Origin: Bacteroidales bacterium
GTDB taxonomy: Bacteria; Bacteroidota; Bacteroidia; Bacteroidales; F082
Assembly (NCBI GenBank): GCA_045606865.1
Contig: JAZUST010000145.1
Coordinates: forward strand, 9,359-73,358
DNA length: 64,000 nt
Reading direction: 5' to 3'
Shown here: positions 1 to 64,000 of the stretch, one piece after another
Numbering within the stretch: the stretch's first letter is position 1
Layout: every line of letters starts with the position of its first letter
Notes under the pieces: generated by a model
The model's database searches: none
What the model was told of the DNA's origin: nothing
What the model saw: only the letters and a program-made list of their open reading frames with translations
Translations under genes and position numbers: made by a program

Positions 1-51
1 GATAATTCGGTTATAACTGAAATTACACTTACAGTAATTGGTGCGTTTTAG
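1..51 (+). CDS. 3' end of an upstream ORF (partial)
   Basis: The frame is open from the window edge (...ITEITLTVIGAF) to TAG 49-51, and the next gene's SD follows directly. Too short to assign. Confidence 0.3.
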   Translation, partial: DNSVITEITLTVIGAF

Positions 52-64
52 GAGGTGTTGGTAG

Positions 65-562
65 ATGGCTAAAGGAAAAGTATTATATGATATTGGCTCT
101 TGTAAGCAAGAGTTATTTTCATCGTTTATCAATGATCCTGAAATATGTGAATTGCTTTTTAATAAAAAACCATACACAGATGACGACAGAGAAAAGTTGT
201 TCTATTCTCAAATATTCCCGTATTTGTATGTGGGAGATGAAGAAAATCAAACTCAGACTGAAACACTTACATATTTATGTTATGAAGTAAATGTGCCGAA
301 ATTTCCTACGAGTACAGTTAAAGATATGAAGATTATAGTGTGGGCATACTGCCACAAGGATATCATGAAGTATTCTAAAAAGGGTTACTATGGTACGAGA
401 GCCGATATTCTTGCCGATATGGTTGAACGAAAATTAAGGGGTTCTTATGATTTAGGTATTGGTAAGCCTGAACTTGTTTCTGTTGAACACTTCTTCCCTA
501 ATAATAAATATTACGGCAGGGTGTTGGTTTACAATGTGCCGGAATTTAAGGTTAAGGGGTAG
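65..562 (+). CDS. virion-module protein, function unassigned (position suggests head-tail or tail-completion type)
   Basis: ATG preceded by an AGGAGGTG SD. 165 aa. First complete gene of the co-oriented structural arm. No family motif recognised with certainty. Confidence 0.8.
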   Translation: MAKGKVLYDIGSCKQELFSSFINDPEICELLFNKKPYTDDDREKLFYSQIFPYLYVGDEENQTQTETLTYLCYEVNVPKFPTSTVKDMKIIVWAYCHKDIMKYSKKGYYGTRADILADMVERKLRGSYDLGIGKPELVSVEHFFPNNKYYGRVLVYNVPEFKVKG

Positions 563-1339
563 GTGAAAATATTGTCTACTCCCTACTCTGCTTTTGATTA
601 TTTGTGTGATGAACCTTATTTTGTTCAAGGTATTGGATATTTGAAGTGTCCGACTTTGTTAGAAATGCGAAAGGTTACATATAATCTTTTTCTCTACTAT
701 GTAAATATATTATCTTGTACTCACGAGGATTATTTAAAGATGCACAATTTACAAGAGAAATATAATGAACTTTCGGACGCAGATAAGGAAAAAAATACAT
801 TATTTTTTCTGCTATTATATGGCAATGCAAGTTTGCTTTTTAGTATGTTGTCCACCTTTATTGTTGATAAAGTCGTTTTTGATAACAAAACCTTGACTTT
901 TAACATATTTAAGGGCGATGATGACAACAAAAAGCAAATTGGGCATATAGGCAACGACAATTTTGAGGAGTTTAGAGAACAAATGCAATATATCTTAGGC
1001 ACAAGACCTGCCGAAGAAAAAGAGCAAAAGTTCAAAAATAAACTTGCTCAAAAGATGTTTGATAAGTTACAAAAACATGCAAAAGAACAGAAAAAGAGTT
1101 CAGACGAAAATTATAGTTTTGATAATATGATAAAAAAGTATTGTACTCATAATAAGGTTGGAATTAACATCTTAAACGTGTGGGATATGACTTATTATCA
1201 ATTTATGCAAATGTTTAATGAGTATTGTAACGGCAGACAGTGTGATTTTAACGACATGATGGCTGCTAACACATTCTCTTATAAGAAATCTACGGACTAC
1301 AAGCCGTTGGATTATATGAAAAAACTGAAAATTAATTAA
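563..1339 (+). CDS. hypothetical virion-module protein
   Basis: 258-aa ORF abutting the previous TAG in the same frame. Start is GTG 563 or TTG 572 (AGGTGA 5 nt upstream). Lys/Asp-rich C-terminal half. TAA stop. Confidence 0.7.
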   Translation: MKILSTPYSAFDYLCDEPYFVQGIGYLKCPTLLEMRKVTYNLFLYYVNILSCTHEDYLKMHNLQEKYNELSDADKEKNTLFFLLLYGNASLLFSMLSTFIVDKVVFDNKTLTFNIFKGDDDNKKQIGHIGNDNFEEFREQMQYILGTRPAEEKEQKFKNKLAQKMFDKLQKHAKEQKKSSDENYSFDNMIKKYCTHNKVGINILNVWDMTYYQFMQMFNEYCNGRQCDFNDMMAANTFSYKKSTDYKPLDYMKKLKIN

Positions 1340-1343
1340 TGAG

Positions 1344-1375
1344 ACTACTGTATTTGCAGTAGTTGTTTTTATTTT
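1344..1375 (+). terminator. intrinsic terminator
   Basis: Stem ACTACTG/CAGTAGT (1344-1350 / 1357-1363) followed by TTGTTTTTATTTT. Confidence 0.7.
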
Positions 1376-1392
1376 ATAAGGAGGATTTTAAT

Positions 1393-2106
1393 ATGAGCGA
1401 TATGAATATGGCGAACAGACAGTGTTGTGACCTTGATATCAGAAACTATGCTGATAAATCACCTTTCTTATATGCTGACTTCTGTAATACAACAACAGCA
1501 GGATTTTCATCTGATGCTGTATATGCTATGAAGAAAGGTGCAAAATGCATTAAGTTTGACAACCCTCTTGATTCTACTATGACAATGGAATTTCAGGTAC
1601 ATCCGTTTAAGATATATTCTTTCCTTAGTGATGGTGTTATCGAGACAAATGCTATTGTTTCACAGAAAGAAGAAATAACAGCTACAGAGGCTGGCAAACT
1701 TACCATTGAAGGCACACCTGATGCAAATAGTGTGTTTGTAATGGATATGGATGGCAATATCCTTGAAGGTGCAACTGTATCTGCAAAGGTTGTCACTTGT
1801 ACAGGTGTAAAAGCAAATACTACATATAAAGTGTGCTATCTTGAAACAAAGACAAGTGGTGTTAAGAAAGTGTCTTTCAATAATAAGAAGATTCCTAAAT
1901 ACTTCTGGATTCAGATGTCTACTCTTGATAAAGCAGAAGACGGCACTCTTGTTCCTGTGAGAGTTACTGCTTACAAGGCAACACCACAGAGAAATCTTGA
2001 ACTTTCATTCTCTTCTGAAGGCGACCCAGCTTCTATCACGCTTACTATCGATTGTCTTGAAGACAAGGATGGTAACGTTCTCGATATAGTTGAAATCGTA
2101 GAATAA
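1393..2106 (+). CDS. candidate major tail protein (by position only)
   Basis: ATG with AAGGAGG 7 nt upstream; the track start at 1363 lies inside the upstream terminator. 237 aa. Bracketed by hairpin terminators, as expected for an abundant structural protein. Confidence 0.8.
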   Translation: MSDMNMANRQCCDLDIRNYADKSPFLYADFCNTTTAGFSSDAVYAMKKGAKCIKFDNPLDSTMTMEFQVHPFKIYSFLSDGVIETNAIVSQKEEITATEAGKLTIEGTPDANSVFVMDMDGNILEGATVSAKVVTCTGVKANTTYKVCYLETKTSGVKKVSFNNKKIPKYFWIQMSTLDKAEDGTLVPVRVTAYKATPQRNLELSFSSEGDPASITLTIDCLEDKDGNVLDIVEIVE

Positions 2107-2119
2107 AAGACTGATAATA

Positions 2120-2146
2120 AAGAGGGCTGGAATATGCCCTCTTTCT
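2120..2146 (+). terminator. probable intrinsic terminator
   Basis: Stem AGAGGGC/GCCCTCT with an 8-nt loop, followed by TTTCT (weak U-tract). Confidence 0.5.
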
Positions 2147-2167
2147 AACGTCAGTTTGGAGGTTAAT

Positions 2168-2452
2168 ATGATTAAAGAATGTAAAATTACAATTCAAAAC
2201 AGTTTTTCTTCAGTCGTTATGTTTGATGATATTGAAGTTCAAGTGCCTACTAGTTTTGTTGTTGACGGAAGGGCATTTGTTAAATATGAAAATGGAGTTT
2301 ATTCAGTTTTAAATAAAGAAGATTATGAAAAATCTTTAAAAACAAAGGTTGATAAAAAGTCTAAAAAAGTTAAAGCAACAGAGACGGATTTAGTTGACGA
2401 AGTTGTTGAATCGGAGGCTGTCAAAAATGAGACAGATGAAATATCCGAGTAA
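2168..2452 (+). CDS. hypothetical protein, acidic C-terminus
   Basis: ATG 5 nt after a TGGAGG SD. 94 aa. TAA stop. No motif recognised. Confidence 0.75.
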   Translation: MIKECKITIQNSFSSVVMFDDIEVQVPTSFVVDGRAFVKYENGVYSVLNKEDYEKSLKTKVDKKSKKVKATETDLVDEVVESEAVKNETDEISE

Positions 2453-2480
2453 TATTATTGTAGTTAATTTGAAAGTTATA

Positions 2481-2524
2481 TAGGGTAATTAACTGCAATA
2501 CTGTGGTCGATTACCCTATTTTTT
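2481..2524 (+). terminator. intrinsic terminator
   Basis: 9-bp stem TAGGGTAAT/ATTACCCTA (2481-2489 / 2510-2518) followed by TTTTTT. The 3' half plus tail (TACCCTATTTTTTACGAT) recurs at 23596-23613. Confidence 0.7.
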
Positions 2525-2598
2525 ACGATATAGATAAAATTATTAAGTTTATATGAAAGGTGTGAAAACCTATTAAGATTTTTAGTAGTTTACAAGAA

Positions 2599-2793
2599 GT
2601 GTTTGATTGTTACGGGGAAGAAAATATTGTTCCAATTACCAATCTTGCACAGATAATATTCTATACTTCAAAATGGAGAGTTCAGCCCAAATACACTTGT
2701 GAAAGCGATAGAAATCCGGGTCATATAGTGTGTTATTTTCATAAAGGAGAAACTAAAAAACCATATGAAGAATGGATGAATAATAGAAAATAA
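2599..2793 (+). CDS. small protein, DUF5659-like (tentative)
   Basis: GTG start without a clear SD. The ...IVCYFHKGETKKPYEEW... end resembles small phage DUF5659-type proteins. The upstream frame contains two TGA codons (2554, 2563). Confidence 0.45.
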   Translation: MFDCYGEENIVPITNLAQIIFYTSKWRVQPKYTCESDRNPGHIVCYFHKGETKKPYEEWMNNRK

Positions 2794-2806
2794 TTGGAGG
2801 TTAACT

Positions 2807-3061
2807 ATGGAATTTTTAAATGAATTTATGGCGCCAGTTGTACTCGGTATTTGTTTAGTAATTGGTTGGATAGTTAAAAAGTGGATTGCCGATATTGACA
2901 ATAAATACATACCTACTATCGTTACAATTCTTGGTGCTGTACTTGCAGTATGGTTTAATGGTTGGGTTGTAACGCCTGAGATTATTTTAAGTGGTCTTAT
3001 TACAGGTGCCGCTTCAACAGGTATGCATCAGCTTTTCACTCAGTTTATTGAGAAAAACTAA
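2807..3061 (+). CDS. holin (Hol44 / phage_holin_5-like)
   Basis: TTGGAGG SD. 84 aa with two or three hydrophobic helices (VVLGICLVIGWIV, IVTILGAVLAVWF) and the typical ...GLITGAASTGMHQLFTQ... end. Confidence 0.8.
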   Translation: MEFLNEFMAPVVLGICLVIGWIVKKWIADIDNKYIPTIVTILGAVLAVWFNGWVVTPEIILSGLITGAASTGMHQLFTQFIEKN

Positions 3062-3082
3062 TGAAGGGTCGGGTGTGTATGA

Positions 3083-3598
3083 ATGGAAGCGATAAGAGAA
3101 TTACTTAAACTTGATTTTACCGCCGTCATTCTTACAGTGTTTATTATAATGTCCGGGATAATTGCAATGTATAGTATAATTGGTAAGTTTTCTGAAATAA
3201 TTGGGAAGCCTGTCAAATGGGTTAAACAGAGGCAATTAGACCATGATTTATTGGAGAAAAACAAGAAAGATATAAAAGACTTAAAAGATAAACACGAAGC
3301 CGATACTAAAAAATACGAGGCAAGTCATCAAGAATTGATTGATGATGTGAAAAACCTTACAAGTATTTTCGTAGAAAAGGAAATCGAAGACATGCGCTGG
3401 GAGATATTAAATTTCTGTTCTGCGTTGTCTAATGGGCGAAAATATAACAGAGAAGCTTACGCTCATGTATTTTCGACATACGAGAGATACGAGAAAATTC
3501 TTGAGGAAAACGGCAAAGAAAACGGACTTGTTGAAGAAAGCATGGCTTTTATAAGAAATCAATATCAGAAAGATTTGGAAAATGGTACGGTAAAGTGA
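3083..3598 (+). CDS. membrane-anchored coiled-coil protein
   Basis: N-terminal TM helix (AVILTVFIIMSGIIAMYSII) followed by a Lys/Glu-rich region. Ends TGA CCA TAA. Confidence 0.75.
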   Translation: MEAIRELLKLDFTAVILTVFIIMSGIIAMYSIIGKFSEIIGKPVKWVKQRQLDHDLLEKNKKDIKDLKDKHEADTKKYEASHQELIDDVKNLTSIFVEKEIEDMRWEILNFCSALSNGRKYNREAYAHVFSTYERYEKILEENGKENGLVEESMAFIRNQYQKDLENGTVK

Positions 3599-3620
3599 CC
3601 ATAAAATATAGGTTTTAAGG

Positions 3621-3659
3621 AGAGGGTGTTAATTTAGGTTAGCATCCTCTTCTTCTATT
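3621..3659 (+). terminator. probable intrinsic terminator
   Basis: Stem AGAGGGTG/CATCCTCT (one G-U pair) followed by TCTTCTATT. Confidence 0.45.
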
Positions 3660-3667
3660 ATTGTGAG

Positions 3668-4174
3668 GTGTTAAATATAGCACAAAAATGTAAATTACTT
3701 GCTCTTGATACCTCGTCAAGTAAGACGGGTTGGGCAATGTTTGAGAATGCAAAATATAAGAAATCGGGCGTTATAAACTTTGATACAAATGAGTGTAAAA
3801 AAAAATATAAAGGTAATTCAGAGCAACGCCTTGAAGATATGTGTTTGGCTATTATCAATCTATTAAGAGAGTATAAGCCGGACATTATCGTAATTGAAAA
3901 ATTGAACGTCGGCAGGAATATGGTTGCCGTAAGACATCTCGCTAAAGTGATTGGCGTAGTATACTGCTATTCCATTTTAAACAACTGTTTTTATTATGAG
4001 ATACAGGCAAGCCAATGGCGTAGTCAGATTGGAATACAGGCAAAGAATAGAAAACGTGAAGAGTTCAAACAATTAGCTATTGAATACGTAAAAAATACCC
4101 TCGGCATGTATGTAACGGATGATGAAGCTGATAGTATTTGTGCGGGGATTGGATATATAAAAATGTTTACATAG
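3668..4174 (+). CDS. RuvC-like Holliday-junction resolvase (phage/lactococcal type)
   Basis: ...LLALDTSSSKTGWAMF... (catalytic Asp), ...IIVIEKLNVGRN..., ...TDDEADSICAGIGY... match the RuvC-fold acidic tetrad layout. The start codon is uncertain (GTG 3668). Confidence 0.8.
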   Translation: MLNIAQKCKLLALDTSSSKTGWAMFENAKYKKSGVINFDTNECKKKYKGNSEQRLEDMCLAIINLLREYKPDIIVIEKLNVGRNMVAVRHLAKVIGVVYCYSILNNCFYYEIQASQWRSQIGIQAKNRKREEFKQLAIEYVKNTLGMYVTDDEADSICAGIGYIKMFT

Positions 4175-4192
4175 AAAGAGGGTGTATCAAAA

Positions 4193-4747
4193 TTGGTTTT
4201 AAAAATGTCAAAAGACAAAACCTTAGTGATTACAAAGTCAGGCACTACATATAAAAATGAGCACAACGCCGAGACAATAAAAATTATCATGCCAAAACAA
4301 ATTGACAACAAAGACTTAAGGCAGTGTTCAATTTGGCTGAGTTTTATGAATGAAGAAAAACTTGGCAAAGCAATTGATGTGTCTGAGTTTTTAACAGACT
4401 ACTCCTCTACTTACTACTATATTGAAATACCAATGGATAACATTTTTACCTATGTTGCTGGTAAGATTCAAATATGGTTAAAGTTGTTGGATAGTCAAAC
4501 TGAAATGGTTGATTTCACCAATTATGTTACTCACTATATCCACAAGCATCCTGACGAAGAACTTGAGGGCGAAATAACTGAGCAGGAACGGTCTGTATTA
4601 GAAAGTCTGACATTTAAACTTGATGCAACCTCTATTCAGTTAGGTGAAGTAACCGCTAAGGTTGAGGATATTGATGAATATGTAAGCGAGTTACAAGAGG
4701 GCGAAGTATTATTAGTACAGCATAGCAATGATGAAAACGAAGAATAA
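4193..4747 (+). CDS. hypothetical protein
   Basis: TTG 4193 (AGAGGGTG SD 8 nt upstream) or ATG 4205. 184 aa with an acidic C-terminus. TAA stop. Confidence 0.7.
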   Translation: MVLKMSKDKTLVITKSGTTYKNEHNAETIKIIMPKQIDNKDLRQCSIWLSFMNEEKLGKAIDVSEFLTDYSSTYYYIEIPMDNIFTYVAGKIQIWLKLLDSQTEMVDFTNYVTHYIHKHPDEELEGEITEQERSVLESLTFKLDATSIQLGEVTAKVEDIDEYVSELQEGEVLLVQHSNDENEE

Positions 4748-4827
4748 ACTGGTTGAAATGCCAGTTTTATCTGGATTTTAAAAAACTTTAATAATAAAAA
4801 TATAAAGCAGAAATGAGGATTTAATTT

Positions 4828-5064
4828 ATGATTAATTATTTTAGAATGAAAATGGCAGAATGGAAAGTTAAAGGTCTGTTCTATGGTACGATTGCTTCTT
4901 TTGTAGATAACAAGTCTGGCAGACTACAGACAATTTTGAATTTGATTGATTCTGTTAAAGGATTGACAGGAGAAGAACTGAGAACAGAATTTATTTCTGG
5001 TCTTGCAGGAATTATACACGATGAGGCTGAATTGGCTCGTCAGAATGAGACCAATGAAGAGTAA
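4828..5064 (+). CDS. hypothetical protein
   Basis: ATG after a GAGGA SD. 78 aa. TAA stop. Confidence 0.65.
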   Translation: MINYFRMKMAEWKVKGLFYGTIASFVDNKSGRLQTILNLIDSVKGLTGEELRTEFISGLAGIIHDEAELARQNETNEE

Positions 5065-5102
5065 TGAAATGTCTCTTTTATAGTGAAAATTGAGGTGATT
5101 TG

Positions 5103-5528
5103 ATGGCGAGAACATTTTCAACAGTTGTCGAGTTACAAAAACATATGGAATCTGCTTGTCGTAAAGCCGTAGAAAATGCTTGTAATAGGCTTCTCGGACG
5201 ATTACAGGAAATACTTGATGAAGAATACTATGATGTTTTTGAGCCTGAGCGTTATAAACGTACTATGTCTTTCTGGAGGTCGGCTACGACAAAAATGTTA
5301 GATAATACTTGCGGTCAAGTATTTATGAATCCCGATGTTATGCATTATAAAGCAGGTTGGTCAGGTAAAGCACAGATTGAGTCAGCCGCCAAAGGTTTAC
5401 ATGGTGGTTGGGATTATGAAGGTGTTAGCGACCATAAATATTGGGAAGTTTTTATAGCATACTGTGAAAAAAATGCACTAAAAATACTCAAAGAGGAATT
5501 AAGGGCGCAAGGGATTCCGATTAAATAG
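5103..5528 (+). CDS. hypothetical virion protein (weak HK97-gp10-like resemblance)
   Basis: ATG 4-5 nt after a GAGGTGA SD. ...YDVFEPERYKRTMSFWRS... resembles the Y..P..Y.RTG.L motif of gp10-type tail-completion proteins. Confidence 0.7.
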   Translation: MARTFSTVVELQKHMESACRKAVENACNRLLGRLQEILDEEYYDVFEPERYKRTMSFWRSATTKMLDNTCGQVFMNPDVMHYKAGWSGKAQIESAAKGLHGGWDYEGVSDHKYWEVFIAYCEKNALKILKEELRAQGIPIK

Positions 5529-5552
5529 AGAATAATATATCGAGGTGATATT

Positions 5553-5738
5553 GTGACGAAAAAGCAAGAGAAAGAATTGGAAAATAAAATCAAAGTTATT
5601 ATTGATGAACAGCGTATACAAGGTATAAAAGCTGGAGCAAAAGGAATTTTGGGCGCTGTCTTAAAAATGTGTAATGATGGCAAGACAGTTGCGGATATAA
5701 AAGAGTTTTGTGAAAAAAGTCTTGGCGCTACGAAATAA
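5553..5738 (+). CDS. hypothetical small protein
   Basis: GTG start after a GAGGTGA SD. 61 aa. TAA stop. Followed by a strong terminator. Confidence 0.6.
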   Translation: MTKKQEKELENKIKVIIDEQRIQGIKAGAKGILGAVLKMCNDGKTVADIKEFCEKSLGATK

Positions 5739-5774
5739 TTTCCCCGTTTATAAATCTTAATATGAAACTACCTA

Positions 5775-5803
5775 CTCCCTTTTTCTAATGGGAGGTTTTT
5801 TTT
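5775..5803 (+). terminator. intrinsic terminator
   Basis: CTCCC/GGGAG stem with a 10-nt loop, followed by TTTTTTTT. Confidence 0.7.
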
Positions 5804-5837
5804 ATACAAATTTTTAGAAAAGGAGGAGAATAATTAT

Positions 5838-7271
5838 ATGGATGATTTTATAGTCAAACTGATTGCGCGGTTAGATGCGAGCAAAACAAAGACCGATTTA
5901 AAAAGTATCGAATCTGACCTTAATGCGAGAGGAATAAACTTAAAAGCAAGTTTAGATACTGCTACCACAAAACAAGAATTAAAAAATTTAGCATCTCAGT
6001 TACAACAAATCCTTAAATCACAAGGTTTGGATATCGGAACCGACAAAATACTCGCAGGAATAAATCAAGTAAAACGAGAAGCGGCGAGTATGAAGAAAGT
6101 TCTTAGTGAAACAGATAAAGTTTCGGCTTTGACGAAGTTTCAAAATTATATGACTAAGAACACCAATATAACAAAGGCTGCAAAAAATCAAATTTTTGAG
6201 TGGATAAGAACGATAGAGAGTGCTGACGAATTAACTCGTGATGACTTAAACAATATTAACGCCCAGTTTAAGCAATTAGATACCAATATGCGAATGTCTG
6301 GTAGATTAGGTTTATCGTTTGGTGATTCGATTAAGAAAGGTATTGCTTCTTTCTCTGCTTGGCTTCCGGCAACAACAATTGTAATGGGCACTATCAATAC
6401 CATCAAGACAGGGATTAGGGATGTAAGAGAATTTGATGATTCTTTGCTTGAACTTTCTAAGGTCTCTGATTTATCAGCAGATGGACTTGCAAGAGTAACC
6501 GATGAGGCATATAAACTTGGTGATCGTGTTGGTAGAACAGGAAGGCAAGTTGTTGATGCGGTTACAGAATTTAAGCGTGCTGGGTTTGAATTAAATGACA
6601 GTATGGACATGGCTGAGTCTGCATTAGTTATGACTAATGTTGCTGAAGGTATTGATGATACAGCGGATGCTGCTGGAACTCTTATCTCTGTACTTAAGGG
6701 TTATAATATGGCTGAATCTGAGACAATGAACATTGTTGATAAGATTAACCAAGTATCAAATACAAGCCCTATTGGATTTGACCAAATTGCCGAAGGTCTT
6801 GAAAGAACTGCTGGCACAATGGCTCAAAGTGGTACGACGATTGACGAAACAATTGGTTTGATTACCGCCGGTTATGCACAACTTCGTAACGTTGAGAAAG
6901 TTTCTACTTCGCTCATCACACTGTCTGCAAGACTTCGTGGCGTTGATGAGGATGGTAATAAGATAGATGGCTTATCAGCAGAACTCCAAGATAGTTTTGG
7001 TAAGATTGGCGTTGCTATTGAAGACGCTGACGGTAATTTGAGAAGTATTTATGCCATTGCAAAAGATTATGCCGAAGTGCTTCCTACCCTATCAAGTAAG
7101 CAGAAGCAGTATTACGCCGAGCTTGCTGCTGGTAAACGTAATGTAACCACTTGGAACGCTATTACCCAACAGTTTCAAGATGCTGAACATGCCGTTGCAC
7201 AGTCATTAAATTCGGTTGGTAGTGCGGCTGAAGAAAATGAAAAATACTTAAAAAGTGTAAGTGGTAGAGTT
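5838..7271 (+). CDS. tail tape-measure protein, coding segment 1 of 3 (3' boundary approximate, about +/-10 nt)
   Basis: AAGGAGGAG SD. TP901-type TMP core (...SLLELSKVSDLSADGLARVTDEAYKLG..., ...VTEFKRAGF..., ...GFDQIAEGLERTAGTMAQSG...). TMP-like sequence ends at ...ENEKYLKSVSGR(V). The remaining 26 codons to the TAG at 7347 lie in intron RNA. Confidence 0.85.
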
Positions 7272-7650
7272 TACCACGTTATGCAGAAATGTATAACAAG
7301 AATGAATTTAATTGCAGGTAATCCCTTAGAGCCTTGCACCACAATATAGGAGAAATCACTATATGATGGTTTTAAAACGTAAGGATTGGGTGTTCGTGCA
7401 GCCAAGTACCCTAACGTATCCCGTAAAACATACGGTGTTTAGTCGAGGGTAAAGGTTCAACGACTAGATTCACGTCGAGTTGTAGACAAGAGAATAAGGG
7501 TGGAAATCCCGAATATCTACAACAACAATCGTAGGGCGCAATCGCAAATGGCGTGGGTGAAAATCCCTTAAATCGAAAAGGTCACTCTTAACACGTAATG
7601 GTGAAGATGAAGAAATAGTCTAAACTCTATTGAAAGGTAGAGATGTTGTT
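7272..7650 (+). ncRNA. group I ribozyme core of intron 1
   Basis: Dense, comparatively G+C-rich non-coding stretch with the R/S elements and several hairpins. No SD-led ORF. Confidence 0.65.
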
Positions 7651-7706
7651 GATTATATGAGGAATTGATTACTCCTCGCTTATTATTTATAAAAGGAATG
7701 AAATAA

Positions 7707-7895
7707 TTGAATAACAAGTATAAGTGTGAATCTGTACGCTTGTGCAGATTTTTATACTCGCTTGGTTTTGATAAAGAATCAAAACTTGATGAAAACAAAA
7801 AAGAATATTGGTTATTTGAAAGAAGTCCTGACTTACAAAAGTCTTTGGATTTCTTTTTTATTATGAGAAAGAAAAAAGAGAGAATATATAAATAG
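7707..7895 (+). CDS. small intron-borne ORF, DUF5659-like (tentative)
   Basis: TTG start after AAAGGAA. ...CRFLYSLGFDKES...KKEYWLFERSPDLQKSLDFF... resembles the 2599..2793 product type. Confidence 0.4.
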   Translation: MNNKYKCESVRLCRFLYSLGFDKESKLDENKKEYWLFERSPDLQKSLDFFFIMRKKKERIYK

Positions 7896-7921
7896 GTGTA
7901 TTTCAAGGAGCGAATGATTGT

Positions 7922-10420
7922 ATGACAATTATACAAGATGATTTAATGAAAAAGATTATAGAAGATTATAATGCTGGTTTAAGTCCAAACAAATTGAGCG
8001 AAAAATATAATGATTTTTCACCATATCAAATCCGAGAAAATTTGAAGAAGCGCGGTGTTTTTCGGACGCTTTATTTTACAGACGATGAGTTAAAAAGCAT
8101 CAAAGAAGATTTCGAATCTGGTCTTACACTAAAACAGTTGGTGCAAAAATATCATAGACCGGAAGAAACCATAAGAAAAAAATTACAATCCTTTGGTTTG
8201 TATGATGCAAGAGTTCAGTTGCCCTACAGTAATGAAGAAGTAGCTATTTTAGAAAAATACTACCCACTTGGCGATTGGGATAACCTTTTTAAATTTTTGC
8301 CTAATAGAGACAGGACTTCAATCTCAACAAAAGCATCTAAATTAGGGATATCACAAACAGATTGGAATTGGGACGAATGCCGAGTGAAAGAAGTGTTAAA
8401 TAAAAAGGGTTATACATTGCTAACGAAATTTGAGAATATCAAAAACAAGCATAAACTAATTGACTCTAATGGGTATCTGTATTGCTGTACATTAATGGGA
8501 CTTATTTATGATAAGAGTTTGCCTTTAATATTTTCACAAGATAATATTTATACGATTGATAATATTAAAACTTATATAAAACTAAACAATATTAATTGTG
8601 AATTGGTTTCTAACACTTATACAAATAATACATCGGATTTAAGTTGGAAGTGTCGTTGTGGAAAAATTTTTCTTTGCCCGTGGGCAAGGTTTCAAGCAGG
8701 GAAACATCAATGCAACGAATGCTCAGAGATAGAGTCGTTTGATAAGATTTCTTTCTCAATTGATGATGTGGAAAAAATGATAGAGGGTAAACCTTATAAA
8801 ATGATAAGAGATACTTTTACGAGGCTATCAAATGGTTTTACTGCAATAACAAATGACGGATATTATGTGTTGGTTGATAAAAATAATATATACAAAAACA
8901 CAATGCCAGAGATATTTCACACCAACAACCCTTACACAATAGACAATATAAAACATTATATTGAGATCAATGGTATTCGTACAAAATTAATATCTACTAC
9001 TTATGATAATAACAGCAAAAAACTAAAATGGGAGTGTGGCTGTTGTGGTAAAGTATTTGATAGAGGATGGAACTCATTTTTAAATGGTGCAACAGAGTGT
9101 TTAAATTGCTCTTCTACTAAGCGTGGTATAAATAGTAGAATTTCAGCTTTTGAAATTAAAGAATTTATTGAAAGCAACGGTTATTATTTGGGTGAAAATA
9201 TTGAGGATATTGCAATATCCAATAAGAAGTTTTCTATTTATGATGATGAAGGATATTTTTATGAAACAACATGGAGTCATATGAAAAGCCATAAAACTCC
9301 AGAAAAATTTCATCCTAACAACAAACATACTATTAACAATATTAATCATTATATGGACTTACATAGAAATGGCGAATATCAATGCATTAGCAAAATATAT
9401 AAAGCGAATGATGGGATTATGAAATTCAAACACACTCCTTGCGGCTGTGAGTTCAAAGCAACATGGACAGAAATGCAAGGAAAGTTGATGTTGAATAAAA
9501 AAGATAGATATTTTAAACAATGTCCTAATTGTAATACTAATAAAACTGAATCTATACATGCATCAACATTAAAGCAAGTATTTTTACACGAGCATCCTGA
9601 TACTATTACCGAAGATAAAAGCTGTATAAATCCTAAAACCAACAGACCTCTTCCGACCGACATTGTTAATCATAGATTGAGAATTGCCATTGAGATTCAA
9701 AGTGACTATCATGACACAGAAGAAAGAAAGTTGGTTGACACATTTAAAAAGGAATTTTGGCTTGACAAAGGATACGCTTTTTATGACCCAGATATAAGGG
9801 ATTATTCTATTTTAGAAATGGTTCAAATATTTTTCCCAAATATATCAAGCATACCAAAGTATGTAGATTTCAAATTCTCGGACTGTATAGATTTTAGGAA
9901 AGTACAAAAACTGTTAAACGGCGGGCGTACGATATCAGAAATTTCAAAAATACTAAACATAAAAAAGGGTACTATACAAGGGTTTATCAATAATAAAAAG
10001 GTTATTTTACCGAAAGATTATAAAAGGAAGGTTTTTAATATCAAACCAATAGTACGACTTTCTAAAAGTGGAGAATTTATGGAAAGGTTTGAGTCTTTAT
10101 ATGAGATTAACAACAAAGGGTTTGCTTCGGGAACTGTTGGACGAGTTTTAAGGGGAAAGCAGTCGTTTTCATATGATAGTTTTTGGGTTTATGAAGAAGA
10201 TTATCTATGTGAAAATTATAAAATACCTGAAATAGAGTTTGATAAATTCACACTGCCCGTAGATAAATATGATATGAACAATGTTTTCATTTGTAGTTAC
10301 ACATCGATATATGAAGCAGAGTTAGATTCTAAATCAAATAGAAATGAGATATATCGTGTGGCAACAGGAAATAGAAAATCATGCAAAGATGAAAAGTGGA
10401 AATTGCATAAAGTAGCCTAA
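7922..10420 (+). CDS. intron-encoded homing-endonuclease-like protein: HTH repeats, three zinc-ribbon modules, PD-(D/E)XK (EDxHD/Vsr-like) nuclease core, NUMOD-like C-terminal repeats
   Basis: 832 aa. There are three ~110-aa repeats, each ending in C.CG...W..F..G...C..C. The putative nuclease core is ...PLPTDIVNHRLRIAIEIQSDYHD.... The C-terminus has two ...F.S.YE......G....VLRG... type modules typical of HEG DNA-binding domains. Confidence 0.8.
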   Translation: MTIIQDDLMKKIIEDYNAGLSPNKLSEKYNDFSPYQIRENLKKRGVFRTLYFTDDELKSIKEDFESGLTLKQLVQKYHRPEETIRKKLQSFGLYDARVQLPYSNEEVAILEKYYPLGDWDNLFKFLPNRDRTSISTKASKLGISQTDWNWDECRVKEVLNKKGYTLLTKFENIKNKHKLIDSNGYLYCCTLMGLIYDKSLPLIFSQDNIYTIDNIKTYIKLNNINCELVSNTYTNNTSDLSWKCRCGKIFLCPWARFQAGKHQCNECSEIESFDKISFSIDDVEKMIEGKPYKMIRDTFTRLSNGFTAITNDGYYVLVDKNNIYKNTMPEIFHTNNPYTIDNIKHYIEINGIRTKLISTTYDNNSKKLKWECGCCGKVFDRGWNSFLNGATECLNCSSTKRGINSRISAFEIKEFIESNGYYLGENIEDIAISNKKFSIYDDEGYFYETTWSHMKSHKTPEKFHPNNKHTINNINHYMDLHRNGEYQCISKIYKANDGIMKFKHTPCGCEFKATWTEMQGKLMLNKKDRYFKQCPNCNTNKTESIHASTLKQVFLHEHPDTITEDKSCINPKTNRPLPTDIVNHRLRIAIEIQSDYHDTEERKLVDTFKKEFWLDKGYAFYDPDIRDYSILEMVQIFFPNISSIPKYVDFKFSDCIDFRKVQKLLNGGRTISEISKILNIKKGTIQGFINNKKVILPKDYKRKVFNIKPIVRLSKSGEFMERFESLYEINNKGFASGTVGRVLRGKQSFSYDSFWVYEEDYLCENYKIPEIEFDKFTLPVDKYDMNNVFICSYTSIYEAELDSKSNRNEIYRVATGNRKSCKDEKWKLHKVA

Positions 10421-10483
10421 TCAACTACTGATATACATAATCAACAACTGGTTGAATTTTGCGAATTCAATTGAATATATTTG

Positions 10484-10677
10484 AAAGTTACAATGTTTGA
10501 AAGTGCTGTTGAAGACTTGTCAAACAGTGCAATAGATTCAGAATTTATAAAGGGTATAATAGAACTTGGAACAACAGGCGTTAAAGGTCTTGATGCTTTT
10601 ATTGAAAAGTTTGGAATGTTAACAACACTCCTTGGTGCTGGTGGCATAATTGCTGGCATCAAAAACGTTGGTGGACT
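10484..10677 (+). CDS. tail tape-measure protein, coding segment 2 of 3 (both boundaries approximate)
   Basis: Frame open only from 10475, with no SD or start of its own. ...FESAVEDLSNSAIDSEFIKGIIELGTTGVKGLDAFIEKFGMLTTLLGAGGIIAGIKNVGG... continues the TMP pattern. Confidence 0.7.
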
Positions 10678-11250
10678 CAAATTCAGGGAGTCTTTGTTTT
10701 GAATTGCCTGACCTATCATTGTATAGAATAATCGGTCTATACAACAAATGGGAATACTCTAGCGTTTTAAAATAAATAGAGATGGGTTATATGGTCTACT
10801 CAGTAGACATCTCCGACAACTGGAGGTCTGGGACGTGACATAGAATTATAAGGCTACAATAGAAAATTGGAAACGATAAACTATGAATGCAGGTATGAAA
10901 AGTACATAAAAACATATAATTCGGTTTCTGGGCGTAAAGTCAAAGAACTATATGCGACTCATAATTATAATATCGTAAAGTCACTATCAGCAGATAAATC
11001 ACCTAAGTCATTTGATATGGTGAAATCTCAACGACTACCATCCATCTTATAGCAACACGATAGATTGCTATAGGAACGTATAGTCTGTACTGGCACCGAA
11101 TATGAGGCGGTGTAAAGTTGTAGTGCTATCTTATCAGCATATTTGTGGAACTCTCATTGCCGGAGTTGATAAGAAGGCAATAGAACATGAATTTCATTGG
11201 CAGAATTTAGACATAAAAATAAACACTCAACGATGAGTGTTTCGTGGCAT
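10678..11250 (+). ncRNA. group I ribozyme core of intron 2
   Basis: R/S elements 50 nt apart and P9-like hairpins (ATTGCC...GGCAAT about 11155-11185; AAACACTCA/TGAGTGTTT about 11220-11243). Only a spurious 61-codon ORF is present. Confidence 0.6.
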
Positions 11251-11320
11251 AATATAAACATTTGTGCGCATTATGAATACAAAGTTAAGCAAAATGTATT
11301 GTTTTAGTAGCCTTTTGGTA

Positions 11321-11349
11321 TTGACAAGTGTAAAGCAATTTGGTATAAT
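11321..11349 (+). promoter_or_regulatory. consensus sigma-A-type promoter
   Basis: TTGACA (11321-11326), a 17-nt spacer, then TGgTATAAT (-10 at 11344-11349 with an extended -10 TG). Confidence 0.75.
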
Positions 11350-11355
11350 ACATAT

Positions 11356-11473
11356 AGAAAAAGACAAAAGAGACGGAGATATCGGTCAAATATCTCAATG
11401 GTTTCCCTTTTTGTTTATATGGTTACATAAAATGTAGAAACCACTTCAACGGAGGAAATTGAGGTGGTTTTTA
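11356..11473 (+). ncRNA. candidate ~115-nt sRNA (antitoxin-like), runs from the promoter to the shared terminator
   Basis: Bounded by the consensus promoter and the hairpin+T5 terminator. No SD-led ORF. Its 5' part AAAGACAAAAGAGAC (11361-11375) can pair with the peptide mRNA leader. Confidence 0.5.
11436..11473. terminator. bidirectional intrinsic terminator shared by the convergent sRNA and peptide transcripts
   Basis: 9-bp stem CCACTTCAA/TTGAGGTGG (one G-U pair) with A-rich 5' and T5 3' flanks, so a U-tract is present on both strands. Confidence 0.7.
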
Positions 11474-11480
11474 TATGTTT

Positions 11481-11549
11481 TTATCTCGGTTTTGCAATAA
11501 GGAGCAATACCAGAGTTACAATTAATACGTAGTAGAAATCGTAATTCAT
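11481..11549 (-). CDS. 22-aa hydrophobic peptide MNYDFYYVLIVTLVLLLIAKPR (type I toxin-like)
   Basis: GAAAGGAGG SD 5 nt upstream of the ATG. TAA stop. Single TM-like core with a basic C-terminus. About 110-nt leader in which CCTTTC can sequester the SD. Confidence 0.55.
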   Translation of the reverse strand: MNYDFYYVLIVTLVLLLIAKPR

Positions 11550-11669
11550 ATCGACCTCCTTTCTGCCACCTACGGGGAGATGGACTTGCGAAAGGAAAAC
11601 CACCCTAACCATTCTTACAAAGACCAAAAGAAACTCAGAACAATTAAGCGTCTCTAATGTCCAATGAGC

Positions 11670-11698
11670 ATTATACCATTATTGTCGAATATTGTCAA
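11670..11698 (-). promoter_or_regulatory. consensus sigma-A-type promoter for the peptide mRNA
   Basis: On the minus strand: TTGACA (11698-11693), a 17-nt spacer, then TGgTATAAT (-10 at 11675-11670). Confidence 0.75.
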
Positions 11699-11702
11699 TA
11701 TA

Positions 11703-11730
11703 AAGACACCTTCGGGTGTCTTATTTTTAT
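11703..11730. terminator. intrinsic terminator (strong on +, usable on -)
   Basis: AAGACACC-TTCG-GGTGTCTT followed by ATTTTTAT on the + strand. The minus-strand flank is TTATATT. Confidence 0.75.
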
Positions 11731-11746
11731 GCCCGTTAATAAAACG

Positions 11747-11773
11747 ATAGCACCCTACTTGGGTGCTATTTTG
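11747..11773. terminator. intrinsic terminator (ends the minus-strand cassette; also followed by T-rich sequence on +)
   Basis: ATAGCACCC-TACTT-GGGTGCTAT. The minus-strand flank is CGTTTTATT and the plus-strand flank is TTTG. Confidence 0.7.
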
Positions 11774-11816
11774 ATAAGAATTATGTATAGGAATTTTAAC
11801 GAGAGGATTTGATTTG

Positions 11817-11957
11817 ATGAAGCATCACTATATCAGAAAAATTAAACTTACAGATGATATAACGCTCGTGATATATGGATATACTCGTTTTGGCAAAGAC
11901 CATAATGAGTCTTGTCATTTAAAGTTCAAAAACGGCGAAATATATCCTATTGTTTAG
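11817..11957 (+). CDS. possible 46-aa ORF (MKHHYIRKIKLTDDITLVIYGY...)
   Basis: ATG 9 nt after GAGAGGA. TAG stop. Overlaps the 3' end of the convergent gene by 11 nt. No family recognised. Confidence 0.3.
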   Translation: MKHHYIRKIKLTDDITLVIYGYTRFGKDHNESCHLKFKNGEIYPIV

Positions 11958-12360
11958 GTGTCATTTGTATCCAGTCTAAAATTAATGATAACAACGCTAT
12001 CCCCAATGCAAAAAGAGAAATGACGAGAGCCGCCCACTTGTGAAAACCTTCTTTGCGTTCTTTGGCTCTTTTCTCTTTTTGGTGCTGAATATAATAATAG
12101 GCATCAAGGGTTATAAGATACTTGCCCGTATATTCATATTCGGCAGGTTCAATAAAATTGCCATCTTTATCCTTGATTGCATCTCTAACTTTAAATTGAT
12201 GTAGTTTGACAAACTCTATTGTACGAAGAATGTCTGCTACTTGTTTGTTTTTGATGTTAAAAGGTATATCCATCTTGGCACGTTTAATTGCTTTATATTG
12301 TTCAGGTGGCAAATATATATCTTCTGGGTGTATTTGGTCTGGTGTTTTAAGTACGCTCAT
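11947..12360 (-). CDS. C-terminally membrane-anchored protein, unknown function (intron cargo)
   Basis: ATG after AGGAGAGGATAC. 137 aa. Single C-terminal TM helix (WAALVISLFALGIALLSLILDWI). TAG stop. Confidence 0.75.
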   Translation of the reverse strand: MSVLKTPDQIHPEDIYLPPEQYKAIKRAKMDIPFNIKNKQVADILRTIEFVKLHQFKVRDAIKDKDGNFIEPAEYEYTGKYLITLDAYYYIQHQKEKRAKERKEGFHKWAALVISLFALGIALLSLILDWIQMTPKQ

Positions 12361-12395
12361 ATGTATCCTCTCCTATTGAGTTTGTGGGTTGGTTA

Positions 12396-12713
12396 TTAAA
12401 AATCACTCTTACAACTATTACAATGCCATTGTTTTGTGGTTTTACCCAATGCAAAGATACCCCATAATGCTACACTACCTGCTTTTGATAAGCCTGAGAT
12501 TTTCTTGCAATCGGTTGACTTGCAGTATGGACAGGTTATTGTTGGGGTTGAGGGTTGGGGTTTTGAATTTGATGGCACATGTGCATCTGGAGGGTATTCT
12601 ATTTTTTCTGAATTTTCTATCGTTTTAAGTTTATAATTACACTTTACACAATATTGGTCGTAATCTCTATACACTTTATTACAAACAGGACACTGTTTCA
12701 TAGTATTACACAT
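12396..12713 (-). CDS. double zinc-ribbon protein, unknown function (intron cargo)
   Basis: N-terminal CPVC...CVKC ribbon, Pro/Ser linker, then C-terminal CPYC...(GSVALWGIFALG)...CNSC module. Start is ATG 12713 or 12701. Confidence 0.75.
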   Translation of the reverse strand: MCNTMKQCPVCNKVYRDYDQYCVKCNYKLKTIENSEKIEYPPDAHVPSNSKPQPSTPTITCPYCKSTDCKKISGLSKAGSVALWGIFALGKTTKQWHCNSCKSDF

Positions 12714-12733
12714 CCTTATTTATTTTTTTTATT

Positions 12734-12762
12734 ATTATAACATATTATAGACGAATTTTCAA
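12734..12762 (-). promoter_or_regulatory. sigma-A-type promoter of the opposite-strand cassette
   Basis: On the minus strand: TTGAAA (12762-12757), a 17-nt spacer, then TATAAT (12739-12734). Lies about 20-35 nt upstream of the 12396..12713 start. Confidence 0.65.
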
Positions 12763-12877
12763 TATAATTACAATTTTTGGTATCCTTTTTATTATAGTTT
12801 TTGCTGTCCACAAGCATTTAATATCATTATAGTACGAAAATCAAAGCAATTTTTAAAATAGATAACATTAAGGATGG

Positions 12878-15800
12878 TCTTCAAGTCACATCATGGCAAG
12901 CATTAAGAGGTGGTATTGTAGCCACCACAAAAGCTATGGGGGCATGGCTTATTTCTAATCCAATGGGTTGGATTATCCTTTTGGGCGGAACAATCGCTGC
13001 CACCGTTGGATTAGTTGACTTATTTACAACTTCAGTAGAGGAGCATAGAGAAAAACTTGAAAGCCTGAAGTCCGAATATTCTGATATAAAATCCGAGTTG
13101 GATGGTTTAAAAGGTGAGTTAGACGGCACTCAAAGTAGAATAAATGAACTTGAAAACAAAGGGAAACTCACATTTACCGAAGCCGAAGAGTTAAACAATT
13201 TAAGAAAACAAAATAACGAATTACAACGTAGTATTGACTTATTAGAACTTCAGAAAAAAACAAAAAGTAAAGAGACCAATAATCAGTTTATTGAGACGAT
13301 GAACTCAGATATTGAACAAGAACTTTATACTAGAAATGAGAATGGTGAAGTCGTTCAATATATGCCTATGAGCGGTCAAACGGCTACCGATGATAACGAA
13401 GCAGATTATATAACTCAACGCTTTAAAGATTTAGAAAAGTTGAGGGACAAATTATCTTCTGCGTCTACAGAAGCTGAAAAAGAACGTATAAAAAGGCAGA
13501 TTAAAGGCATAGAAGATTATTTTGTTCAAAAAAACAAAGATTTTACCGAAACTGCTAAAGGCATAGACTATATTCAAAATCCTACCACAGAGGATGATAA
13601 AAAAGTCAATAAATGGCTCGACTATATCAACGACTTCCAAGATAAAATGGCTGTTGCTATGGATGGTGAAAATGCTAAAGAAAATGCTTTTAATCGACTT
13701 GTGGATAACTGGAAATTCGATGAAGCATTAAATCCATTACAAAAGCTCGGCAAAGAGGGTAAAGTTACTTTAGATGAACTCAAAAAGAGAATGGACGACC
13801 CTGTTTTTGTTAAGTTTGTCAACAAATTAAAAGATATAGGTTTTATTTCTGATACGACAGATGGTAGTTTAAGATTCCTTGCAAATGCTTTTAATGGAAC
13901 TACTCAGGCAGCCAGAAGTTATGTAAATCAATTATCAGACTTATCTTCTATTAAAAAGTTTATTAGTAATATTGATGAGGAAGCAAAAGCTCTTGGAACA
14001 ACCAAAGAAGCTTTGGGTGACCTTGTACAAGAACATATTTTGTTTAACAATACCGGATTAGATACAAGTGGTCAAATTTCTGCCTTACAGTTGTTGGGTT
14101 CTACTATAGATGGACTTTCTGGAAAAACAACGCGTCTAATTTCTCTTTTAAAGTATGCTGCTGGAGATTTCTCTGGAAGCAAGCTATCGGCTGGCACTGT
14201 TTACGATGCGGATGGAAACGCAATACATAGAACCGAAGATGAGATAAGAAATATTAATGCAAGACGACAAGGAAGTGCTCAGGCTGAATTAGATAAAATG
14301 AAAAAGGATTGGGAAAAGATTCAGGGTTTATTTAAAGAGGATGGTAATGAGAATCCCCCACCTTATACATCCGGCGATGACAAAGACTCCTCTTCCTCCA
14401 AAAATTCTGCTCTCGATAACTATCTCAAAGATGCTGAAAATCGTTACAAAATTCATCAAGACGAAACCGAGTACATCAACGACCTTAACTATGCACTAAA
14501 CAACCTAGTTAAAACAGAAGATGAGCGTCTTGATGTAACGGGCAAAATAAACGAGGCATATCGTGACCTTGCTGATAATCGCATTAAAGACCTTGAACAT
14601 CAAATTGATTTAACCAAGGAACTTAAAGGCGAAAATGCTGATGTAACATCTCAATACAAAGAAATTCAGAAAGTTGCAATTGAAGAAGCCGAAAGACTTC
14701 GTGCCATGGGCTATGACAATAATTCAAATGAAATACAGGCTCTTCAAAAGACTTGGTGGGATGCCGAAAATAGTAAACTTGACTTTTACTCTAAGCAACA
14801 TGAAATAATTCTTCGTGATATAGAGCACGCTCGTGACATGGTGCTTAATGCCGATGAAGATGCGAATGTAACTTCGTATTATAAACAACTCCAAGACGAA
14901 TATCATAGAGAAGCTGAAAGACTTCGTGCATTAGACCCTGAAAAATACAAAGAAGACATTCAGGAACTACAGCAGTTATGGTGGGATGTTCAGAACGAGA
15001 TGCTTGATTATAACAAGCAGGTTGTAGAAGACTTCCTTGATGAACTCCAAACCAAACTTGATGACTCTTACGACATTCGTATTAGTCGTCTAAATTCACA
15101 GTCCTCCCTCCTCTCAAGTCACTTCAACATAGTTAACGCAATTGCAGAGGAACAGCACAATCTTAACAAAGAGCTACTTGAGGCTGAAACAATTGGTGCT
15201 AAAATGAGTGAGCAAGAAAGAGAATCTTTACTTACTCGTGCCGAGCATAACAAACTTTCAGGAAAACTCAGTAATATAATGCTCGATATAACCGACTTAC
15301 AAAGCGATTATATGCGTGACCTTGAAAAAGCAACCGAGGACACGATTGAAGAAGTTACAAATCAGTATGAGCGTCAGTATGAACTGAAGATGAAAGAGTA
15401 TGAGATTATTAAGGCTGAACTAAACTTAATTAAAAAGCAACAAATACTTGAAAATACTCAAAATGAAAAATCGGTTAGAACTTGGAATGGCTCTAGTTGG
15501 ATATATGAAGCAAACCTTCAAGATGTATTAGATGCTCAGGAAGAAGTAGAAAATGCTAAGTATGAACTTGCAAGAGCGCAAGCTGAAGAGGCTCAACAAG
15601 TAGCTTTAAACGCTATAGACGCTAATGCTGATGCTTTAGAAACAGAAAAGAATAAACTAACATCTGTTATAGAAGATATGGCAGAGAGAATGGATGGTTC
15701 TGGTAAAGATATTACATCTATGTTAAAAACTATTGCCGAAACAGATTTACCTACATTTGATGCAATAATTCAAAGTATGGGTGAAAGCATTAAGGAAGCA

Positions 15801-16388
15801 TTAAATTTATCTGATGACGATATTAATGCTTTTCGCACTAGCAGTAACTTTACAATTAACCCCCTTGCAGAAATGAAGAAAAATTCTAGTGCATGGCATA
15901 CAGCAACAACACAAGAAGAGAGAGATTCTTTAGTAAGTGCAAATAAAGTTTATGCTAGAATGCTTGGTCTTGAGTATGAAGAATCTACAGGCAGATGGAA
16001 AAAGAAAGATGGCACTTATGCTTATGCATCTGGAACTAAAAATGCTAAAAAAGGCGTTGGCTTATTTGATGAAAAAGGCTTTGGTTCTGAAGTCGTTCTT
16101 ACAAATGATGGTATACTTACACAGTTTAATGGTGGCGAGAGAGTATTTTCACCTGAAATGGCTGATAGGTTATGGGAAATGGCACAGAAAAATAATATTT
16201 TAACCCCGTCAATAAGACAGCCTGACTTAAGCAATGTAACTACAATTGAAGAGAGAATTAACAATGCGATAAATAACGCTATAACCAATAATGCTTTCGG
16301 TGATACATACATGATTAAAGATGTACAAGTAAATGATTCTAACAACGCAGTCAGAGGATTTATGAACTACTTGAAAAAGATAGTTTAG
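12878..16388 (+). CDS. tail tape-measure protein, coding segment 3 of 3 (5' boundary approximate)
   Basis: Frame open from 12831. The first ATG (12936) has no SD. A TM-like segment (WLISNPMGWIILLGGTIAATVGLV) is followed by more than 1100 aa of coiled coil with internal repeats. TAG stop. Confidence 0.85.
14634..15020 (+). repeat. in-frame tandem repeat (75-codon period, about 1.7 copies) inside the TMP
   Basis: GAAAGACTTCGTGC is identical at 14691-14704 and 14916-14929 (225-nt offset). Protein repeat is ...NVTS.YK..Q....EAERLRA...........IQ.LQ..WWD..N..LD.... Confidence 0.8.
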
Positions 16389-16459
16389 TATTTATAACCT
16401 AAATGAATCAGAAGGAGGAATATTAAAAGGATTTATAAACTACTTGAAAAAGAAAGTTT
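16355..16459 (+). repeat. direct repeat of the last ~32 nt of the TMP gene
   Basis: AGGATTTATGAACTACTTGAAAAAGATAGTTT (16355-16386) versus AGGATTTATAAACTACTTGAAAAAGAAAGTTT (16428-16459), 30/32 identical. The second copy lies just before the terminator. Confidence 0.85.
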
Positions 16460-16467
16460 GATAATTT

Positions 16468-16497
16468 GGAGGGGTACGTCCCCTCCTCCTTTTATTT
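16468..16497 (+). terminator. intrinsic terminator
   Basis: GGAGGGG / CCCCTCC stem with a TACGT loop, followed by TCCTTTTATTT. Confidence 0.75.
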
Positions 16498-16506
16498 AGA
16501 GACAAT

Positions 16507-16848
16507 ATGGATAATGCAAATGAAATTGATTATGAATTATTAAAAAATCTAATAGAAAAACTCGTTGAAAAAAAGGTTTATGAAATTTTAAATAATCTCG
16601 GTATTGAATCTGTTTCCTCTGGAAAGGTTGTTGCTCTGGATAAAACAAGAGCTGATGCAGAAGGAAATATTACAGAGGTTATTAGAGCTAGTGTAGAACT
16701 TGCGGATGGTGAAGTCGTTTCAAATATCTTTAATGCAAGTGAAAAAATATTATCTGTAGGAGATAATGTTAAGATATATGGTTCAAGAACCAATATGTCA
16801 AATAGATATATAGGAATAAAATATGAAAGTGAGGTGGTATTGTCATGA
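16507..16848 (+). CDS. hypothetical virion protein
   Basis: 113 aa. The stop (TGA, directly followed by TAA) overlaps the next start (ATGA). Confidence 0.7.
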   Translation: MDNANEIDYELLKNLIEKLVEKKVYEILNNLGIESVSSGKVVALDKTRADAEGNITEVIRASVELADGEVVSNIFNASEKILSVGDNVKIYGSRTNMSNRYIGIKYESEVVLS

Positions 16849-18992
16849 TAAATAAACCGATTAATCCAAGTCCGCATAATTGTTGTGTTGATATAGATGA
16901 AGATGTTCATATTAAATACGAAATTCCAAATGCTAAAATAGATGGATGTGTTACTTCGATAAATGATTTAGATACTGGAAGTTGTGTATTGTCTCAACGT
17001 AATAATTATGACGAAGCAACGAATCAAGTTAATTTAAATTTTGAAAAATCTTTAGAAAATAAAGGAGAGTATAGTTGGGATTCATTTTACTGGCAAACAC
17101 CTGTTAAAACTGCAAATACTCATATTGTTTCAAATATCGATGTATCTGCTAATAAGTTATTTTTAAAACCAAGTGGCAATTATACACATAAAGAAACAAT
17201 AACATATAAAATGGATGGAGATTCAAGATATGATAGTTTCTCGCCAGATTATTATATAGAATATAATGCCGAATCGTATAGAAAAAGTCTTTATGAAGAC
17301 CAACATATATTAGGAGATGATACAAGTGAATACTGTTATAAAGGAAATTTAGAAGATTATTTTGGGTTTACTGCTTTTTGGATAAGTGGTGATATGCTAG
17401 ATACTATTTTAGGAATTGGAGTTGGAAAGTGTATAATTGAAGTATACAATGATGAGGATAAATTAGCAGCTAGAACAAGGGTACTTGCTTATGACATATA
17501 TCGTGGAAATACTGGTACTAATAATGCGTTATGTATTATCGATAATAAAGACTTCGATGAACAGATGGAGAATTCTGGGATTATAGGTATTTCCTCTTAT
17601 TATGACCCCGGCAAAATATATAAAATAAATAGTATAGCTTTTTATAATATTGATGACTTAAACAAACAAGCAAACATTAGTGGCTTAATGGAATATGGAG
17701 ATAATTACTATCTAGTGAAAAATAGCAACTTTATTGAACATAATTATACATTATCAGTCTATCCAAGTATTCCTACTAATATACAAATTGGAGACGAAAT
17801 CAGCGTTTGGAATCACGAAATGGCAGAGTTTAACACAACACCTAGTTATTACTTTCGTTTAAAAACGCCGCCAGACATTACTATAAATGATTATTCTCAA
17901 TTTGAGATAGATGATGATATTAATTATCTTAGGGATATTAACTGTAAATTTGGACTTAATTACAACTCATTAGATATTAAATTAAACTACTACTATCTAT
18001 ATTTATATGTTTTAAACCCTAAATCTCATAAATGGGAAATTAAAGAACGTTCTCCTATGTTATATAACCTAGAAGATACATATGAATTCAAAGGTTTAGC
18101 AAACGGTCAGGAATATAAAGTTTATGCGGTTTGTACTGACAGTGACGGCGATGAATGGACTACTGATGAAATTGAGTTTGTTGTAGACCCACTATTAGTA
18201 ACAATCGATATACCGACTGCTTTCAATAAAAAGAATGCTACTATAGAACTATATGTAAAAGAAATTCTAAACAGATATACAAAATATGTGCATTTAGAAT
18301 TTTATCGTGTTTTTAAAAAAGATATTGATGCTGTAAAAAATTTAGAATATGCAGGCGAGGTAATAGGTAAAATTAGTGAGCTAACCATTTGTAATAAATG
18401 GAATGATTACAATATAAAAAACAACTCATATTACGACTATTATGTTCGTGTTAATTATACAGGCAAACAATCATACGAAGATAAAGGTGTAGACATTTAC
18501 CATGTAAATTCAGACATTTATACTGATTTTGAAGGAACCTCAATTTTATCTTTAGAAAAAACTTCAAATGATAAATTAGCTATAAAATATAGTTTCAACC
18601 TCCTCTACCATTTTGATAGCAATATGAATGAATTAACATATGAAATTAGTCGTGATTATATTAATTCATTTAGTAAATATCCAAAAGAACTAAAAGGACA
18701 TCAGAACTATATTACAAGTTCATGCTCAGGACTACTTGGTAGTGAAAACAATGGCATCTATGAAGAACCAAAAGATATACGAGCTGCATGGAGTAATTTT
18801 GTAAATGATGATAGTATAAAGCTTTATAGAGGTCTTGATGGCGAAACAATGATAATCAGTATAGAGACAAGTAAAATTAAGCCGTATAATTATCCCAGTG
18901 TAGGATTAGTAAACGAAGTGCATTTTACTTTTAAAGAAATTGCCTCGGCTGATACTTATGCTATTTTTACAACAGAAATAGTAGGTGATTAA
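16845..18992 (+). CDS. large tail-tip/distal-tail structural protein (by position)
   Basis: 715 aa. Translationally coupled on both sides, directly downstream of the TMP. No enzymatic motif recognised. Confidence 0.85.
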   Translation: MINKPINPSPHNCCVDIDEDVHIKYEIPNAKIDGCVTSINDLDTGSCVLSQRNNYDEATNQVNLNFEKSLENKGEYSWDSFYWQTPVKTANTHIVSNIDVSANKLFLKPSGNYTHKETITYKMDGDSRYDSFSPDYYIEYNAESYRKSLYEDQHILGDDTSEYCYKGNLEDYFGFTAFWISGDMLDTILGIGVGKCIIEVYNDEDKLAARTRVLAYDIYRGNTGTNNALCIIDNKDFDEQMENSGIIGISSYYDPGKIYKINSIAFYNIDDLNKQANISGLMEYGDNYYLVKNSNFIEHNYTLSVYPSIPTNIQIGDEISVWNHEMAEFNTTPSYYFRLKTPPDITINDYSQFEIDDDINYLRDINCKFGLNYNSLDIKLNYYYLYLYVLNPKSHKWEIKERSPMLYNLEDTYEFKGLANGQEYKVYAVCTDSDGDEWTTDEIEFVVDPLLVTIDIPTAFNKKNATIELYVKEILNRYTKYVHLEFYRVFKKDIDAVKNLEYAGEVIGKISELTICNKWNDYNIKNNSYYDYYVRVNYTGKQSYEDKGVDIYHVNSDIYTDFEGTSILSLEKTSNDKLAIKYSFNLLYHFDSNMNELTYEISRDYINSFSKYPKELKGHQNYITSSCSGLLGSENNGIYEEPKDIRAAWSNFVNDDSIKLYRGLDGETMIISIETSKIKPYNYPSVGLVNEVHFTFKEIASADTYAIFTTEIVGD

Positions 18993-18993
18993 A

Positions 18994-20259
18994 ATGTTAT
19001 ACTTGAATTTTACTGATAAAAACAATAATACTGTTATAGATAAAATTGACCGTGATTTTCTTGTAAAGGATTCAACAGTAAGAAAATTAAGAAATTTAAC
19101 TATTGATGAAATTAAGGAATTAATTAACGATAGCTCCATAAAATATACCTTTTATCTATATGCTCTTTATGATGACGAAACAATAAAGGAAGATTTGAGT
19201 AGTTATGTTTTAAAAGGTGGAAATTTATCTATTAATTATAATTGTGGTATAAGAAGACAACTCTCAATTAGTATTATGAACGAAAAAAATTGGACTCCAC
19301 AACCTTTTAATGGATTTCTTTGGAAAGGTTCAAAATTCAAACTTGAAATTGGTATTACAACAACACTTGCCGAGTATATTTTCCCGGCAGGTGTTTTTAT
19401 TTTAAAAGACTTTGAATTTCCCCACAAATATTCTAAAAACGAAATTAAAATGGAAATGGTAGATAAATTTGGAGGTCTTGATGGCACAGTAGGCGGAAAG
19501 ATTGTTGATAGTATTTATATACCAAGAGGTTCAAATATCGTTCAAGTTGTTAAAAGTCTTTTAAAGTCTGAAAAAATCGAGGGTAATTGTTTCGACAACA
19601 TAACTCCTCTATTTCCATCTTGGGCTTTTAATGAAACAACACCTTATACCATTACAGAGTCTTCAGATTCTACAATTGGAGATTTAATCATTAAACTGCT
19701 TTCAATTATTAATTTGGATGTGTTTTACGATGAATATGGTCGTATGAGTTTTGAAGAAATGCGTGAAAATATGCTTGTAGACTCTTTGCCGTCTTTATGG
19801 ACTTTTGAAGACGATGAAAGTATTTATGATTTTCATACAATTAAAATAGACCTTCAATCAGTAGAAAACATAATAATTGTAGAAGGTGCAAACATAAATG
19901 GAGATATTATTAGTGCAAAAGCAGAAAACTTAAACCCAAAGTCCCCAACAAACATATCTGTGTTTGAACCCAAAAGATGTAAAATAGTTGATGAAAATAT
20001 AATGTCTTTGGGTAACGCATATTTACGTGCTAATTATGAATTATTTAAACGTTCATTGCTTCCAATCTCTGAGAATTTTTCTACAATCTTAATACCAATC
20101 TTAAATGTAAATAATGTCATTACCATTAACGATAAATATTGTGGATTTAAACATGTTAAATTTCTTATTAATTCAATTGATATACCTATAGATAGTATAG
20201 TCAAAACAAATATGACGATAAGTAATTTAGAGGAGGTGGCATTTAGTGTCAAACAATAA
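18994..20259 (+). CDS. tail-tip/baseplate structural protein (by position)
   Basis: ATG 5 nt after AGGTGA (track start at GTG 18985). 421 aa. Overlaps the next gene by 14 nt. Confidence 0.85.
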   Translation: MLYLNFTDKNNNTVIDKIDRDFLVKDSTVRKLRNLTIDEIKELINDSSIKYTFYLYALYDDETIKEDLSSYVLKGGNLSINYNCGIRRQLSISIMNEKNWTPQPFNGFLWKGSKFKLEIGITTTLAEYIFPAGVFILKDFEFPHKYSKNEIKMEMVDKFGGLDGTVGGKIVDSIYIPRGSNIVQVVKSLLKSEKIEGNCFDNITPLFPSWAFNETTPYTITESSDSTIGDLIIKLLSIINLDVFYDEYGRMSFEEMRENMLVDSLPSLWTFEDDESIYDFHTIKIDLQSVENIIIVEGANINGDIISAKAENLNPKSPTNISVFEPKRCKIVDENIMSLGNAYLRANYELFKRSLLPISENFSTILIPILNVNNVITINDKYCGFKHVKFLINSIDIPIDSIVKTNMTISNLEEVAFSVKQ

Positions 20260-21880
20260 TATATATAAAAGCAAATATCATGGTGAAGAAATCGATGCGA
20301 TATTAGAATATACTCAAAATAGACTTACTTCTGTATTAGATGAACAAATTCAAAAACATACAGATGATATATCGACACTCAATAAAAGTTTTAAAGAAGA
20401 AAAAGAAAATACCTCAGCCAGTTTTGAGGAAGTAAATGGTGAAATAAATTCATTAAATGCTGATGTCAAAGGATTGAAAACAAAAACAGATGCATCAAAC
20501 GAAGAAATAGATACATTAAAGGAGCGAGCTGACGGATTTGACGGTGCGATTGCTGACTTAAATAGCAGTGCAGATGATTTAAACAATAGAATAGATACAA
20601 CTGAAGATGAGTTTAATTCCAAAATTGAAAATACGAATAATGAAATAATTTCTTTAAACGAAAAAGTAGATGCAGAAATCAAACGTGTAGATGAAGAACT
20701 TCCAAAGAAAGCAAACGTTACATACGTAGACGAGGAAATTAACAAAAAGAAAATCGAAATAACCAAAACTGCAAATAATACATTTGCAAATGTGTTAAAA
20801 GGTAAAGTAAGCGGTGCGGTAGTTAGCGTGGATGATGTCTCTCCAATAGAGCATAATCTTACGGTTAAAGTAAGGAGCAAAAATTTAATAGCCTATCCCT
20901 ATAAATACAATACCCTTACAACAGGCGGGGTAGCCTATGCAGTAGGCGAAGACGGCGGTGTAACAGCAAATGGTACTGCAAGCGCATCTTTCTATCCGAT
21001 AGAAGGAGGCTGGGGAAACACCGACACGTTTATTCCCGATTGGCTGGAGGTTGGGAAAACTTATACCATAACGGACGCAATATTGTTATTGACAAACATG
21101 CTTGAAGGTAAAACACAGCTTGTTCTAAGCGGAACCTTTGTTATGCCCGAGGGGTATAGAACTTATGGGATTTTCATAAATCCAAAAGATGGCGAAGTCC
21201 TGGAAAACAAGGTGTATTATCCACAGCTTGAAGAGGGTGCTGTGGCGACGGAGTATAAGCCTTATGTTAAACCGCAATGCGCATCGCTTGTAAGGTGTGG
21301 CAAGAATTTAATAGCCTATCCCTATAAGTATAAAAGCCTTACTACAGGCGGTGTAACTTTTACTGTAGATGAAGACGGCAGTATAACAGCCAATGGAATT
21401 GCAAGCGGTGTTTGGTTTGCTCTTCATGGGGGCTGGGATGCAGATACAAGCCTGCCAATCCCAAGCAGTTTTAAGGTTGGTAAGACCTATACAATAACTG
21501 ATGGATTTGCATTGATGTTTTATGATGAAACAAAAACGCTGTTGCAGTTATATGTAAGCAAAACCTTTGTTATGCCTGAGGGATATAGTCATTATGCAGT
21601 GTTTTTTAACCCCAAAGACGATACAGTGTATGAAAACAGAAGACTTTATCCTCAGCTTGAGGAGGGAAGCACAGCTACAAGCTGGGAAAGCCCAAAAGAG
21701 TATAAGACTTATATACCAAATCAAGATGGCTCTGTGGAGGGGATAACAAGTCTTTCGCCTAATATGACGCTAATGACTGATACCGAGGGAGTAACGATTG
21801 AGACTGAGTACAACAAGGACACAAATAAGGTAATTGAAGAATTAACCAATGCAATAATTTCATTAGGAGGGAATATATAA
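20246..21880 (+). CDS. tail fibre / receptor-binding protein: coiled-coil N-terminus plus duplicated C-terminal module
   Basis: GTG after GGAGGTG. The N-terminal ~190 aa is heptad-rich (EEINSLNADVKGLK...). It is followed by two ~141-aa homologous modules. Confidence 0.85.
   Translation: MSNNNIYKSKYHGEEIDAILEYTQNRLTSVLDEQIQKHTDDISTLNKSFKEEKENTSASFEEVNGEINSLNADVKGLKTKTDASNEEIDTLKERADGFDGAIADLNSSADDLNNRIDTTEDEFNSKIENTNNEIISLNEKVDAEIKRVDEELPKKANVTYVDEEINKKKIEITKTANNTFANVLKGKVSGAVVSVDDVSPIEHNLTVKVRSKNLIAYPYKYNTLTTGGVAYAVGEDGGVTANGTASASFYPIEGGWGNTDTFIPDWLEVGKTYTITDAILLLTNMLEGKTQLVLSGTFVMPEGYRTYGIFINPKDGEVLENKVYYPQLEEGAVATEYKPYVKPQCASLVRCGKNLIAYPYKYKSLTTGGVTFTVDEDGSITANGIASGVWFALHGGWDADTSLPIPSSFKVGKTYTITDGFALMFYDETKTLLQLYVSKTFVMPEGYSHYAVFFNPKDDTVYENRRLYPQLEEGSTATSWESPKEYKTYIPNQDGSVEGITSLSPNMTLMTDTEGVTIETEYNKDTNKVIEELTNAIISLGGNI
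20878..21724 (+). repeat. in-frame tandem duplication (423-nt period) of the putative receptor-binding module
   Basis: AATTTAATAGCCTATCCCTATAA is identical at 20882-20904 and 21305-21327. The protein copies share KNLIAYPYKY..LTTGGV......DG..TANG.AS....GGW......P....VGKTYTITD....FVMPEGY..Y..F.NPKD....EN...YPQLEEG..AT. Confidence 0.9.
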
Positions 21881-22095
21881 TGTTTAGCTTAAAAGAATTT
21901 GTAAAGAATGGCTTTTTAAAGGCGGTCGGCAAAATGGCAGACTACCAGATAATTCTAAATGCGGCTTCATGGCTTGAAAAAGGGGTTTTAACAGAAGAGG
22001 ATTTAGCAGATATCCAAACCACAATTGACAGTCAGTATGTAGCTAAAGAAGAAACCGAAAATGCCGAAGTAATTTTAGGAGATATGAATGAGTAA
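21880..22095 (+). CDS. XkdX-family small tail-module protein
   Basis: 71 aa. ...YQIILNAASWLEKGVLTEEDLADIQ... matches the XkdX-type W..kG.iT.E.y motif. Start overlaps the previous stop (TAATG). Confidence 0.7.
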   Translation: MFSLKEFVKNGFLKAVGKMADYQIILNAASWLEKGVLTEEDLADIQTTIDSQYVAKEETENAEVILGDMNE

Positions 22096-22984
22096 TATAT
22101 TTGAAACAAATTTAAGACAGTATGATTACGAAATAGTTTGTGGGGGTATCTCTAATAAAGAGTACCCCTCCTACTTTGATTTACCTAGAAAAGCAAAAAT
22201 AAAAAATCAAAAATTTAACAAAAAAGAAATATTAGCTTGTGGAGCTTGTGCTATCGCAACTGTTGCTGAACATATTTGGGGCAAAGAATTCTCAGAAGGT
22301 TTTGCATATTCTAAATTTAGAAGTGATACACATAATACGCCCGGTCTGTATTTAACAATCGCACTTGATATGTGGCGAAAGATTGGCATTGTTCCATTGT
22401 CCGATTTTGGCTCCCTCGAAGAAATGCCAACGATAAAAGAATTAGTTGAAAAATTTCCTGAACTTTTAGAAAAGGCTAGAGACTATAAGATAGGTGGTTA
22501 TGCGTCTCTAAATTACGCCATGAAAGAAAAGAAAGATTTAGCTATTAAAGATGCTCTTTCAAAACCAGATGGCATAGGATTGATTGCATCCTCTTCTACC
22601 TATTTTGGGGCAGGACATGCCTTTGTTATTACAGGCTGGAACGATGAAAACAATACATATATATACCAAAACTCTTATGGTATAAGTTTTGGAGATAATG
22701 GCAAAGGCGAAATACCAAAATCTAAAGTTGACGCAGTTTTTGCTGTTTTTGCAGAAGAATTTGAGTTACCATTCAAAGACGTTGATAAAGACAGATGGAG
22801 TTATAAAAATATAAGAAATCTGTATCTTTCTGGCGTAATTAATGGGAAAACTTCTGATACACTTGATCCAGCAGGATATATCGCCAGAGAGGAAGTTTTT
22901 GCTATAGCCGACAGAATTCTTGAAAAAGTGGATGAAAAACTTATAAGAATATATGAACAGATTAACGAAAGGATAGTCAAGTAG
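22088..22984 (+). CDS. papain-like cysteine peptidase with C-terminal SLH domain (cell-wall lysin)
   Basis: Cys motif ...ILACGACAIATV..., His motif ...GAGHAFVITGWNDENNTYIYQNSYG.... The C-terminal ...FKDVDKDRWSYKNIRNLYLSGVINGKTSDTLDPAGYIAREEVFAI... is S-layer-homology-like. Confidence 0.8.
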   Translation: MSNIFETNLRQYDYEIVCGGISNKEYPSYFDLPRKAKIKNQKFNKKEILACGACAIATVAEHIWGKEFSEGFAYSKFRSDTHNTPGLYLTIALDMWRKIGIVPLSDFGSLEEMPTIKELVEKFPELLEKARDYKIGGYASLNYAMKEKKDLAIKDALSKPDGIGLIASSSTYFGAGHAFVITGWNDENNTYIYQNSYGISFGDNGKGEIPKSKVDAVFAVFAEEFELPFKDVDKDRWSYKNIRNLYLSGVINGKTSDTLDPAGYIAREEVFAIADRILEKVDEKLIRIYEQINERIVK

Positions 22985-23575
22985 ATGAAAATAATTGAGA
23001 CAAATTTTACATTTAATGAACGACTTTCGACTCGTAATAACACTAAATATATTATACTTCATCATAGGGGAGGCAATGGTAATGTTGTAAGCATACACAA
23101 CCAACATGTACAACAAGGTTATGCTGGTATTGGCTACCATTTTTATATCAGAAAGGATGGCTCTGTTTATCAGGGTCGTCCTATCGATACGATTGGTGCT
23201 CACTGTTTAAATAACAATTCTAACTCAATAGGAGTTTGTTTTGAGGGAAATTTTGAAAGAGAAAATATATCCGATGTCCAACTAAAAGCGGGCATAGAAC
23301 TTGTTAGATATTTAAAAGATAAATACGCCAACGTAAAAGTTGTTGGACATAAAGATTTGTATAATACAATATGTCCCGGTAAAAGCTTTCCTCTAGACAA
23401 GATAATTGAAGGAGCAAATATGAAAGAATTAACATCTGTAAATGATATAGTTTGGGAACTTGAAAATAGAGGCATTATAACTGATAAAGAACTTTGGTTA
23501 AATAAATTAGAGATAGATGAAAATTCTTATTGGTTAGCAAAAAAATGTATAAACTATATTATAAATCAGAAATAA
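22985..23575 (+). CDS. N-acetylmuramoyl-L-alanine amidase endolysin (Amidase_2/PGRP type)
   Basis: ...YIILHHRGGNG...IHNQHVQQGYAGIGYHFYIRKDGSVYQGRP...GAHC...NSIGVCFEGNF...VVGHKDL..TICPGKSFP... Confidence 0.9.
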   Translation: MKIIETNFTFNERLSTRNNTKYIILHHRGGNGNVVSIHNQHVQQGYAGIGYHFYIRKDGSVYQGRPIDTIGAHCLNNNSNSIGVCFEGNFERENISDVQLKAGIELVRYLKDKYANVKVVGHKDLYNTICPGKSFPLDKIIEGANMKELTSVNDIVWELENRGIITDKELWLNKLEIDENSYWLAKKCINYIINQK

Positions 23576-23578
23576 TTT

Positions 23579-23608
23579 TAGGGTAGGAATTTCCTACCCT
23601 ATTTTTTA
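23579..23608 (+). terminator. intrinsic terminator at the end of the late arm
   Basis: TAGGGTAGGAA/TTCCTACCCTA stem followed by TTTTTT. Confidence 0.8.
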
Positions 23609-23681
23609 CGATTTTACACAAAAATCTATAAATTATTCGCAAATTTACAAATTTTTATGCAAACAGAACAGCCGAAAGGCT

Positions 23682-23693
23682 TGAGGATACGCC
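23682..23693. repeat. left copy of a 12-bp inverted repeat flanking the recombinase gene
   Basis: TGAGGATACGCC here is the exact reverse complement of GGCGTATCCTCA at 25358-25369. Confidence 0.7.
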
Positions 23694-23696
23694 GTT

Positions 23697-23734
23697 CGCA
23701 ATCTACTGTTACCCCACCCTAATGCTAGATTGCG
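23697..23734. other. perfect 9-bp inverted repeat with a 20-bp spacer (candidate attP core or recombinase-gene terminator)
   Basis: CGCAATCTA (23697-23705) / TAGATTGCG (23726-23734), 9 nt beyond the recombinase stop. No U-tract on the minus strand. Confidence 0.35.
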
Positions 23735-23742
23735 GAATTATG

Positions 23743-25326
23743 TTAGCTTGTGGGAGTTTTAGGAATGTAAAAATTGAGTTTAATTTTGATGTCATTATTC
23801 TCAAAAATTTCTATCCGGTCTATGAATGTTGCCATAAAACTTCTATCAATATCTTTTTCTTCTATTTGTCCAAATTTTATAAGTTTTTCTATAATTTTCG
23901 GTGTGTTATTTTCGTTAGATGTTTGGGATTTTTTTTCTAAAAAAGCAATTTGGTTATTATAGTTTTCATGTTCTTTATTATACTTGCTTTTCAAAAGAAA
24001 AAATTCATCTTTATTAATCAACCCTTCTTTATAATCGTCATATAAAGATAGCATTTTACTTTCTAATTTTGAGACTAAGACTTTTATTTTATCAACTTCA
24101 TCACTTAAATTAGCCTTTTTATAGGTTTCCGCCTTCGTCTCTTCGTAAATACGTTGCAAGTCTTTAATCTTCTTAATACTTTCATTCATTGTATTTAGCA
24201 AAACCTCCATTAAACGTTTGTGGGAAATGCTATGTCTAGAGCAAATTGTTTTACCATATCTAATATAGGAACCGCAGTTATAATAAAAATCATTACCACA
24301 GTTTCTTTTAGACATTGCTCTACCACAATCGCCACATTTTAAAAATCCTGCAAAAACACTAATATTTTGATTAAAATCAACTTGCATAGTATCTCTTAGT
24401 AATAGATTTTGAACATTAGACCAAAGCTCTTCAGAAATTATTGCTGGGTGTGTATCTTTAACAACTATCCACTTCTCTTCGGGGAGCAAAACAGCTTTGC
24501 CATGCATTCTCCTTTGGGTTTTTGATTGCACCATCGAGCCGACATACATTTCATTTTTTAGTATTCTATGAACAGTTGAGTAAGTCCAATAACTAGTGCT
24601 ATCATTCCGTTTAGCGTTTGTATAACGCATTCCCATTGCTTTTTTATATTCTGACGGACAAAGCACCCCTTCAGAATTTAAGATTTTTGCAATTGCAACT
24701 TTCCCCTGACCTTCAGAATACATTTTGAATATTTTATTAACAACGCTTGCTGCATATTCATCAATAACCAATTTATGTTTATCTGTTGCAGATTTTAAGT
24801 AACCATAACTTGGAAATGCACCAACAAACTCACCGTTCTTTTGCTTTGCTTTAAACGCCGATTGAACTTTTTTACTTATATCTCTCGCATATTGTTCATT
24901 GAATATGTTTTTTACAGGCATAAGCAGGTCATACTCACCTTCAAAACTATCAATATTGTCGTTGACAGCGATAAATCTTACATTCTTTTTAGGGAAATAT
25001 CTTTCAAGATACTTTCCGGTATCAATATAATCTCTACCAAATCTTGAAAGGTCTTTTACTATTACACAACCTATATTACCCATTTCGATATCATCAATCA
25101 TTCTTTTAAAACTTGGTCTATTAAAATTTGTTCCCGTAAACCCATCATCTATGTATTCTTCATACACATCTAAATTATTATTAAAACAAAATTGGCTGAT
25201 AATTTTTCTTTGCGATTCAATACTATCGCTTTCTTTTTTGTCTCCATCCTCTCTTGACAATCTCAAATAAGCAGCCACCTTATATGAATTATCAGAATAT
25301 CTTCTTTTCCTATTTCTATTCGCCAT
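23743..25326 (-). CDS. large serine recombinase (integrase)
   Basis: N-terminal resolvase domain ...AAYLRLSREDGDKKESDSIESQR... (catalytic Ser), ...VIVKDLSRFGRD.... Then a recombinase domain, a Cys-rich zinc-ribbon (CGDCGRAMS...CSRH) and a coiled coil. 527 aa. Confidence 0.95.
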   Translation of the reverse strand: MANRNRKRRYSDNSYKVAAYLRLSREDGDKKESDSIESQRKIISQFCFNNNLDVYEEYIDDGFTGTNFNRPSFKRMIDDIEMGNIGCVIVKDLSRFGRDYIDTGKYLERYFPKKNVRFIAVNDNIDSFEGEYDLLMPVKNIFNEQYARDISKKVQSAFKAKQKNGEFVGAFPSYGYLKSATDKHKLVIDEYAASVVNKIFKMYSEGQGKVAIAKILNSEGVLCPSEYKKAMGMRYTNAKRNDSTSYWTYSTVHRILKNEMYVGSMVQSKTQRRMHGKAVLLPEEKWIVVKDTHPAIISEELWSNVQNLLLRDTMQVDFNQNISVFAGFLKCGDCGRAMSKRNCGNDFYYNCGSYIRYGKTICSRHSISHKRLMEVLLNTMNESIKKIKDLQRIYEETKAETYKKANLSDEVDKIKVLVSKLESKMLSLYDDYKEGLINKDEFFLLKSKYNKEHENYNNQIAFLEKKSQTSNENNTPKIIEKLIKFGQIEEKDIDRSFMATFIDRIEIFENNDIKIKLNFYIPKTPTS

Positions 25327-25357
25327 AATTATCGTACCTTTCTACGTAAAAATATAT

Positions 25358-25369
25358 GGCGTATCCTCA
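25358..25369. repeat. right copy of the 12-bp inverted repeat flanking the recombinase gene
   Basis: GGCGTATCCTCA, 32 nt upstream of the recombinase start codon. Confidence 0.7.
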
Positions 25370-25592
25370 TATAATAAGAATACACCATTTTTTATCATTT
25401 ATCAACTCTTTTCTAATAAAATTCTAAAGTAATCTCTAAAACAGTCTTCTATTGATTTTTCTCCAAACTCAACTATAATTTTACTTTCTTTTGTATCAGT
25501 ATTAGAGCAATTATTTTTTATGTATACTCCTCCTCTATTCTTTATCTTAAACTAGTTAATACATTATATATGTTATTGTTTATATTTATTAC

Positions 25593-26018
25593 TTATTTCC
25601 TAGTGCTCCCAAATCCACCTCTGTCTACCTCATCTAAAGTATCAACTTCTTCTAGTTCTATCGTAGGCATTATTGGAACAATTTCAAACTGACAAATTCT
25701 ATCGCCTTTATTTATAATAGTGTCTCTCGTAGCATATACAGGATATTTCCAAATATCGTTTGTTCCAGAATACGAATTATCCAGTTGACCTACGCTATTA
25801 GTTTGAAGAATTCCCCAATTTTTAAAGGTACTGCTTCGAGGGTATACATTTGCCTTATATCCTTTAGGCAGTTTCATTGAAACACCAAGCGAAATAAGTT
25901 TAAAATCATCTTTCTTTAATTCAACAGTCTCGGCTGCATATAAATCTATAAGGTCACCTTTATCAATCTTTTTTAATTTAGGTATTTCTTCATCATGATA
26001 TTTTATTAATATTTTCAT
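25593..26018 (-). CDS. dut: dUTP diphosphatase
   Basis: ...DLIDLYAAE..., ...YPRSS..., ...[17 protein letters not shown]..., ...[11 protein letters not shown]..., C-terminal ...RGGFGST match the trimeric dUTPase motifs. Confidence 0.9.
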
Positions 26019-26025
26019 AGTTTGT

Positions 26026-26202
26026 TTACCTTTCGTTAGTCATCATTTCTTCGAGTTTCTTTTTAGCTATAGACTTGTTATCTATCTTAAATTTGTATCC
26101 TGCTTTTGTCATCGAATTAATCTCTGTTTTTGTTGGCAAGCAGGATGTTTCAGTTGTATTAAACACAACTTTCCCTTTATCATTTATTACTTCAAATTTC
26201 AT
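26026..26202 (-). CDS. hypothetical small protein (58 aa, below the track threshold)
   Basis: ATG 26202 preceded by [43 protein letters not shown].... TAA at 26026-26028, 8 nt before the dut start. Confidence 0.55.
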
Positions 26203-26298
26203 TAGTTTTGAACCTTAAAATATCGATTTTATTGCTTAATTTTGAGTGGAGTGGCATGAAAACCACTCACACTCTTAGTTTTAAAAACTTATAACTTA

Positions 26299-28521
26299 TT
26301 AGTCGCATTTGCTCCAACCACATGATTTACAAATGTTGCATCCACCTTCAAAAGTTAATGCATCGCCACATTCAGGGCATTTAGGAACATTATCATCTAA
26401 TATATCGTCATTCTCGCAATCAGCATTAATTTCATTCTGCATTTCGTTATACATATCAAGCAATGCATATCCTATCGCTACAGGACAGCAAGAACCCTTT
26501 GATGTATCTTTTTTTGTCGCATGTCTTACGGCATATGATGGACATACACCACAGCTATTAAGCTGTTCTACTATTGAGTATATACTAACTCCGCTCCTTG
26601 CAAGAAGAGAAATCATTCTTGAAAGTCCTATCATAAAGTTATTACATCCACCGGTTGAGCCTTTGCTTAAATATGTTTCAAGTAGTTCTCCTGTTGCGGG
26701 GTCAAAAAAAGCAGAGCAATGAAGGCTACCACAGCCCGTTGTAAGTTTACGTTTCTTTCCTATTACATCATCGTTAACTTCTATAATATCTCCTCTTGAT
26801 AATTCAAAAGTTATATTATCGCTTTTAGTATTGTCTGTTGTAAGAATTCCACTACGCTTACAACCATCTCTATAGACCGTAATACCTTTTAAACCTTTAT
26901 CCCAAGCGTATGTATAAAGGTTTTCAACCTGTTCAATAGTTGTTTCATGTGGTAAATTTACAGTAGACGATATTGACGCATCTATATGTTTCTGCCATGT
27001 TGATTGCATATCTACCCTATTTTTATAATCGAGATTCTGTGCAGTGATAAAGAACTTAGGAAGACTCTTATCATCACTAATACCATTCTCATCCATATAG
27101 TTTTTAACTATAGGTGTATATACTTTATATTCAACAGTTTCGTTATGCAAAGATTCTGTTTTTCTTGTGTAATAGTTTGCAAATATAGGCTCAATTCCCC
27201 CACTTATCTGTAGCATTGTTGAAATAGAACCTGTTGGTGCAATAGTAAGTATTTGGCTATTTCTCAAACCATACTTAATAACTAAATCTCTTGTTTTTTT
27301 GTCTGTATTGTTAATGAAATACTCGGTAGTGATTATATTGTTTGGGTTACATTTTGGGAATGCGCCAAACTCTTTTGCGAGTCTCGCAGATGTTCTTATT
27401 GCTGTATTCGCCATAACAAATCCAATCTCATCACACAATTTAATTGATTCTTTTGAACCATATGTAATACCCAAATTGATTAGCATATCCGCAATACCCA
27501 TAATGCCAAGTCCAATTTGTCGCCAATCTCTCACACTATCTCTCTGCTCTTGGAGAGGGTGTAAAGGTAGACCCTCATCCAATACGTCATTTAGTGCTTT
27601 TACCGAGACTTTTACTGCATTTTTGAAGTCGTCGAAATCAAATGTTTCTGTTGTCTTGTTTACGAAAGCATTAAGATTAATACTACCTAAGAGACATGAC
27701 CCGCCCGGCGGAAGAGGTTCCTCCGCACATGGATTTGTGCCAGCATATCTAAAATCTTCTGTGTTGCTCATAAGGTTGTATCCAGTGATGTTATCCCAAA
27801 AGAGAATGCCCGGCTCTGCCATATCCCAATTCATTTCGCAGAGTTTATTAAACAACTCTTTTGCTTTAACTGTTTTGGTAATATTTTCGCCAGTTTCAAC
27901 TCTTGTGAATTTAAGTATATAGTCTTCATCATTCTTGACTGCATTCATAAATTCATCTGACATTTTTACGGATATGTTTGCCTTAGTAACCCTATCAAGG
28001 TCTGATTTAATACCTATAAAATCTTCAAGGTCTGGGTGTGAACAGTCAATCGAAAGCATCAAAGCCCCCCTACGCCCTCCTTGACCAATTAAGCCTGTTA
28101 TCATGGAATATAAATCCATAAATGATACAGCACCGCTTGTTTCTTTGGCTGCATTGTTTATTTTCGCACCTTTTGGGCTAAGTTTTGAGATGTCAATGCC
28201 GCATCCACCACCATAACTAAATGTTCTTGCAAGTTTTTTGGCACACTCAAATATACTTTCTATATTATCTTCAGGCTCCGATAAGACATAACAATTTGAA
28301 TATGTAATTTTTTTACCTTTTTTATGTAGACCACGATTTGCGAGGATTCTACCTCCAAAAAGAAACTTCTTTTCCTTAATTAATTTTCTTAGGTCGTTAT
28401 CTCTGTTTGAGACTCTATCGAGCCATTCTTCAAATGTCTCATCTTCGTATTGATATTTATTTCTCCATATATCAATACCTAATGTGTTTTCTTCACCTAG
28501 CCATTTTTCTACTGTTGTCAT
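26299..28521 (-). CDS. nrdJ: adenosylcobalamin-dependent (class II) ribonucleotide reductase
   Basis: ATG 28521 after GGAGG (the track start at 28563 is upstream). ...SNCYV..., ...FSYGGGCGIDISKLSPKGA..., ...GGRRGALMLS...HPD..., ...GTNPCAEEPLPPGGSCLLGSINL.... C-terminal CPECG...CNICKSCG zinc ribbon. Confidence 0.9.
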   Translation of the reverse strand: MTTVEKWLGEENTLGIDIWRNKYQYEDETFEEWLDRVSNRDNDLRKLIKEKKFLFGGRILANRGLHKKGKKITYSNCYVLSEPEDNIESIFECAKKLARTFSYGGGCGIDISKLSPKGAKINNAAKETSGAVSFMDLYSMITGLIGQGGRRGALMLSIDCSHPDLEDFIGIKSDLDRVTKANISVKMSDEFMNAVKNDEDYILKFTRVETGENITKTVKAKELFNKLCEMNWDMAEPGILFWDNITGYNLMSNTEDFRYAGTNPCAEEPLPPGGSCLLGSINLNAFVNKTTETFDFDDFKNAVKVSVKALNDVLDEGLPLHPLQEQRDSVRDWRQIGLGIMGIADMLINLGITYGSKESIKLCDEIGFVMANTAIRTSARLAKEFGAFPKCNPNNIITTEYFINNTDKKTRDLVIKYGLRNSQILTIAPTGSISTMLQISGGIEPIFANYYTRKTESLHNETVEYKVYTPIVKNYMDENGISDDKSLPKFFITAQNLDYKNRVDMQSTWQKHIDASISSTVNLPHETTIEQVENLYTYAWDKGLKGITVYRDGCKRSGILTTDNTKSDNITFELSRGDIIEVNDDVIGKKRKLTTGCGSLHCSAFFDPATGELLETYLSKGSTGGCNNFMIGLSRMISLLARSGVSIYSIVEQLNSCGVCPSYAVRHATKKDTSKGSCCPVAIGYALLDMYNEMQNEINADCENDDILDDNVPKCPECGDALTFEGGCNICKSCGWSKCD

Positions 28522-28675
28522 TAAATTCCTCCTGTGTTTTATTAGAAGCAAAGCGAGAAACAAAGTCGCATTTCCCGCATCCTCCTAAATTCCAATCTCT
28601 ACATAAATCACATATCTGCTTTTCATTTTCGGTTAGTTGTTTGTAGAAATCATTAAAGTTGAATTTTGCTTCCAT
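28493..28675 (-). CDS. small Cys-containing protein
   Basis: GGAGAA SD. 60 aa, with ...CDLCRDWNLGGCGKCDF.... Ends in TGA and overlaps the nrdJ start. Confidence 0.55.
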   Translation of the reverse strand: MEAKFNFNDFYKQLTENEKQICDLCRDWNLGGCGKCDFVSRFASNKTQEEFNDNSRKMAR

Positions 28676-28689
28676 AATATTATTCTCCG

Positions 28690-29127
28690 TTATGTAAGAT
28701 AAAAGTCTTCAATATAATCAATCATCACGTCAATATCATTAAATATGCGTTCACACATACATGTTAACCAAGGATGAAGTTCTTGTTTGTCTACATCAAG
28801 ACCAATGATAGGAATACCTCTATCATAAGCTATAGCCATTTCTGCCATAGTTCCGAGTGATTGTTTATCATTAAAGTTTACGATTACCAAATTTGAATTT
28901 CTAAGTTTATGTAAATCAAATCGCATTACCTCTGAATCTGATTTATACTGAGGTATTTCATCCCGAAAGTTAAAGTAATCGTTAGGATTTATGACGTTAG
29001 CCATGTATATGCTATTTTCATAGTTTTCCAAAGCGTTTTTACAATATCTTCGCCATTTATCACTTTCTTCGAAGTTTTCTTTGCCGAATTTACCCATTCC
29101 TCCGCTAAGATAAATTTGATATTCCAT
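28690..29127 (-). CDS. nucleoside 2-deoxyribosyltransferase-family protein
   Basis: ATG 29127 after GGAGG. MEYQIYLSGGM..., ...DLHKLRNSNLVIVNF...SLGTMAEMAIAYDRGIPIIGL... follows the YlaG.....D....sD.vv......GT.fE.G.A layout. Confidence 0.75.
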   Translation of the reverse strand: MEYQIYLSGGMGKFGKENFEESDKWRRYCKNALENYENSIYMANVINPNDYFNFRDEIPQYKSDSEVMRFDLHKLRNSNLVIVNFNDKQSLGTMAEMAIAYDRGIPIIGLDVDKQELHPWLTCMCERIFNDIDVMIDYIEDFYLT

Positions 29128-29129
29128 CT

Positions 29130-29726
29130 TTAACCTCCTATCATCTTGTTGCATTCAATTGTCATACAACCCTTTTTTGTAACAGAATCATATTTATAAT
29201 AAGCAGGATTTGGCATTACTCCCAACCCCTTTATTACGTATTCAACAAATTCTTTCGCAACACAATCTAACTGCTCCAAACTACCGTTATTTTCAATTAT
29301 GTAGTCGTATTCATAATTTTCAACATCTCGGTCTGCATGATTACTTTCGATTTTCTTGACATTAGGATTACGGATGAGAATTGTCTCGGCTCCAAATATC
29401 TCAACAGCACGAGCAATTTCTTCTGGCTCTCTTATATCAATTAGAAGAACGTTGGTGTCAATTAGGTTGCTTTTAAAATCTGTAACGATTGACAAAACAT
29501 CTTTAAACGGAATGTCGTCATATTTAGTAAGTCTATCTTTCAAATCACTACAAAGGAGGCGATATTCTTCTGTTTTTGTTTCTTCTTCAATCCCAGCAAT
29601 CTTAAGCATATCTTTAACTAAGTTAATGGATGAGTATTTATATGTAGGAATATATTTAGATATTGCTCTTGCGAAGCTATCTTTACCATTTGTACCCGAA
29701 CCATTAGTTATATAAATTTTCTTCAA
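29130..29726 (-). CDS. dNMP-kinase-like P-loop protein
   Basis: TTG after AGGAGG. ...IYITNGSGTNGKDSFARAI... resembles the G.sGsGKD.fa P-loop of T4/T5 dNMP kinases. Confidence 0.7.
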   Translation of the reverse strand: MKKIYITNGSGTNGKDSFARAISKYIPTYKYSSINLVKDMLKIAGIEEETKTEEYRLLCSDLKDRLTKYDDIPFKDVLSIVTDFKSNLIDTNVLLIDIREPEEIARAVEIFGAETILIRNPNVKKIESNHADRDVENYEYDYIIENNGSLEQLDCVAKEFVEYVIKGLGVMPNPAYYKYDSVTKKGCMTIECNKMIGG

Positions 29727-29740
29727 TTATCTTCCTCCTG

Positions 29741-30469
29741 TTAATTTTCAATTGTTAGAATATAATCCCTTGTAATTTGGTTATGGAATTCAGTAATCTG
29801 TCTTACAACCGACTCCGCCCACTCTTTAACTTCTGGGTTCGCACCACCATCTTCGTTACGTTCTTTGAATACATGTCCAAACTCTGTTAAGTTGATTTTT
29901 GAAATAAAATTACTCGGAATACTAAGCATATACAAACCGCGCTTTACATCTTTATTGTTTTTATATTCTTCTTTCACATATCCATTAGGAGCCTTAACAT
30001 ATTTGCAATCTTCATAAATAATTTCTTCTGGCATATCAATTCCAAGAACACATTTAAGTGCTTTTGCATCAGTTATAATTTTATCCTTATAATATTCTGA
30101 CACTTCATCTTCTTCAAATTCAGCAAGTCTTGTACTACTACGAATAATACGATTGTCAAATCTTTTTGCATGAGCATCAATGTCATCCTGTCCTGCTCTA
30201 TGAATCCCCTCTGTCATTATAGAAATGTCTATATATCGTAGCACTGTAATATGCTTTCTTCCCATTCTCAAAAGCATAGACAACCAATTATTAAACTTCT
30301 CTATTGAAGATTTATAGGCAGATGGATTTATACGACCATCTCTACCCAGTATATTTTTACAAGTTTCTCTAATTTCTGCATCTAATTCTGGCGTCCAACT
30401 TCTTTTACTTATATACATTGCTACAAATGCATCTTCAAACCCTGTAATACTGTTGACCGTTACTTTCAA
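29741..30469 (-). CDS. divergent ThyX-fold (flavin-dependent thymidylate-synthase-like) protein
   Basis: TTG after GAGGTGA. Overall ThyX-like layout, but with ...GIHRAGQDDIDAH...IRSSTRL... where canonical ThyX has RHR..S....S.RY. Late ...VKRGLYMLSIPSN...NLTEFGHVFKER... segment. Confidence 0.75.
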   Translation of the reverse strand: MKVTVNSITGFEDAFVAMYISKRSWTPELDAEIRETCKNILGRDGRINPSAYKSSIEKFNNWLSMLLRMGRKHITVLRYIDISIMTEGIHRAGQDDIDAHAKRFDNRIIRSSTRLAEFEEDEVSEYYKDKIITDAKALKCVLGIDMPEEIIYEDCKYVKAPNGYVKEEYKNNKDVKRGLYMLSIPSNFISKINLTEFGHVFKERNEDGGANPEVKEWAESVVRQITEFHNQITRDYILTIEN

Positions 30470-30478
30470 TTTATCACC

Positions 30479-30799
30479 TCAATTTACAATAAATTTCTTC
30501 ATACCCTCTTTAACTTCATAAGGTATATCACCATAAAATTCTACATTTAAAGGTTTGGTTAAATCTAAACTATATAACCCCATTATTGACTTGGCATTTA
30601 CAACAAAACGCTCAGACTTAACCACAACATCTTCTTTACATTTTGAAGCCAAATTTACGAATTCAGCAATATCCGTAACTCTATTAAAGTATATAGTTGC
30701 TTTAATCGTATCTAAAATAGGCTCTAAATCCTGACATTTATGACAAACCATGCTCCCTTCAGGAATGGGTCTATCACACATCACACATCTTTCTTCCAT
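30479..30799 (-). CDS. zinc-ribbon + HPr-like domain protein
   Basis: ATG 30799 after AAGGGTGA. CVMC...CHKC, then ...FVVNAKSIMGLYSLDLTKPLNVEFYGD... (HPr-fold signature without the phospho-His context). Its TGA stop is in frame with the next gene. Confidence 0.7.
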   Translation of the reverse strand: MEERCVMCDRPIPEGSMVCHKCQDLEPILDTIKATIYFNRVTDIAEFVNLASKCKEDVVVKSERFVVNAKSIMGLYSLDLTKPLNVEFYGDIPYEVKEGMKKFIVN

Positions 30800-30807
30800 A
30801 ATTTTTA

Positions 30808-31026
30808 TCACCCTTTTTCTACATAACACCATTCTTTTGATTTGATACCGTGATATTTCATAGCACAATCGCTAGAACAGAATTTGTTATCATCGTTATC
30901 TATGTAGTATTCATTATCTTCCCTTAAATCTTCCCCACATTGCTCACAGTAACCACGCACCTTTGGATTTGGCGCGTTAGGACAACGAGGGTGATGTCCT
31001 CCAATCCAATGGCAATATTCACACAT
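30808..31026 (-). CDS. Cys-rich small protein (zinc-finger-like)
   Basis: 72 aa. CEYC...HHPRC...CEQCG...FCSSDC. Start overlaps the previous stop (TAATG). Ends TGA TAA. Confidence 0.65.
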   Translation of the reverse strand: MCEYCHWIGGHHPRCPNAPNPKVRGYCEQCGEDLREDNEYYIDNDDNKFCSSDCAMKYHGIKSKEWCYVEKG

Positions 31027-31253
31027 TACAAATTCTCCTTTGAAAAATTCATACTATTTTCATAAGAATATTCTTTAAAGTACTTCTGTTCTGCCTTTTT
31101 TCTAATAGCAATGGCATCTTCTTTATTTTGAAACCTACCGAGGTTTATTGTTTTGTTATCTATGCCAATCCTAGCACTCCACATTCCCATATATGTGTCG
31201 TAAGATACTCCTATATTACCAGATGTGTTATTGCTTGGTATTTTTTTATTCAT
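31026..31253 (-). CDS. AP2-type DNA-binding domain protein (homing-endonuclease-associated module)
   Basis: ...NTSGNIGVSYDTYMGMWSARIGIDNKTINLGRFQNKEDAIAIRKKAEQKYF... is a typical phage AP2 domain. 75 aa. Confidence 0.7.
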   Translation of the reverse strand: MNKKIPSNNTSGNIGVSYDTYMGMWSARIGIDNKTINLGRFQNKEDAIAIRKKAEQKYFKEYSYENSMNFSKENL

Positions 31254-31279
31254 ACCATTTTGTGAACGCGAACAAACCC

Positions 31280-31828
31280 TCAGATTTGCCTTTTACCATC
31301 CATACACCAACAATAATCTTTGATTTTATCATAGTCCTCCAAGTCAAAATAAAATTCCTCGCCACGAAACGTATAACCTATTCCGTAATCGCCAGATAAA
31401 TCATATTTGTTGTATTTGTTTTTGAAACTCCCGGAATTATTATTTTCTTTTCTTAAACATCCACAAGATTTGGTTGCTCCCTTGGTTAAATTAGAGCTTC
31501 TAACCACAACTTGCTTTCCGCAATCGCATTTACAGAGCCACATACAACACCTGTCTGTTTTATCTTTATTATCATCTACTCTCTCAAGAACGCTAAGTTT
31601 GCCGAATTTTCTTCCTGTCAAGTCAATATATTTTTCTCTCTTAGCACATCCGCAAGATTTTGTTCTTCCTGATGTCAAAGATGTTCCTACAACAGAGACA
31701 ACATTTCCACACTCACATTGACAAAGCCAATAATGATGTTTGTCCGTAGAATTGTTTGGTTTCTGTCCTCTCCCAATTACAGTTAGTTTCCCGAAGGAAT
31801 TTCCAGTTAAATCAATACTCTTCCCCAT
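31280..31828 (-). CDS. repeat protein typical of N-termini of AP2/HNH homing endonucleases (no nuclease motif seen)
   Basis: ATG 31828 after GGAGAGG. Two copies of IDLTG..FGKL.V..R........W.C.C.CG..V.V....L..G.TKSCGC. Ends in TGA. Confidence 0.7.
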   Translation of the reverse strand: MGKSIDLTGNSFGKLTVIGRGQKPNNSTDKHHYWLCQCECGNVVSVVGTSLTSGRTKSCGCAKREKYIDLTGRKFGKLSVLERVDDNKDKTDRCCMWLCKCDCGKQVVVRSSNLTKGATKSCGCLRKENNNSGSFKNKYNKYDLSGDYGIGYTFRGEEFYFDLEDYDKIKDYCWCMDGKRQI

Positions 31829-32123
31829 TATTACCTCTCCATTCAAACCCTTTACAATCATTATCAAAACATTCATTACAAGGTGTGTTTTCTAAGAGTG
31901 GACAAGTGCCAAAATCGAAATCTTTACAAGTCCATTCCCAATTGGGAAAGTGTTGACCGTCTTGACCATATCCTCCTTTACCCTGACAATATTTTTCGCA
32001 ATCTCTACCTTTGCATTCGATATTATTTTTACAGTAATGACAAATATTATCAGATTTTATAACAAGTTCCATAAAGTCAAAATAGAGCCGACTCTGCATA
32101 TTTAAAAAATCTTTATAGTTCAT
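31812..32123 (-). CDS. Cys-rich hypothetical protein
   Basis: ATG 32123 after GGGAGAAAG. 103 aa with many Cys residues (CHYCKNNIECKGRDCEKYCQG...). Its TGA overlaps the next start. Confidence 0.6.
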   Translation of the reverse strand: MNYKDFLNMQSRLYFDFMELVIKSDNICHYCKNNIECKGRDCEKYCQGKGGYGQDGQHFPNWEWTCKDFDFGTCPLLENTPCNECFDNDCKGFEWRGNNGEEY

Positions 32124-32283
32124 TTGCTTTCTCCCAAGATTTATCCACAAGCCATGAAATATATTTTCTACAAACACCATCGTAGTTAGCCACCCAAACC
32201 TTTCTCTTTTTGCTACGACAATGTTTAAGATGTTTTTTACAATACTTAAATGGACATTCATTGTTAATACAATATGTTTTCAA
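32113..32283 (-). CDS. small Cys-rich protein (56 aa, below the track threshold)
   Basis: TTG 32283 after AAGAGGT. (M)KTYCINNECPFKYCKKHLKHCRSKKRKVW.... TAA at 32113-32115. Confidence 0.45.
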   Translation of the reverse strand: MKTYCINNECPFKYCKKHLKHCRSKKRKVWVANYDGVCRKYISWLVDKSWEKANEL

Positions 32284-32306
32284 TTTTACCTCTTAAAAGA
32301 CTTGTT

Positions 32307-32591
32307 TTATTGAGTTTTTTCTACTTCGAAACACTCTGTATTACAATCGCCCTCGCTACGTTCCAGATACTCTTCAAATTTAACCCTTAAACAACCCTTA
32401 GAACATATATCAAACCCTTCGTAGCTTTCACAGCTGTCATTGCCTCAATCGTGATGATGTGTTGAAAGTTCCCAATAGCTATCCCTGTTTTTGATTTCTT
32501 TTCCGCATACATCACAAAGACGAGTTTCTTTTACTAAAACTTTTTCTGTGACTGTATGTGTTTTGGTTTCAAATTCTTGCTTTAAACTCAT
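32307..32591 (-). CDS. small zinc-finger protein interrupted by one in-frame TGA (32445-32447)
   Basis: GAAAGGAG SD + ATG 32591. 48 codons (...CDVCGKEI...THHHD), TGA, then 45 more open codons with no start codon (GNDSCESYEGFDICSKGCL...). TAA at 32307. Confidence 0.6.
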
Positions 32592-32698
32592 ATTTACTCC
32601 TTTCTCACCCACTTTAAAAGCGTGGTTTTATTGGCATTTTTAGTCTATATATAGTGCTAAAATTGTTATTTAACACTATATATAGTATGCGAAATTTA

Positions 32699-34360
32699 TC
32701 ACTCAATAGTGTGACTTAACAAATATGAAATTACTGCTACAGTCCAACCGTTACCAAGCATTTTGTAAGCTTGTGTATCGCTGACAACAGAGAAGTCATA
32801 CCATTCCGGAACTGTCTGCAATCTCATACATTCTCTTACTGTGAGTTTGCGGATGATATAGAAACCATCAGCGAGTTTAATAGGGTATTCTTTGCCCTTA
32901 ATTGTTATAAAACCACGCTTTACTTCATATACAACGTGTTCTTTACCATCTGCAAAACTGATTGCCTTTATCGGTTTACCCTCTTCATCCCACTCGCAAG
33001 GTTCTGCAAAGTAGATTGGCGATGTCATTAAGACGGTGCTGCTTTTTGTTTGGCTTGCACATTGAGCTGTCTGTGTTGGTGCTTTATCCGTAATCTCTGC
33101 ATTGTTGTATGGATTCCACATTTCAGGTATGTACCCAAACTTCTCTACAGCCTTATCAAGTTTATTTTCTACAAATGGTACAATGTCTGACTCCGATTCG
33201 AGTGGGATTGCATAGAGTCCAGTATTTGAACCCATACCACCGCTTGTTGCCGTTTGAGAAACAGCCTTACCTTCTACCGAGTAAATTCGATTGCCCTGAC
33301 CACCACCATTTACCTCGCCAACTTTAAGAGGAACGGCATACAAGCCTGTTTTGCCTCCAGCTCCGCCACCGCCAGAAGTTAAGTTTACAGATTTTCCTTC
33401 AATATCATAAACTCTGAATGCTTGTGATTGGCTTAGTTCACCGTTGGGTCTTGGTAAAGAGCCGACTCTAACAGTCTCAGCAACGCAAGTCTTTTTGTCT
33501 ACATCGTTGCCAACCATATTGCGGATGCCGTCTTTATAACAAGTTGCCCTTAAACATTGTGCTTTACCGTCAACAGTTGTATTTACAGGTTCACTAATAA
33601 AGTTATTGTGTTGCCAATCGCCCTGTGCGGTAAGTGTTGGAGACTTATCATATTTAATCCCACCCTTATTAAATCCATGAGGAACATTAAATATGACTGG
33701 CTCTGCCGCCATCATACGTAATCCACTTTGCTTCTTAGGGCTGGTAAGATTGCCACCCTTAAAATAATTCGCATCTATACAATAAGATTTTTCTCTCCAA
33801 GCAATACCATTATCAAGAATATCTTTGAGCAAAATTCCTCTATCTTCCGGCTGTTCAATTTCAACTTTGCTATATGTACCATCGTCATTTCTTTTGCCAA
33901 CCCAATACAATCTCTGTCTGTTTTGTGCCGATAATAAAGCAGAGTTTATACATATAGGCTCAAAACCAAACGTACTTGTAATGCTTTCTCTTATAGCATT
34001 ACTCATAGACTTGTTGTTTTCATAAATAAAATACTTTGGCTGTGCTTCTTTTAGTGCTCTGACATACTGCGAAAACAATTCCCAACCAAGACCAGAAGCT
34101 TCGGTTTCACGATTATTCTTTTGAGCAATAGACCAATATGTACAAGGACTTCCACCCATTAAATAATCGAAATTCCTGAACTCAGTAAAATCGGCATCAA
34201 ACACATCGCCTCTTTGTTCTATTTCAGGAAAGTTATGTGTTGCTGTTTTGACTGCATACTTATCAATTTCGTATGCAACATACTTGTCCACTTTAATTCC
34301 TTGGTCGAGCAGAGCCAACATAGCACAACTCATACCATCAAATAAACTTAAAATCTTCAA
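32699..34360 (-). CDS. DNA (cytosine-5)-methyltransferase with an enlarged, internally repeated target-recognition region
   Basis: Motif I ...ILSLFDGMSCA..., motif IV ...GGSPCTYWS..., motif VI ...FIYENNKSM..., C-terminal ...RECMRLQTVPEWY...KMLGNGWTV.... 553 aa. TTG start without an SD. Confidence 0.9.
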   Translation of the reverse strand: MKILSLFDGMSCAMLALLDQGIKVDKYVAYEIDKYAVKTATHNFPEIEQRGDVFDADFTEFRNFDYLMGGSPCTYWSIAQKNNRETEASGLGWELFSQYVRALKEAQPKYFIYENNKSMSNAIRESITSTFGFEPICINSALLSAQNRQRLYWVGKRNDDGTYSKVEIEQPEDRGILLKDILDNGIAWREKSYCIDANYFKGGNLTSPKKQSGLRMMAAEPVIFNVPHGFNKGGIKYDKSPTLTAQGDWQHNNFISEPVNTTVDGKAQCLRATCYKDGIRNMVGNDVDKKTCVAETVRVGSLPRPNGELSQSQAFRVYDIEGKSVNLTSGGGGAGGKTGLYAVPLKVGEVNGGGQGNRIYSVEGKAVSQTATSGGMGSNTGLYAIPLESESDIVPFVENKLDKAVEKFGYIPEMWNPYNNAEITDKAPTQTAQCASQTKSSTVLMTSPIYFAEPCEWDEEGKPIKAISFADGKEHVVYEVKRGFITIKGKEYPIKLADGFYIIRKLTVRECMRLQTVPEWYDFSVVSDTQAYKMLGNGWTVAVISYLLSHTIE

Positions 34361-34492
34361 TAATCACATTGGAGTAAACTATAGTTTTGTGTCCGGACAA
34401 ACCTCTTTCCTCCTTCTGTAATTTCTATACAATATATTATTCTCTCTTTACAAGAGATTTTTTTATTTAATTTTCACCTTAAAACGAGCGTT

Positions 34493-34882
34493 TTATTTGA
34501 AATAGCAAACACCTACTTTTAACACGCCGTTATCTGTTTCAACTGAAGTTACCTCGGTTTCATAGATGTCTCTTTCTTTAATCTTTTTTACCATATTACA
34601 TTCCCAAACGCCCTGCCAAACGATTTTTAAAGTGTTCTGAAAATCTTCATATATTAATACTTCTGTGCCGAATTGGATAACCTCAGCAAGTCTTGAAAAC
34701 TTAAACATCTTTAATTCATCGACTTCCAACGGCGACACATTATTGTCTTCGTACTCGCCGAGTCTTTTGTAAATTTCTTCATATGTAGGTTTACTCATTT
34801 CTTGAATTTCTTTTCGTTCCTCTTTCGATTTTGGTTGATAAAACCCATCGCTTAAAAATCTTTTGTCTGTTAATCTCTCCAT
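34493..34882 (-). CDS. hypothetical protein
   Basis: ATG after TAGGAGATAG. 129 aa. TAA stop. Confidence 0.7.
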   Translation of the reverse strand: MERLTDKRFLSDGFYQPKSKEERKEIQEMSKPTYEEIYKRLGEYEDNNVSPLEVDELKMFKFSRLAEVIQFGTEVLIYEDFQNTLKIVWQGVWECNMVKKIKERDIYETEVTSVETDNGVLKVGVCYFK

Positions 34883-35030
34883 ATCTATCTCCTATTAAAA
34901 AGAATTAGCCTTTTTATTTATTTCTGTTGAAGAAGGCTCTAACTCCAACCCTTAATTCGCGGGAGGAGGACTCCCCCAAGTCTTATACTTACCTTTGATA
35001 TTGGTGATGGCTCTAAAATGTAAGTGCCAT

Positions 35031-35107
35031 TGGCTGACCCTGTTGGATTCGAACCAACGGAATGCAGGAGTCAAAGTCCTGTGCCTTACCGACTTGGCTA
35101 AGGGTCA
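35031..35107 (-). tRNA. tRNA-Gln (anticodon UUG), CCA encoded
   Basis: Minus strand TGACCCT-TA-GCCAAGTCGGTAAGGC-A-CAGGA-CTTTGAC-TCCTG-CATTC-GTTGG-TTCGAAT-CCAAC-AGGGTCA-G-CCA. Full cloverleaf, closely like bacterial tRNA-Gln. Confidence 0.9.
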
Positions 35108-35242
35108 ATATAGAGACAGGTAGGTCTGCCAACCACACATCTGACATTTAATCACAGCAACAATGGAGACGGCGTTGTCACCGTCTTAACCCACCGCCCA
35201 CTGCCTTGCGGTAGTGTCGCATTTTGTTATCACATCTACCAG

Positions 35243-35336
35243 TGGTGGGATAGATCAGAGTCGAACTGATAACCAAGGGTATTCAACAGCAATATCCCTT
35301 CACGCTGTAAAGCTCTGCCGATTGAGCTACTATCCC
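35243..35336 (-). tRNA. 94-nt tRNA-like gene with canonical acceptor, D and T arms but a non-canonical 41-nt anticodon/variable region; identity undetermined
   Basis: GGGATAG-TA-GCTC-AATCGGCA-GAGC-[41 nt]-ATCAG-TTCGACT-CTGAT-CTATCCC-A-CCA. The 41 nt fold either as ACAGC/GCTGT with a 13-nt loop plus a long variable arm, or as a 9-bp hairpin. Confidence 0.6.
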
Positions 35337-35639
35337 ATATAAAAGGCTGTTTCCTCTTTCGGTCTATGTGTGCACCATAGCCCCTTAGCCTTACTGGACA
35401 TTTAACTATCATGTAAAGATAGCACCTATAATATTATTCTCCGTATAATGCAAACAAAAATATCAAAAACCAAAACAATTCATTTAATGGATATGTAGTG
35501 TCAAACATCGTCATAAAGGGCATATTACATACATCTAAAATCCAAAAAATTATTATTGATGTTCTTATTAAGTATCTCAATTTTAAACCACCTTAAAACT
35601 CAAATTTCATCGTGATTTTTAGGCTCTGAAACGCCCTAT

Positions 35640-36377
35640 TTAAGCCATTCTTGACTTTGCAATATTGAAGTAATTCTCATCTAGTTCAATTCCCAAGAAT
35701 TTTCGACCAAGATTCAAAGATGCAACTCCTGTTGTCCCACTACCCATAGCATTATCTACAATCACGTCGCCCTCGTTTGTGTATGTTCTTATCAAATATT
35801 CCGCCAACTTAACTGGCTTTTGTGTGGGGTGAACAGTATTCTTTTCTCTGTTAAATGATAATATGGTTAATGGGTATCTCTCTCCATTATTTGTAGTGGT
35901 TACAATTTTGTCAGAACTGCAATAATTTTTCGATTTACTTCCTTTTGTAGTAGTATAGGGTTTCCCCTCTCGCATTTGCGGATTGTATGTAGGTTGCTTT
36001 TTATAGAAAACCAATATCTCTTCAAAGTCTCTTAAAGGCATTCTCTTGGCATTAAGAAATCCTGTACCAGCTTCTTTCTGCCATATCCATTTGTATTTAT
36101 AATTTTTAAAATTCGACATTATCAACTCGGCACTAAATAAATCACTTGCAAAGAGAACAACCACTCCATTGTCTTTTAATATTCTGTTGTAGTGTTCCCA
36201 AAGCTTTTCAATATCAATTTCACAATCCCACTCATTCCAAGTTGTTTTTCGTTTCTTTGAAGAATATGGCAGATCACATAAAATCATATCAACTGATTTA
36301 TTTGGAATTTGATGCATTAACTCTAAACAATCGCCGTTCCACAACTCATAATCTTTTGTTTCAAATATGTATATCAC
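35640..36377 (-). CDS. DNA methyltransferase, beta-class amino-MTase (N6-adenine or N4-cytosine)
   Basis: ...MILCDLPYS... (D/SPPY-type motif IV) early. ...HPTQKPVKLAEYLIRTYTNEGDVIVDNAMGSGTTGVA... (motif I) late. GTG start. Confidence 0.85.
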   Translation of the reverse strand: MIYIFETKDYELWNGDCLELMHQIPNKSVDMILCDLPYSSKKRKTTWNEWDCEIDIEKLWEHYNRILKDNGVVVLFASDLFSAELIMSNFKNYKYKWIWQKEAGTGFLNAKRMPLRDFEEILVFYKKQPTYNPQMREGKPYTTTKGSKSKNYCSSDKIVTTTNNGERYPLTILSFNREKNTVHPTQKPVKLAEYLIRTYTNEGDVIVDNAMGSGTTGVASLNLGRKFLGIELDENYFNIAKSRMA

Positions 36378-36430
36378 CTACTTTCTACTTAATTATTCTC
36401 CATAAATTTCTCGATAAAAGAGAAATTCTA

Positions 36431-36874
36431 TCAGTCTTCATTTAGGATTTCCTTTATAGCATAGCTAAGAAATCCGATAAGCCAATACCCGTTTACTTGT
36501 TCTTCTCCCTCAATTTTTCTCAAGATTCGATGTTCAAGTTCTCTCAGGACATCTTGCTTAATTTGTTTTTGCGAAGAAGTTGTGTTTTTACTCTTACATT
36601 CGTATAATTTATCAGCAATCTTTTCTGCCTTTGTTTCGGGTTCTTTATTTTCAAGTTCAATCATCTTTTTAAGTATTGCATACGCATCTGATGCATTGGC
36701 TATTTTTGTTATGAGTTTATCTGCAAGAACTTGTCCTTCACATTGTTTTATATATGTATATAATTGATGCATTCCTACGGCAACGCCAAGATTGTAGGCT
36801 CTATATTCCACTGCATCTTTTGAGATATCGCCCCACAAATCCCAAACATATTTTTCGACCATTGATTTGCTCAC
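36431..36874 (-). CDS. hypothetical protein
   Basis: GTG 36874, 7 nt after GGAGG and 1 nt after the upstream TAA (the track start at 36907 overlaps the upstream gene). Ends TGA TAG. Confidence 0.65.
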   Translation of the reverse strand: MSKSMVEKYVWDLWGDISKDAVEYRAYNLGVAVGMHQLYTYIKQCEGQVLADKLITKIANASDAYAILKKMIELENKEPETKAEKIADKLYECKSKNTTSSQKQIKQDVLRELEHRILRKIEGEEQVNGYWLIGFLSYAIKEILNED

Positions 36875-36875
36875 A

Positions 36876-37283
36876 TTACGACCTCCACTCTTCGCATTGT
36901 ACACCATGTTTATTAAACCAGTCTGCTACCAAATGTCTGTGGCAAAAATCTGTCGGTTTCTCATAACAAATTAATGCAATATGCCAATCGGGACTATGAG
37001 TTACATTGTGCTGCATTTTACACCGAATATCATAAGGGATTAAAACTTGTAAATCATTATTAACATTTACAAAACTAAGCCCTTCCAATACCTGCTCATT
37101 AAAACACTTAATATAATAATCGTTGTCGTGATTCTTCTTCCACTCCATAAAGAAGTCATATTTTGGAGCGAGTTTTTTATACTGCAATCCCTTATACCAA
37201 TCTGGTGCTTTACCACATATTGAAATTGGTATGATATTTTCAGGCAATGATTTTAGCTTTGCAAAATAACTTGTGTATATCAT
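36876..37283 (-). CDS. DUF488-like protein
   Basis: ATG 37283 after GAGGGGAA. MIYTSYFAKL...LAPKYDFF...ALICYEKPTDFCHRHLVADWF matches the DUF488-type ...C.E....CHR..va.w end. Confidence 0.7.
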   Translation of the reverse strand: MIYTSYFAKLKSLPENIIPISICGKAPDWYKGLQYKKLAPKYDFFMEWKKNHDNDYYIKCFNEQVLEGLSFVNVNNDLQVLIPYDIRCKMQHNVTHSPDWHIALICYEKPTDFCHRHLVADWFNKHGVQCEEWRS

Positions 37284-37293
37284 ATTATTCCCC

Positions 37294-37659
37294 TCACTCA
37301 ATCCAAAAATATGTTACGTCTACCAGTTTGTTTGTCCAACTATCATTGCAAAAATCGTCCCAATCATCTAATATTTGTCGGAAAAATCTTTTACAGCCAT
37401 CAACTGTACCCCAACCATTTTCAGCTTCATACTGTTTATATTCCTCTGGATACTTAGTCAATTCGGCATAGCCATTCGCAATATATGGAATTACATCTTT
37501 GCAAAGACCATTGTTTTGTGCATTCTTCCATTCAAGCCCGGTAGACTTTACAATCATTTCTCTTACGTTCCACGTTATATTTGCATCACATTCGCCGACA
37601 CTTACATATGTATTTTCTAATCCTTCGACTTTGACTTTAAACGAAATATCATAACTCAT
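37294..37659 (-). CDS. hypothetical protein
   Basis: 121 aa. Start overlaps the previous stop (TAATG). Ends TGA GGG GAA TAA. Confidence 0.7.
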   Translation of the reverse strand: MSYDISFKVKVEGLENTYVSVGECDANITWNVREMIVKSTGLEWKNAQNNGLCKDVIPYIANGYAELTKYPEEYKQYEAENGWGTVDGCKRFFRQILDDWDDFCNDSWTNKLVDVTYFWIE

Positions 37660-37958
37660 TAGTTGCCCTCCTTATTACAGAATGGAGCCAAAACTTCATC
37701 AAGCATCTCTTGGTCAAAGTAATAATCAACAGTGCCATCCCCATTACATAAAGGATATATGATTTTAGAGCGATTGCCTCTCGCACATTCTCCCTTTGGT
37801 ACTAAGACCTTAATATAACTCCCATTCTTAAACTCAATAGTTGTGTCATTTTTAACTTTGTCGGATATAATTACTGCTTTGGTGTCGTCTTTTGTAGTTG
37901 TGTTGTATTGTAATGCTTTGACTACTGCAAGCAGCCCAGTAAAATTGAATTTACCCAT
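37659..37958 (-). CDS. hypothetical protein
   Basis: ATG after GGAGGAG. 99 aa. TAA stop. Confidence 0.7.
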   Translation of the reverse strand: MGKFNFTGLLAVVKALQYNTTTKDDTKAVIISDKVKNDTTIEFKNGSYIKVLVPKGECARGNRSKIIYPLCNGDGTVDYYFDQEMLDEVLAPFCNKEGN

Positions 37959-37974
37959 TTTAACTCCTCCATAT

Positions 37975-38217
37975 TTATTTCAAAGAATCCCAATGCTTCC
38001 CTATAAACTTAAATTTATCCATTAACAATGGGCGTTTATCAAATTGTTCTTTACCAAAAAGCTCAATAAATAATTTATTAAACTCTGACAAGTCAACATC
38101 AACATCTTCTTCCTGTTGACTTTGTGATGGTTTAGGTTCTGTTTTTACTGTACCGCCAAAAGGAACAATCACTTGTTTCGATGCAAATTCCAATGCTTCA
38201 TATGCTTCTTTGTTCAT
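37975..38217 (-). CDS. hypothetical protein
   Basis: ATG after TAGGAGG. 80 aa. TAA stop. Confidence 0.7.
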   Translation of the reverse strand: MNKEAYEALEFASKQVIVPFGGTVKTEPKPSQSQQEEDVDVDLSEFNKLFIELFGKEQFDKRPLLMDKFKFIGKHWDSLK

Positions 38218-38252
38218 TAAAACCTCCTAAATTTGCCAATGAAATGTGTATT

Positions 38253-38576
38253 TTATATATCTGCTTTAGGTTTATTTAAGTATGCAGAGCCATTTTTTAT
38301 AACAAAATCAAAACTAAAAGTTCCAAAATCTGTTACAACATATCCATTTTTGCATAGGCACCAGTGACCGCCAAAATTATTCCACCAAATAGTTCTATTT
38401 GTTAATTGCTCTAAATCCTCTAATGTCAATTTAGGATTATATTCTCGTTTTGCTTTTTCTTTTAAGGCAATGATTGCTAATTCAAGAGCTTCTCCTAAAT
38501 CAATATGCGGATATTTACCAATTTTATGGACGCATATATGGTCTTCAATTCTTTTAATTGCTTCATTTATTTCCAT
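38253..38576 (-). CDS. hypothetical protein
   Basis: ATG after GAGGTGA. 107 aa. TAA stop. Confidence 0.7.
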   Translation of the reverse strand: MEINEAIKRIEDHICVHKIGKYPHIDLGEALELAIIALKEKAKREYNPKLTLEDLEQLTNRTIWWNNFGGHWCLCKNGYVVTDFGTFSFDFVIKNGSAYLNKPKADI

Positions 38577-38604
38577 TTACAATCACCTCAATTTCACCAT
38601 AAAA

Positions 38605-38724
38605 TCAATAATCTTGACTAACCTTTTCTCTATGATTCTTTATACAAAACGCAGAAATTATGATAATAGGTATGACTATAATAGCCAGCACACCTATGAC
38701 AAGTCCCTTTATTGCCCAATTCAT
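38605..38724 (-). CDS. 39-aa single-pass membrane peptide
   Basis: ATG 38724, 9 nt after GGAGGG. MNWAIKGLVIGVLAIIVIPIIIISAFCIKNHREKVSQDY. TGA stop. Confidence 0.45.
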   Translation of the reverse strand: MNWAIKGLVIGVLAIIVIPIIIISAFCIKNHREKVSQDY

Positions 38725-38752
38725 TTTTTAAACCCTCCATAAAATAAATGTT

Positions 38753-39055
38753 TCATCTTATTTCTACCCAACCATTCTTTTGAATAACCCTACGCATATT
38801 TTCAACACCTACGGGATTCATACTATGGATACGAATAGGGTAGTTACGACCAGTTTCTTCAAGCCAATCGAGAAGTTTAATATAGTCACCACCATATTTT
38901 GCGTATTCGCCAGCATCATGGTCTATATCAATAATATCAATTCCGAAACTATGTTGTATAACCGGGTCTAATATAACTCGTTTCGCATCATTAACACTTT
39001 TGCACCACCAGTATCCTTTTGGGGCGGGTCTTACGTCGTCAACCCAAATTTTCAT
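38753..39055 (-). CDS. cyclic-phosphate-processing receiver (cPr)-like domain protein
   Basis: MKIWVDDVRPAPKGYWW..., ...IDIDHDAGE...GGDYIKLLDWLEE...PIRIHSMNPVGVENM... matches the receiver-like family described with RNA-repair systems (recalled from memory). Confidence 0.65.
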   Translation of the reverse strand: MKIWVDDVRPAPKGYWWCKSVNDAKRVILDPVIQHSFGIDIIDIDHDAGEYAKYGGDYIKLLDWLEETGRNYPIRIHSMNPVGVENMRRVIQKNGWVEIR

Positions 39056-39079
39056 AACACACCTCCATAAAATGAGTGT

Positions 39080-39523
39080 TCAAAGTTTGCATACCAGAAT
39101 GTCAATATCTGTCTTTTCAAATACAAGTTTAATGATTTCGGAAACCCTACTCCATTCGAGTTTGTCAAGACCACAACCGATAACCGGCATAGCAAGTCTC
39201 ATAATATTATTCTCTAAACAAATCTCTCTGCATTTCATAAGCGCAGTTGTAAGAGACTTATATGTAGGTTTATGGAAATACCTTTCTTTTGTTATAAGGT
39301 TTAATACTCTATCTTCTAAAATACAGTCGCCATCATATCTTTTGCTATGCCACTCATTAATATAATCAGGGTATTTTGTTTGTAGTTTTCGCTTCATATC
39401 GAATCTATTATTAAACTCAACAACAATACCTCGACCCATCCCAAAATCTGCACTAATACAGTGTGCCAAATAATAATCATCTGGTGTTGCAAATAAGTCT
39501 CTTGTTTCTTCTATATACTTCAT
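39080..39523 (-). CDS. macro-domain protein (TARG1/OARD1-like ADP-ribose hydrolase type)
   Basis: ATG 39523 after TAGGAGG. ...RDLFATPDDYYLAHCISADFGMGRGIVVEF..., ...LITKERYFHKPTY..., ...LAMPVIGCGLDKLEW.... Confidence 0.75.
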   Translation of the reverse strand: MKYIEETRDLFATPDDYYLAHCISADFGMGRGIVVEFNNRFDMKRKLQTKYPDYINEWHSKRYDGDCILEDRVLNLITKERYFHKPTYKSLTTALMKCREICLENNIMRLAMPVIGCGLDKLEWSRVSEIIKLVFEKTDIDILVCKL

Positions 39524-39548
39524 ATTACCTCCTATTAAAATGAAAATT

Positions 39549-40364
39549 TCATTGATATTTTTGATAGTTATATTCAAAACAGTTCATGTTAAAGTCAGGC
39601 TTGTCTATCTTTTCAAATTTACCATTACTGATTCTACGTTCAAATATCAAATCACAATCTTTAGGATTCTTTAATCCTTGATATTCAGAATACTCATTAA
39701 GCATTTTCTTAGCATCTTTATTTAGCGGATAGACATACCTAAACATAAAACCATTAATCTTATCAATGCCTTTATGTACACAAAAATCATGTGTGAGCCA
39801 AAATCTTTTTTCAACGCCATCATATTGTGCATTTTCTTGGAGTAAAACCTTTGCACTTCTTGGATGTATCTTCTCGCCAGTCTTAAGATTCATATACACA
39901 CTTGTCTTGAATTTACCTATGTAACGAAAATTGCTTGCCTGATAAACATATCCGGCTTTACCCATAATACCGTCAGCTAATGTATACAGTCACTTACAAT
40001 CTGTGTTTTGTTTCATCCACCTAACAAGTAGTGAAACAACCTCGCTGCCAAAAGATTTTGTACTATTCATATCCGGCAGGAAACACATCTTCCCTATTTC
40101 TAAATAATCAGTAGTAACGACATCGTGTTTATAGAATAATTTCTTTATCGTCTGTAAAGGCTGTGTTCCCCAACCCAAAGTTACTACTCCGAGAAGTTGT
40201 TCTTCTTTGAAAACACCTAAATAGCGTTTGGTTATACGAGGTAAGATTTTGGAGTAGTGATATTTTTGAACAAACTCTATTGCTATTTGCTTATCAATTT
40301 CCTTTATATCGTACTTATAAATTGTTCTTCACAGGAGAAACTCATGAGTTTTATGTGCGCACAA
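39549..40364 (-). CDS. Mom-like / GNAT-fold DNA-modification family protein containing two in-frame TGA codons (40329-40331, 39990-39992)
   Basis: TTG 40364, 7 nt after GAAAGGAG. One continuous frame: ...IAIEFVQKYHYSKILP...GVVTLGWG...EIGKMCFLPDM...LLVRWMKQNTDCK-TGA-LYTLADGIMGKAGYVYQASNFRYIG...FRYVYPL.... Confidence 0.7.
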
Positions 40365-40392
40365 CTCTTTTCTCCTTTCACTTTATTATTCT

Positions 40393-40650
40393 CTATAACT
40401 TTATGTTAAATATTAGTCCGTCAAGGTAGTCCTTTAAAAGTGTATCTCGCAAATCATCTAATGTTTCGCAGGACATACCCCAACTTATATGTTTATCGTG
40501 TAGGTCATAAAGGTCATAATTCCCATCTAAACATTGACACTTAAACAAGTGAAGAGTGTCGTCATTACGAGTCACTTCAACCAGTTTGCCCGGCACGATA
40601 CTGAATATAGTTTTTGTAATCCTCAATACCTGATTTTTATGAGATTCCAT
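40393..40650 (-). CDS. hypothetical protein
   Basis: 85 aa. ATG after GAGGTATAAG. TAG stop. Confidence 0.65.
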   Translation of the reverse strand: MESHKNQVLRITKTIFSIVPGKLVEVTRNDDTLHLFKCQCLDGNYDLYDLHDKHISWGMSCETLDDLRDTLLKDYLDGLIFNIKL

Positions 40651-40678
40651 ACTTATACCTCACTTTTGAATTGCGATT

Positions 40679-40858
40679 TTATTGTTTGTTGTATGCCGTA
40701 CAAAACTTGTCAATGACTTCCCACAACTCATCGCCACACTCACTACACAAATCAACAGTAGTCCATTTATGAGCCATTTCAATTTGGGTATCGTTAAAAT
40801 CTTTCATCGTGTCAAGTTCTTTCCCACAATGGTCGCAATATATTTTGTGTTCTTTCAT
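40679..40858 (-). CDS. small zinc-ribbon protein (59 aa, below the track threshold)
   Basis: ATG 40858. MKEHKIYCDHCGKEL...DLCSECGDELWEVIDKF.... TAA at 40679-40681. Confidence 0.5.
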   Translation of the reverse strand: MKEHKIYCDHCGKELDTMKDFNDTQIEMAHKWTTVDLCSECGDELWEVIDKFCTAYNKQ

Positions 40859-40862
40859 ACTC

Positions 40863-41219
40863 TCACTCCTCTATAGAACTTTCGCATTTTTCAAAATAAA
40901 ACTCTATCGGCTTTTCGTTTTCAATAACATTCCCATATGCAACTCCTATTTTGTAAATGTAGTTGTTTCTTAATTTTCGTGGAATTTCTTGAATGTATAT
41001 ACGGAAAGTTTCAAGGGTATTTGCTCTCTTGTAGTGATTACACATTCGGCAAGAGGGCATAAGGTTTGAAATATCGTCTGTACCTTCTTCGTTCCAACCT
41101 CTTTTTGCAACAAAGTGGTCTACTTGCATATCCTTATACTCTATTTTTCTACCACAATAAGCACACCTGCCGTTGTATTTTTCATATACCTTTTGCCGTA
41201 TTGCTTTGCTTATAGCCAT
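40863..41219 (-). CDS. HNH endonuclease
   Basis: ...CAYCGRKIEYKDMQVDHFVAKRGW...NLMPSCRMCNHYK... (CxxC...DH...N...CxxCN). Confidence 0.9.
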   Translation of the reverse strand: MAISKAIRQKVYEKYNGRCAYCGRKIEYKDMQVDHFVAKRGWNEEGTDDISNLMPSCRMCNHYKRANTLETFRIYIQEIPRKLRNNYIYKIGVAYGNVIENEKPIEFYFEKCESSIEE

Positions 41220-41262
41220 ATCCTCACTCCTTTTCTTGATAGAATCGTTCTTTTATGGTTGT

Positions 41263-41451
41263 TTAATAGGGATTATTCTCATCAAATTCACTTATAATTA
41301 TCGCAAGTGAATCGTAAGGTTTTCCCGTTCCCCTCAAAACCTGTTTGATTTCGTTTGCTACATATATTGTTTTACCATCTTCGATGCGAATTAACACATG
41401 AGCATCCATATCGCAATCAAGCAAATTTTTAATTAAATCCTTAACTCTCAT
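41263..41451 (-). CDS. hypothetical small protein
   Basis: 62 aa. TAA stop. Co-oriented and tightly packed with its neighbours. Confidence 0.55.
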   Translation of the reverse strand: MRVKDLIKNLLDCDMDAHVLIRIEDGKTIYVANEIKQVLRGTGKPYDSLAIIISEFDENNPY

Positions 41452-41455
41452 TCAA

Positions 41456-41896
41456 TTATTCTCCATCCGTTTCTTTATCAGCAATAAAAGATCTCGTGCC
41501 GTCCTTCATAACCCACTTACCATCTACAGAAAAATGGGTTTGTTTGAACCGATTCTCTCCCCATTGCTCAATTTCTTTTAAATCAATTCCTTTAGACTTG
41601 TATTTTTCTAAAAGCAACGTGGTAGCAGCACTTTCAAAATGCAAGCCAAAGTCAAGACAACGAGGAAGAGTAAACATGCTACTTTCTACAATAAAGTTAT
41701 TTAGCACTCTTTCCTTATCGTATTGTCTTCTAATAACGTCATAAACATCACAAAACTCATTTTCTGTTATTGTAAATTCATGGTTACATTTGAGACATAT
41801 AAATCTAAAACGATAAATTTTTGTCCAATTGCCAACTTGAATTCTATCAACTGTATAAAGTTTATAATTGTGCTTACAAAACCACCTTTTAAGCAA
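41456..41896 (-). CDS. hypothetical protein
   Basis: TTG after ACGGAGG. 146 aa, with an N-terminal C..(H)...C.C motif. Confidence 0.65.
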   Translation of the reverse strand: MLKRWFCKHNYKLYTVDRIQVGNWTKIYRFRFICLKCNHEFTITENEFCDVYDVIRRQYDKERVLNNFIVESSMFTLPRCLDFGLHFESAATTLLLEKYKSKGIDLKEIEQWGENRFKQTHFSVDGKWVMKDGTRSFIADKETDGE

Positions 41897-41986
41897 TTTT
41901 CAACCTCCGTTTTTCTCTCGTTTTCTTCGTTTTTCTCAATTTTTCAAGCCCATTTTCACTTTAAAATCTCAGTTTCATTGGGTATA

Positions 41987-42145
41987 CTATTTTTTCATTA
42001 TTTTCTTAATCCAAGCCTTAATCCTACATATAAAATCTGGCTCATAAAAACAATAATCATTTTCTGAGCAATATTCCCAACCCATACATGGTGGCAAGAC
42101 AGGCGTCCCAATTAAGTGTTTACATTCATAGCATTTATACTTCAT
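41987..42145 (-). CDS. small Cys-rich protein (52 aa, below the track threshold)
   Basis: ATG 42145 lies directly after, and in frame with, the TGA of the upstream gene. MKYKCYECKHLIGTPVLPPCMGWEYCSENDYCFYEPDFIC.... TAG stop. Confidence 0.45.
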   Translation of the reverse strand: MKYKCYECKHLIGTPVLPPCMGWEYCSENDYCFYEPDFICRIKAWIKKIMKK

Positions 42146-42397
42146 TCATCTTTCTCCTTTTGGTGGTTCAGGCAGAGGCATCCAGTGAGTCACAGAATCA
42201 ATGCTGCCGGGTATTCTCCAACAAGGCTCCTCTCTCCAATCCCAAAGTTCATAATATCCTTCCTTAACGAGTATATTTCCACTCTTTTGCTTACAAGCAC
42301 AAAGAACTCTAACCGATTTTTTAACCTTGTGGTCTCCCTTCCTTTTCTCTGTTTCAATCTCAGGAAGCTTATCTTTTACATCAATCCATTTATTCAT
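42146..42397 (-). CDS. DUF551-domain protein
   Basis: MNKWIDVKDKLPE...VTHWMPLPEPPK is the characteristic DUF551 start and end. Confidence 0.8.
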   Translation of the reverse strand: MNKWIDVKDKLPEIETEKRKGDHKVKKSVRVLCACKQKSGNILVKEGYYELWDWREEPCWRIPGSIDSVTHWMPLPEPPKGER

Positions 42398-42513
42398 TAT
42401 AAATTCTCCTTACTGTCTCCAAAATGATATAGTGATGTATAATCCAAACCATGCAAAGAACAGAATAAGCAATCCTAATATTGACAGTCCTGCAATTCCC
42501 AAAATTTTAAGTA

Positions 42514-42948
42514 TTAACATTTATTTTTCTCCTTTGATTGCATTTCTGCACCGCAATTCGGACAATAATTGGCTTCATATGCTTCAATACACCCACAACT
42601 TGAACACTCATAATCTTCGCTCTCAAAATCAGGCTCTGCAAAAATTCTCTTTTTAATCCAGTGCATAAGTTTGGGCTTATCTTTATTTGGAATTACAATT
42701 GGTTCAATGTATAATGTTTTAGAGTCATCCATCCTTAAGAAATCCTCAATCTTATTTTTACATTCTTCACAATAATGTTTTTCACCACAAAACATCTTTG
42801 ACATATTTTCACTTGCATTTTGTATATATGTTGTAGCACTATCTCTGCCATCATTAGTAGGATTAATGTCATGCCCATAAACATCGACAGTATAATATGT
42901 GCTACCTTCTATTGGTTTCTTACATCTATCACAAACAAATTGAAACAT
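42514..42948 (-). CDS. zinc-ribbon-rich hypothetical protein
   Basis: 144 aa. CDRC..., ...CEEC..., ...CSSCGC...CPNCG. Confidence 0.7.
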   Translation of the reverse strand: MFQFVCDRCKKPIEGSTYYTVDVYGHDINPTNDGRDSATTYIQNASENMSKMFCGEKHYCEECKNKIEDFLRMDDSKTLYIEPIVIPNKDKPKLMHWIKKRIFAEPDFESEDYECSSCGCIEAYEANYCPNCGAEMQSKEKNKC

Positions 42949-43302
42949 CTATTTAACACTCTCCTTCGGTCTCATAACGGCTCCGCACTGTGGGCAGAAC
43001 TTTGAGCCAGCAAACATATATGGATTTATGTTATTACCCATACCAAGATTATCGTTCTTAGTGTGGCACTTACTACACTTCCACGCTCCAAGTCCCCAAT
43101 CCATGCCATTAGGATCGTAATACCATTCGGCATATTCGATTTCTCTTACGTTGGCAGATGGTATAATATTATCGTTTGTAAGTTCTTTGCAAATCGCCCG
43201 TACTAGAAAATTTATACCTTGCTGAAAGGCATTAGGTTTGTCTGAAGTTTTGTATTTTCTAATACTTTCAATTATTTCATTACCTTTGAAATATCGCGCC
43301 AT
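42949..43302 (-). CDS. hypothetical protein with C-terminal zinc ribbon
   Basis: ATG 43302, 8 nt after AAGGAG, overlapping the upstream TGA. ...CSKCH...CPQCG.... Confidence 0.65.
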   Translation of the reverse strand: MARYFKGNEIIESIRKYKTSDKPNAFQQGINFLVRAICKELTNDNIIPSANVREIEYAEWYYDPNGMDWGLGAWKCSKCHTKNDNLGMGNNINPYMFAGSKFCPQCGAVMRPKESVK

Positions 43303-43790
43303 CACGCATTCTCCTTTAGCCACTTAATACATCCTCGCATTGTATAGCCGTCTTCTCTTATTTTTCGCCCAACCTCATATAACACATCGCCACAAGTTAT
43401 AACGTGTCTTACAGCATAATCTTCTGCAAGTCTTAACAATTCATCCGCTTGCTTGTCGCTCAATTCATACGTTCTCTTTATGTTAGAAACTATGCCATCA
43501 ACCTCAACCGCTTGTGATACAGCATTAACAACACAAGCAAAATTTTGAAAAGCATTAGCGGCTTGTTTAGCGGAAACTCCAGCTTTATAAACCGCTTTGC
43601 CTACTTGCCAAAAACTATAATTTGTCATCATTCTATGTAACAACGCTTCATCAAGATATATTTCTTTATATGTAAGACCTTCAGTTATCACATAGTTACT
43701 GAGATACATTTGACATTCTTTCTTCAAATGATTCTCGGCTATAATTTTGCATCTATATTTATATTCTCTTTTAGAAAGTTGATTTTTCAT
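43302..43790 (-). CDS. hypothetical protein
   Basis: 162 aa. Start overlaps the upstream stop (ATGA). Confidence 0.7.
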   Translation of the reverse strand: MKNQLSKREYKYRCKIIAENHLKKECQMYLSNYVITEGLTYKEIYLDEALLHRMMTNYSFWQVGKAVYKAGVSAKQAANAFQNFACVVNAVSQAVEVDGIVSNIKRTYELSDKQADELLRLAEDYAVRHVITCGDVLYEVGRKIREDGYTMRGCIKWLKENA

Positions 43791-44074
43791 TCATTCTCAC
43801 ACCCGTTTTCAAACCACCGTAATTTTTCTATGCATTCTCTCTGCCAGTTTGTAACATCAACACAACATCTACACCTTTCAGCAAGTTCCTCATCTGCTCC
43901 CGTTGACATCATAAACTCATATCTTCGGTCAATATATTCTTTTTGAACTTCGCAAGTATCGCAAGGGCATATATCAGAGAGTTTTATATTTTGCCATTTC
44001 TTCCAAGGCTTGAATGTTCTATCAAACTGGCTTAACTTTTTAACATTTTCTTCACGATATGTTTTGTAGTCCAT
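43787..44074 (-). CDS. hypothetical protein
   Basis: 95 aa. Cys-containing (CPCDTCE...CRCC). Confidence 0.65.
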   Translation of the reverse strand: MDYKTYREENVKKLSQFDRTFKPWKKWQNIKLSDICPCDTCEVQKEYIDRRYEFMMSTGADEELAERCRCCVDVTNWQRECIEKLRWFENGCENE

Positions 44075-44076
44075 AA

Positions 44077-44553
44077 TTACACCCCGATTATTTTCAAGCC
44101 TCTACGTTTTTGGTCTGGTCTCCATATGTACTGAATACTATCAACGTCAATATTTGTTTCGCCTGTCTCTTTGTTATAATCACCACAGTTTGCTTTTGCA
44201 ACTGTTTTGACGACATCTTCAATGAAACCATATCGTTTAAGCCACTTCTTACGGATTCTTGATTTTTTATGCCAACGAGCCTGTACAAGAATTGGCGTAT
44301 CCCATTCCATAGTAAATGCTGAAGATGTAGATGGTGTTAGTAATTTATCAAAAAGTTCCTGATTAACGATTGTAGGTGATTCACACGTAAAAGTAGCAGA
44401 GTTTGTAAATCCTTTAATTGTTTTCTGTGGTTCTTCTTTTTTACTCCATTCCTCTACTTCCATTTCTAAAGGAGCAACCTCACCTAAATCAAACTGTTCA
44501 CCGCTATCCCGGTCAATCATTGTTAAAAATCCTGTTCCTAATTCAAAACCCAC
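44077..44553 (-). CDS. hypothetical protein
   Basis: 158 aa. Start is GTG 44553 or an internal ATG. TAA stop. Confidence 0.65.
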   Translation of the reverse strand: MGFELGTGFLTMIDRDSGEQFDLGEVAPLEMEVEEWSKKEEPQKTIKGFTNSATFTCESPTIVNQELFDKLLTPSTSSAFTMEWDTPILVQARWHKKSRIRKKWLKRYGFIEDVVKTVAKANCGDYNKETGETNIDVDSIQYIWRPDQKRRGLKIIGV

Positions 44554-44557
44554 TTAA

Positions 44558-44911
44558 TCACCATCCTCTTATAAGCCATTTAATCAATTCCCAAATCAGT
44601 TTTACAACTTGTCCCTTATCAAGTCTTATACCCTCACAGGTGTAGTCGCCAACTTTTCTTTCTCTCAAGAAAGATTTATGAGTATCTTTATCATAATCCA
44701 TAACATCACGAGGAACTTCGCCATACACTCTTAAGAACCAATCGTAATGCTCTTGGTCTGTCTTTTCCCTACAATTGATTCTTAAATAAGTTTCGCCTAC
44801 CGTGTTACTTGTATATCCTTCAATAATACCCATTGCTTCCGGGTCTCTGTCTGTACCTTCTGTATAAGTTCTATCTACTATCTTAAATGCCACTGTTTTC
44901 CACTCCTTCAT
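44558..44911 (-). CDS. hypothetical protein
   Basis: 117 aa. Overlaps the upstream gene's end. TGA stop. Confidence 0.65.
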   Translation of the reverse strand: MKEWKTVAFKIVDRTYTEGTDRDPEAMGIIEGYTSNTVGETYLRINCREKTDQEHYDWFLRVYGEVPRDVMDYDKDTHKSFLRERKVGDYTCEGIRLDKGQVVKLIWELIKWLIRGW

Positions 44912-45110
44912 CTTCTAAGGATAATCTTACAAAGTCTTTGGCGATAGAGCATAAATCAAACGCTTCTTCTTTAAGGGTGATTGTTTTCTTTTTGCTATTA
45001 AAAGTTGCGATAACACCTGCCGAATTTTTACCACAATGTTTCATTAAGTAATGAATGTGTGGTCTGTGTTTTACAAAATCTTTTGAAACAAACAGCGTAT
45101 TTTCTTCCAT
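44883..45110 (-). CDS. hypothetical protein
   Basis: ATG 45110 after TTGGAGG. 75 aa. Confidence 0.6.
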   Translation of the reverse strand: MEENTLFVSKDFVKHRPHIHYLMKHCGKNSAGVIATFNSKKKTITLKEEAFDLCSIAKDFVRLSLEDEGVENSGI

Positions 45111-45148
45111 ATCTACCTCCAAATTAAAATCCCGATAAAAGTCCTATT

Positions 45149-45319
45149 TCAAAGTGAAAATCGTGTCCTGAAACCCGCATAAATAGGGGCTTTCAGGACT
45201 TGCGATTTTTGATTCTTCTCTTTTCCACCATAAACTACAGTGTTCACACTACCTTTGTGTGGGCGAAAACATTGGTTGCCATTAAAATATTTGCAATCAT
45301 AACATTCTTCATTTAGCAT
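45149..45319 (-). CDS. possible small Cys protein coupled to the polymerase stop
   Basis: ATG 45319 overlaps the dnaE TAA (ATATGCTAA). MLNEECYDCKYFNGNQCF.... Its 3' part coincides with a terminator hairpin, so the real extent is doubtful. Confidence 0.35.
   Translation of the reverse strand: MLNEECYDCKYFNGNQCFRPHKGSVNTVVYGGKEKNQKSQVLKAPIYAGFRTRFSL
45150..45199 (-). terminator. probable terminator after the replication operon
   Basis: Long hairpin GTCCTGAAA-CCC...GGG-TTTCAGGAC (45165-45199), followed on the minus strand by ACGATTTTCACTTT. Confidence 0.5.
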
Positions 45320-48300
45320 ATTCTGTATTTGTCCACCCACCATTCTTTTTCTGTGTCTTTTACCCAGTCACCATTAACAAATCGTCGTTTAAAATCTTGG
45401 TGTTGATCTAATACTTGAATGATGTCTCCTCGCTTCAAAGGGTTTTGTCTAAATAAATCCTTCTTCATTTTTACGGGTATCTCATTGCCGTTGGCAAGAG
45501 CATATAATTTAATCTTTGGTGAGTATTCAACATTCAAATCTGTAACAACGCAGTAGCCGGAATACTTTTTATCAATAATGTCAAGATACTCTAATGTGTT
45601 ATATCTGTACTGTATAACTTCCTTATTAGATGTCTCTATATCTTTATATTCTCTCATTATTTCATCAATAATGGCTCTTGCATCTATTTTCATAAATGTA
45701 GAAGTTGCTTCGTTGTCGCAATGCCTTCTCAATAAATCAAAATCAAGACCTTGTTCATAAGCTTTGTCTTTTTTGTACTGAGATAAAAACCTTTTACTGT
45801 TATCACTATAAAACATTTTAAAAACTTCAAATAGTTTTTCAAGATACTTGATGTTGCCAAACTCACTAAAATAATTAATTTTTATCAGCTCAGATATTCT
45901 TGTTTCTGCTATTCCGTTCTGTCGTAGCTCTAATAACAAATCAATAAAACTATCGTAGTGATTATCCTTTAATGAATACAGGAAGTCTGCAATCTTGTTT
46001 GAAAAACCTTTTATTGATAGCAATGATGGGTTTATATATTTATTCTCTTTATCAATGGAGAACTCTCTGTTATCGAGTCTAAACTTGTAATCGCCATTTC
46101 TTATGCCAAAAGCCTGTTGCATTTCTTTTTTATAGGCAGTTACCTTATTTTTCTCGCCTTTTTCTGATAAGTGCTGCATCATAACCGAATAGAATTCATA
46201 TGGATAATGAGCCTTTAAGTATGCACCATAGACACTATCATAGGCATAAGAGTAAGCATGGGATGCATTAAATGCGTACTTTGAAAAGGCTTCCATAATA
46301 CTCCAAGTCTTTTCGAAACCATCTTCAGTGCCGGTATGTGCAACCCAACTCTTGATGAGTTTTGCTTTAAGATCAGCTAATTCTTTTTCTTTGAACTTCT
46401 TTTTGCTGATTTTCTTGATAATGGCATATGTTTCGGTCTGCTCAATACCAAGCCAACCAAGATAAGTCATGATATTTTCCTGATACATTATGTAGTGGAA
46501 ACTATCTTTTAATAGATTATCAAGCTCTTTAACGCCTGTTGAATATGGTTTTCTGTCTAAGAAATTGTCAAGCTGTGTCTTAAATCCCGGTCTTAAAGCA
46601 CTTACCAAAGCAGTAAGTTCCTGCATATTTTTAGGTTTATATCTCATAGAACAGCCTCTTGCAAAGTCCGACTCCATCTGATTCACGCCCAAAGTATAGC
46701 CCTTTTCATACAGTTCCCAAGTTTTTTTGTCGTTTTCAACTATTTTTGTCATATCAGGAACTGAATAAGTTGGTATTCCAACCTTGTCAAAGACCTTATT
46801 TATGGTTAACCATACATCAACTTTAAGCAAATCGTTCTTAACAAACTTATAATTTTCAGCAACCATACCGTCAATTACAGTCGTAATTACACTTTTACTC
46901 TCAACATCTTCGCCTTTTTTGTTTTCAGGAACACATCTTATTAAGCCGATTTCTCTCTTAATATCTCCCCCATATATCAAATATCCGCAAGGAGCTTGTG
47001 ATTTTGCATTAATAATACCCCTATACTTTTTACTTTCGTCAAGGTATTTATGGTATCTCGAATCAACGAAATCGTAAATATCAAGTGCTTCTTTTTCTTC
47101 TGGCGTATCAGCGTGTTTCAATGCAGTTTCATATGCACGGATTTCAGATGTGATATTATTTGCGATATCAAAATCAAGGTTTTGAGATTTTGCATACAAT
47201 TTAAATGCAGACGATGCCTGTAAAGGCTTATAAGAAATCATAGGATAAGCATGTCCACCGCTACCATAAATTTCTGTCATTATCTCATCTTGTGCTTCAG
47301 CAAAAATCTCAGGTGTCCCTAAATTCAAGTCCAAATCAGGTAAAGATTTTGTCTCTAAGATTCTTGTTTTCGACATAAATCTGTCGGGATACAGTTTTAC
47401 AGGTGAGATAAAGCGGTCTATATCACTAAATCCCAACAAAGAATTCACATAATAAGAAACACCACTACCTCTGCCGGACTTAGTAATTATTCCACCTTTA
47501 GATAAACCACGTTCAACTAATTTATAGTCAATAATAAAATAATCTGTCATTTTTGTACCGATAATGGCATCAAGTTCATAGTTGATTCCATCGGTGTATT
47601 CCTGCCATCTATCTTCGCTAATAGTGTTTTTTATATTATCCCATTGTAATGATACAAGATTTTTTAAAACATTGTCTTTTTCTTCTTGTGTCATACTTAA
47701 ATCACTTGATGGCAATTTTATGTCTTTATCAAAATACAAATCATCAAAATCAAGCAATAGGTCTGTATTTTTCATGCATCTCTCTATTTCTTCTTCGGAG
47801 AGAATGCCCTGTGTCCTAAGTCGGTTTCTTACTGTTTCATCATCAGGATAATCCATATACCATCCTGATTCTTCGTCTTCGTCTTTTATGTAATTCTTTC
47901 TTCGTGTAGAAATATAATTATCTCGCTCAACAAAATCTTCTTCATAAATGTAATGGCTATCATACCCAAAGATGATATCAATGCCATATTTTTTACTCAG
48001 TTCCAAAATCCTTTTGTTAAGTTGTTTTTGTGCGTCTGTGTTGTGGCACTGAATCTCTAAGAAGAAGTTATCTCCAAAATGCTTATGTAACTGTACTGTT
48101 ATATCTTCAATATCATCATACTTCCAGTATGCAAGACAAGCAGTAGTTACCATAACATTTTCAGGTTTTATTCTCATTAGCAATTCCAAATCTATTCTTG
48201 GCTGACCATAATATCCATCAATATTCGCATCAGATAATACTTCGTTAATATCACGTCTGCCCTCTTCATTTTTTGCAAGTAGAATCATATGACAATTACT

Positions 48301-48669
48301 TCTGTCTCGCTGCATTACATAATTGCCGTCTTTATCTGTCTTATATTCACCTGACTTTTTATCTTTAACTGGATATTCTTTTTTCCTGTCTTTAACCCAG
48401 TAAGCCTCAGCTCCAAAGACAAATTTAAGAAGTTCTTTTTTGTATTCTTCCTGAGTAATAGTTCCTTCTTCAAGTTTTTTTCTTGCCTTTTCATTATTCT
48501 TTTCAACAAGTTCATAAGGAACATAGTAATTTGATTGAAAGCCATGTTCAACACTCGATATTACCTTATGTCCAAGTTCCTTTGCTCTTTCTACATATGC
48601 TTCATATGATGTTGGACAATCAGCAACCAAGGCATTAGTAAACCAACTATGTTTATGATAATTTTGCAA
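45313..48669 (-). CDS. dnaE: DNA polymerase III alpha-type (DnaE-like) replicative polymerase
   Basis: 1118 aa. N-terminal PHP domain (...HKHSWFTNALVADC...ISSVEHGF...), a central pol-III alpha core (...GRGSGVSYYVN...LPDLDLN...) and an OB-like C-terminus. Confidence 0.9.
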   Translation of the reverse strand: MQNYHKHSWFTNALVADCPTSYEAYVERAKELGHKVISSVEHGFQSNYYVPYELVEKNNEKARKKLEEGTITQEEYKKELLKFVFGAEAYWVKDRKKEYPVKDKKSGEYKTDKDGNYVMQRDRSNCHMILLAKNEEGRRDINEVLSDANIDGYYGQPRIDLELLMRIKPENVMVTTACLAYWKYDDIEDITVQLHKHFGDNFFLEIQCHNTDAQKQLNKRILELSKKYGIDIIFGYDSHYIYEEDFVERDNYISTRRKNYIKDEDEESGWYMDYPDDETVRNRLRTQGILSEEEIERCMKNTDLLLDFDDLYFDKDIKLPSSDLSMTQEEKDNVLKNLVSLQWDNIKNTISEDRWQEYTDGINYELDAIIGTKMTDYFIIDYKLVERGLSKGGIITKSGRGSGVSYYVNSLLGFSDIDRFISPVKLYPDRFMSKTRILETKSLPDLDLNLGTPEIFAEAQDEIMTEIYGSGGHAYPMISYKPLQASSAFKLYAKSQNLDFDIANNITSEIRAYETALKHADTPEEKEALDIYDFVDSRYHKYLDESKKYRGIINAKSQAPCGYLIYGGDIKREIGLIRCVPENKKGEDVESKSVITTVIDGMVAENYKFVKNDLLKVDVWLTINKVFDKVGIPTYSVPDMTKIVENDKKTWELYEKGYTLGVNQMESDFARGCSMRYKPKNMQELTALVSALRPGFKTQLDNFLDRKPYSTGVKELDNLLKDSFHYIMYQENIMTYLGWLGIEQTETYAIIKKISKKKFKEKELADLKAKLIKSWVAHTGTEDGFEKTWSIMEAFSKYAFNASHAYSYAYDSVYGAYLKAHYPYEFYSVMMQHLSEKGEKNKVTAYKKEMQQAFGIRNGDYKFRLDNREFSIDKENKYINPSLLSIKGFSNKIADFLYSLKDNHYDSFIDLLLELRQNGIAETRISELIKINYFSEFGNIKYLEKLFEVFKMFYSDNSKRFLSQYKKDKAYEQGLDFDLLRRHCDNEATSTFMKIDARAIIDEIMREYKDIETSNKEVIQYRYNTLEYLDIIDKKYSGYCVVTDLNVEYSPKIKLYALANGNEIPVKMKKDLFRQNPLKRGDIIQVLDQHQDFKRRFVNGDWVKDTEKEWWVDKYRIC

Positions 48670-48686
48670 ACAATCACTCCTGTTCC

Positions 48687-49475
48687 TTATAATCTGTATT
48701 CACACGCACAATTTCTCATATCGCAAAGATTCTGACAAAAATATGCAGATGGATTTGGCAACCAAGCCGTTTCGTTTTCTATTGCTTTGACGGTATCTTC
48801 CGCCCATTGTTTTGCTTCTTCAAACTCTTCGTCATCAAACTCCACCTCAAGCCAATTCCTATCTTTAAAAAGATTCCATATTAAGTATTTTGGTTTAACA
48901 CCATATTCTTCTATTACCGGAATGGAATATAGGTAAAGCTGTCTTTTAAACTTCAAAACATCTTTCTTGTTTTGTTGGCTAACAGTTCCGTTTTTATTAA
49001 ATTTAATGCTTTGGCTCTTATGGTCTAAAACAATAATATCTCCTGTTTCTTTATCCTTTAAAAGAAGGTCTATATATCCAATAACCTCGTAGCCGCCAAT
49101 TATAAACTTAACTTCTTTTTCTATCCCAAGAATTTCGTATTTATCTAAAATCAAATCTATATTATCAAGATAATCCAGTCCTTTATCGTAGTAAGATTGT
49201 CTAATATCTACATATTTGTTAGGGGGAGCATCATGTATAACATACTCATTGAAATGTTCTTCATAATACTGAGAAATTTCAAATAATGATAGCTCCCCTT
49301 TTTCATACTTTTCTAATATAGAGTGCATAAATGAACCATATTCAGCAAAAAAGTTTGTTTCGCCTTCGGTGCACTGTATGTATTTCAGATAAAAACCATA
49401 GGGACACTGATGAAAAGAAGATAATCTACTAAAAGACCAAAGCATGCAGTCGATTATAAATCTGTCTTCGTTCAT
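48687..49475 (-). CDS. PD-(D/E)XK nuclease with Cas4-like Cys cluster
   Basis: N-terminal ...FHQCPYGFY..., core ...GYIDLLLKDKETGDIIVLDHKS..., C-terminal ...CQNLCDMRNCACEY. Confidence 0.85.
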   Translation of the reverse strand: MNEDRFIIDCMLWSFSRLSSFHQCPYGFYLKYIQCTEGETNFFAEYGSFMHSILEKYEKGELSLFEISQYYEEHFNEYVIHDAPPNKYVDIRQSYYDKGLDYLDNIDLILDKYEILGIEKEVKFIIGGYEVIGYIDLLLKDKETGDIIVLDHKSQSIKFNKNGTVSQQNKKDVLKFKRQLYLYSIPVIEEYGVKPKYLIWNLFKDRNWLEVEFDDEEFEEAKQWAEDTVKAIENETAWLPNPSAYFCQNLCDMRNCACEYRL

Positions 49476-49484
49476 TGTTCCTCC

Positions 49485-51401
49485 TTACTTATCAGGAAAC
49501 TCATCTACGGCTGACCTATCTACATATGGCAATTTACTTGAATAAACATTGTCATCCCAAGCAAATTGAGCATCATATTCTTCATAGTCCGTATAGAATC
49601 TTCTTGATGTCAGGTCATACCAAAGCCCCATTTGAAAATCTGCCTTGCCTAAAAGTCTATCTTTAATCACAGTTAAAACAACATCATATTTACCCCACTT
49701 GGATTTTGGATCTTCCTTTTCTTTTTTTGATGTTCTTCTAAGACCAACGGAACGCATTGCTAAATTGATAATATTTGAACTGCCTGATATATCATACATT
49801 TCGATATCTGAATTAGCATCTTGCGTTTTTCTTGGATGTGCAATCAACACAACCGCCACATTAAACTTACTTGCAAACTTAATAAGTGTGTTAATAAGGT
49901 TTGTTTGGGCAGTATTTTTATCACTTTCTGAGCATTGTAAGTCCAACATCATCAAATTATCGAGAACGACAAGCTTCGTACCGTACTTTCTAACGCATTC
50001 TTCAGCCGATTTCATTACAGAATCAACATCGTTTGGCTCATCATCTTTATATATAAGAAGTTTATTTTTGTAAAAAGACTGCATTTTTTTCTGTATCGTA
50101 GTTGGAACTATATAGTATTTTCTACCATCCTTTGTGGTTTTCTCTTCCATATTTCTTCTACCTGCAATTATGGTGTTAAACCAGTTAGCGCTCATTCTCT
50201 CAGGCATTTCTTTTGAAAATAGGAACACTGGATTGCCTGTATCAATAGTTCTTGCGATAGTTTGGTCAATTATACTGGTCTTACCACTTCCCGGTCTGCC
50301 AGATAATACTGTCAATGTACCATAGAAGAGTTTAATTACTTCATTATCAAATGGTTTAATACCAGTAGTAACACCATCCATTTGCGAAATATCTAACTCA
50401 TCTATATCTGAATAATCTCTTACACTTTTTACTGGAACATCTTTTGCATCGGATATGAGTTTCAGTACATATTCTTTGCCACCAATCTGTAAACAGTCAT
50501 TTATATCATTTAAAGGAATTCTTTTGCCATTTGGTTTTTCAAAATATTCAGGTGTTTCTATATACTTTGTTCGCCAAGTACCAAGACGATAAATACAATC
50601 TTTTCGCATCGTCTGCCCCGGACTATCATTGTCCGACCAAATGATTATTGATTCAAACTCGTTAAGCCATTCCCAGTTCTCTTCTATCCAATGCAAATTA
50701 CCTGCACCAAGAGGAACGCTAACTGTATTCAAATAACCTGCCTCAATAGCACTCGCACAATCTGTTTCTCCTTCGCATATAAGCAAAGGTTTTGATGTAT
50801 TAACACGATTCATATTAAAAAGGAGCGGAGCTGTGTCCGCCCCCGATTGGCACCATGTCTTTGGAGTGTTTGAAGATTTAGTTATTGTTTTTGCAGGTCT
50901 GTACTTGACCATTGTTAGTACATCGTTTGTGTCATAAAAATTAAACACTCCGTTTCCTTGTGTATCTTCTCTGATGTCGAGGTAGTCTATTGTTCTTTTT
51001 GAAATACCACGCTTTCCCCAATATGCAATAACATTAGGTTTATCATTTATTGGTTCTTCATGTGGGTATTTATAGTCTCTTTTGGTTTTTACATCTTGTT
51101 CTCCAAAGCTATATTGAATTCCCGCCTTTTCAAAAAGAAACTTAACAGCACCTAAAAAGGTTTCACCTTTTTCCATCAAAATATCTATAATATCAACGGT
51201 CTTAGAACAACCGAAACAATGGTAGTTATGAGCTTTAGGGTTATAAATGAAGCTTGCAGTTTGTTCGCTATGATAAGGACATCGAGATTTATAATTCTTA
51301 TTATCAAAATCGTCTAAATCAAGTAATTCTGCCATAATAATAGCATTCTCATCACCCAATTTGTCTTTGGCTTTTTCAATTAATTTTTTATCAACGAGCA
51401 A
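49485..51401 (-). CDS. bifunctional DNA primase / DnaB-like helicase
   Basis: CHC2 zinc finger (CPYHSEQTASF...HCFGC), TOPRIM (...LLICEGETDCASAIEAG...WSDNDSPG...), Walker A (...VLSGRPGSGKTS...) and Walker B (...LVVLDNLM...). Confidence 0.9.
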   Translation of the reverse strand: MLVDKKLIEKAKDKLGDENAIIMAELLDLDDFDNKNYKSRCPYHSEQTASFIYNPKAHNYHCFGCSKTVDIIDILMEKGETFLGAVKFLFEKAGIQYSFGEQDVKTKRDYKYPHEEPINDKPNVIAYWGKRGISKRTIDYLDIREDTQGNGVFNFYDTNDVLTMVKYRPAKTITKSSNTPKTWCQSGADTAPLLFNMNRVNTSKPLLICEGETDCASAIEAGYLNTVSVPLGAGNLHWIEENWEWLNEFESIIIWSDNDSPGQTMRKDCIYRLGTWRTKYIETPEYFEKPNGKRIPLNDINDCLQIGGKEYVLKLISDAKDVPVKSVRDYSDIDELDISQMDGVTTGIKPFDNEVIKLFYGTLTVLSGRPGSGKTSIIDQTIARTIDTGNPVFLFSKEMPERMSANWFNTIIAGRRNMEEKTTKDGRKYYIVPTTIQKKMQSFYKNKLLIYKDDEPNDVDSVMKSAEECVRKYGTKLVVLDNLMMLDLQCSESDKNTAQTNLINTLIKFASKFNVAVVLIAHPRKTQDANSDIEMYDISGSSNIINLAMRSVGLRRTSKKEKEDPKSKWGKYDVVLTVIKDRLLGKADFQMGLWYDLTSRRFYTDYEEYDAQFAWDDNVYSSKLPYVDRSAVDEFPDK

Positions 51402-51411
51402 ATCTTCACCC

Positions 51412-51759
51412 CTATACTGTAAATTCTCTTGTCCAAAACAATGTTTTCAAACCATATAGAGCATATACCGGCTTGTCCTTATAATATCCAGAAGACGTTT
51501 CGACTTGTTTTATAATGTATTCTATTGGAACTCTGTATTTATAAACAAGTGTATTTAACGTTCTTAAAATTACAGGATATTGTTTCTTGTCGCCAATAAT
51601 AGTCATATATAATTCTGCACATTCTTGGATTTTTTGCTTTCTTTCTGCACAATCCCAATGATAGTGCTTTTTGCTTATCACCACTGATTCTAAGGAAGAT
51701 ACCTTTTCTCCGTGGTGTAAACAATGTTTATATGCACAGACATATTTCTTATCTGCCAT
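51412..51759 (-). CDS. hypothetical protein (N-terminal Cys/His cluster)
   Basis: 115 aa. ...CAYKHCLHHGE...HYHWDC.... Lies between the SSB and primase genes. Confidence 0.7.
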   Translation of the reverse strand: MADKKYVCAYKHCLHHGEKVSSLESVVISKKHYHWDCAERKQKIQECAELYMTIIGDKKQYPVILRTLNTLVYKYRVPIEYIIKQVETSSGYYKDKPVYALYGLKTLFWTREFTV

Positions 51760-51764
51760 ATTGA

Positions 51765-52166
51765 TTATGCAAAGGGAAGTTCGTCAGTATCGTCGATAGG
51801 AGCAAAATCATTTACATCTGCAACGGGAGCAGTGTTATTATTGTTGTCTCCTTTGCTTTCAACAAAGTAAACCTCATCGGCTGCAACTTCTGTTACATAT
51901 ACCTTTTTGCCATCTTTGTCATCGTAATTTCTTGTCTGAATACTACCAACAACACCAATCATTCTGCCTTTTGTGAAATACTTTGAAACAAACTCAGCAG
52001 TCTGTCTCCATGCAGTACAGTTGATAAAGTCAGCATCGTAATTACCTTCGGCATTCTTATATCTTCTATTTACAGCAACAGAAAATGAGCATACATTAGT
52101 GCCATTGGCTGTTGATTTAAGTTCAGGATCTCTTGTGAGTCTTCCTACCAAAATTGCTTTATTCAT
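51765..52166 (-). CDS. ssb: single-stranded DNA-binding protein
   Basis: MNKAILVGRLTRDPELK...NVCSFSVAVNR...DFINCTAWRQTAE...VVGSIQTRNYDDKDG.... Acidic ...DDTDELPF tail. Confidence 0.95.
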   Translation of the reverse strand: MNKAILVGRLTRDPELKSTANGTNVCSFSVAVNRRYKNAEGNYDADFINCTAWRQTAEFVSKYFTKGRMIGVVGSIQTRNYDDKDGKKVYVTEVAADEVYFVESKGDNNNNTAPVADVNDFAPIDDTDELPFA

Positions 52167-52184
52167 ATATATTGTTTCCTCCTA

Positions 52185-53129
52185 TTATTTAACGGGCTTA
52201 ATTGCCTTCAGCTTGTCCAAACATTCTTTTGCAACCGCAATATCCTTGATTCCTTTAGGGTTACCGCTCGGAATATAAGCCTTTAATGTCTCCATAAGTT
52301 CAGCGTTCTTTGTGCCACCTAATTTTGTGCAAAGAGCAACCATTTCTTTATGGATTGCATCAAGTTCATCTACGACATCAATTGTATCTGTTGCTTCTTT
52401 TCTTACTACAGGAGTATAGCCTTCGCCCGAATTAGCCCACTGCATAATCTTTTTACCATGATTTTCAGTAAGAAGAGTTGCACCTTCATGCTCAAAGATA
52501 TGAGTGTTGTCTTTCTGAACTTCTGCACAGTTTGTTTTCTGGTCAATTAAGAATGTGCAAGTAAATTCATATTCAAAACCATCTCTCTGTTTCGCACCAA
52601 CACCAAGTTTCTGAACTGAAGTCTTGCCTCTATCATCCTTGCTTACTTCATACTGATCTTTACCACGCATTGTAGCAATAATATGAATCTGTGAATCGGC
52701 AATCGCTTCAATGAACTTGTTATGTCTTGGCGTTACCTTACCCCAAGCCTGATATGTACCACCTGCTTGCTGCTGAAGTTCAAGACATCCGCCCTTACCT
52801 TCCCATTCATGTGAAGATGAGTCGATAATCAAAATGTCATAGCCTTCTGATACTGCAAACTCAACGAGTTCAACATATTTCTCAGGATTATGAGGTGCGT
52901 CAATATCAACAATATCGTAGTCAAACTCATTTGCATAATAGTAGCCACGTTTCTGCTCTGTGTTAGCAAAGAGGATTCTTGCATCCTTACCTGTGGTATT
53001 CTTGATTTCTTCTGCCATACCAGTTGCTAAACGCAAACTTCCGTATGTTTTACCTCCGCCTGACGGAGCCATCAATGCAATCTTGACGTAAATTTTTTCT
53101 CTTTTTGCTTTCTTAACCTGAAATGCCAA
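52185..53129 (-). CDS. Sak4-like / AAA_24-type recombination ATPase
   Basis: TTG after AGGAGG. Walker A ...IALMAPSGGGKTYGSL..., Walker B ...ILIIDSSSHEWEG.... Confidence 0.8.
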   Translation of the reverse strand: MAFQVKKAKREKIYVKIALMAPSGGGKTYGSLRLATGMAEEIKNTTGKDARILFANTEQKRGYYYANEFDYDIVDIDAPHNPEKYVELVEFAVSEGYDILIIDSSSHEWEGKGGCLELQQQAGGTYQAWGKVTPRHNKFIEAIADSQIHIIATMRGKDQYEVSKDDRGKTSVQKLGVGAKQRDGFEYEFTCTFLIDQKTNCAEVQKDNTHIFEHEGATLLTENHGKKIMQWANSGEGYTPVVRKEATDTIDVVDELDAIHKEMVALCTKLGGTKNAELMETLKAYIPSGNPKGIKDIAVAKECLDKLKAIKPVK

Positions 53130-53248
53130 ATTTAATTTCCTCCTAAAATTTCAATTATTTTTATATATATAAACGCCGTTGCCGACGGTAACAAAAATTA
53201 ATCTATGATTAACTTGCTATGCAAGGTTGAAAAGAATGTTACATAGTA

Positions 53249-53560
53249 TTATTCTCTATCGGATTTGTTCAAACTCTCCAAATATTCATCCATTGTTATT
53301 TGATGATATTTTTCTTCAGATTGGTTTTCTAAGTCGTCTTTTGATAACCAAACACCTTTATCCAAATTTTCTTTTACATACTCTTCTTTTATTTCATAAA
53401 TATCGGACTTACAACCATTACAAACGCAGTAAATTTTCTCTTTAGTCTTATCATATTCAAGGTGGTAACAGTTGCTTCCACATCCACATGGGTTGTTTTC
53501 TTTGCCATAGTAACACCACGGGTTCTTACTTTCTATATATCTTTGTGTCAATCTTTTCAA
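53249..53560 (-). CDS. hypothetical Cys-rich protein
   Basis: 103 aa. ...NPCGCGSNCYH...YCVCNGCKS.... Confidence 0.65.
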   Translation of the reverse strand: MKRLTQRYIESKNPWCYYGKENNPCGCGSNCYHLEYDKTKEKIYCVCNGCKSDIYEIKEEYVKENLDKGVWLSKDDLENQSEEKYHQITMDEYLESLNKSDRE

Positions 53561-53604
53561 TGCAACACCTCCAAATTTGCCGATAAAAGTATAGATTTAT
53601 CTGG

Positions 53605-53796
53605 TTATACAATAATTTCTAATTCTACATCCTCTGGAACAGTCACTACTAAATATAAATTGCCTACCTGTTTTTTAACATTTTCATGTAGTTTTATTGC
53701 ATCCTTTTCTGTATAACCCTCTGGTGTAGTCACCTTTAAAATCTGAGGGTTTTCCTGCATTGGAAAGCTTGTATATGTTGAATCTTCAAATCCCAT
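53605..53796 (-). CDS. hypothetical small protein
   Basis: ATG after AAAGGAGAATAATAAA. 63 aa. Confidence 0.6.
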   Translation of the reverse strand: MGFEDSTYTSFPMQENPQILKVTTPEGYTEKDAIKLHENVKKQVGNLYLVVTVPEDVELEIIV

Positions 53797-53830
53797 TTTA
53801 TTATTCTCCTTTCACCTTAAAACAAAAATT

Positions 53831-55177
53831 TCATCGTGGTAACCATTTGTCTGCCAGTTTTAACAGTTCTACTTTATTATTCTCTACCTCATCAGCGATA
53901 ACACAATCAAGTAAACCTCGTAAAGCGGCACCTAATGCTCTGCCGGGGTTATAACCGATATTAATTAGGTCTTGTCCATTAACAGCCAAATCCTTTAGAG
54001 AAAAACACTCTTGCTCTTTCAAAACTTCATCTATAAGAGACTCAATTTCGTGCAACTCTCCAATTCTTTCGTTGGAACGTTCCAAGTTCTGAGCTTTATT
54101 GTCTGCCTCTTTTAGTTTAAGTAACCGTCTAAACTGTTCTTCACCAATCTTATTAAGCCATTTCTTGACATATTTCTTACCAACTGAGAATGTAGCATCG
54201 TGATATTGCACCAACTCAACAACCTTGCTTCTTGTATCGTTATCAAATCTCAGGCGTTTCATAATGTTGTCAGTCATTTCAGCACTGACTTTTGCATGAC
54301 TCTTGAAATGTCTAATGCCATCTTCTACATCCTGATAGGAATGAGGCTTTCCGAAATCGTGAAAGAACACTGCAAGTCTTGTAATTAAATCCTTTGAATA
54401 ACATTCGGCAACGGCATGTACTGTATGGTCAAAAACATTGTAAATGTGCCAAGGGTTATTTTGAGGAAAATCAATCATGTCTTTTAATTCGGGGATAAAT
54501 AAAGAGAATACATCTTTGTAAAGCAAGAGTTCTACACAAAAGTTATCAAACGATGCAATTTTACAAAACTCACTATTGATTCTCTCTACTGATATATTCT
54601 CCAAATTTTTATAGAGTTGATGGATTTGCCAATCTGTTTCCGGTTCAATGCTAAATTCAAGCTGAGAAGCAAATCGAATTGCTCTTAAGATTCTTAAAGC
54701 ATCCTCATTAAATCGCTCTTTTGCAGAGCCGACACACTGTATCTTTCCACATTCAATATCTTCAACTCCATTAAACGGATCAACCAAGCCTTGTGTATCG
54801 TTGTACGCCATTGCATTTATAGTGAAGTCCCTGCGCTTTAAATCTTCGATAAGATTATCTGTAAAGGTTACACTGTCTGGTCTTCGATTATCTGAATAAT
54901 CTCCGTCTATTCTATAAGTCGTAATTTCATATGGGATTTTATCAACTACCACCGTAATAGTCCCGTGTTGTAATCCGGTTTCAATTACTCTTCTCCCCTT
55001 GAAAACTTCAAGCATTTGTTCAGGAGTGGCAGATGTACATATATCCCAGTCATGTGGTTCTCTGCCTAATATACTATCCCGGACACAACCACCTACAACA
55101 TAAGCTGAATATCCGTTGTCCTGAAGGGTGTGAATGAGAAGATTGGCTCCGTCAGGAATATTAATATTAAACTTCAC
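53831..55177 (-). CDS. cca: CCA-adding tRNA nucleotidyltransferase (with HD domain)
   Basis: ...YVVGGCVRDSILGREPHDWDICT..., ...RRDFTINAMAY..., ...ED.LRILRAIRF..., HD ...HTVHAV...LAVFFHDFGKP.... Confidence 0.9.
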   Translation of the reverse strand: MKFNINIPDGANLLIHTLQDNGYSAYVVGGCVRDSILGREPHDWDICTSATPEQMLEVFKGRRVIETGLQHGTITVVVDKIPYEITTYRIDGDYSDNRRPDSVTFTDNLIEDLKRRDFTINAMAYNDTQGLVDPFNGVEDIECGKIQCVGSAKERFNEDALRILRAIRFASQLEFSIEPETDWQIHQLYKNLENISVERINSEFCKIASFDNFCVELLLYKDVFSLFIPELKDMIDFPQNNPWHIYNVFDHTVHAVAECYSKDLITRLAVFFHDFGKPHSYQDVEDGIRHFKSHAKVSAEMTDNIMKRLRFDNDTRSKVVELVQYHDATFSVGKKYVKKWLNKIGEEQFRRLLKLKEADNKAQNLERSNERIGELHEIESLIDEVLKEQECFSLKDLAVNGQDLINIGYNPGRALGAALRGLLDCVIADEVENNKVELLKLADKWLPR

Positions 55178-56195
55178 CTTTTACCACCCTCTCATTAACA
55201 CTCATCACAAATTCATTGATAGCCTTATAGTCAGGATTCTCTTTTAAAGATGTATTTGCTTTCGCATATTCAAGTTTCTTCTCAAACTCATCTACCATTT
55301 CAAAAAACTCTGGAATAGGCTGCCTATTATCGTCCAAGAACTCTCCATTTCGGATACTCATAAGAAAATCGTGTTCTTTTTCTCTATAAGTAACGATTTC
55401 TTCTCGTTCCAAGATGTCAAGACACATAATATAAAGTCGAATAAGATGCATCATATGTTTTGCAAGTTTTCCATGCTCGATAGCATTCTGGTTTCTCTTG
55501 CCCATCTTTGAATAATCTTTAACAACATTATTCATTTCTGACCACATAGATTTGTAGTCACGAAGCGGGTAGTGATGTAAATTTATATCCATAAAGATTT
55601 CAGTATCATACCCTTCTTGAACTGCTTTATCAACATACAACTTAATGGCATCATCTTCAAATTCAAAATATCTGCGTTTATAATCGTGCATGGCATTTTG
55701 AATACTACCGAGAATATGTTTCTCCTGTTGGGATTGGTCTATAAGTCGAGCCGCCTTGTTGTCAAGTCGTCTTAACTGTGCGGTTGCATACCCACCAAAA
55801 GAATGTGCTGCTCTTCTTGATAAGAATAATTTTCTTTTATCAAGTAACTCCTGACCTATTGGCGATAAAAACAAGTAGTGTTCAGGCTTTAATCCTAAAA
55901 TCTCAATCGTATTTGGATTACAGTTACTTAACAAGGAGATGAGCTTGTTGAATGAATAGATTGTTGTATCAGTTTCTTCGTTTACAAACTGCTCAAAATT
56001 CTCATTAGTAAGGATTTCATTCTTACGATTTAATGCGCAACCACGAATATCTAAGTCAGATGTTTCAGTATTTGTGCCATATGCATGAGAACCACCCAAC
56101 CCAAGAAGGATAATATTCTTGCCTAAATGCTCATTTTTCTCTAAAAACCCGTATTCTGGCTTCTTAATTTCCGCTTTGATTTCAGAAATATTCAT
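55167..56195 (-). CDS. RlaP-type (pol-beta superfamily) nucleotidyltransferase
   Basis: ATG 56195 after GGAGGTGA. ...LLGLGGSHAYGTNTETSDLDIRG... is the RlaP/PF10127-type signature. Overlaps the cca start by 11 nt. Confidence 0.75.
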   Translation of the reverse strand: MNISEIKAEIKKPEYGFLEKNEHLGKNIILLGLGGSHAYGTNTETSDLDIRGCALNRKNEILTNENFEQFVNEETDTTIYSFNKLISLLSNCNPNTIEILGLKPEHYLFLSPIGQELLDKRKLFLSRRAAHSFGGYATAQLRRLDNKAARLIDQSQQEKHILGSIQNAMHDYKRRYFEFEDDAIKLYVDKAVQEGYDTEIFMDINLHHYPLRDYKSMWSEMNNVVKDYSKMGKRNQNAIEHGKLAKHMMHLIRLYIMCLDILEREEIVTYREKEHDFLMSIRNGEFLDDNRQPIPEFFEMVDEFEKKLEYAKANTSLKENPDYKAINEFVMSVNERVVKGEV

Positions 56196-56242
56196 CAAAT
56201 CACCTCCGTTTTGTCAATGAAATGTTGCTTTCATCAGGATTT

Positions 56243-56998
56243 TTATTCTAACCACTTATTATCTAAGTAATAAAAACCTACTACGCAACCTACAATTAAG
56301 ATAATCCAGAAAAACCAAAAGACAATTAAGCCGCCAATTCCGCTTTCAAGATACTCAGTCGCTTCTTCAATGGTCATATCGTTATAAAACTTAGTATCTT
56401 TTGAAATTGTTTTGTCTTTTAGACTAGTGAAAATAGTTCCCGTGTAGCTCGTCCCGCTACCATAATATAAATAACGAATGTCGCTATCCCACTTGTCATA
56501 AACTGTCTTAATGTAATTTCTGTGTGGACTATATATCTGCCCATAGTTAAATTCAATATCCAAAAACGTGACCTTTTTGCAAGATAACGATTCATTTCTG
56601 ATATTATCCCACGTGTAGTAAACTTCTTCATGCGAACCGGTTATATTGCCTTCGTCGTCATATTCATAAACCGTTCTTGTATGTCTTGTATATTCTTCCG
56701 TTTCTTTCTTAACAGACATATACTCTCCACCAATTTCAGGATATGTGACTGTATCAACTGCCTTCAGTTCGCCATGCACAAAAGCGTTGCCTACATTGGT
56801 ATCCATACCATATTGGAACAAATCTTTGCTTTCAATCTTAACTGCTTTGTTGTAGATTTCGTTCTTGTCCATTTGGTGTTCTGAAATCTTGCCGTGAATC
56901 AAAACGCCAAACAATAACATAATGGCTATAATAGAAATACTTGCAATAATTTCTCTTACTGTGATTTCAAAATCACCTATGTAAAACTTCTTCCTCAT
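56243..56998 (-). CDS. two-TM membrane protein, GIDE-like (tentative)
   Basis: N-terminal TM (IIASISIIAIMLLFGVLI) and C-terminal TM (GGLIVFWFFWIILIVGCVVGFY) flank a ~190-aa domain. Sits next to LemA, as bacterial GIDE-domain proteins do. Confidence 0.75.
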   Translation of the reverse strand: MRKKFYIGDFEITVREIIASISIIAIMLLFGVLIHGKISEHQMDKNEIYNKAVKIESKDLFQYGMDTNVGNAFVHGELKAVDTVTYPEIGGEYMSVKKETEEYTRHTRTVYEYDDEGNITGSHEEVYYTWDNIRNESLSCKKVTFLDIEFNYGQIYSPHRNYIKTVYDKWDSDIRYLYYGSGTSYTGTIFTSLKDKTISKDTKFYNDMTIEEATEYLESGIGGLIVFWFFWIILIVGCVVGFYYLDNKWLE

Positions 56999-57000
56999 TA

Positions 57001-57543
57001 TTATTCTCCAAACAAATTCTGTGGAGCATCAACAGGTGCGTTATAATCGAGATATTTATATTCCTGTGTTTCGTAACCGAGCATGCTCAAGAACATTCTT
57101 GTCGGGAACTTACGCACATATCTGTTGTATTCTTTAATCTGTTTGTTGTAGTTGCTACGATATTCAGCAATAAGGTTTTCGGTCATAGCAAGTTCATTCA
57201 TTAACTGTTTGTAGTTCTCATTTGATTTAAGTTCCGGGTAAGCTTCAGATACGGCAGTAATAGCAGTTGTTACATTTTCAATATCGCCCGATGAACCACG
57301 ACCTTCAGCAATGGCTGCAAGTGTCTCCGCCTCATGCTTATCATACTGCTTTACACAGTCTGCAAGGTTGTAAACCAAGTCAACTCTTCTCTTTTCCTGA
57401 ACTTTAATATCGGACTGAGCCGTATTAACCTGTTCTTCAAGTGCAAATGCTTTATTCTGTGAACCCTGAACTGCAAAAACACAGAGTAGAATCACCGCCA
57501 AAACACCTGCTACAATAATTACTGGTAACTTCCAATTCTTCAT
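57001..57543 (-). CDS. lemA: LemA-family protein
   Basis: N-terminal TM, then ...VNTAQSDIKVQEKRRVDLVYNLADCVKQYDKHEAETL..., ...YPELKSNENYKQLMNELAMTENLIAEYRSNYN...YNRYVRKFPT.... Confidence 0.85.
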   Translation of the reverse strand: MKNWKLPVIIVAGVLAVILLCVFAVQGSQNKAFALEEQVNTAQSDIKVQEKRRVDLVYNLADCVKQYDKHEAETLAAIAEGRGSSGDIENVTTAITAVSEAYPELKSNENYKQLMNELAMTENLIAEYRSNYNKQIKEYNRYVRKFPTRMFLSMLGYETQEYKYLDYNAPVDAPQNLFGE

Positions 57544-57558
57544 AAAATTCCTCCTATT

Positions 57559-57993
57559 TTATTTACCGAAATACAACCACCATTTCCAAGTAGATAGGTT
57601 GATTTTCTTTTCTTTTAAATCTTTGATTGTTTTGTTGTTGCTTGTGTAAACCTCTACCTGAGACTTAACAAGTTCATCTGCCTTTAATTCGGGATAAAGC
57701 GAAACAAGAGTGACACTACTTTCCCCTTTTAATTCTTCAAAAGTTTCTGATTCGTAATCCATGTATTTCTCAACAAGAATATCCATCTGAGTTTCTATAT
57801 TTTTATTCTCTTCTTGATACATTTCAATTTTAGAATCAATCACTCTACCATTAACCACTTTAAATCCGCTTATGACTGTTACGAGTAAAAATATAAGACA
57901 TACTATTCCCGGAACAAACGCCAAATCCTCGTCTACCATACAAGAAAAAATAATTGTAATGATGAAAAATACTATAAATAATAATAACGCCAT
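57559..57993 (-). CDS. membrane protein (two N-terminal TM helices)
   Basis: MALLLFIVFFIITIIFSCMV...VPGIVCLIFLLVTVISGF.... 144 aa. Confidence 0.75.
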   Translation of the reverse strand: MALLLFIVFFIITIIFSCMVDEDLAFVPGIVCLIFLLVTVISGFKVVNGRVIDSKIEMYQEENKNIETQMDILVEKYMDYESETFEELKGESSVTLVSLYPELKADELVKSQVEVYTSNNKTIKDLKEKKINLSTWKWWLYFGK

Positions 57994-58028
57994 TTTATCA
58001 CCTCACTTTTCACTTTAAAACGTTGGTT

Positions 58029-58265
58029 TTATAGTGATTTTGACACCTTAGAAACGGCTTTGTTAAGCCATTCTTTGAATTTAAGTTTTTTGTTTTCTTT
58101 GATTTTATAATTCACATGGATTTTATCTTCTAAAGTTCCTCCATCGAGAAGTTCTTTAACTTCTTTTCTGGTGTTTTCATCGAGGTTTAATAACCCCGCC
58201 CAAATAATTCTATCAAAGAATGCCGTTTCAACTCTTGTGTCACAGCGACAAGTTACTTTTATCAT
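58029..58265 (-). CDS. hypothetical protein
   Basis: 78 aa. ATG after AAAGAGGTAATTCA. TAA stop. Confidence 0.6.
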   Translation of the reverse strand: MIKVTCRCDTRVETAFFDRIIWAGLLNLDENTRKEVKELLDGGTLEDKIHVNYKIKENKKLKFKEWLNKAVSKVSKSL

Positions 58266-58280
58266 TGAATTACCTCTTTT

Positions 58281-58454
58281 TTATCCTAAATGTCCATCGC
58301 TATCATCAAATGGTCTTTTCATTCCTCTTGTAAAAGTATGAAAAGCCTTTCCGTCAATACGAATCGCTACAGGCGTTCTTCTCATTAATTTTGTCTTCGG
58401 GATTGTTTCGTAGAAATCTTTCATTCTACGTCCCAACTCATCATTTACGGGCAT
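58281..58454 (-). pseudogene. Thg1-like (tRNA-His guanylyltransferase family) N-terminal fragment, 57 codons
   Basis: GGAGGAG SD + ATG 58454. MPVNDELGRRMKDFYE...LMRRTPVAIRIDGKAFHTFTRGMKRPFDD... matches the Thg1/TLP N-terminus including the R.DG Asp. It stops at TAA 58281, before the second catalytic region. Confidence 0.55.
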
Positions 58455-58499
58455 ATTTACTCCTCCTTTTGTTTAAAATTTGCAAATAAAATAAGAATT

Positions 58500-58805
58500 T
58501 TACAACGTTTTCTGCCAAATATTTTTAATATGTATAACCTTAAGATTTTCATATTTTTTAAGAACTTCACTTTTTGTTAACATCCTTATAGAATTATTCT
58601 CTGTTTTTGATGTATCATAATACTGAATCATACCTATTTTGCCACATAACTCACAATAAGTTCCCTGATGTGCTGTATCACCCTCTTCACATATAAAAAC
58701 ACAATCTACATATTGATGTTTATGATCAGCTTTATATTTAGATTTTGATAAGTTTGATGATTTTTTCTTCTTATACTTTGGTATTTCATCATTAAATAAC
58801 TTCAT
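58500..58805 (-). CDS. hypothetical protein
   Basis: 101 aa. ...HKHQYVDCVFICEEGDTAHQGTYCELCGK.... Confidence 0.65.
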   Translation of the reverse strand: MKLFNDEIPKYKKKKSSNLSKSKYKADHKHQYVDCVFICEEGDTAHQGTYCELCGKIGMIQYYDTSKTENNSIRMLTKSEVLKKYENLKVIHIKNIWQKTL

Positions 58806-58814
58806 ATGCCCTCC

Positions 58815-59516
58815 TTATATTTCAAAATTTTCAAGCGAATCAATGCCATTTTCAAACAAATCAACCAAAACTCTTGGTACATACTTTCTGTTACGAATTG
58901 TGCTAATCGTTTCACAAACATCCTTGATATGTGAGTTAATATCTATGTGATGTTGATTTATCCTCTTTAATATATCAAGCTGCGTTTTAACAGAACGTCG
59001 TTCAAGTAAAATTCTACTTTCCAGTTTATCTCGTTTGTAGGCATCAACAGTGCCAAGTTTTCTCTTAAGATGATAATGTTTTAAATCTTCAAAAGCACAA
59101 TCTAAAACCTGTAATCTATCTCGCAAATCTTCTTCCGCTTTTTTAGATTTTTCCAATACGTTTCTCACGTTTTCAAAAGCCTTAACTATTTCTTGAATGT
59201 TGCTATCTTCATCAAAAACATACAAATCAAGTTCATAACCCTTATTTTTGTCAATTATAACTGTATTTTCTGCTCTCTTTTGTGACTTCTCTGAATGAGA
59301 AAGTGTTTGCTTTTCTAAAACATCATCTTTAAGTTTTGCTACATAAAAATTTGCACGCCACGCTCTCGGTACTGAATTGTCCAAAACTGCCTTTGCTACT
59401 TGTGGTTTGTCCCATGCATCAGCTACAGTTATATTACTAACCTTACTGAACTGTCCATTAATTGATTGTTTGACAAAGTTATTTCCATCAGTTATGTAAT
59501 ATTCAGCCTTTTTCAT
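58815..59516 (-). CDS. hypothetical protein (coiled-coil C-terminal half)
   Basis: 233 aa. Start shares a base with the upstream stop (TAATG-type coupling). Confidence 0.75.
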   Translation of the reverse strand: MKKAEYYITDGNNFVKQSINGQFSKVSNITVADAWDKPQVAKAVLDNSVPRAWRANFYVAKLKDDVLEKQTLSHSEKSQKRAENTVIIDKNKGYELDLYVFDEDSNIQEIVKAFENVRNVLEKSKKAEEDLRDRLQVLDCAFEDLKHYHLKRKLGTVDAYKRDKLESRILLERRSVKTQLDILKRINQHHIDINSHIKDVCETISTIRNRKYVPRVLVDLFENGIDSLENFEI

Positions 59517-60349
59517 TAAATCACAACCTTTGCTCTTCTGTTACGAACAGGTCTATTTGCTTCATCCTCATATAGATAAGAAATTTCCTTTGCTATATGA
59601 TAACAAGCAGAATCGGCACGTCCGGGGCGAAGCATGTCACACTTTACATAGTTATTTGCTTGAGCAATAAGAATATTTGGCATAACTTTTTCCAAAGCCT
59701 TAGTCAAAATCATTTCGTCTGCATTTGGATTTTCTTCTAAAAAGGTTGATAAACCTGTAATGATAGCACTTGAAAGAGAATTTTTATCACCGTACCAAGC
59801 ATTTCTCAAAATTCTAAGTACAGTTTCTACTCTTTCCATGCCAAACATTTTTTGCATTTTAACAAACTTACTAACAGCACCTATAAGATTGTCGTCTTTA
59901 GTGCCATTATTCTTGTTGTAATCAAAGCGGTATTTTCTAAACATAGCAACTAATTCAATTGCTTCCTTATCTTTCTCTTCCACTCTACCATGAAATACTT
60001 GGTTTGCAGTAAGCTGAGTCCTTCCTGTATTAAGAAGTACAAAACGATAGCATTCTTCCTCATATGTTAATCCCGTTAAAACCTGACAAAGCATTTCTTT
60101 AAATCCAAGTTTTTTTAGAGCTTCAATTCTATGTTGTGCATCAATACCCCAAAAGTCCCCACCTCTAAAACTTACCAAACCGACACCTATAATATCAGGA
60201 ACAAAGTTTTTAATCATCTTGTTGACCTTAGACGGCTTAACCTCTCTTTGATATTCTGCAAATTTAATATTCTTAAGCGGTATTCTTTTTAATTCCAGTT
60301 CAGGCAACCTTAATATCGCTCCTTTTGATTCGTTTCTATTAAATAACAT
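59516..60349 (-). CDS. ParB/Srx-fold (ParB N-terminal-like) domain protein
   Basis: ...LKRIPLKNIKFAEYQREVKPSKVNKM...FWGIDAQHRIEALKKLG... (the D.QHR ParB-type motif). 277 aa. Overlaps the upstream gene by 11 nt. Confidence 0.75.
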   Translation of the reverse strand: MLFNRNESKGAILRLPELELKRIPLKNIKFAEYQREVKPSKVNKMIKNFVPDIIGVGLVSFRGGDFWGIDAQHRIEALKKLGFKEMLCQVLTGLTYEEECYRFVLLNTGRTQLTANQVFHGRVEEKDKEAIELVAMFRKYRFDYNKNNGTKDDNLIGAVSKFVKMQKMFGMERVETVLRILRNAWYGDKNSLSSAIITGLSTFLEENPNADEMILTKALEKVMPNILIAQANNYVKCDMLRPGRADSACYHIAKEISYLYEDEANRPVRNRRAKVVI

Positions 60350-61916
60350 TATTATCTACTCCTTTGTTAATAAAATTTTTTATACTTTGAATAATCTCAT
60401 TTTGTTTTAAAATTATTGTACTATTAGAATTAAAATCATTAGCGTCATCACTATCAATTTCAACAAAAGCAGATTCTTTAAATGATGTAAACCAGTCATC
60501 TACATCAATTTTGATTTCATTCGCATCAATATACTTAATAGCATACATATATAATGGAAGATTTATCTCATTCTCGTCTATTCCATTATCGATAACTATG
60601 GATTTATAATATTTGCAATCCTCAATTAATTTGTTGTCTCCATGTTTTTTAAGCCAATCATCCATTTTTAACAAAGTTTCTGTGTCAAAGTTACAATAAG
60701 GGCAATCAGATATGAGCATAAGTGATTGATAGGCGACTTCATCTGATACAAATTCTTGCGCCAAATCTTCAAACTCCTCGTCAGTAATACCTTGTGCTGA
60801 TTCTAAATCTTGTATTGATATTTGAAAATACTCACACATAAGTTTGCTTAAGTGTTCTACTCTTGCAATGACGATATTTTTATCTTTTGTGGATTTATCT
60901 TCCATCAGTTCATCAAAAGACTTTCCTTCTATTTGCTTTTCGTGTAATTCTTCTCTAAACGAGGTTAAAAAATCATTGAAATAGCAATCTTCAATATTAG
61001 AATTAATAAACCTTGAAAATAATGTTATAAATAAGAATGCATTTTTCTTATTCTTCTTAACAAATAGGGCAATATTATCCTCATCAACACAAGCTTCAAG
61101 TCTGTTTATCATTTCTTCATAAGCAGTAAAATCGTCCGCTACAGCATTATCACGAATATAGTCGCAGGTCTTATCGTAGTTACCATTATATTTGTCAAAG
61201 AATTTTCCAAGCATTAAAGACTCAGTAATCACTCTATTAATTGAACCACTATTAATATCTGAAACAGTGTAGTTATCCTCAAAGAAAGGAAGTGTTGCAA
61301 TACTCTTTACAAGTCTTGCATATCTTTCCCCAAGTCTTATGATGCCCTTTTCTTCTTTATTTGCAGGTTTACCTTCGTTGTAACGGAGAATATGATAAGC
61401 AATATCCTCAGAGGAGCAGTTGATATATTGTACAATCTTAAAGGCATAATCAAGAAACCTTTCCTGAAGTTCTTCTGGTAACTGGCAAAACTTTTTACCT
61501 CTTATGTCAAATTCTCTTTTCTCATAAAGCGGAAATCCTTCATCGTCAATAGAAATTTCTCCATTCTCATCCAAGATAGGAGTATGATATGTAATCATAT
61601 ATCTTCTTATGGCACGACTTATTTTGTCATGTTTTTGGACACCTTTATAATACATATATAAATTGGTGCATCTTTGCTTTCCGTCTAAGTCCCATATAAT
61701 CGGAATGCCATTAACAACCTGTTCTGCAAAGACAAGTTCAGGAATTGGATTTCCCTGCAAGACATCGGAGATTAAGTTTCCAACCATTACCCCGTTCCAT
61801 CTTTCAGATTCTCTCTGTAACGGATGATCAAAACATATTGTTTTTTTATCCATTTTCTTTATAATAGAACCAACACTAAGTTTAATATCTTTACTTTTTT
61901 CCATCGTTTGTGCCAT
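60339..61916 (-). CDS. DUF262-domain protein (ParB-like NTPase fold) without a recognisable DUF1524/HNH nuclease
   Basis: ...FDHPLQRESERWNGVMVGNLISDVLQGNPIPELVF...IWDLDGKQRCTNL... is the DUF262 signature. 525 aa. No H..H/N nuclease motif seen in the C-terminal half. Confidence 0.8.
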   Translation of the reverse strand: MAQTMEKSKDIKLSVGSIIKKMDKKTICFDHPLQRESERWNGVMVGNLISDVLQGNPIPELVFAEQVVNGIPIIWDLDGKQRCTNLYMYYKGVQKHDKISRAIRRYMITYHTPILDENGEISIDDEGFPLYEKREFDIRGKKFCQLPEELQERFLDYAFKIVQYINCSSEDIAYHILRYNEGKPANKEEKGIIRLGERYARLVKSIATLPFFEDNYTVSDINSGSINRVITESLMLGKFFDKYNGNYDKTCDYIRDNAVADDFTAYEEMINRLEACVDEDNIALFVKKNKKNAFLFITLFSRFINSNIEDCYFNDFLTSFREELHEKQIEGKSFDELMEDKSTKDKNIVIARVEHLSKLMCEYFQISIQDLESAQGITDEEFEDLAQEFVSDEVAYQSLMLISDCPYCNFDTETLLKMDDWLKKHGDNKLIEDCKYYKSIVIDNGIDENEINLPLYMYAIKYIDANEIKIDVDDWFTSFKESAFVEIDSDDANDFNSNSTIILKQNEIIQSIKNFINKGVDNNVI

Positions 61917-62518
61917 TATAATTTACCTTCCCTTCCTTGACATAAAATTGCTATGTTTTTATAAGACTTAATTTTTTGAAACTGTGACTGATATCTTTGA
62001 TTGCTAATACCTAAAATTCTCTGTATCTCTATGGGAGTATAATCTTGCATTATAAGTATTGCAATCTCTTGTTGTTTTTTAGTTAGCTGCGAAAAAAAGA
62101 TTTGAAATTCGTCACTAAAACTATCTTGTATCGAAAGAATGTTTTCTAATAAGTCATTTTTATCAACAAGAGTGTCAGCGATTTCGTACCCGTTTTTCTC
62201 ATCAACTATAAAATTAATTGATATTTCCGGAATTGGATTTCCTTCTTTATCCTTTTGCTTTCGTTTACATCTATTACAATATGTAATCCTTGATTTGAAT
62301 TTCTTAATTAGACAAGAAACAAAATACGTTTTGAATTTAGTTTCCTTACTTTTATCAAAGTTTTTTTCACACATCCATAAAGTTTGTCCTGCTATAGAGT
62401 AAAAGTCATCGTAATCTTTTTCGGGTATCCAACCAAATTTATTTTTTATAATTTGATTGGTTAATGAAATTAGTCTTCTACAATTATTCTGACAATAATA
62501 ATCAACATATTTTCCCAC
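61916..62518 (-). CDS. sigma-70-family (ECF-like) sigma factor candidate
   Basis: Region-2-like ...DYDDFYSIAGQTLWMC...FKTYFVSCLIKKFKSRI... and region-4 HTH ...LTKKQQEIAILIMQDYTPIEIQRILGISNQRYQSQFQKI.... Confidence 0.6.
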   Translation of the reverse strand: MGKYVDYYCQNNCRRLISLTNQIIKNKFGWIPEKDYDDFYSIAGQTLWMCEKNFDKSKETKFKTYFVSCLIKKFKSRITYCNRCKRKQKDKEGNPIPEISINFIVDEKNGYEIADTLVDKNDLLENILSIQDSFSDEFQIFFSQLTKKQQEIAILIMQDYTPIEIQRILGISNQRYQSQFQKIKSYKNIAILCQGREGKL

Positions 62519-62519
62519 T

Positions 62520-63134
62520 TTAATTCATTCCTTCCTTTACAAATTCAATCCGTTCAATCTTTGATACACTTCCATTTAAAGGCATATACACATTTGCACT
62601 ACCGTGATATTTTACATCGCTATTTAATCTTTTGGTATCAACTAAAAATTCAATAATATTATTGTTGCTACCAAATTGATTAGTTGAATTAGTATGTATA
62701 TTAGATTTGCAATCTGCCAGCACAACATAAAATGCTCTTCCTGTATCTAAAGTTATACGATATTTAGTTCCTATGCTTGTCCCGTAATACGAACCAAGAG
62801 CTACAAGATAATAGTTGTCTGTTATTCCTAAGTCCTTTTCAGCATCACATCTCATAAATCCATCATAATCTAACCAACCCCACTGCTTAATGAATTTATA
62901 TTGAGGGCTGTTTTTATTTGTAACACATCTGAAGTCCATATATGCTTTAAAAGAACTATTTATATTAGGAACACCAAGTGGAACATATTTAACTGTTAAT
63001 TTGGGTTTAGGTTCAACTTTGCTTTCAGCTACTATTTCACTACCAGCATCATTCACATTTGTAAAATTAGCTCCTGTCCAATAAAACAAAAACATAACTA
63101 TCAGTAAACAAGTAATAATTTTAAATCTCTTCAT
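62520..63134 (-). CDS. secreted or anchored protein of unknown function
   Basis: N-terminal signal/anchor (MKRFKIITCLLIVMFLFYWTGA). 204 aa. No catalytic motif recognised. Confidence 0.75.
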   Translation of the reverse strand: MKRFKIITCLLIVMFLFYWTGANFTNVNDAGSEIVAESKVEPKPKLTVKYVPLGVPNINSSFKAYMDFRCVTNKNSPQYKFIKQWGWLDYDGFMRCDAEKDLGITDNYYLVALGSYYGTSIGTKYRITLDTGRAFYVVLADCKSNIHTNSTNQFGSNNNIIEFLVDTKRLNSDVKYHGSANVYMPLNGSVSKIERIEFVKEGMN

Positions 63135-63142
63135 AAATCCTC

Positions 63143-63430
63143 CTAATCATGTATAAATTGTGGACACGAAATGATTTTATATGTACGACGAATATAACCA
63201 TCTCTTTCTTTTTTATACACAGGCTTTGCATCCCAGTTTTTTATTGGTTTCGACTCGCTACTCCACAAACAATTTCCAGTAGCATTTCTACAAATCCAAC
63301 AGGGTTGGTCACATTCGTCTTTTCTAATTCTTGATGCGATTTTTTTACAATCAGAACAACAATATTTTTTTGTTTTATTCTTAGTTATAAAAATCTTTCC
63401 ACATATCTGACATTCGTTTTTATATTTCAT
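63143..63430 (-). CDS. Cys-rich zinc-finger protein
   Basis: CQICGK...CCSDCKK...CWICRNATGNC...CPQF. 95 aa. Confidence 0.7.
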   Translation of the reverse strand: MKYKNECQICGKIFITKNKTKKYCCSDCKKIASRIRKDECDQPCWICRNATGNCLWSSESKPIKNWDAKPVYKKERDGYIRRTYKIISCPQFIHD

Positions 63431-63587
63431 TGTTCTTATCTCCTTTGTATAGTTCTTCTATAAATTTTAATAAATCGTTTAAGAAAATATATATGAGAAC
63501 CCATAATAAGAAACCCATAATAATTACCTGCAAATATGTACTACCGTCTTGCGTGCTTTGAAATAACCATTTTATAAGCTTGTCCAT
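63420..63587 (-). CDS. 55-aa membrane peptide, first gene of the minus-strand arm (below the track threshold)
   Basis: ATG 63587. MDKLIKWLFQSTQDGSTYLQVIIMGFLLWVLIYIFLNDLL.... TAA at 63420-63422 overlaps the next start. Confidence 0.45.
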   Translation of the reverse strand: MDKLIKWLFQSTQDGSTYLQVIIMGFLLWVLIYIFLNDLLKFIEELYKGDKNNEI

Positions 63588-63629
63588 TTCTTTAATTCCT
63601 TTCTAAAGTGATTTTGTTAATTATTAGTA

Positions 63630-63658
63630 TTGAAAAATTTACCTAAACGTTATATAAT
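63630..63658 (+). promoter_or_regulatory. sigma-A-type promoter in the divergent control region
   Basis: TTGAAA (63630-63635), a 17-nt spacer, then TATAAT (63653-63658). Points toward the + strand gene starting at 63922. Confidence 0.6.
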
Positions 63659-63921
63659 AATAAATGGTGAATCCGTACCTCCTTTATATAGTTATTAAAA
63701 CTTTTATAAAGAGGTGATGTCTGAATGTATCTGATGAGTTATTCTAAAATTGTTTCGTTTTATTTTAATATCGTATATACATAGGCAATTTTAGCAGTTC
63801 ACTGTCTGCTAATCATACTCGGCGGATTTCACCAAATCGCTGTTATTACATACTCTTTCGTGGGTAACCGTGTTCGAATTTGCGGCTCTACCCACAAAAA
63901 ATATAACTAAAGGAGAAGAGT

Positions 63922-64000
63922 ATGAAAAACAGTGAATTCGACCTCCTATCATTTGTTTTAGGGACATTGGGTATATCCATAACCGCCAAAGTTCTTGAAA
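63922..64000 (+). CDS. 5' end of a + strand gene (partial)
   Basis: AAAGGAGAAGAGT SD + ATG. MKNSEFDLLSFVLGTLGISITAKVLE... runs off the window. Confidence 0.55.
   Translation, partial: MKNSEFDLLSFVLGTLGISITAKVLE

Follow-up and report, generated by a model that had tools for sequence, protein, structure and literature searches.

The window, by which we mean the whole stretch of 64,000 nt that was analysed (C145:9359-73358, where C145 is contig JAZUST010000145.1), carries on its minus strand a small gene for a zinc-finger-like protein that is interrupted by an in-frame TGA. The Shine-Dalgarno (SD) sequence GAAAGGAG at 32597-32604 is followed, after a 5-nt spacer, by ATG at 32591-32589. The reading frame then contains 48 sense codons, TGA at 32447-32445, a further 45 sense codons, and TAA at 32309-32307. 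An earlier, sequence-only reading of this DNA had given the same coordinates, SD and codon counts, all of which proved exact when re-read on the minus strand. It had also described the second half as lacking an internal start, and indeed none of the 45 codons downstream of the TGA is an in-frame ATG, GTG or TTG, so that the downstream half cannot be expressed independently. Taken alone, an open stretch of 45 codons is not rare, since the stop-triplet frequencies of DNA with 34% GC give it a chance probability of about 7%. The features considered below are the following.

32307..32591, minus strand: the whole interrupted gene (94 codons and the stop), of a phage family of small Cys4 zinc-finger-like proteins with the HxDWGND motif

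32597..32604, minus strand: Shine-Dalgarno sequence, 5 nt before the ATG; the same SD and spacer occur in the relative L002

32448..32591, minus strand: N-terminal 48 codons with C26-x-x-C29 and with H46 and D48 of HxDWGND; the product if UGA terminates

32445..32447, minus strand: in-frame TGA at the codon of the invariant Trp49, next base G; TGG in all relatives

32307..32444, minus strand: C-terminal 45 codons and TAA, with G50, N51, D61, C63-x3-C67 and the predicted helix 65-78

39990..39992, minus strand: the companion case, an in-frame TGA in a Mom-like gene (39549-40364); TGG in its closest relative

The gene lies in a region of DNA modification and nucleotide metabolism, which includes an N6/N4 methylase, a C5 methylase directly upstream of the gene, and HPr-like, ThyX-like, and dNMP-kinase genes downstream of it. 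The C5 methylase and the zinc-finger gene are separated by 107 nt, in which there is a 17-nt inverted repeat, CTATATATAGTGCTAAA / TTTAACACTATATATAG, with a 7-nt spacer (window 32645-32685), overlapped by a weak promoter-like site (32702-32675, minus strand). This repeat may be an operator; it is not conserved in the relative L002. A second small zinc-finger gene is seen 1.3 kb downstream, as a 72-aa ORF (30808-31026, minus strand) with a near-threshold match to zf-FLZ, the FCS-type zinc finger (22.8 bits versus a cut-off of 23.4).

The contig is 100,474 nt long, has identical first and last 141 nt, encodes a terminase at 1-2.8 kb and a tyrosine recombinase (integrase) at 99.2-100.1 kb, and has no host flanks. 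It is a complete circular phage genome of about 100.3 kb and not a decaying prophage. An SD-like motif precedes 55% of its gene starts, compared with a median of 5% on the other contigs of the bin, and the tmRNA tag of the bin is GENNYALAA, which is of the Bacteroidota type. Given this difference in SD usage and the tag, the phage contig is almost certainly mis-binned. The only other contig of the bin that resembles it is C79 (25.7 kb, SD before 63% of starts), and the two look as if they had been mis-binned into an SD-poor, Bacteroidota-like MAG. The bacterium that really hosts the phage uses SD sequences, which agrees with the occurrence of relatives in Clostridia and Lachnospiraceae. Because the phage is mis-binned, the tRNA and RF2 inventory of the bin is weak evidence on how its codons are read.

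The read-through translation of the gene matched 54 proteins in a collection of 5.8 billion, nearly all of them contiguous, 90-121 aa long and covering both halves. The best match is a contiguous protein of 94 aa that is 96% identical and covers 99% of the read-through translation (E=6e-55). This homology shows that both halves are coding and form one gene, as the sequence-only reading had proposed, and contiguous homologues of about 94 aa proved abundant. When 1.84 billion cluster representatives were searched with a profile, free of length bias, 678 relatives were obtained (clusters at 50% identity), 411 of them at E<=1e-10; the relatives listed are contiguous and about 75-325 aa long, mostly about 90-125. 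All of the best 150 of the 678 span both halves, and among these 150 neither a natural 48-residue form nor a homologue ending at the position of the TGA was found.

Eleven residues are invariant in an alignment of 53 sequences: C26, D27, C29, H46, D48, W49, G50, N51, D61, C63, and C67. The four cysteines among them are those that had been picked out, as two pairs flanking the TGA, as candidate metal ligands; in more distant members of the family the second pair is CxxC instead of CxxxC. The TGA itself occupies the position of W49 in the motif HHDWGNDS, where 52 of 52 homologues in the alignment have Trp, which agrees with the earlier guess that D-W-G would fit there. Every residue of the core T-x-H-x-D-W-G-N-D-S is present in our gene except W49, which has TGA for TGG. 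By its similarity to the 94-aa homologue, the gene is thus judged a family member by descent that carries a disrupted allele.

In an AlphaFold2 model built on the alignment (pLDDT 83, pTM 0.62), the CxxC lies in a beta-hairpin, and C63 and C67 are at the N-terminus of helix 65-78. The modeled arrangement of cysteines is treble-clef-like; the ligands are probably C26 and C29 from the beta-hairpin knuckle together with C63 and C67 from the helix N-terminus, and Cys4 zinc binding by the protein is probable on this model. Searches of Pfam, PHROGs, PDB sequences, PDB folds, and BFVD folds gave nothing significant for the family, and no counterpart of the HxDWGND motif is known. Its members, 678 clusters at 50% identity, occur in gut and rumen phages and are uncharacterised, which makes the family worth characterising.

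The distribution of the TGA was analyzed with a degenerate DNA pattern over T-x-H-x-D-W-G-N-D that allows either TGG or TGA. It matched 55 viral contigs, of which 52 carry clear family members, and all 52 have TGG. A longer pattern with TGA had no match in metagenome contigs or species-representative genomes, and with TGG it matched at least 120 contigs from metagenomes and, among the genomes, 5 contigs that belong to Clostridia and Lachnospiraceae MAGs. Without duplicates, the pattern matches represent 127 distinct family members, across which the neighbouring genes are not conserved. The shortened product is on record from this contig only. No copy of the gene was found among the 271 other genomes of the family to which the bin belongs, and tblastn against 50,697 phage records gave no match. 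With respect to all family members, then, a single base change from TGG to TGA is confined to one lineage, and the viral, metagenome, and genome contigs with TGG provide no relative in which the stop is kept, as it would be for programmed readthrough.

The closest relative, L002 (a Logan contig), has 90% nucleotide identity to the gene, TGG at the position of the TGA, the same C5 methylase upstream, and the same SD. The two copies differ by 10 synonymous and 3 non-synonymous substitutions before the TGA and by 9 synonymous and 2 non-synonymous ones after it, with no indel and no further stop. Thus neither the relaxed constraint nor the extra lesions that would be expected downstream of a nonsense allele are seen. 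These counts indicate that purifying selection acted on the C-terminal half over practically the entire divergence from L002. Since the differences are mostly synonymous on both sides of the TGA, the nonsense change appears to be recent or tolerated, that is, either it arose lately or it does not abolish the function.

We consider that the gene probably represents a private TGG-to-TGA nonsense allele of a phage accessory gene, one that is perhaps leaky. It is neither a change of the genetic code, nor a selenocysteine codon, nor a signal for programmed readthrough that is conserved. In this reading, a G-to-A point mutation private to the lineage would have turned TGG into TGA at Trp49 of an otherwise intact accessory gene. 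Most ribosomes would then stop at the UGA and release a 48-residue fragment that lacks half of the metal site and is presumably inactive. A few would insert Trp at the UGA by means of tRNA-Trp(CCA), and the native residue being Trp, any reading of UGA as Trp would recreate exactly the wild-type protein, at a low level. Of the stops, UGA is the leakiest, and it is mainly tRNA-Trp that misreads it; the allele would therefore be a knock-down rather than a clean knock-out.

The expectation of leakiness comes from the literature. For B. subtilis, Lovett 1991 is cited in PMC6316719 for a readthrough of UGA as Trp of about 6%. The stop most prone to error in E. coli is TGA, which is almost always replaced by Trp; readthrough at hotspot positions amounts to 0.7-6%, and a G after the stop makes termination less efficient (PMC11126739). 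The base that follows the TGA in our gene (+4) is also G. For annotation, the private nonsense allele means that the gene should be called interrupted and should not be taken as evidence for recoding. As an isolated case it has little weight, being a further nonsense allele, TGG to TGA, of a phage gene that is dispensable.

The same contig, however, contains a second interruption of this kind. The Mom-like gene (39549-40364) has an internal TGA at 39990-39992, at an aromatic position. Its closest relative (94% identical protein, 85% nucleotide identity) has TGG there; of the 42 other homologues, 38 carry Phe and 3 carry Tyr, and phage Mu has Trp. Judged by these homologues, what is kept at the position is an aromatic residue and not Trp as such. 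The whole contig was scanned for ORF pairs in the same frame that are split by one stop and have coding potential on either side of it, which yielded 11 candidates in addition to the Mom-like gene. Nine of the junctions have an obvious SD and start codon right after the stop and represent ordinary neighbouring genes; truly interrupted on the contig are only the zinc-finger gene and the Mom-like gene.

Among the junctions set aside, the TGA junctions at 30479-30481 (between the HPr-like and ThyX-like genes) and 42146-42148 (between DUF551 and the next gene), both on the minus strand, are ordinary, with a start 0-3 codons after the stop. A further nine same-frame junctions comprise six TAA or TAG junctions inside the window, and two TAA junctions and one TGA junction outside it. 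All of them are ordinary except one TAA junction beyond the window, at window coordinate 68325, which does not have an obvious SD and start like the others. The HNH/AP2 pair at 31026-31876 does not represent simple readthrough.

Both nonsense interruptions of the phage genome are thus TGG-to-TGA changes. Under neutral mutation spectra, such changes make up 2-10% of the possible nonsense changes on the contig, and the neutral expectation for two of two is 0.0005-0.011, a post hoc value with n=2 that leaves frameshifts out. Instead of plain chance, selection in favour of leaky stops or a process specific for G-to-A could be behind this; we take it only as a hint that tolerance is greater for leaky Trp-UGA alleles, and the two Trp-to-UGA splits make one data point on this issue. 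Deamination driven by methylation of a common motif was considered and rejected, as the CCA of the Trp codon is all that the two mutated sites have in common.

A more far-reaching view is that UGA is kept at the Trp codons of the zinc-finger and Mom-like genes as an expression throttle, readthrough giving a few per cent of wild-type protein. If true, this would be a cheap and reversible throttle in a complete, presumably replicating phage of a Clostridia-like host. The Mom protein of phage Mu is toxic and tightly controlled, which would fit a throttle on a Mom-like gene. This view also draws on the low neutral expectation for TGG-to-TGA in both of the genes, the only two in this complete phage genome, that are split by a nonsense change, on a downstream half that still shows constraint resembling purifying selection, on the +4 G that weakens termination in E. 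coli (PMC11126739), and on the reading of UGA as Trp, up to about 6% in B. subtilis (Lovett 1991, cited in PMC6316719). Against it, the TGA is present in no other family member among more than 175 contigs and the closest Mom relative has TGG, so that neither persistence nor recurrence of the allele is seen; the two-of-two statistic is post hoc, with n=2, and covers stop-split genes only. Nor was a stimulatory RNA structure found: there is no stable structure after the TGA of the zinc-finger gene (z=-0.24) or after that of the Mom-like gene (z about 0). We regard a throttle as unlikely.

It is somewhat less likely still that the TGA is an artefact of sequencing or assembly, with the real phage having TGG and the consensus base being wrong or that of a minor variant. 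The sequence does come from a metagenome assembly, the terminal overlap of 141 nt being typical of an assembler with k=141, and the TGA allele is unique to one record. But substitution errors in short-read consensus sequences are rare, random errors rarely make stops, and here two of them, independent of each other, would have had to fall on Trp codons. The consensus shows no other sign of poor quality, with ORFs of 1118-1150 aa intact.

Reading of the TGA as Trp by reassignment (as in code 4 or in the recoding of late genes) or by a dedicated suppressor tRNA of the phage or the host is very improbable. The bin is probably not the host, and for this reason the case against recoding rests on the usage of TGA as a terminator by the phage itself. 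TGA ends 21 of the 95 long ORFs on the phage contig (22%), and only two genes are interrupted by an in-frame coding TGA, the reverse of what a reassigned codon would show, that is, a TGA unused as a terminator and frequent in frame. The sequence-only reading had treated TGA as a weak stop, and this did not hold, as back-up stops are no more frequent after TGA than after TAA or TAG on the phage contig. Under table 11, ORFs of the window are open up to 1150 aa and the long structural genes are intact; ORF statistics and terminator usage together reject code 4 or any global recoding.

In code-4 bacteria, TGA is read as Trp by a tRNA(UCA) or by a tRNA-Trp with a 4-bp stem (PMC13092985). A search with aragorn found no tRNA(UCA) in the phage or in the bin. 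The tRNA set of the phage consists of an ordinary tRNA-Gln(UUG) and two aberrant tRNA-like elements, one of them 2.7 kb upstream of the zinc-finger gene and the other beside the integrase gene; these, and the mis-binning that probably leaves the host outside the bin, are what speaks for a suppressor. The upstream element (window 35246-35336, minus strand) is 91 nt long, scores 43 bits with the Rfam tRNA model and has an encoded CCA end. Its acceptor, D, and T arms are normal, and a segment of 35 nt stands in place of the 17-nt anticodon arm; the MFE fold is a 9-bp bulged stem with the loop GCUGUUG. This element is missed by ARAGORN with default settings, is absent from L002, and has no exact-arm match in viral contigs. 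The ARAGORN intron models of it give implausible anticodons only, and neither TCA nor CCA occurs in its 35-nt anticodon region.

The second tRNA-like element (C145:100247-100305, equal to L193:12248-12306, outside the window) has 59 nt and scores 46.5 bits. It consists of acceptor, D, and T arms with 4 nt replacing the anticodon arm, and it directly follows the tyrosine recombinase gene; a tRNA remnant related to attP is one possible reading of it, a decoy another. With no TCA or CCA in one and no anticodon arm in the other, both elements were rejected as canonical UGA suppressors.

The bin does contain a short-stemmed 'tRNA-Trp(CCA)' (L190:5880-5949, on contig C133), which was rejected as a degenerate copy, with U73, of the neighbouring tRNA-Gly(CCC) at C133:4441-4513, from which it differs in lacking 3 nt of the anticodon arm and in having one mismatch in the acceptor. 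A 267-aa ORF lies between the two copies, which are separated by 1.4 kb. This looks like an attachment-site duplication from an integrated element. The true tRNA-Trp of the bin is canonical and RF2 is present, in a bin that is probably not from the host of the phage. The proposal that the TGA is meant to be read through was accordingly not borne out: the TGA is private, TGA is a normal terminator in this phage, and neither a suppressor tRNA nor a stimulatory structure was found.

Insertion of selenocysteine, suggested by an in-frame UGA between Cys-rich metal-binding motifs, has a negligible probability and is excluded by the invariant Trp (the homologues have neither Cys nor Sec at this position) and by the lack of a SECIS-like hairpin after the UGA, and aragorn found no tRNA-Sec in the assembly.

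The protein and the allele can each be compared with known systems. The CxxC knuckle and the Cys ligands at the helix N-terminus in the model are like those of treble-clef proteins, whereas, unlike treble-clef and zinc-ribbon proteins, the family has no sequence or fold match to a solved or Pfam zinc finger. Com of phage Mu is a Cys4 translational activator of mom, and our protein is like it in being a small Cys4 protein of a phage that also carries a Mom-like gene. Unlike com, however, the zinc-finger gene is unlinked to mom: the two genes are 7 kb apart here, and the relative L194 has no zinc-finger gene within 10 kb of mom. Given this lack of linkage in relatives, we rejected a Com-like role of the protein with respect to the Mom-like gene.

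Leaky decoding of UGA, as in B. subtilis and E. coli, resembles our case in that UGA is found where Trp is native, with G at +4, and no special cis-element is needed. Leaky decoding is a property of the translation apparatus and not of this gene. Stop-codon recoding exists in phages, and, as in phage and code-4 recoding, the TGA is located at a Trp position; unlike in these systems, TGA terminates 22% of the genes, only two in-frame cases are present, and there is no suppressor tRNA. The A1 extension of the phage Q-beta coat protein is an example of programmed UGA readthrough. In such cases the stop is kept in relatives, and both the short and the long products are functional. As in Q-beta, the UGA would be read as Trp by the normal tRNA-Trp and yield a longer protein; unlike there, the stop is absent from all relatives, and the short product has only one half of the metal site.

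Finally, the allele resembles nonsense pseudogenes, with which it shares a single transition, the restriction to one lineage, and the location in a small non-essential gene of a variable region without conserved neighbours. In contrast to these, it shows no secondary decay: more stops or frameshifts are absent, and synonymous changes dominate downstream. Thus the private nonsense allele in this phage would be either very recent or partly functional.

Follow-up and report, generated by a model that had tools for sequence, protein, structure and literature searches.

The question raised by this locus is how a phage gene of the Mom family can be expressed when its reading frame contains two TGA codons. 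The DNA analysed, referred to below as the window, is a stretch of 64 kb with the Mom locus on its minus strand. A preliminary description had proposed that a functional product needs both TGAs decoded and that Trp fits both positions. Re-reading of the minus strand gave, as described, a single frame of 272 codons running from TTG 40364-40362 to 39549, free of TAA and TAG, with in-frame TGA at 40331-40329 (codon 12) and 39992-39990 (codon 125). The peptide motifs quoted for this frame were all present, as was a Shine-Dalgarno sequence, GAAAGGAG (40372-40379, minus strand), which was read directly 7 nt before the TTG. The terminal stop is also TGA (39551-39549), and a back-up in-frame TAA is located 7 codons past it (39527-39525), overlapping the ribosome-binding site of the next gene.

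The Mom-type cassette and the code in which it is read

With X or W placed at the TGAs, the product matched Pfam PF25680 ('Mom') at E = 8.8e-58 over residues 18-223, scoring 195.7 bits against a curated gathering cut-off of 27.1 and spanning profile positions 2-194 of 202. It also matched PDB entry 8bv8_A (Mu Mom, 'Methylcarbamoylase mom') at E = 8.7e-13 over query residues 9-209. These matches bear out the earlier assignment to a Mom-like gene with the GNAT fold, intact but for the TGAs; no indels or frameshifts were observed relative to intact homologues. Identity to Mu Mom was 29.7% (tblastn), and 1108 homologues were found in a large protein collection. The closest full-length relative is P0001 on locus L001 (93% identity), and amino-acid identity to P0001 and L021 is 93–97%. 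Substitutions private to the window gene were 17 synonymous versus 4 non-synonymous.

The active-site residues H58, Y59, S124, D149 and Y159 of Mu Mom, the roles of which have been described (PMC13219725), align to H36, Y37, S107, D131 and Y141 of the window protein in the frame numbering of the preliminary description. Two essential arginines of Mu Mom are replaced, R111 by K92 and R151 by I133, in an alignment of approximately 29% identity with uncertain register around R151; in the Mu enzyme, R111K drastically reduces activity and R151A is inactive (PMC13219725). Mom chemistry consists of moving glycine from Gly-tRNA to N6 of adenine in dsDNA (PMC13219725), and the window subfamily, with K and I aligned at the essential-arginine sites, may differ in substrate or chemistry.

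The locus is a self-contained Mom-type cassette consisting of a promoter-like box, a structured leader of about 53 nt and the gene. The box, AGAGAATAATAAA (40382-40394, minus strand), opens the cassette, and homology to the Mom cassettes of other phages starts here; homology to the L001 cassette spans window positions 40395 to 39536, and the upstream neighbours of Mom vary from locus to locus. The motif AGAGAATAATAWA was found in 7 copies in the window compared with about 1 expected (0 of 100 shuffles reached 7). All 7 copies are on the coding strand, and one of them precedes the leader of a C5 methylase gene.

The window has 34% G+C and encodes a serine recombinase, a DnaE-type polymerase, ribonucleotide reductase, a C5 methylase and tail genes. 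It is part of a large temperate phage, whose whole genome is probably larger than 100 kb and whose host is probably a low-GC Gram-positive gut bacterium, not an enterobacterium. Relatives of the window came from metagenomes, one record being from human faecal samples. Megablast of the locus against INPHARED phages gave no matches, leader searches of INPHARED gave marginal matches only, and neither a protein scan nor a leader pattern scan of GTDB species genomes gave a match.

The window uses the standard code and shows no sign of an altered one. Code-11 ORFs cover 87% of its length, corresponding to 18,621 codons with 247 TGG among them, and uninterrupted ORFs of 1150, 1118, 832, 754 and 715 aa are present. 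Gene ends, assigned heuristically for 87 ORFs, were TAA in 54, TGA in 19 and TAG in 14. Two of the TGA stops were compared with relatives and both were kept; one of them is TGAGGTGAT, in which the stop overlaps the Shine-Dalgarno sequence of the next gene. When TGA was read as sense, Mom was the only recognisable protein family joined across a TGA. Two other in-frame TGA junctions considered as cases of recoding (30479/30469 and 39080/39055) proved to be ordinary gene boundaries.

Searches with ARAGORN and Rfam detected no tRNA with a UCA anticodon in the 64-kb window. The tRNAs observed were tRNA-Gln(UUG) and one aberrant tRNA-like element without TCA in the anticodon region, for which forced ARAGORN readings were inconsistent: Asn(att) with a 10-nt 'intron', or Phe(gaa). 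A suppressor tRNA could be encoded elsewhere in the phage genome, beyond these 64 kb. Genome-wide recoding of TGA was rejected on the grounds of stop usage, ORF integrity, coding density and the conserved TGA stops, and nothing in the window, its tRNA content included, supports a changed genetic code. For genome annotation, the case cautions against reading a new genetic code into a gene on account of two in-frame TGAs.

The structured leader, its mini-ORF and the start of Mom

The two TGAs have unrelated causes. The leader contains a mini-ORF (40329-40364, minus strand; TTG TGC GCA CAT AAA ACT CAT GAG TTT CTC CTG TGA) of 11 sense codons, the stop of which is the first TGA (40331-40329). Because the leader carries a TTG mini-ORF ending at that TGA, the codon would never have been part of Mom and is best read, from the comparison of relatives, as the mini-ORF stop lying outside the Mom coding sequence. 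The 36 nt of the mini-ORF are identical in L001, L021, L059-L062 and L067, with the Mom ORF differing by 6–16%. In L001, the 52 nt upstream are the same base for base, and the mini-ORF TGA is followed by GAT ATG ACT, the ATG of Mom being one codon past the TGA. The Mom ATG of L060 is out of frame with the mini-ORF, and in L064-L066 a variant mini-ORF overlaps the Mom ATG in another frame. In L068, a 2-nt deletion causes the mini-ORF to stop after 4 codons, and a TAG is present in the Mom frame three codons before the TGA; the private changes of this allele are still 17 synonymous to 4 non-synonymous. The mini-ORF is absent from L070 and L073.

Other leader types have neither the same mini-ORF peptide nor a constant frame between mini-ORF and main gene. 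In all 22 leader variants, 5–9 nt separate GGAG from the invariant TTG. Alignment with 120 homologues showed no residue at the position of the first TGA in 113, whose N-termini map to codons 14–19. The preliminary claim that a functional product needs both TGAs decoded is contradicted by this placement of the first TGA upstream of the family N-terminus. Its companion claim, that Trp fits both positions, holds at the second TGA, where all 12 related loci have TGG (see below). In the window-type sequences, 6 of 7 have the mini-ORF in frame with Mom, and for those 6 a read-through fusion of the two would, strictly speaking, still be conceivable.

With the first TGA outside the gene, the start of Mom had to be sought downstream. 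As the preliminary description had noted, no ATG, GTG or TTG is found between the first TGA and the conserved N-terminal helix, and the first canonical start is the TTG within ...VVTLGWG.... The start region reads TGA AGA ACA ATT TAT AAG in the window versus TGA GAT ATG ACT TAC AAA in L001. The ATG-less form, TGA AG[A/G] ACA ATT TAT AAG, was observed in 7 sequences from 7 samples (the window, L021, L059, L061, L062, L067 and L068, the last with AGG instead of AGA), and those relatives having an ATG carry it at the codon adjoining the ATT position. The missing canonical start is thus a conserved trait of the clade. It is also the reason why gene callers truncate the Mom genes of this clade, shortening the ATG-less alleles to 215–231 aa. 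With L001 as the outgroup, branch changes were 21 synonymous to 4 non-synonymous in the window and 19 to 3 in L021, a pattern showing that the ATG-less genes are under purifying selection and not decaying. A degenerate DNA pattern for the window-type Mom start gave no IMG/VR match.

A second lineage, P0002/P0003 (loci L070 and L073), is 77–78% identical, and its upstream DNA is unrelated. There the sequence is GGTGA ACA A(A/G)(A/T) ATT, i.e. GGTGA-N6-ATT, and between the ATT and the GTG or ATG annotated as the start are 15 open codons, including the IDK motif of the family. A TAG is present two codons before the TGA in both loci, which makes read-through from an upstream start impossible there. 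From the common geometry GTGA-N6-ATT, we infer that Mom most likely starts at ATT 40322-40320, 6 nt past the GTGA and the leader stop. On this reading, the Mom-family ORF would occupy 39549-40322 of the minus strand, with 257 codons (the internal TGA counted) ahead of the terminal TGA. GTGA has its complement within the 3′ end of 16S rRNA, and in the window type the match to the anti-Shine-Dalgarno is only 4 nt. Initiation at the ATT may be carried out by ribosomes that have just terminated at the mini-ORF stop, by way of the weak, Shine-Dalgarno-like GTGA, or both, and the outcome would be a weak, gated translation of Mom. The literature on phage Mu describes its Mom as lethal when uncontrolled and as being under elaborate control (reference 26 cited in PMC13219725; PMC6483171).

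The leader itself (40329-40381, minus strand, approximately 53 nt) scored 62.2 bits (E = 2e-12) with the covariance model R1. In the predicted structure, AGGAGAAA (40376-40369) is paired with TTTCTCCT (40340-33) in an outer stem that would sequester the Shine-Dalgarno sequence, and an apical palindrome, TGTGCGCACA (40354-40363, minus strand), contains the start codon of the mini-ORF. RNAfold gave −12.5 kcal/mol for the Mom leader, and a like architecture was predicted in 22 distinct variants. In every variant, the Shine-Dalgarno arm AGGAGAAA is predicted to pair with a downstream arm UUUCUCCU, i.e. the predicted Shine-Dalgarno/CUCC stem is found in 22 of 22 variants, with covariation; the leader would accordingly hide its Shine-Dalgarno sequence by pairing with the CUCC arm. 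A second predicted hairpin, AAAC-loop-GUUU, and the outer stem would compete for the same U-run. Among 24 distinct aligned sequences, the core of the palindrome was GCGC in 12 and CCGG in 12, and in none was it unpaired.

Covariation was measured on the covariance-model alignment, which was used because RNAalifold on a plain MAFFT alignment, with the 5′ arms out of register, recovered only the invariant second hairpin. Since that alignment was fitted to the structure, its numbers lean toward the structure: 86.9% of cells formed a standard pair versus 78.5% in shuffles (0 of 500 reached the value) and 42–61% with the partners slid, and 7 pairs in the leader had changes on both sides, the outer stem accounting for 6 of its 8. 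An independent check agreed in direction, with −9.8 kcal/mol for cognate arms versus −8.0 kcal/mol for non-cognate arms. The model was built from 16 leader variants and recovered all leader copies at 53–68 bits. It also found a divergent copy that had not been used, in L061 directly upstream of a C5 methylase (39 bits), with a compensatory C-G to G-C swap in the second hairpin.

The window has a second copy of the leader (34367-34417, minus strand; 62.0 bits with R1) before the C5 cytosine methylase gene, which runs from its TTG start at 34360-34358 to 32699 on the minus strand and matches Pfam DNA_methylase at E = 5e-40. Here, too, a TGA is in frame with the gene, the sequence directly upstream of the start codon being ATG TGA TTA. 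A degenerate pattern detected the leader on 27 IMG/VR contigs. When 10 genes behind the leader were tested by Pfam, 8 were DNA methyltransferases, namely 2 C5, 5 N6/N4 and 1 MT-A70, and proteins of 225 aa in L079 and 150 aa in L092, without known function, were also found behind it. None of the main genes behind the leader is preceded by its own Shine-Dalgarno sequence, and the mini-ORF ends either next to the main start (stop plus 3–8 nt, or an ATGA overlap) or after four codons. This layout fits termination-reinitiation, and the short class shows that this is not the whole mechanism.

Comparison of the leader with Rfam 15 gave no match at E up to 5, and the text of Weinberg et al. 2017 contained nothing relevant to it. 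The leader appears to be a cis-regulatory element not described before, which several unrelated classes of DNA-modification genes in phages have in common; the enzymes behind it are of four unrelated kinds, Mom, C5 methylases, N6/N4 methylases and MT-A70. Should it prove to be a true control element, it would mark a common switch for anti-restriction DNA modification in such phages, and its sequence could be used as a tag in the search for further modification or anti-defence genes, such as those for the 225-aa protein of L079 and the 150-aa protein of L092. For the Mom clade of gut phages, the analysis exposes a mode of expression in which translation probably starts at ATT behind a structured leader.

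The nonsense codon at position 125

The second in-frame TGA (39990-39992, minus strand) is of a different nature. The window has TGA CTG at codons 125–126, and all 12 related loci have TGG TTA or TGG TTG. Codon 125 aligns with W143 of Mu Mom, and the residue at this position in the 120 homologues was F in 110, Y in 8, W in 1 and L in 1, and never C. A degenerate DNA pattern for TGA at codon 125 matched no IMG/VR contig. This comparison argues that TGA-125 is a TGG-to-TGA nonsense change of a conserved Trp codon, private to the window genome. Selenocysteine was considered at this position and rejected, as no SECIS hairpin is present downstream and none of the homologues has Cys there.

The equivalents of Mu H58/Y59 and S124 are located before TGA-125 and those of D149 and Y159 after it; with catalytic residues on both sides, neither fragment can be expected to work alone. 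Past codon 125, the window branch shows almost only synonymous change, and the TGA, if it is a knock-out, must therefore be very recent. The window copy of Mom is probably, although far from certainly, a recent loss-of-function allele. Full-length enzyme would be made from it only by rare near-cognate read-through by tRNA-Trp. A cluster of private substitutions near TGA-125 was examined as a possible sign of selection and discounted, since several of the variants are common to more distant alleles.

Several other explanations were weighed against a recent loss of function. An unlikely one, yet deserving attention, is that TGA-125 is a tolerated or selected leaky stop, at which the host tRNA-Trp reads UGA-C and yields a little full-length active Mom. 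UGA-C is the weakest termination context in E. coli, and the base after TGA-125 is C in the window versus T in every relative, which makes the synthesis of some full-length protein plausible. All close relatives, like Mu Mom, have Trp at this position, and a Trp inserted by tRNA-Trp at the stop would therefore be the native residue; both the synonymous changes past the codon and the lethality and elaborate control of Mu Mom mentioned above would suit such an arrangement. On the other side, TGA occurs at this codon in none of the 12 relatives, and no stimulatory or SECIS-like structure is present downstream, folding there being no stronger than in shuffled controls (z-score −0.13). The context is also not special, in that CTG is one step from the TTG of L060 and the neighbouring private variants are common to distant alleles, and a few percent of read-through, on top of weak initiation at ATT, would yield hardly any enzyme. 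The fuller proposal, that TGA-125 is a working leaky stop and that three stacked brakes (the leader with its mini-ORF, the AUU start and UGA-C) hold toxic Mom at a trace level, is improbable. If true, it would mean that a dsDNA phage infecting Gram-positive gut bacteria uses programmed read-through for one specific gene, which may be the very first stage on the way to TGA recoding; decoding of TGA-125 in the window allele would give the spanning peptide ...NTDCKWLYTLADG....

That TGA 39992-39990 is a sequencing or assembly error for TGG is decidedly improbable. It is a single base away from the universal TGG, and the allele stands alone, exact-protein look-ups in a public collection having found neither the 138-aa Mom fragment nor the two neighbour proteins; against an error, no sign of poor quality is seen elsewhere in the window, where long ORFs are unbroken and coding density is 87%, and the codons beside TGA-125 also differ from the relatives, through ordinary synonymous transitions. 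Having two apparent defects, the gene could also be taken for a pseudogene in long-standing decay that acquired its lesions, the lost ATG and the nonsense codon, one after the other. This is very improbable given that the ATG-less form occurs in 7 sequences from different samples with a synonymous excess of 5:1 to 6:1, and that the window gene has no frameshift, TAA, TAG or indel. Hardly credible at all is the reading in which translation starts at TTG 40364 and both TGAs are Trp, by a suppressor tRNA or in a host with a code-4-like code, to give an N-terminally extended protein of 271 residues with the N-terminal peptide MCAHKTHEFLLW... and the junction ...EFLLWRTIYK.... The strong Shine-Dalgarno sequence 7 nt before the TTG, the mini-ORF being in frame with Mom in the window, L001, L021, L059, L061, L062 and L067, and the TGA at the end of the window Mom, where all relatives have TAA or TAG, would agree with it. 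The leader and TTG mini-ORF, however, also stand before unrelated genes in varying frames, such a fusion cannot be made in L068, L070 and L073, and the extension is missing in 113 of 120 homologues. Moreover, 19 other genes of the window end in TGA, two of these stops being conserved in relatives, no tRNA-UCA was found in the window, and the situation is unlike that of recoded phages, which have many recoded late genes together with suppressor tRNAs (bioRxiv 10.1101/2021.08.26.457843).

Relation to known systems

Among the closest known systems is com-mom of phage Mu, with which the window shares the enzyme family. Mu mom has a translation-inhibition structure that is opened by the zinc-finger protein Com (PMC6483171). 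In both cases, an upstream RNA structure hides (in the window, as predicted) the start signals of a DNA-modification gene, and a small hairpin adjoins it (PMC6483171). No Com-like zinc-finger gene was found near the window Mom, the upstream 85-aa protein having neither a Pfam match nor CxxC pairs. Unlike that of Mu, the window leader differs in sequence, holds a Shine-Dalgarno sequence and a TTG mini-ORF and also serves DNA methyltransferase genes; the window Mom, in addition, likely starts at ATT and has K and I in the places of R111 and R151.

Recoded gut phages (TGA to Trp, TAG to Gln) have in-frame stops in abundance, most of them in late genes, and as a rule encode suppressor tRNAs (bioRxiv 10.1101/2021.08.26.457843, PMC9523058). 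The window phage resembles them in being related to human gut metagenome sequences and in having an in-frame TGA at a Trp position. It is different in that exactly one gene of the window is affected, TGA ends 19 others and the 64 kb contain no suppressor tRNA.

In phage Qbeta, UGA read-through by tRNA-Trp at the coat/A1 gene gives a functional longer protein, and the UGA is fixed and essential. Similarly, the in-frame UGA of the window would yield a longer, functional Mom if read by tRNA-Trp. Unlike the Qbeta codon, the TGA at codon 125 is present in one genome, its relatives having TGG, and neither conserved context nor structure could be detected; the leader TGA is conserved among relatives, but its frame relative to the main ORF varies. 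For the proposed start codon, the parallel is E. coli infC, in which weak non-AUG (AUU) initiation limits expression. Evidence of IF3-type autoregulation was not found at the window Mom, which has, like infC, a conserved ATT at the family start position and a product needing tight limits. Different from infC, the window ATT follows a terminating mini-ORF, and reinitiation, rather than de novo binding of the 30S subunit, may act there.

The shared leader and its apical palindrome

The leader, a structured 5′ element of about 53 nt preceding the Mom-type DNA-modifying gene, was found not only there but also in front of the C5 cytosine methylase gene of the same phage (leader region 34367–34445, minus strand) and in front of DNA methyltransferase genes of the C5, N6/N4 and MT-A70 classes on 27 IMG/VR contigs (L076–L102). 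A further copy, upstream of a C5 methylase gene in L061, lies at 6122–6172. In L079 the gene downstream of the leader encodes 225 aa and bears an FPPCTY motif; in L092 it encodes a Cys-rich protein of 150 aa. Searching Rfam 15 with the leader matched no family, and the element is therefore regarded as a candidate new cis-regulatory element of phage DNA-modification genes.

The palindrome at the apex of the leader, TTGT-SCGS-ACA(A) (40354–40363 in the Mom leader and 34390–34399 in the C5 methylase leader, both minus strand), had in every copy one of the self-complementary cores GCGC or CCGG; GCGG and CCGC were absent throughout. These two cores, both classic C5-methylase target sequences, were swapped for one another within several leader backgrounds. 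An RNA loop of 2 nt at the palindrome is sterically unlikely, so the dyad symmetry may mark an operator in the DNA or a site at which RNA forms a duplex.

The second Mom lineage (L070 and L073) carries a different leader (L070, 2880–3000; L073, 1380–1500) that nevertheless has the same design as that in the window, with GGTGA and an ATT start sequestered by a hairpin, the apex palindrome of which is AGCTGGCCAGCT in L070 and AGCTGCGCAGCT in L073. The Mom genes called in these two loci (244 aa) begin at GTG or ATG, 16 codons past the ATT.

Promoter-like box and other features of the window

The motif AGAGAATAATAWA occurs 7 times in the window, compared with approximately 1 copy expected, and every time on the coding strand: at 5527–5539 (plus strand) and at 31627–39, 34433–45, 39203–15, 40382–94, 53797–809, and 53873–85 (minus strand). 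Several copies are situated just 5′ of genes, including both leader-bearing genes, and the motif may be a phage-specific promoter or −10-like box.

A tRNA-like gene (35246–35336, minus strand), scoring 43 bits in Rfam as a tRNA, combines a perfect acceptor stem, D and T arms, and an encoded CCA with a 35-nt region in place of the 17-nt anticodon arm. It was undetected by ARAGORN at default settings, and no sensible anticodon could be assigned. A tRNA-Gln(UUG) lies 139 nt downstream. Within the tail-gene module, main-strand ORFs in a 1.2-kb stretch (10720–11947) were all 61 aa or shorter, and short opposite-strand ORFs border it; this stretch might be without coding function, or it might represent the remains of a gene or a cluster of small genes.

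Mom cassette and comparison with Mu

The Mom cassette, extending from the box to the stop codon (39536–40395), was compared with those of L001 and L059–L068. Its neighbours vary by phage and include genes for an N6/N4 methylase, IS605-type OrfB, a serine recombinase, and macro-domain/cREC proteins; the cassette behaves like a self-contained, mobile module. An intact, ATG-started Mom gene with 64% identity to the query is present, without annotation in the GenBank record, in Edwardsiella phage vB_EtaM_ET-ABTNL-9 (L074, MN399336.1, about 71886–72650, minus strand).

The residues R111 and R151, essential in Mu Mom, are replaced by K and I in the Mom subfamily of the window (codons 92 and 133, numbered from the TTG at 40364), so the co-substrate or chemistry of this subfamily may differ from the glycyl-tRNA-dependent reaction of Mu.
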